Of a stretch of DNA of 17,132 bases, positions 1 to 17,132 are shown one piece after another (within the stretch, counting starts at the first letter, position 1; every line of letters starts with the position of its first letter). Where the stretch lies: the NCBI GenBank assembly GCA_964549075.1, contig CAZJUB010000007.1, positions 39,014 through 56,145 of the forward strand, in the 5' to 3' direction. Both the position numbers and the translations under genes were made by a program. Source of the stretch: an uncultured archaeon. GTDB taxonomy: Archaea > Asgardarchaeota > Heimdallarchaeia > Heimdallarchaeales > Heimdallarchaeaceae. The notes below the pieces were generated by a model, which saw nothing but the letters and a program-made list of their open reading frames with translations, did no database searches and was not told the origin of the DNA.

Positions 1-33
1 GGTATTTTGTGAAAACTTTCTCCTAATACCCAA
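1..33 (-). CDS. Possible 5' end of a CDS running off the left edge (MGIRRKFSQNT...)
   Basis: On the minus strand, TTG at 33 is preceded by AGGTG (SD-like) and a TTTTAAG box near 67-73. The frame is open to position 1, but only 11 codons are visible. Confidence 0.25.
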   Translation of the reverse strand, partial: MGIRRKFSQNT

Positions 34-177
34 TATTTACACCTATTAACCTAGTTGTAGACTATTCTTAAAAGCAGATTAATACAGCAATAACATTAGG
101 GTAATACTACATACCGTTAATAATGAAAAAATTGATCGTAAAATAAAATAAAAAGAGTTTTTGATTTTGTTAAATTG

Positions 178-1140
178 CTAGAATTTCCATGGATCTCTAA
201 CATATACTGGAGCGCTAGCAGCACCTCTTTTGACTATAACATTAGCTAACTCTAAAGAATCAACTATTTCTCTAAATCTATTTCTTAATGTTACTGGTGT
301 TGTTTTTGCAACCTTAGCAACTTGTTGTTGTGTTCTTCTCTCTCCAGTTCTAATACCGGCAATATAAATTGCAGCTGCTGCAACACTTAAGGGATTTTTA
401 CCCATGTCCAATCTTCTAGATTTACTTTCTTCAAGAATTTTGAGTGCTTCGTTTTGTGTTGCTGTTGTTAGTTCAAGCTCACTGCATAATTTTGCTAATA
501 AAACTGCTGGATCAATTGGTGTTGGTTTAATATTCAATTCTTGAACATATAATCTGAAGCATCTCGCAATAACTTTCCTGTCAGCTTTAATGTGTTTTTC
601 AATATCCTTCAAAGTTGTTGGATTGTTGTATTGCCTTGCAGCGATATAAATAGCTGCTGCGACCATCGATTCGATGCTTCTTCCCCTAATTAAATCAGCT
701 TTCAAAGCTTTTCTATAAGTAGTAGCAGATGCTTCAGCTATTTCTTCACTTAACTCAAGCTGACTTACAATCCTTCTTAATTCGCGTAATGCAATTCTCA
801 GATTTCTGATTTGAGATCTTGAATCTCTTCTGTTCAACCATCGTAATCTTCGCATTTTTGCCATTACATTTGGATCCAATTTCTTGCCAAAAATATCTAT
901 GTTACCAAAACTAATCTGAGATGAAACACCATAATCAGATTTCAATGCAGATACAGGAGCACCTGTTCTACTTCTATTGGCTTTCTCCTCCCCAGTAAAA
1001 GCTCTCCATTCGGGAGAGGTATCAATTAATTTAGAGACCACTAATCCACAGTTGCTACAAATAGATTCACCACGAGTATAATCATTAATTATCTCACTGG
1101 AATTACAATTGGGACAGCGTTCTTCACTCACACTACTCAC
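178..1140 (-). CDS. tfb: Transcription initiation factor IIB (TFB), divergent copy
   Basis: N-terminal Zn ribbon CPNC...CSNC, B-reader IDTSPEWRAF, RSRTGAP, and two cyclin repeats (LIRGRSIESMVAAAIYIA; GKNPLSVAAAAIYIA). C-terminal HTH RTQQQVAKVAKTTPVTLRNRF. Confidence 0.96.
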   Translation of the reverse strand: MSSVSEERCPNCNSSEIINDYTRGESICSNCGLVVSKLIDTSPEWRAFTGEEKANRSRTGAPVSALKSDYGVSSQISFGNIDIFGKKLDPNVMAKMRRLRWLNRRDSRSQIRNLRIALRELRRIVSQLELSEEIAEASATTYRKALKADLIRGRSIESMVAAAIYIAARQYNNPTTLKDIEKHIKADRKVIARCFRLYVQELNIKPTPIDPAVLLAKLCSELELTTATQNEALKILEESKSRRLDMGKNPLSVAAAAIYIAGIRTGERRTQQQVAKVAKTTPVTLRNRFREIVDSLELANVIVKRGAASAPVYVRDPWKF

Positions 1141-1160
1141 TCTATCATTTGATACACATG

Positions 1161-1175
1161 AGCTTATATAAAGCT
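1161..1175 (-). promoter_or_regulatory. TATA box of tfb embedded in the palindrome AGCTT-ATATA-AAGCT
   Basis: The minus strand reads AGCTTTATATAAGCT. TTTATATA lies about 25-32 nt upstream of the GTG start, consistent with a leaderless or short-leader archaeal transcript. Confidence 0.6.
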
Positions 1176-1325
1176 AACTAAATAAAATACGACAGAGGGC
1201 GTCTAATCCCAAAATTTGATATATAAGAAAACTTTTGTTTAATAAAACGATTTGTTTATATATTGTTTATCTGATAAGGTTATTTCAGTTTAATGCAAGT
1301 AAAATAATAGTAGAAATAGTAATGA

Positions 1326-3215
1326 TTAACTATTTCTTTTTATTTTTTTGTTTCTTACAACATAACCTATCAACATTACTGAAAAGATTGCTGATATAAT
1401 CGCATAAGGAGTTGGTGTTATAGTTGTTTTTTCAGGTAGAACTACAGTATAAGTTATTGTAACATTTATTTGATTTCCTGCTTTGTCTTCAGCCATGACT
1501 GTAATAACATAAGTTCCACTTTCCATGTAATTGTGATAAACAAAAGTATCTCCTGTAGCGTTTTGAACTGTTCCATCATCCCAGAAGACCCACACTCTAA
1601 ATATACCAGTATAGTCGTCAGTATAATCCAAATAGAGTTCAACATATCCATCAGTAATGTCAGTGTTATTGTTGGTGTGTTTGAAAATAGTTAAAGTTGG
1701 GGGATTAAAATCTAAATAAATTAGAACACTAACTGAATTGTTGACTAATATAGGTGCTTGTGTTTCACGAATGATATTAACAGTAACATTCAAAGTCGCA
1801 TTGTATTCAACAGTAGTTTCTGGATAGACATGATAGGTTATATTATCTGCACCATCACCAAGAGTCTCAATCGGTGAGCCATCATCAAAGTCAAGAGTTG
1901 CTTCAACTATCTCACCCCTAGCTATTTCAGCAGTATACCAGAAAGTAATATTATTACGGTTTAAGTAGGATTTATTAATTGGATAAAGAGATAGCGTTGG
2001 TTTAGAATCTTGAATTATGACCTTATGCATCAGTCCAAGTGTTTCATTATAGAGTTCTCCGTAATAGATATTATAAGCTTCATAACATAGGACATTTCCA
2101 GCTGATAAACTACCAATAGACACAAGATATTCCCTTACTGTGTCATTGTAGCCAAATACATTTTCTTCAGAATAAGTTTGGTTTAGTATCCCTTCGATTT
2201 CTGTCCAAGGTATTATTCGAGTATCATTATATGAACTCTCTTGAACATAGTAGTTGATACCAAAAGTTTCTGATTCTGTTGTATTAAATGTTGTAATGTT
2301 GAATCTGATATTATCTACATCGGTAAGAGTATCGCCTAAAGTTATTTGGGAGTAGAAATCATAACCATTGTAGATAGCTCTAATTCCTAGTAGGTTAGAA
2401 TGAAGCTGATTTTGAGATCCCCACGAATCCCAGCCATAAGAATTGTTTGCGCAGAAATAAAGTGTTCTTACAGAAAAATCAATTGTTGCATTAAATTCAA
2501 CATAAGTTTCAGATTCAGCAGAAAAATTCATTTGAATAACGCTAAGTGAACCATCAAAAACATTCACTGAGGCATTCGTTATTATATCTCTATAGACAGA
2601 TGTAACTAAAGTAACAATATCTGTCGGACTTCCGCCATATACTCTATAAGATACGACTATAGGTTTAGTTGTATCATTTGCAGATGCTCTATATATGCCA
2701 TTGGCACCGGTAGTTGCAACATTATCAATATCACTGAACTCTGGTGGAGTTCCATCTTCATTTACATATAGATAATGCCATGCATCAAGATGATTAAAAA
2801 CAGCCAAGTCTTCAAAAGTTCCATTAGAGAGATTATTTACCCAAGCATACCCTCTAAATTGTGTTAAATTTGTAAGGGTGAAAGTACCCTCATAATAGGT
2901 TAGTTCCTTAAGATTATATGAAAAATTGAGCGCTGATCCACCTGTTGGAGTAATATTTAGACCCGATCCTGAGCCATAAATGTTAACTCCATCCACTCCT
3001 GCATAACGACCAACAGAGTATTTTACAACTATTTCTGTTCCTTCATTAAAATTAATAATTGTGTTTTCTTCGTTTCCATCTGCAGTCAAACTTACAAGAA
3101 CAGGTTTAGTTGGATCTGTTGCAGCAGTTACTTTGTTATTGTTCCATTGTCCAAATCCTATTGTGATTGTAACAAGAAGAATAAGTATTAATGAATGTAA
3201 TTTTTTGTTTTTCAT
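1326..3215 (-). CDS. Membrane-anchored cell-surface glycoprotein with C-terminal PKD/Ig-like domains
   Basis: Signal peptide MKNKKLHSLILILLVTITIG and many N-x-S/T sequons. Two PKD-like motifs (LDFDDGS...YHVY; FWDDGT...HNYMESGTYVITVMAEDKAGN), then a Thr/Pro linker, TM helix and basic tail RNKKIKRNS. Confidence 0.8.
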   Translation of the reverse strand: MKNKKLHSLILILLVTITIGFGQWNNNKVTAATDPTKPVLVSLTADGNEENTIINFNEGTEIVVKYSVGRYAGVDGVNIYGSGSGLNITPTGGSALNFSYNLKELTYYEGTFTLTNLTQFRGYAWVNNLSNGTFEDLAVFNHLDAWHYLYVNEDGTPPEFSDIDNVATTGANGIYRASANDTTKPIVVSYRVYGGSPTDIVTLVTSVYRDIITNASVNVFDGSLSVIQMNFSAESETYVEFNATIDFSVRTLYFCANNSYGWDSWGSQNQLHSNLLGIRAIYNGYDFYSQITLGDTLTDVDNIRFNITTFNTTESETFGINYYVQESSYNDTRIIPWTEIEGILNQTYSEENVFGYNDTVREYLVSIGSLSAGNVLCYEAYNIYYGELYNETLGLMHKVIIQDSKPTLSLYPINKSYLNRNNITFWYTAEIARGEIVEATLDFDDGSPIETLGDGADNITYHVYPETTVEYNATLNVTVNIIRETQAPILVNNSVSVLIYLDFNPPTLTIFKHTNNNTDITDGYVELYLDYTDDYTGIFRVWVFWDDGTVQNATGDTFVYHNYMESGTYVITVMAEDKAGNQINVTITYTVVLPEKTTITPTPYAIISAIFSVMLIGYVVRNKKIKRNS

Positions 3216-3305
3216 ATATCTTCACTTGAGTGTTGCTTGGTAGTGGTATTTAAAACTATTTTTAAGCTTTATTTCTAATGATTTTTTGATTCTGCTAGAT
3301 TCAAA

Positions 3306-3860
3306 TTAAGTTTTATAGGTTAAGGGGTCGAATACTACAAATACAACTGAACAACCGTAGTTCTTCTGAACTTTTAAAGAAGAACTGAAAGTTTCATACC
3401 CATTTGTTCCCCAAGATTCATCTACAGTTGCTTGTCTTTCTTGTATCATTTCCATAAGACCAGCTATTGCTTCATGCTCTACTTTACTATGATCATTACC
3501 CGTTCTTTCATATGCAAGAAAGCATTTAAGTTCTTCACCATCTACTAAAGAAGTTATTCTTGCCAATGAGATACTACTACAAAGAGTATCTCCTTTTTTT
3601 CCTAACTTCAATGCTCTAACAACATAAATAACCTCACTAAATGGAACTATTTTGTGACCATTTTTAATTGGAACAAAAGTTATTCCTTTATCTTTGTGTA
3701 TTTCTGGAAAAATCTGCTCTATAGGAGGAATAGATGAGACAATCACATGATTTTGATAACCTAAACCACAGTTCATGTAAGCTTTATCCATTGCCACAAG
3801 TTCTGAGACATCAGATTCTCCGATACCAGAAGTAATCCAAAATCTTGTAGGGACACCCAT
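3306..3860 (-). CDS. pdaD: Pyruvoyl-dependent arginine decarboxylase family protein
   Basis: VPTRFWITSGIGES...AMDKAYMNCGLGYQNHVIVSSIPP resembles the PdaD N-terminus (P...F...G.GE...FD.AL..AGI...NLV.VSSI.P), including the Ser-Ser self-cleavage site. AYE is a candidate catalytic Glu. Confidence 0.75.
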   Translation of the reverse strand: MGVPTRFWITSGIGESDVSELVAMDKAYMNCGLGYQNHVIVSSIPPIEQIFPEIHKDKGITFVPIKNGHKIVPFSEVIYVVRALKLGKKGDTLCSSISLARITSLVDGEELKCFLAYERTGNDHSKVEHEAIAGLMEMIQERQATVDESWGTNGYETFSSSLKVQKNYGCSVVFVVFDPLTYKT

Positions 3861-3997
3861 AATCGTCGTGCAACATCAGTTTTTATCTTTAAATAATTGT
3901 CGGAATGGTTTGAAATCAGCTATTGTCATCGACTTTTGAAAAACTATTTAAATTGAATAAAATCCTATTTATTACCAAAATATCTTTGTTGAGCTTA

Positions 3998-5293
3998 ATG
4001 ATGGATATTAAAGAATTTTTTCAAAAAAACGATATTGAATTTATTCAATTTCAGTTTACAACTTTATTTGGGGAATTTAAATCCGTAGAATTTCCAGTAG
4101 TAATTTGGGACAAAATGAAAGATGGAACAGGAGTAGATGGGTCATCACTTGGATTTTTATCAACTGAACAAAGTGATATGAAAATTGTTCCGGATTTGAA
4201 AACTATTGCAATACTACCATGGGAACCTCGAGTTGCTAGATTTATATGTGACATATATGATGATAATGATGTACCGCACTCAACTGATCCTAGAAACATT
4301 CTCAAAAAAGTGATAAGACAAGCAAATGAATTGGGTTTTGAATATAAAACTAGACCAGAACTTGAATGGTATTTTTTGGATTATGATCTTGAGCCTTTTG
4401 AAGAAGGTCAATATATGGATACTCTTCCTTTTGACGAACTTGGATTTTTAAGAAGAGATATAGCAAACGACATGCTAGCAATGGGTGTTCAAGTCAAGAC
4501 TATACATCATGAAGTAGGAAATGCACAACAAGAGATTGAGTTGATGGTTCTTGATGCACTAGTCCAAGCAGATAATACTCAAACAGCAAAATTAATAGTA
4601 AAAGCAGAATCTCTTTTCAATGATCTTATTGGAACTTTTATGCCTAAACCTTTTCCTGAATTAGCAGGAAATGGTTTTCACATACACCAATATCTCACTA
4701 AGAATGGAGAAAATATTTTTGCTGATAAAGAGAAAGGAATAAGTGATACTCTCCGTTATTTTGTTGGTGGGATTCTGCAACATGTTGATGCGATGACTGC
4801 AATATTTAATCCTACAACTAATTCTTACAAGAGATTAGTTCCTGGACATGAAGCTCCCGTACATAAATCTTGGGGGATAGCAAATAGAACAGCGTTAATT
4901 AGGGTTCCTGGGTATGAAAAAAGTGCTAGAATCGAATTTCGAGCTACAGATGCAGCGGCAAACATCTATCTAGCTTCAGCATTACTTCTTGCAGCTGGTC
5001 TAGAGGGAATAAAGAACGAAATTGAGCCTATAGAACCAACAACAAAAAATATCGAAGAATTAACAACAGCTGAAAAGGAAAAGATGGGCATTAAAAATTT
5101 GCCAAGTAACCTTTCTGAATCTCTTGATGCTCTAGAGAAAAGTGCATTCATAAAAGAAGTTTTAGGAAAAGAATTAGTAGAGATTTTCCTCAAAGTCAAA
5201 CGAAATGAATGTAAGGAATTCGAAGCAGCTAAAGAAGAAGGAGAGGATTCAGAATGGGAATGGGAATATATTAAATACCTTGAAAGAGTTTAG
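3998..5293 (+). CDS. glnA: Glutamine synthetase type I family protein (true start probably ATG 3998 or 4001, not TTG 3923)
   Basis: Motifs DGSS, SDM..VPD, PELEWY, HHEVG..QQEI, TFMPKP, GNGFHIH, NSYKRLVPGHEAP, NRTALIRVP, RIEFR. Homology begins at MDIKEF, and a BRE/TATA-like GAAAAACTATTTAAAT at about 3938-3953 lies inside the longer ORF. Confidence 0.92.
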   Translation: MMDIKEFFQKNDIEFIQFQFTTLFGEFKSVEFPVVIWDKMKDGTGVDGSSLGFLSTEQSDMKIVPDLKTIAILPWEPRVARFICDIYDDNDVPHSTDPRNILKKVIRQANELGFEYKTRPELEWYFLDYDLEPFEEGQYMDTLPFDELGFLRRDIANDMLAMGVQVKTIHHEVGNAQQEIELMVLDALVQADNTQTAKLIVKAESLFNDLIGTFMPKPFPELAGNGFHIHQYLTKNGENIFADKEKGISDTLRYFVGGILQHVDAMTAIFNPTTNSYKRLVPGHEAPVHKSWGIANRTALIRVPGYEKSARIEFRATDAAANIYLASALLLAAGLEGIKNEIEPIEPTTKNIEELTTAEKEKMGIKNLPSNLSESLDALEKSAFIKEVLGKELVEIFLKVKRNECKEFEAAKEEGEDSEWEWEYIKYLERV

Positions 5294-5319
5294 CTTATAT
5301 TAAGCTATTTTTTTCTTTT
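5291..5319 (+). terminator. Inverted repeat plus oligo-T tract immediately after glnA
   Basis: TAGCTTA-TAT-TAAGCTA (5291-5307) is followed by TTTTTTTCTTTT. Confidence 0.55.
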
Positions 5320-5354
5320 AATAATATTATAAAATTAATTTTTTCACTAGAGAT

Positions 5355-5370
5355 AAGAAACCCTTTATAA
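5355..5370 (+). promoter_or_regulatory. BRE/TATA promoter of the RING-MazG-ABC cluster
   Basis: AAGAAACCC-TTTATAA. A GGTGA SD at 5402-5406 precedes the in-frame GTG at 5412. Confidence 0.55.
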
Positions 5371-5411
5371 GTTACGAAAACCTATATTTGATAGTTGCAC
5401 GGGTGAAGGCA

Positions 5412-7478
5412 GTGAGTTTTGAAAGGGAAGATGTCTATAATTTAGATTTTCAAGAACTAGAACTTCCAAGTGTAGCTTTAAGCAAAAGTAAAAAAACTCA
5501 GATTTTAACTCATATTTACTTATATAGAGCAATAGATATTCCCTCTTTTGCTAGCACGCATAAAATTCAAGAAGATTTAATTAAGGAGTATATTCGACTT
5601 CTGATTCAAGCTTTAATTATTAGAGGATCTTATAGAAAAGAGAGATTCATTCTTGCTTCTATCTATAGATATCCATCAATTTATCCCGGTAGATTGAATA
5701 ATCAAAGAAAATCTATTTTGGGAATAATAGCTCAGACTAAAAAAGTAGACATAAATGAAATATCAAAAATTATTAGGAAACCTAAAAATGAAATAATTGA
5801 AAATCTTTCTTTTCTTATAAGTAGAGGACTTTTGATAGGTGCTCTAAAGGATAATGAATTCATAGCAAGTTATGTTTGGAAACCTACAGAGAAAGTGAAG
5901 ATTGATACTACTGATACTTTCTTAGTTGGAACTTGTATGATTTTGCGAAATGCTGATTTGTCTAGAATTGTGAAATTAACCGGGATTTCTGAAGAGCACG
6001 TACTAGAAAGACTTACAGCATTAATGTTCCATAGAAAACTTGAAGCTAGATTTACGGTATCTAAAAGTTTACTAGGGTCTGATCAGATAATAATAAACAT
6101 TGAAAAATATCTGATCGCTCCGCGTATATTACCAGTTAGTGCTTTAACAGGAGATGAAAAAGATATAGTAGGTTTTTCTCTCATAAAAAAAGAAGTGAGT
6201 ATAAAAGAATTATCGACTTATATCGATAAAGATTTTCATGAAGTATTAAAAATTCTATCACTACTAACTGCTAGAGGAACCTTTCAATTCATATTTAATG
6301 AGAAAAATAAAATTATCCCTATAGTTTTTCCTGATTTAAAACCTACTGAGACCATAGAAGAAATGGCAACATTATCTTTGTTCAATTATGAAGCTCTATT
6401 TGGATTACTCTCGACCACAAATAAAATTTCTTTAAGAAAACTTTCTATATTAATGAATAGATCAGCTGAAGAAGTTCTAGATGGAATTATTACTTTATTT
6501 CTTGAGGGATTTGTTTCATGTACATTAAGAGGAACCACTATCATTATTGATAGTCTAAGGAGATATTCACGGGCTCAAGAAGGTACATTAGAAAGGTGGG
6601 AAAAGATAGTCTTGGGGATGGTTATAGCAAAAACGAATATTACTACCAAAGATATAGCTGAATCTTTAGGAATAGACAAATATGGTGCTAAAGAAAAAAT
6701 GTATGGATTTTATGGCAAAGGATTGATAAAAGGAACAATATCAAACAATAGTTTAGAACCAGAAGAAATCCCAATTTTCCCTCCTCTAGTTCAACTAGAT
6801 GACTTACCGATATATTACCAAGAGATTTTTGGATATATTATTGCTAACACCAGAGTGTCACTCAGAAATATCTCCAAATATTGGGAAAAATCCTTTATTG
6901 CAACTAAAAATATCATTTATGAATTAGTGGGATCTGGAATACTGAATGTCTCAATGAACAGAGTTTATGTTTACTTAAAATCACATCAAAAATATTTACC
7001 AAGTCTTGAGCTAAGAGAACTTGGTGAGATATATATTAAGGTGGTAAACGAGATTGAGAAGTCAAGAAGAAAACGGGTTAAACTTACCCATATTGCAGAT
7101 AAAGCAAAAATACCGCCTATAGATGTCTTCAAACTGATATGCCAATTAATTGCTCAAGGATTCTATACTGGAACATTGACAACTTCCTACTTCGAAATAA
7201 CAGGAAAACTCACACTACCTTCAAGAAAGAATTTGTGTTTGAATTGTGGGCATGAACTTAAATCAGCATATGAACCTTGCAGTAATTGTCAACAACTACC
7301 TCCAAAATGCTCAGTATGTCAAGGACTAGTTAAACGCGGAGATATGATAATTGAATGTCCTTCATGCAGTAATTTAGCTCATGAAGAACACATGAATCAA
7401 TGGTTAAGAATTAAACAGGAATGTCCAATATGTAAAACCAAAGTAAGCAAGAGGACATTGAAGAAATATCAAGCATAA
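5412..7478 (+). CDS. Tandem winged-helix (PCI-like, 8 repeats) protein with C-terminal Zn ribbon and RING-type finger; putative E3 ubiquitin ligase
   Basis: Eight repeats of about 70-80 aa, most ending in L..L...G...G-like motifs. Then CLNC...CSNC, then C-x2-C-x12-C-x2-C-x4-H-x2-H-x3-W-x6-CPIC. Start moved from TTG 5388 to GTG 5412 on SD and TATA spacing. Confidence 0.8.
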   Translation: MSFEREDVYNLDFQELELPSVALSKSKKTQILTHIYLYRAIDIPSFASTHKIQEDLIKEYIRLLIQALIIRGSYRKERFILASIYRYPSIYPGRLNNQRKSILGIIAQTKKVDINEISKIIRKPKNEIIENLSFLISRGLLIGALKDNEFIASYVWKPTEKVKIDTTDTFLVGTCMILRNADLSRIVKLTGISEEHVLERLTALMFHRKLEARFTVSKSLLGSDQIIINIEKYLIAPRILPVSALTGDEKDIVGFSLIKKEVSIKELSTYIDKDFHEVLKILSLLTARGTFQFIFNEKNKIIPIVFPDLKPTETIEEMATLSLFNYEALFGLLSTTNKISLRKLSILMNRSAEEVLDGIITLFLEGFVSCTLRGTTIIIDSLRRYSRAQEGTLERWEKIVLGMVIAKTNITTKDIAESLGIDKYGAKEKMYGFYGKGLIKGTISNNSLEPEEIPIFPPLVQLDDLPIYYQEIFGYIIANTRVSLRNISKYWEKSFIATKNIIYELVGSGILNVSMNRVYVYLKSHQKYLPSLELRELGEIYIKVVNEIEKSRRKRVKLTHIADKAKIPPIDVFKLICQLIAQGFYTGTLTTSYFEITGKLTLPSRKNLCLNCGHELKSAYEPCSNCQQLPPKCSVCQGLVKRGDMIIECPSCSNLAHEEHMNQWLRIKQECPICKTKVSKRTLKKYQA

Positions 7479-7486
7479 ATGTGATT

Positions 7487-7807
7487 ATGATGGAGTTAAA
7501 AGATATTCAAAATGAATTTCACGATTTTTTAAAAGAGAGAAATTGGTTAGAATTTTCAGCTGGCGATGTTCTTCTTCACCTATATGAGGAACTTGGAGAG
7601 ATTGGAGATCACTTGCTTTTCAAATCAAGATACAAAACTGAAAATGGTCATAACAAACCTAAGGAAGCGGATCTACCAAGAGAATTTGCTCAAGCATTTT
7701 CACTTTTTCTTCAATTATGTATTTATTTGGATATAGATTTAGAAAAAGCTTGGCATGAAGAGATTTCTAAAATGAAAAAGCGATTTCCTATCGATACACA
7801 AAAATAA
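7487..7807 (+). CDS. MazG-like all-alpha NTP pyrophosphohydrolase family protein
   Basis: About 105 aa with LLHLYEELGEI (EExxE), REFAQ at the usual ExxD position, and a LDIDLEKA...KRFP tail. The start is ATG 7487 or 7490. Confidence 0.75.
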   Translation: MMELKDIQNEFHDFLKERNWLEFSAGDVLLHLYEELGEIGDHLLFKSRYKTENGHNKPKEADLPREFAQAFSLFLQLCIYLDIDLEKAWHEEISKMKKRFPIDTQK

Positions 7808-7829
7808 GGTTAAATCTATAACAGAATAG

Positions 7830-8558
7830 ATGATTTCTTCTAAAAGAGATACAAAGCAAGCTAAATCAAAAACCAAGACTATAATAGCAGTATCAAATGT
7901 ATCTAAAAATTATCAAATGGGAGAGGTAGAAGTACAAGCTCTCAACTCAGTCTCGTTAGAAGTCTTAAAAGGGCAAATTGTTTCTATAGTTGGACCTTCT
8001 GGAAGTGGTAAAACAACATTATTGAATCTCATAGGTGCACTTGATTATGTAGATTCTGGAATCATAAAAATCAATGGAAAGAGACTTGATTCAATGTCTG
8101 ATAAAGAATTAAGTCTATTACGAAGAGATACTATAGGTTACGTTTTTCAAAATTTTAATTTACTTGAAGAGATTAATGCCGAAAGAAATATTGAGATGCC
8201 TTTAATTTTAGCGAACAAGAAAAAAGAAGAAAGAATGAAAAGAGTTGAGGATCTGCTAAAAAATGTGAACTTAGTTGATAGAAGGAATCACAAGCCAGAT
8301 CAGCTTTCGGGAGGAGAACAACAGAGAGTCGCTATCGCTAGATCTTTGGCTAATAATCCCCAAATCATTCTAGCTGATGAACCTACTGGAAATCTAGACT
8401 CTCATACTGGAGAAAAAATTCTAAAATTATTGATTGATTTGAGTAAAAGCAATAACAAAACACTCATTTATGTAACACATGATACAAATCTAGCTTCACT
8501 AGCCCAAAGACAACTTTTAATGAGTGATGGTCAAATTACCAAAGATCTAACTAGATAG
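7830..8558 (+). CDS. ABC transporter ATP-binding protein, LolD/MacB-type
   Basis: Walker A GPSGSGKT, Q-loop GYVFQNFNL, signature LSGGEQQRVAIAR, Walker B IILADEPTGNLD and H-loop VTHD. Confidence 0.95.
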   Translation: MISSKRDTKQAKSKTKTIIAVSNVSKNYQMGEVEVQALNSVSLEVLKGQIVSIVGPSGSGKTTLLNLIGALDYVDSGIIKINGKRLDSMSDKELSLLRRDTIGYVFQNFNLLEEINAERNIEMPLILANKKKEERMKRVEDLLKNVNLVDRRNHKPDQLSGGEQQRVAIARSLANNPQIILADEPTGNLDSHTGEKILKLLIDLSKSNNKTLIYVTHDTNLASLAQRQLLMSDGQITKDLTR

Positions 8559-8602
8559 GATTCAACTGTTTTTCTAATGAATCTTTAGGTTTGGATCAGC
8601 TT

Positions 8603-8791
8603 TTAAAAAGCCATAAAATTTAATTTTCTAAATCTTGAAGTGCAATTTTCGCCTGATCGAGAATCTTTAAACTCTATTAATCTCTTTATTGCATAGAACC
8701 TATTTCTATCTTTTTTAGAATGTTCTAAACTATAGAGAGCTTTGTGAAACCATTCCTCGTCTCTCTTGTCTATATTTTTCCCACTTCTCAA
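8603..8791 (-). pseudogene. Probable remnant of a small HEAT-repeat protein (internal deletion or frameshift)
   Basis: LEHSKKDRNRFYAIKRLIEFKDSRS resembles a HEAT/PBS repeat. After RS the frame looks non-coding, while another frame (8658-8620) reads DQAKIALQDLEN*, like a HEAT repeat end. Confidence 0.4.
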
Positions 8792-8911
8792 AAAATGATT
8801 AACAATATTTAACCTTTATGAGTTCATCTAAACTTTCAATTTAATTATGCAACTTATAATTTAGAAATATTAATATAGCAAGCGAGTCGTAAGAAAAATA
8901 GTGATAATATT

Positions 8912-9292
8912 ATGGCTCGCCCAGCTGCATTTATAGGAGGAGCTTTAACAGCTATAGGTATTTTTGGGGTTATTATTTCAATAGTACAATTGACATACGG
9001 TTATTGGTGGCTACTTTTTTATCTTGGCATTGGAATCATCGGAGGATTCTCGTTAGGATCAGTATCTGCTTCATTCAGAGAGAAAGAGAAGAATGCTTAT
9101 TTGACACTTACAGGATTTATGCTTGCAGCATTAATTTTACTAACTGTTTTTCTTGGAATTTGGCAAAGTGACTATGAAGCTTTACAAAGAGCTATACCAG
9201 GTTTATGGGTTATCCTTATTTCTGCGTTTTCGGGCTTGATAACCTTTATTGGAGCAACTCTGATGTCAGTTGGAGACAATTTTAAAAGGTAA
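8912..9292 (+). CDS. Small membrane protein, about 4 TM helices, function unknown
   Basis: 126 aa ATG-started ORF with four hydrophobic Gly-rich segments separated by short charged loops (e.g. FREKEKN). Confidence 0.8.
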   Translation: MARPAAFIGGALTAIGIFGVIISIVQLTYGYWWLLFYLGIGIIGGFSLGSVSASFREKEKNAYLTLTGFMLAALILLTVFLGIWQSDYEALQRAIPGLWVILISAFSGLITFIGATLMSVGDNFKR

Positions 9293-9317
9293 TTTTGTCA
9301 TTAATACCATCAAAACC

Positions 9318-9330
9318 TTTTTTTTATATA
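9318..9330 (+). promoter_or_regulatory. Oligo-T tract merging into a TATA box (terminator of the upstream gene and/or promoter of the downstream gene)
   Basis: TTTTTTTTATATA lies 25 nt after the stop at 9292 and about 45 nt before ATG 9374. Confidence 0.4.
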
Positions 9331-9373
9331 CCACCTTACATTTGTTAAGAACATTAATTATTACAAGAGAACG

Positions 9374-10531
9374 ATGTTTATGACTGACATAAAATTCTTT
9401 CATCTAGGACAGTTTTTCAGCCTAAGAGCTCTAATTACTACAATTATAGGAGTAGGATTAATTGCTGTTACTGAATTTGTTCTTCCGTGGCGAGAACTAC
9501 TATATATTGAAGCACTGCAACAATGGATTTCTCCTGCAACAATAGTTTTCACTCTTGCTGTTATTATGATAGCTTCAGCTGTTGCAAAGAATATTGTTTC
9601 ATCAATATTTTTGGCCATTGCTGCAATTCTTTCATTCTATAATCCTTATGCAACCGCCTCATTATACGGTAATCTTTTTAATGCTGGCTATATCGCCATT
9701 AGTGTTATCTACGGTTTTACAGCACTACTATCTGGTATTTTTGCTTCTGTACAGATGACCGGTAGAACTGCATTATTGTGGATAGGGATAATTTATGGAT
9801 TACAAGGATTGATAGGCGCAGGAACAAGCATGTACCTTAGTTTCAATTCAGCTCAACAAGCATACCATGATGCAAATCTAGGAATAGCTTTTGGAGAATC
9901 AATTAATGGATTTCCAGTTTATGATACGGTATTCGGAATCTTTTCGATTATCTATATGTTGGTCTTCCTAATAATCTCTAGAAAAAGAGTCTCCACAACA
10001 GTTACAACAAACAAACATGCAATTATCGGACAAATTCTGATATTCTTAAGCATTGTCGCTGGATTACTTTTCATGGTCTTCGCTGGATTCAGATACACTC
10101 AAAATGATGCGATTGCAATCTATGGACAAACAAATGTTGAATTTATGAATATGATATTCTCAAAAGTACCAGGTGGTGAATTCACCTTTACTAAATACTT
10201 GAACATTTTCTATGTCTTGCCAATTGTAGGATTTGCAATTGGTATTGCAATGGGAATAATGGTGTATAAAAGAGCTCAAGGAACAACAGATAAAATGAGA
10301 TTCAATTTCGAAGGATCATTCTTATGGCTAAATCTAGCTCCATTAGTAGTTTGCTTACTTCTAAGCAACGTGGTTATTTTAGGGATAAACTCTAGCGCTT
10401 CTTTCTATCTTAACTTACCTGCAGTTACAGCAATCTTTACAGAATATACTTTTCTGTTACTAATCAATATGCTTGTGGCATACATTATCTTTAGAATAAT
10501 AGCATTCTTCAAAGCAATATCCAAGAAATGA
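9374..10531 (+). CDS. Polytopic membrane protein, about 10 TM helices, function unknown
   Basis: 385 aa with repeated hydrophobic segments of about 20 aa. I recognised no family motif. A T-rich tract follows the stop. Confidence 0.8.
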   Translation: MFMTDIKFFHLGQFFSLRALITTIIGVGLIAVTEFVLPWRELLYIEALQQWISPATIVFTLAVIMIASAVAKNIVSSIFLAIAAILSFYNPYATASLYGNLFNAGYIAISVIYGFTALLSGIFASVQMTGRTALLWIGIIYGLQGLIGAGTSMYLSFNSAQQAYHDANLGIAFGESINGFPVYDTVFGIFSIIYMLVFLIISRKRVSTTVTTNKHAIIGQILIFLSIVAGLLFMVFAGFRYTQNDAIAIYGQTNVEFMNMIFSKVPGGEFTFTKYLNIFYVLPIVGFAIGIAMGIMVYKRAQGTTDKMRFNFEGSFLWLNLAPLVVCLLLSNVVILGINSSASFYLNLPAVTAIFTEYTFLLLINMLVAYIIFRIIAFFKAISKK

Positions 10532-10555
10532 TTTTCATTTCTTTTATTCTATTTT

Positions 10556-11803
10556 TTAAAAAGCAATAGTCTCTTGTTCGTCTGAAATTTTCTGTTGACT
10601 TCTACTGGTTACCTGAGTTAATCTCTCTTTCATTTTTGGATTTAAACCAAATAACAAGGATCTACCTTTTTCTCCGGATACAACAACAACATTCTTGTCT
10701 TTTAATCTCTTAAGAAAACTCTTTGTTCCCATGTATTTACTTCTATATTCAGATGATGGTAACTTACCATATAAATGAATAGTAATTTCTTTTGCTGTAG
10801 CATCCTTATGCATAAGATATTCGCAAACTTGTCTTTCTCTATAGGGAAAATTATTGAGTGCTTGTTGAATCATAAATTTATCATGGTCTTCAAGTCCATC
10901 TTGTACTGTTGATGGTGAAAATAAGTCTAACACTTCAGAAACATCTTCTTCACTTACAGTTTTAGAACCTTTTTTTAGCGTATAAGTATAAGCATTAGAA
11001 AGTATAGAAATAAAAATCCAAGGATTTCCTACAGCAGTACTCCATGCACGTTGAATTGCATTCTCAGAAAATACTTCATTTACTCTGAAAGAGGCTTTAT
11101 TGAGAGCATAACACATTCTTGAGCGAATAAGCTCTTTTGCTTCAACAAGTTTCAAAGCAGGGATTTTTATACGATATGTAAAATCAGACCATCCTTTCTC
11201 CATTAATCCTGTTCGACTTAATTGCATATTATTTTCATTTACGGATATGATAGCTGAAAAATTCCCTTTTAATGACTTATGAATTTTAGCAGTGTCACTT
11301 GAGATATCACGAAGTTTATCACCTTTAAAATCATCTAACAGTACCACTATGAGAGAATTAGTGTTTTTAACATAGTTTTGTAATTCAAACATATTAAGCT
11401 CTTTTGTTGTGAAGAATTTATTCAAAACTTTTTCAGATATCTTTTGAACATATTTAGTAAAAAGATATTCTTTGAAATCTTCGTCATTAAAAAGAATTAC
11501 ATGGATTTTATCAAATTCTGTATATTTCCAGAGAGATTCCTGCATTCCTTCCTTTAGAAGATACATAAGATATGATTTTCCTGATTTTATATCTCCACTA
11601 ATTGAGTTAATGGAATTTCCTGAACTAACAATCTTAATCAGATTAGCTATTTGGCTGTTTAAGTTTTCAGATGAAACATATAATTCGGGGAGAGGTTCCA
11701 TAGTCCAGGGGTCTCTTCTAAATTCTTGATTTTGTACATCAAATTCGTCATCTTTGATATATTTAGAAATTTTAAAGACCCGATCTAATAGGTTTTCTGA
11801 CAA
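10556..11803 (-). CDS. AAA+ (ExeA/Cdc6-like) P-loop protein with C-terminal winged helix, partly degenerate
   Basis: N-terminal FRRDPW..EP (NPF-like motif), Walker A GDIKSGKS, Walker B VVLLDDF and helical lid AVGNPW. C-terminal wHTH RERQVCEYL...TAKEI...LKRLKDKNVV...GRSLLFGL. Confidence 0.7.
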   Translation of the reverse strand: MSENLLDRVFKISKYIKDDEFDVQNQEFRRDPWTMEPLPELYVSSENLNSQIANLIKIVSSGNSINSISGDIKSGKSYLMYLLKEGMQESLWKYTEFDKIHVILFNDEDFKEYLFTKYVQKISEKVLNKFFTTKELNMFELQNYVKNTNSLIVVLLDDFKGDKLRDISSDTAKIHKSLKGNFSAIISVNENNMQLSRTGLMEKGWSDFTYRIKIPALKLVEAKELIRSRMCYALNKASFRVNEVFSENAIQRAWSTAVGNPWIFISILSNAYTYTLKKGSKTVSEEDVSEVLDLFSPSTVQDGLEDHDKFMIQQALNNFPYRERQVCEYLMHKDATAKEITIHLYGKLPSSEYRSKYMGTKSFLKRLKDKNVVVVSGEKGRSLLFGLNPKMKERLTQVTSRSQQKISDEQETIAF

Positions 11804-11932
11804 AGTATCCCCAGTTCTAATTGTAAAATTTTCTTTATATACTTTGTTACGTCGGAAAAACGAAATTTAGATTTAAAGCCACTTCTTTCTAATAGACGAT
11901 AAAAATTATTAAGCTGATTAAATAAAATTTTG

Positions 11933-13021
11933 ATGAAAATAATGTTTCATGTATCATCACCAGCTAGAGTTTGTCTTTATGGAGAACATCAAGATTATCT
12001 TAATCTAAGAGTCATACCTGCTGCAATCAATCTGAGATTGAACATCTTATCAGAATTTTCATACCAAGAAAACATTCTAGTAGAAAGTAGAGATTTAAAA
12101 AGAAAAACCTCAATTTCAAATACTCTTACGGAATTATATAGTAAAAAAGGAAGCTTAGAATCTTATCTTGAAGCTGGTATGTTAGCATTGAAAAATAACT
12201 TCCCAGATTTAGCAATTCCAGCATTAGAAATAATCATCGAAAGTAAAATTCCAATAGCTAGCGGTCTATCTAGTTCAGCTGCACTACTTGTAGCATGGGT
12301 AAAAAATCTAAGCGGTTTACTTAAACTTAATTTATCAAAAAAACAAGTAGCTGAGCTTGCATATGATGCTGAACACAATATTCTTGGAGTACCGTGTGGG
12401 AGAATGGACCAATATGCTTGTTCTTTTGGAGGCATCATCAGTCTTTCAGGTAGTAATCCTCCAGAAGTAGTTGAATTAAATAAACCTAACATCGACTTAA
12501 TTGTTGTCGATAGTCAAACTCCAAAGCTCACTAGTGACGTTCATGGGAATAAAGTAAATCGAATTAAAAGAATTATAACAAATTTCGAAAAAGAAACACA
12601 GTTAAAATTAACAGAGTTATCCTTAGATATTTTAAAAAACAAACAAAATAGATTAAAAGATGCAGATTTCAAAATTCTTAATGGTGTAATATCTATTAAA
12701 GAATATACAGAAGAAGCTGAATCAGAATTAATGAAGGATCAAATGAATCTTGAAAAACTTGGAGAATTGTTAACTAAACAACACAATTCATTAAGGGATA
12801 ATATACAAGTTTCTTTACCTATACTTGATAAAATTGTTAATGAGAGTTTGACATTTGGTGCTCTTGGTGCAAAATTAACAGGAGCAGGATTAGGAGGATG
12901 TGTGGTGATTATGACAAAAGACAATACAAAAAATGTTGCAAAAAAATTAAACCAGAAACTCAAACTCCCTGTTAAAATTGTAGAAATTGATAAAGGAGTA
13001 TCATTTCAAGAAAAGAATTAG
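11933..13021 (+). CDS. GHMP kinase, galactokinase-like
   Basis: SPARVCLYGEHQDY, PIASGLSSSAA, CGRMDQY and GAKLTGAGLGG. The start is ATG 11933 or 11942. The sugar substrate cannot be determined from motifs. Confidence 0.85.
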   Translation: MKIMFHVSSPARVCLYGEHQDYLNLRVIPAAINLRLNILSEFSYQENILVESRDLKRKTSISNTLTELYSKKGSLESYLEAGMLALKNNFPDLAIPALEIIIESKIPIASGLSSSAALLVAWVKNLSGLLKLNLSKKQVAELAYDAEHNILGVPCGRMDQYACSFGGIISLSGSNPPEVVELNKPNIDLIVVDSQTPKLTSDVHGNKVNRIKRIITNFEKETQLKLTELSLDILKNKQNRLKDADFKILNGVISIKEYTEEAESELMKDQMNLEKLGELLTKQHNSLRDNIQVSLPILDKIVNESLTFGALGAKLTGAGLGGCVVIMTKDNTKNVAKKLNQKLKLPVKIVEIDKGVSFQEKN

Positions 13022-13028
13022 AGTCTAA

Positions 13029-13880
13029 TCAGCAATTTAAGATTACTTCTGCTACTCTAATAGCTTCTAAAGTAGGTTTAACATCATGTGTTCTAACAAC
13101 ATGTGCTCCATTTACAAGAGCAACAATTGTAGCTCCAATAGATCCGAACAACCTTTGGTCAGGTGGAGCATCATTCAATGCTTTACCTATTGATGTTTTC
13201 CTACTTATCCCAACATAAATCGGTTTTTGCAGTTTTCTAAATTCTTCTAAATTTTTGATTATTTTATAATCATGTTGAAAATCTCTTGCTTCCCAACTTC
13301 CTATTCCAGGATCTATAACAATATTACTGCCTCTAATTCCGGAATCTAAACCGATATCAATACTCTTCCTTAACTCAGACAAGATATCTTCTATTGTATA
13401 GACATCTCCAGGTTCATTTTTAGCAGCCATTATTACAGCAGAAGCATCAAAATCAGCTATTATCTTTGCGATATCTCGTTCTTTTTTAAAACCAGAAATA
13501 TCATTTATAATTTTGATACCCATATTTAATGCACTTTCTGCAACATTTTTTCTTTGAGTATCAACAGAAACCTCAATTTTATCATAGCTACTTAAGATAT
13601 CTAAACTTACTTTAAGCGCTGAATCCACAATTTCTCGTTCCTGTATTTTATCAATTCGTCCTTCTCCGCCATATATTTGGATGGGTCTAGTTGATTGTGC
13701 TCCTATATCTAAACAATCTACTCCTTCTTGAATTATTTCAGTGACTTTCTTTCCTACATCAGTATCTGATATAGCAATTGAACCTTTGAAAAATGATGCT
13801 GAAGATAGGTTTACAACACCAACTATTCTTGTAGGAAGTGTATCACCGACTTCTAATGAACCCAAATATCCTTTAATCAT
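13029..13880 (-). CDS. folP: Dihydropteroate synthase
   Basis: VGVVNLS..SF, DIGAQSTRP, SVDT, IINDISG, IDPGIG, GISRK and RTHDV are the conserved DHPS motifs. Confidence 0.93.
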   Translation of the reverse strand: MIKGYLGSLEVGDTLPTRIVGVVNLSSASFFKGSIAISDTDVGKKVTEIIQEGVDCLDIGAQSTRPIQIYGGEGRIDKIQEREIVDSALKVSLDILSSYDKIEVSVDTQRKNVAESALNMGIKIINDISGFKKERDIAKIIADFDASAVIMAAKNEPGDVYTIEDILSELRKSIDIGLDSGIRGSNIVIDPGIGSWEARDFQHDYKIIKNLEEFRKLQKPIYVGISRKTSIGKALNDAPPDQRLFGSIGATIVALVNGAHVVRTHDVKPTLEAIRVAEVILNC

Positions 13881-14673
13881 TTGAAATCACCTTTTTTCTT
13901 AAGAAAGGACCTATGAACATACATTGCTCAGCAGTAATTTGCTTATTTAGGTCTATTTCTTTATCTGATGGTATTCTTCGGATAGGATAATCCCTTATTA
14001 TAACAAAGGGAATTTGCTCATTTGTTTCACCCATTACAATTTCAGCTGCAGTCGCGAGTTGATCAGCTAAAGCTCGAACAGTAATATGCATTTTTCTGCC
14101 AAACAAGTCATCATGCCCTCTTTCATCCAAGAGAGACACAAAACCAAAAGTTGCTAAAGCAGATCCAACAGTTCCAAGTCTCAAAGGAGTTGTTCTTGAA
14201 TCCGCAATAATTACACCAACATATGAACCTGTTTTTTCCAGAATTTGTTTATGCATTTCTTCAGCTGATTTCTTGCAGTTTTTAGGTAAAAGGATTACTT
14301 TTTTTTCCCCTGCATTAGATTGATCAGCTCCAGCATTAGCTAAAAGACCATATTCGTTGATAGTTGTAATGGCACCAGGAACAAATCCTGTAAAGTTACC
14401 ATGGGATTCTTCAAGAATAATTTGTGCAAATTCAGGATCTATTTTGGCTTTATCAGCTAATTCTATAGCTTTACTTGTAGGATTAACTGATGAGTAAGAT
14501 AGTATGTTTCCTTCTGCAACTGCTACAACTTTACTAGCAATAACAAGAACATCATCATCCAATAATTTTAGTTCATTTTTTTGTAAGCTTCCTATAAGTA
14601 TTGAAATCAAATCATCTTTCAGTTCAATTATTTTAGATGAGGGAACGGGTATTATTTGAATCTTAGGCATCAA
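13873..14673 (-). CDS. cofE: CofE family gamma-glutamyl ligase (F420-0:glutamate ligase-like; possibly acting on folate)
   Basis: DDDVLVIASKVVAVAEG, LANAGADQSN, GVIIADS...PLRLG, DLFGR, ADQLA.AA.IVMGETNEQIPFVIIR. Overlaps folP by 8 nt. Confidence 0.88.
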   Translation of the reverse strand: MMPKIQIIPVPSSKIIELKDDLISILIGSLQKNELKLLDDDVLVIASKVVAVAEGNILSYSSVNPTSKAIELADKAKIDPEFAQIILEESHGNFTGFVPGAITTINEYGLLANAGADQSNAGEKKVILLPKNCKKSAEEMHKQILEKTGSYVGVIIADSRTTPLRLGTVGSALATFGFVSLLDERGHDDLFGRKMHITVRALADQLATAAEIVMGETNEQIPFVIIRDYPIRRIPSDKEIDLNKQITAEQCMFIGPFLRKKVISND

Positions 14674-14731
14674 GTGAGCTTGTTTTTTTCCTTAAAAAAA
14701 CTCTTCTACCTTTGCTTTTTCAATGCAAATA

Positions 14732-15574
14732 TCATGCTATGAAAACTGCAATTAACCATGAAATTGCAATAATTATTACTGCTATTACATTTAATACTGC
14801 ATAGAAATTTGTTGTTTCCTCACTATAAATATAATTTATATCTCTAACAATATGATTTAATTTTGTATCAATAGCTTCTAAAGTTTCTTTTCCTTCATTA
14901 CTAGAAACAAATTGCTCGTTTGAAGAACTTAAAACTTCTACAAAACCATGTAACAACTGTTTATCGCCTTCGAGCATTGCAGAAGGTTTGATTGATTGTA
15001 TTTTCTGATGAAGGATTTGAACTTCTGCTTGAGACAGTTTCGGTAGTTCCCATTTGATGTCGAATTCTACTAAATTAGCCAAATGAGTAGTTACATCATC
15101 GTAATAGATATCAAATGGAATTGCTTTGTAATCTAAATCGTCTATCATTCTAAAAAACTTGATCTCTAAATCTTTCTGATCAAATGTATTGTAATATTTT
15201 GAGGGGTCTATTACAAGAGCTACAGCTTGAGAAAAAAGACTCTGATAAGTTCTTTGTGTGCTTTTATCGGTTCCAGACAGAAAACAACCATAAGAAGGAT
15301 GAGTATGTGCCCATCCAACAATTGTTTCTTTCTTATCTCGCTTCTGAAGTTCTGTAGCAATTTGAACTAAAGCTTCATCATCCAGTACAACATAGGTAGA
15401 AGTTTGTTGTTGCTTTCCTGTATCAAAATCAGTTATGACTAAAGTTTTACTATCTTCCTCAACATATCCAAGTAATAATCCTGCAGATTCCTTCGAATGG
15501 TCTAAAGAGTCAACTGCAAGAATCTTTGCTAATACATAGGCGGAGATTAGTATCTCTTGGTTAGAGTTAGTCAT
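14732..15574 (-). CDS. JAB1/MPN/Mov34 (JAMM) metallo-isopeptidase with C-terminal transmembrane anchor
   Basis: ESAGLLLG, GWAHTHPSYGCFLSGTD (intact E...HxH-x7-S-x2-D) and AVALVIDP. The last 24 residues are hydrophobic (FYAVLNVIAVIIIAISWLIAVFIA*). ATG 15574 follows AGGAG and is preferred over TTG 15592. Confidence 0.88.
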   Translation of the reverse strand: MTNSNQEILISAYVLAKILAVDSLDHSKESAGLLLGYVEEDSKTLVITDFDTGKQQQTSTYVVLDDEALVQIATELQKRDKKETIVGWAHTHPSYGCFLSGTDKSTQRTYQSLFSQAVALVIDPSKYYNTFDQKDLEIKFFRMIDDLDYKAIPFDIYYDDVTTHLANLVEFDIKWELPKLSQAEVQILHQKIQSIKPSAMLEGDKQLLHGFVEVLSSSNEQFVSSNEGKETLEAIDTKLNHIVRDINYIYSEETTNFYAVLNVIAVIIIAISWLIAVFIA

Positions 15575-15622
15575 CTCAATTCTCCTTTTCAATCCACCTT
15601 TAAAATACTTTTTGCAGAAGAA

Positions 15623-16669
15623 TCATATAAAATTATTTATTTCTTTACTAATAGGTTGTTCAGTTAGTAAGAGAACAGCTAATTCTTTAAGTAGAAGAAT
15701 GTCTGAATGATTTAGAGAAACATTTTGGGTAGTTGTTTTGTCTAGAATGTCCATCATTGCCCAGATTGCTATAAAGAAATCAAGTGGATATCCTTTAGGA
15801 TATAATTCCTCTAAAGGTGTAGAGTTGACTTCTTTTAAATGAACATTATATCCTTGAATGAAATCCTTGATATCATCAATGATTGCGTCTAGTTTTTTTG
15901 CAGATCTATATTCTAAGAAAGCTTGTCTTCCAAAAAAAGTTCCTATATCTTCAAAACGGTCAAATGCTCCTTGCATCCAAAAAGTAGGATCTATTAAAGC
16001 GATTCCTAGAACTTCATTCTGAGGAGATGTTCTTACCATAAGGTTACTCTGATGAAAATCACCAAAAGCATCACTACCCCCCTTTGAAACTGCTATCATC
16101 TCAAGCAAGCGTTTTGATCGATCCATTATTTTCTGTTCTATTTCTTCTCCACCATATACTGAAAGAACTAAACGTCTATAGAGTTCCTCATAAATATCTG
16201 TAATTGCTGGTCGAGGCTTTCCTTCATGTATTATTGATAGTACATAGCCTGCCCAGAAGCTTTTATCTCTAATATTATAAGCATCCTCATAGTTAATCCC
16301 AGAAACACCTTCATAAGCAATAAAAGTAGGTGATTTTAAACTGACATAAACATATCTTGGTATTTTTACCACTGAACGGGTGGAAAATTTTTTTTCTAAA
16401 AATGAGGAATTTTTAATTTCCGTGATTGCCTCAGTAGGACTCTCCATAAATTTAATAGCTAATTTTGTTTTATGTGTGTCATAAAATGAAGTATACATTA
16501 CATCGATAACATACACATCACCAAATCTTCCTCCGGTTTTTACATATTCGATATCTTGTATTTGTACTTCTAGAACATCTTTTCCTATCTCTCTTCGAGC
16601 TTCATCTATAAGGTAATAAGAAAAAGAACTTACCAGCTGTATTAGTAGAGGTTTGAGTGAATCACTCAT
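15623..16669 (-). CDS. Protein-kinase-like fold phosphotransferase (APH/choline kinase-like)
   Basis: Gly loop TGGRFGDVY, LAIKF lysine, helix-C E (TEIKN), catalytic loop GDFHQSNLMV, metal-binding LIDP and downstream DRFEDIG. Confidence 0.75.
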   Translation of the reverse strand: MSDSLKPLLIQLVSSFSYYLIDEARREIGKDVLEVQIQDIEYVKTGGRFGDVYVIDVMYTSFYDTHKTKLAIKFMESPTEAITEIKNSSFLEKKFSTRSVVKIPRYVYVSLKSPTFIAYEGVSGINYEDAYNIRDKSFWAGYVLSIIHEGKPRPAITDIYEELYRRLVLSVYGGEEIEQKIMDRSKRLLEMIAVSKGGSDAFGDFHQSNLMVRTSPQNEVLGIALIDPTFWMQGAFDRFEDIGTFFGRQAFLEYRSAKKLDAIIDDIKDFIQGYNVHLKEVNSTPLEELYPKGYPLDFFIAIWAMMDILDKTTTQNVSLNHSDILLLKELAVLLLTEQPISKEINNFI

Positions 16670-16873
16670 AGTAGATTATTATGAATTTGAGTTCTTAAAT
16701 TTTAGTTTAGCAGTAGTGTTATTACGACTCAAGATTTGTAATATTATATTTTCTCAACTCTTGTTCTCTTACAATCCAAAATATTGCTTGATGGAAACTT
16801 AAGAAAAGTTAATAAAACATTAAAAGTAGTAAGAATTGAGATTTTAGCTCAATGCCCCTAAAGTGGTTACTAC

Positions 16874-17132
16874 ATGAATGAAAAAGAAGATTCAATGGAA
16901 ATGCTTGATTGGGACAAAAAAAACATAATTCGATTTGCCCAATATCTATACGATTTAGCTAAGGAAAGGGTTCAATTAGATAATGTAATCTCTCCAGAAG
17001 CTATTTTAAAAGCACCTATAGAATCTGAGGTAGTAGAGGAAGTTCTAGAAGAACCAGATGTTGAAATCGAAGAAGAGGTTCTAGAAGAACCAGATGTTGA
17101 AATCGAAGAAGAGGTTCTAGAAGAACCAGATG
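16874..17132 (+). CDS. 5' part of a highly acidic repeat-containing protein (absent from the ORF track, runs off the window)
   Basis: ATG 16874 follows an in-frame TAA at 16859 and is open to the end: MNEKEDSMEMLDWDKKNIIRFAQYLYDLAKERVQLDNVISPEAILKAPIESEVVEE(VLEEPDVEIEEE)n. Confidence 0.8.
   Translation, partial: MNEKEDSMEMLDWDKKNIIRFAQYLYDLAKERVQLDNVISPEAILKAPIESEVVEEVLEEPDVEIEEEVLEEPDVEIEEEVLEEPD
17042..17132 (+). repeat. Perfect 36-bp coding tandem repeat, at least 2.5 copies
   Basis: GTTCTAGAAGAACCAGATGTTGAAATCGAAGAAGAG starts at 17042, 17078 and 17114 (truncated) and encodes VLEEPDVEIEEE. Confidence 0.95.

Follow-up and report, generated by a model that had tools for sequence, protein, structure and literature searches.

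The window (the whole stretch of DNA analysed, 17,132 nucleotides) carries on its minus strand two neighboring genes: one for a predicted tail-anchored protein of the MPN+/JAMM type, P0001, and, upstream of it, one for a protein with a kinase-like fold, P0199 (Table 1). The longest open reading frame of P0001 (14732..15592, minus strand) opens with TTG and would give 286 amino acids. The ATG at 15574, which gives 280, is the likeliest true start, because it is preceded by GGAG and because 21 of 24 aligned homologues begin there within one residue. I number residues from this ATG. A run of seven T's past the stop codon is a possible archaeal terminator, one that would close a two-gene unit consisting of the kinase-like gene and the JAMM gene. 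Matching DNA is listed in 20 sequencing runs, from salt-marsh and sediment metagenomes, with no RNA run among the matches listed.

Table 1. Features of the P0199-P0001 locus, in positions of the window.
Feature	Position	Strand	Remarks
P0199, APH/choline-kinase-fold protein (predicted), 348 aa	15623..16669	-	upstream of P0001; no Pfam family matched
GGAG, Shine-Dalgarno-like	15582..15585	-	8 nt 5' of ATG 15574, inside the 48-nt spacer between kinase and JAMM genes; read directly
P0001 gene, predicted tail-anchored MPN+/JAMM protein, 280 aa	14732..15574	-	stop codon 14732-14734
MPN+ catalytic domain, residues 1-160	15095..15574	-	Pfam JAB, 6fjv alignment, Foldseek, invariant catalytic residues
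E29 codon	15488-15490	-	
H90-x-H92...S100..D103 motif	15266-15307	-	
Middle region, residues 161-228	14891..15094	-	predicted helices 160-168, 182-193, 202-217
Stalk helix (predicted), residues 229-256	14807..14890	-	continues unbroken into the predicted membrane helix
C-terminal hydrophobic helix (predicted tail anchor), residues 257-280	14735..14806	-	Y258, N262, W273 invariant
Seven-T run	14694..14700	-	31 nt past the P0001 stop, ahead of a CofE-like gene; read directly

There is little doubt what family P0001 belongs to. The Pfam model JAB (PF01398) matches residues 4-113 (58.5 bits, cut-off 22.5; E 7.2e-16), and JAB and Prok-JAB are the only Pfam domains detected. In a search of PDB sequences the best match, over residues 6-144, is the Rpn11 homologue of Caldiarchaeum (6fjv; E 6.5e-26), followed in order by Rpn11 (2.1e-15), CSN5 (1.8e-13), AMSH-like proteins (2e-9), and BRCC36 (4e-3). 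The JAB score and the first of these E values exclude chance as the source of the assignment. The AlphaFold model (mean pLDDT 72) has a predicted MPN fold, which Foldseek matches to the same Caldiarchaeum protein (6fju_B; E 1.5e-14, target TM 0.78, 37% identity). An earlier note on this DNA had claimed a domain of the Rpn11 type, and the Pfam, PDB, and Foldseek matches agree on it. The note had also claimed a complete JAMM site, given in the numbering of the TTG frame as E35, H96, H98, S106, and D109. All five residues of the E...HxH...S..D motif are indeed present (E29, H90, H92, S100, and D103 from the ATG), and they are invariant both in 24 members of the family and in a set of 35 sequences that takes in relatives of 24-31% identity. 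P0001 is thus a member of the MPN+/JAMM family. As for Ins-1, the segment by which the ubiquitin tail is positioned, the alignment of residues 6-144 with the Caldiarchaeum protein has a single two-residue gap, near residue 38; residues 48-66 are highly conserved in the family, and model confidence is low at 57-64.

What such an enzyme acts upon is a separate matter. One view, which I consider unlikely, is that P0001 is an MPN+ hydrolase that works at the membrane on something other than ubiquitin, be it an adduct of another beta-grasp carrier, a peptide, or an amide that is made or removed in coupling with what the neighboring kinase-fold protein produces. The two enzymes would then make up a membrane-proximal pathway unrelated to ubiquitin signalling. 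The catalytic domain argues against this. Among solved structures, the one nearest to it (37-39% identity) belongs to an enzyme proven to process ubiquitin (PMC6043591), and residues 6-144 of P0001 lie nearly without gaps over the core by which that enzyme binds ubiquitin. Two other kinds of JAMM isopeptidase find no support, their NCBIfam models scoring far under the cut-offs: the archaeal desampylase of the HvJAMM1 type (NF041370; 17.7 bits against 130) and the CBASS isopeptidase Cap3 (NF050170; 17.1 against 200). No defence genes were seen around P0001 within the window. A Pfam scan of P0001 found neither an MIT domain nor any other ESCRT-binding module, and in this the protein differs from the AMSH type.

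Past the catalytic domain comes a middle region with the lowest conservation and the lowest model confidence of the whole protein, and past that a single continuous helix, predicted by AlphaFold over residues 229-279. The first part of the helix is the heptad-like stalk that the earlier note had described. Its hydrophobic residues L232, I235, L239, I242, I246, and I249, read directly from the sequence, are spaced 3-4-3-4-3, and four of them (L232, L239, I242, and I249) show no variation or almost none. The second part is the hydrophobic helix that the same note saw ending at the stop: the best 19-residue Kyte-Doolittle mean in P0001 is 2.88, at residues 261-279, one residue short of the stop. 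The next best segment reaches only 1.34, and nothing at the N-terminus, where the MPN core opens with its first strand and helix, resembles a signal sequence by hydropathy, again as the note had it. Orthologues keep the tail, as do distant relatives. In 24 of 24 aligned homologues its best mean is 2.47-2.97 and it ends 0-3 residues from the C-terminus, no other segment in any of them exceeding 1.66; across the family, positions 257-280 are 82% hydrophobic. By a simple hydropathy rule, as opposed to a trained predictor, P0001 has the makings of a tail-anchored protein, with one hydrophobic helix at the very end of the chain and no second predicted membrane segment. An archaeosortase-type sorting signal at the C-terminus was considered and dropped, since P0001 has no signal peptide, no basic tail, and no PGF-like motif.

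Might the tail helix instead be buried in a soluble bundle of helices from several subunits, the way Rpn11 keeps its C-terminal helices in the lid and CSN5 keeps its own in the signalosome? Foldseek does align the whole model, helices included, to full-length chains of Rpn11 and CSN5 in their complexes (TM about 0.5, rmsd 11-16 Å). Moreover, in 24 of 24 homologues the 15 residues ahead of the tail helix have a net charge that is acidic or neutral, with no basic cluster, contrary to the prediction of the positive-inside rule. However, eukaryote-type Rpn11-like representatives fall far short of a hydropathy of 2.5-3.0 over 19 residues: five of them, sharing one C-terminal tail, peak at only 1.57-1.59 within two residues of the C-terminus. 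The fixed position of the segment at the very end of the protein and its hydrophobicity across the family tell against burial as well, and beyond the two JAB matches no other MPN gene was found in the genome. I regard a soluble bundle as very improbable. The genome does encode a full-length ArsA/Get3-family ATPase (E 6e-78), a match that is uninformative on the insertion of tail anchors since the same family occurs in all 14 control genomes.

Then there is the gene next door, a conserved partner that went unnoticed in the earlier note. Foldseek matches the predicted structure of P0199 (model pLDDT 89) to APH-type kinases (E 8e-9, probability 1.00), its structural neighbors including APH(9)-Ia, PsiK, and macrolide phosphotransferases. 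In 18 sequences the catalytic set K73, D204, H206, N209, and D227 is invariant and E84 nearly so. In sequence, P0199 matches nothing in Pfam even at E 10, the APH model included, and a profile of its family finds no match among PDB sequences, the best E value being 0.026, for a ribosomal protein. As modelled, P0199 is an uncharacterised protein with an APH/choline-kinase-like fold and intact catalytic residues.

A P0199-like gene adjoins the gene for the tail-anchored JAMM, on the same strand, in 27 of the 31 genomes of the family to which this archaeon belongs. Eleven of the 12 genomes of a sister family have the pair as well, the genes being adjacent in 6 and within 1.8-2.4 kb of each other in 5. 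Two other families of this order have the JAMM and kinase genes on separate contigs (4 of 4 genomes), and one more family, of the same class, has the JAMM gene but not the kinase (12 of 12). Over 79 related loci, the kinase-like gene stands beside the JAMM gene in 13, and these are exactly the long-form subclade (support 90). The pairing is a new association; to my knowledge no member of the APH/choline-kinase-like group is known to pair with a JAMM gene. This genome has a second copy of the kinase-like gene, on contig 9, with no JAMM gene beside it. A complex prediction with P0199 and residues 1-256 of the JAMM protein scored 0.22 (mark, 0.32), a result that bears neither way on binding.

Kinases of the APH fold are mostly small-molecule kinases, so P0199 need not act on proteins. 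Its structural neighbors phosphorylate aminoglycosides, macrolides, choline, methylthioribose, and N-acetylhexosamine, as one would expect if P0001 had a substrate other than ubiquitin. The genes downstream of the pair in this family, CofE-like and for dihydropteroate synthase, point the same way. Their presence, however, proves not to be a deep association, and a link to folate or F420 through them was rejected on that account: they are inverted in one locus (L015) and absent in four (L016, L017, L025, and L029), where kinase and JAMM genes stay linked.

The anchored enzyme is not a trait of one archaeon but belongs to a group of tail-anchored JAMMs found throughout the Asgard archaea. The tail-anchored architecture appears in 30 of the 79 related loci, 29 of them archaeal and spread over many Asgard lineages. 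It also appears in 38 of the best 150 representatives of clusters at 50% identity, including 17 of the top 20; the taxonomic range of these 38 is known from the 79 named loci alone. A quick IQ-TREE phylogeny (92 rows, residues 5-160 of P0001, SH-aLRT support only, AMSH, BRCC36, and JAMM1 rows absent) keeps the 30 archaeal tail-anchored rows together on the same side of a branch whose support is 74, and the tail-anchored state changes only twice over the tree. The tail-anchored JAMMs thus form one clade, weakly supported. Representatives of Rpn11 and CSN5, their identities checked, join instead the soluble JAMMs encoded in Asgard ubiquitin operons, this genome's own paralogue among them, with support 95. 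The tail-anchored clade falls outside that group, the node that joins them having support 0. The description of P0001 as Rpn11/CSN5-like therefore holds for its fold and active site, while the 92-row tree of MPN domains does not place it within the Rpn11/CSN5 lineage.

Since the tail-anchored clade stands apart from the well-supported one, it might act on another substrate than the operon enzyme does, which again favors a target other than ubiquitin. So does the company that these genes keep. Twenty tail-anchored loci with annotated neighbors (142 ORFs) were scanned with Pfam, and E1 or E2 genes were found within 3.5 kb of the JAMM gene in none of the 19 that are archaeal, nor did these have ubiquitin genes as neighbors; only a bacterial locus, L082, has E1 and E2. 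The idea that archaeal tail-anchored JAMMs belong to ubiquitin operons was accordingly rejected. Short-form tail-anchored JAMMs have unannotated neighbors of their own (about 255 aa and about 410 aa), of which this genome has no homologue at E 1e-5. In the literature searched, including the main texts of PMC9192718, PMC10936438, and PMC6043591, no membrane-anchored, transmembrane, or tail-anchored JAMM turned up. The arrangement found here across Asgard archaea, a tail-anchored JAMM with a kinase-like neighbor, is apparently new to the literature.

Ubiquitin is not far away, though, within the genome at large, which has two each of JAMM paralogues, ubiquitin-like genes, and E1s, together with an E2, an ESCRT-I-like fusion, and a RING-like protein of the multi-pass membrane kind. 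The best ubiquitin gene, whose product is 78 aa long, lies alongside an E1 and a fusion of UEV/E2-like, Vps23, and Vps28 parts. A separate operon holds the E2, the soluble JAMM, the membrane RING-like protein, a ubiquitin-like protein (119 aa), and an E1. With such machinery at hand, ubiquitin control at membranes is plausible.

The product of the best ubiquitin gene ends in GG-S, so the precursor needs C-terminal trimming, and it might be supposed that P0001 exists chiefly to remove the residue after Gly-Gly, with the anchor merely localizing or limiting its activity. The Caldiarchaeum homologue does carry out precursor processing, according to PMC6043591. I find this view improbable nonetheless. 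The ubiquitin operon of this genome already encodes a soluble JAMM paralogue, and five more genomes of the family have exactly two JAB genes apiece above the cut-off, the second of which could do the job. (The thought that the tail-anchored enzyme might be the sole JAMM in some genomes was rejected on the same count.) Here too only two JAB-family genes were found, the catalytic motif region being matched in both. Furthermore, a conserved anchor with invariant intramembrane residues would be hard to explain in an enzyme given to bulk processing in the cytosol.

I propose that P0001 is probably a tail-anchored, cytoplasm-facing, zinc-dependent MPN+ (JAMM) isopeptidase of the archaeal Rpn11-like type, which removes or trims either ubiquitin or some ubiquitin-like protein at the membrane. 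With its domain 1-160 it would bind a ubiquitin-like protein by the C-terminal tail, in the manner of the Caldiarchaeum homologue, and cut the bond after the terminal glycine. The helical region and the heptad stalk would lead straight into one membrane helix and thereby keep the active site a few nanometres off the inner face of the cell membrane. The three residues invariant within that helix suggest specific helix-helix contacts, through self-association or with a membrane partner. Beside the soluble JAMM of the ubiquitin operon, P0001 is a second and distinct paralogue, and it would be expressed from a two-gene unit with the kinase. Its likeliest role is to strip or trim ubiquitin or its relatives from membrane-located proteins, in opposition to the multi-pass membrane RING-like protein of the ubiquitin operon and possibly in the service of ESCRT-linked sorting. 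The kinase may regulate or prime the reaction.

The sorting of membrane proteins by means of ubiquitin counts as a hallmark of eukaryotes, and the Asgard archaea are where one would seek its origin. Previous work has brought to light a soluble, operon-encoded archaeal Rpn11 homologue and contacts between ubiquitin and ESCRT. If fixed to the membrane, this conserved JAMM paralogue would supply the missing eraser at the right location, and the arrangement suggests that the archaea most closely related to eukaryotes edit ubiquitin marks at the membrane. The soluble part of P0001 (residues 1-256), the Ub-GGS precursor of the same organism, and the kinase partner offer something concrete and cloneable with which to ask if ubiquitination in archaea reaches membrane proteins, and the pairing with a kinase could show how such an enzyme is controlled. 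It is tempting to go further, to an old, Asgard-wide class of membrane-anchored Rpn11-like deubiquitinases, paired in Heimdallarchaeia with a dedicated kinase, that edit the ubiquitin of membrane proteins, oppose a membrane RING ligase, and feed ESCRT sorting. This larger idea is doubtful. If true, it would amount to an archaeal forerunner of the endomembrane ubiquitin code of eukaryotes, with phosphorylation-coupled control of deubiquitination already present.

How do these two proteins compare with known ones? P0199 shares with the APH/choline-kinase-like phosphotransferases the bilobal kinase fold (as predicted), the conserved Lys, the Asp-x-x-x-x-Asn, and the metal-binding Asp; it differs from them in its sequence, at most 17% identical to any solved member and outside the reach of Pfam and PDB profile matches. 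For P0001, the closest comparison in both sequence and fold (37-39% identity) is with CsRpn11 of Caldiarchaeum subterraneum (PDB 6fju, 6fjv, and 6fnn), with which it has in common the MPN+ fold and the catalytic residues. CsRpn11 processes the ubiquitin precursor and ubiquitinated proteins (PMC6043591), and as a stand-alone archaeal enzyme that does without a lid complex it resembles P0001 in this respect too. It is, however, "a primordial soluble Rpn11" in the words of its description, whose main text never uses the word "membrane" (PMC6043591), and it is encoded in a ubiquitin operon, whereas P0001 lies outside any such operon, beside a kinase-fold gene, and has 120 extra residues that end in a predicted membrane helix. 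The eukaryotic Rpn11 (PSMD14) and CSN5 resemble P0001 in having the JAMM motif and the MPN+ fold, followed by C-terminal helices, but they work as parts of PCI complexes alongside an MPN- partner and group with the soluble operon JAMMs of Asgard archaea rather than with the tail-anchored clade. AMSH (STAMBP) is an endosomal JAMM deubiquitinase that removes ubiquitin at the membrane and is connected to ESCRT; it is soluble and is recruited through MIT and ESCRT contacts. The role proposed for P0001 is much like that of AMSH, but P0001 has the JAB domain only, with a covalent anchor in prospect, and the similarity between the two is weaker (E 2e-9). For the anchor itself one may look to USP19, a deubiquitinase of the animal ER, which according to a preprint (bioRxiv 10.1101/2020.10.05.326363) has a C-terminal tail anchor and a cytosolic deubiquitinase domain. 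P0001 would follow the same logic of anchoring with an unrelated fold, USP19 being a cysteine protease of the USP class and hence an analogue of P0001, not a homologue.

TA-JAMM, the tail-anchored MPN+/JAMM protein of the window, is almost surely an active MPN+ hydrolase, as predicted from homology. The likelier start of its gene is the ATG at 15574, the end coordinate given in the earlier note, rather than the TTG, because GGAG precedes that ATG and because 21 of 24 aligned homologues start at the matching point (+/-1 residue). In ATG numbering the JAMM set first read as E35, H96, H98, S106 and D109 in the TTG frame becomes E29, H90, H92, S100 and D103, and it is complete, as had been claimed: all five residues are invariant in the alignment of 24 family members and also in a set of 35 sequences extending to relatives with 24-31% identity. 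The Pfam JAB model covers residues 4-113 (E 7.2e-16; 58.5 bits vs a cut-off of 22.5). The best match in a PDB sequence search is CsRpn11, the Rpn11 homologue of Caldiarchaeum subterraneum (6fjv; E 6.5e-26, residues 6-144), followed by eukaryotic Rpn11 (2.1e-15), CSN5 (1.8e-13 to 3e-12), AMSH-like proteins (2e-9) and, weakest, BRCC36 (4e-3). An AlphaFold model built from the 24 homologues (mean pLDDT 72) has the CsRpn11 fold (Foldseek vs 6fju_B: E 1.5e-14, target TM 0.78, 37% identity). Two other identities, desampylase and Cap3, were rejected, their NCBIfam scores lying far under the cut-offs.

Coordinates of the features discussed
Feature	Location	Coordinates	Strand	Remarks
ORF with TTG start	window	14732..15592	-	286 aa
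TA-JAMM gene (P0001), ATG start at 15574	window	14732..15574	-	280 aa
GGAG	window	15582-15585	-	8 nt 5' of ATG 15574; read from sequence
Kinase-like gene (P0199)	window	15623-16669	-	348 aa; directly upstream of JAMM gene, 48-nt spacer
Acidic-repeat ORF	window	16874-17131	+	leaves window end
385-aa gene	window	9374-10531	+	several hydrophobic segments; no Pfam match
415-aa gene	window	10556-11803	-	soluble; no Pfam match
RING-like protein gene	window	5388-7478	+	696 aa, soluble
Ubiquitin operon	contig 22 (L005)	6348-12085		E2, JAMM, two membrane proteins, Ubl, E1
Ubiquitin/ESCRT cluster	contig 18 (L006)	4922-10365		one strand, within 5.5 kb
PilB/T2SSE-type ATPase gene between kinase-like gene and TA-JAMM	L016; L017	4372-5916; 4371-5915
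T2SSF-type membrane protein gene	L016	9667-10563		3 kb downstream
Second membrane JAMM type	L060; L063	5992-7275; 662-2203		labelled Thermoplasmata and Bathyarchaeia
Short-form JAMM neighbourhoods	L019; L018; L047	3801-5798; 2520-4556; 3963-5979
Short-form JAMM neighbourhoods	L026; L028; L036	2362-3153; 2533-3306; 2444-3214
Desantisbacteria gene run	L082	249-7354		consecutive genes

The earlier note read a hydrophobic C-terminal helix, a heptad-like stalk and the absence of a signal peptide, and all of these have stood up. The strongest 19-residue segment of TA-JAMM (Kyte-Doolittle 2.88) covers residues 261-279 of 280; the stalk may be taken as real, since L232, I235, L239, I242, I246 and I249 fit a 3-4-3-4-3 spacing when read from the sequence; and the N-terminus already belongs to the MPN core, supplying its first strand and first helix. 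In the model, residues 229-279 form a single unbroken helix. Orthologues retain the tail: each of the 24 homologues, down to 48% identity, has a segment scoring 2.47-2.97 that ends 0-3 residues from the C-terminus, and the next-strongest segment elsewhere in them reaches at most 1.66. Positions 257-280 are 82% hydrophobic across the family, with Y258, N262 and W273 of the tail helix invariant in the 24 aligned homologues. Over the 15 residues preceding the helix, the net charge is negative or zero in all 24, which counts against a textbook membrane anchor. It is conceivable that the tail is buried inside a soluble complex and never enters the membrane, a reading that I consider highly improbable given a helix so hydrophobic and so constant in position. 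The tail is very probably a real membrane anchor, as predicted from these sequences.

The earlier description of the protein as Rpn11/CSN5-like holds for sequence and fold and fails on the tree. A quick run of IQ-TREE on the MPN part (residues 5-160 of the window's protein; 92 rows, with AMSH, BRCC36 and JAMM1 left out) places all 30 archaeal tail-anchored rows, the window's among them, on one side of a branch, with support of only 74. The confirmed Rpn11 and CSN5 representatives group, at 95, with the soluble JAMMs of Asgard operons, the paralogue in this genome among them. TA-JAMM, Rpn11-like in sequence and fold, lies on this tree outside the lineage leading to Rpn11 and CSN5; the node ordering the tail-anchored clade relative to the Rpn11/CSN5/operon clade has support 0. 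Within the tail-anchored clade, long forms with a kinase neighbour (the window's family plus loci L016, L017, L025 and L029) cluster at 90. The tail-anchored state changes twice, the second time in a bacterial row. That row comes from Desantisbacteria, where E1, a PIN-domain protein, an E2-like protein, a tail-anchored JAB, a second JAB and a STAND-type ATPase are encoded consecutively; by the tree its anchor arose independently of the archaeal one.

How widespread is the architecture? A word-indexed search found 48 further relatives (49-90% identity, nearly all 277-294 aa), those with names being Heimdallarchaeota or Heimdallarchaeaceae throughout. Searched with a profile, 1.84 billion cluster representatives yielded 4912 matches at E <=1e-3, and among the best 150 of these, 38 have the JAMM motif and a single hydrophobic helix <=12 residues from the C-terminus (17 of the top 20 do), 9 place a helix near residue 190 ahead of a large C-terminal domain, and the remainder comprise 87 soluble proteins, 11 arranged otherwise and 5 motif-less fragments. 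Tail-anchored JAMM genes occupy 30 of 79 loci from species-representative genomes, 29 archaeal and one bacterial. By record titles the archaeal ones come from Heimdall-, Baldr-, Jord-, Frey-, Prometh(Loki)-, Kari-, Hermod-, Hel- and Odin-archaeal bins, together with a single bin that bears the label Bathyarchaeia and three more archaea. Soluble JAMMs account for 46 loci, every Caldarchaeum and Nitrososphaerota one included; two have a helix and an outer domain, and one is broken by a contig end.

Other forms were met along the way. The 9 representatives with an internal helix (P0085, P0104, P0113, P0115, P0127, P0147, P0148, P0161, P0183) make a second membrane type: an MPN+ domain, one helix near residue 170-210 and a C-terminal domain of 120-550 aa, which would be extracellular. 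Beside the short tail-anchored forms (217-245 aa; Jord-, Baldr-, Odin-, Prometh- and Hermod-archaeal bins) lies a different conserved gene, whose product of about 255-269 aa matches nothing in Pfam and is 29-41% identical between lineages; three lineages add a neighbour of about 410 aa. The window's genome encodes no homologue of either at E 1e-5.

The gene upstream of TA-JAMM encodes a kinase-like protein, P0199, with no Pfam match even at E 10 and no match in a PDB profile search with its family. The clusters nearest to it in a protein-language-model atlas are of APH type, and its AlphaFold model (pLDDT 89, pTM 0.85) finds aminoglycoside, macrolide, choline, methylthioribose and N-acetylhexosamine kinases by Foldseek (E from 8e-9, probability 1.00) at <=17% identity. 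Across 18 family sequences K73, D204, H206, N209 and D227 never vary and E84 hardly does; this I take, from general knowledge of residue roles, to be the full catalytic set of APH-type kinases. All 34 relatives found are Heimdallarchaeial, and in a profile search the gene adjoins a JAMM gene in 13 of 79 loci, exactly the long-form subclade. A survey of 83 genomes of the class gives counts that speak of conservation, not statistics, related genomes being non-independent. In the window's family, 27 of 31 genomes have the orthologues side by side on one strand; one of the other four has the pair split over two contigs, and three, incomplete, lack both. The sister family (12 genomes) has them adjacent in 6 and within 1.8-2.4 kb in 5, the kinase missing in one. 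Two further families place them on separate contigs (4/4 genomes), and one has a long-form-like JAMM without the kinase (12/12). I read the two genes as a unit, because the pairing is conserved, survives an inversion of the CofE-like and DHPS genes downstream of it at L015, and is followed by a run of seven T 3' of the JAMM stop codon. On balance I favor a functional coupling of the two proteins.

At deeper Heimdall-type loci the two are separated by a gene for a PilB/T2SSE-type ATPase, which lies directly upstream of JAMM. The acidic-repeat ORF encodes tandem units of ~12 residues with a high content of E, V, L, P and D. Of 9 related loci, 7 conserve its N-terminal part at this site, transcribed divergently from the kinase-like gene; no counterpart was seen in L015 or in L010, whose contig stops there. 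The 385-aa and 415-aa genes keep their position beside the GHMP-kinase and DHPS genes in 8 of the 9 (L014 ends before).

CsRpn11 processes ubiquitin precursor and ubiquitinated proteins, according to PMC6043591, and it is from homology to this proven enzyme that the activity of TA-JAMM is inferred. The substrate is probably ubiquitin or a Ubl. That TA-JAMM merely matures a ubiquitin precursor, one of the two reactions of CsRpn11, is quite improbable. A substrate other than ubiquitin is somewhat less so, though still unlikely. Pfam found no ubiquitin operon around the gene, either in the window or in 19 archaeal tail-anchored loci (142 ORFs, 20 loci with the bacterial one); ubiquitin genes lie elsewhere in the genome. 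The window lies on contig 7 of an assembly of 3.2 Mb in 217 contigs, 90% complete; the sequencing runs listed for it include no RNA run. The genome has two JAB genes, TA-JAMM and a soluble one of 239 aa, which lies on contig 22. Besides that JAMM, the operon there encodes an E2 (UQ_con, E 5.6e-27), an E1 (ThiF, E 2.5e-56), a 119-aa Ubl (ubiquitin, E 3.5e-8) ending in TAG instead of GG, a multi-pass membrane protein of 370 aa whose C-terminus resembles a RING finger (weak Pfam matches, E 0.004-0.015, below cut-offs) and another membrane protein. The Caldiarchaeum RING is small and soluble, and a membrane-embedded E3 candidate is unusual beside it. On contig 18 are genes for a 78-aa ubiquitin with GG-S at its end, an E1, a fusion protein of 470 aa matching UQ_con/UEV, Vps23-core and VPS28, and a Ras-family small GTPase, with three further ORFs between the GTPase and ubiquitin genes. 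By these two gene sets, the predicted components for ubiquitination at a membrane are all encoded. Five further genomes of the family have exactly two JAB and one or two ubiquitin genes each. A full-length ArsA/Get3-family ATPase is encoded as well, but its family is matched in all 14 control genomes. Within the window, 7 kb from the JAMM gene, the 696-aa protein may be another E3-like product: its last ~45 residues resemble a RING finger (zf-RING_2 at E 1.4e-5; 25.7 bits, narrowly missing the cut-off of 27.3), and the rest has no clear family match.

I propose that TA-JAMM would be a cytoplasm-facing Zn isopeptidase, kept at the membrane by its tail anchor, where it would counteract the RING-like protein embedded there. 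Polar and aromatic residues conserved in the tail helix suggest self-association or a membrane partner, and the kinase-like protein may regulate or prime the reaction. A role in membrane-protein sorting or turnover is a tentative suggestion, less likely than not.

The catalytic domain is of an already known kind. Full-text literature searches and the main texts of the CsRpn11 and Asgard ubiquitin-ESCRT papers (PMC9192718, PMC10936438) yielded no covalently membrane-anchored JAMM, no Asgard-wide tail-anchored group beside the operon paralogue and no kinase-JAMM gene pairing. Apparently new, then, are the covalent anchor, the Asgard-wide group with that architecture and the kinase pairing. Eukaryotes possess a tail-anchored deubiquitinase, USP19, as described in a preprint (bioRxiv 10.1101/2020.10.05.326363); its tail anchor is like that of TA-JAMM, but its protease class is unrelated.
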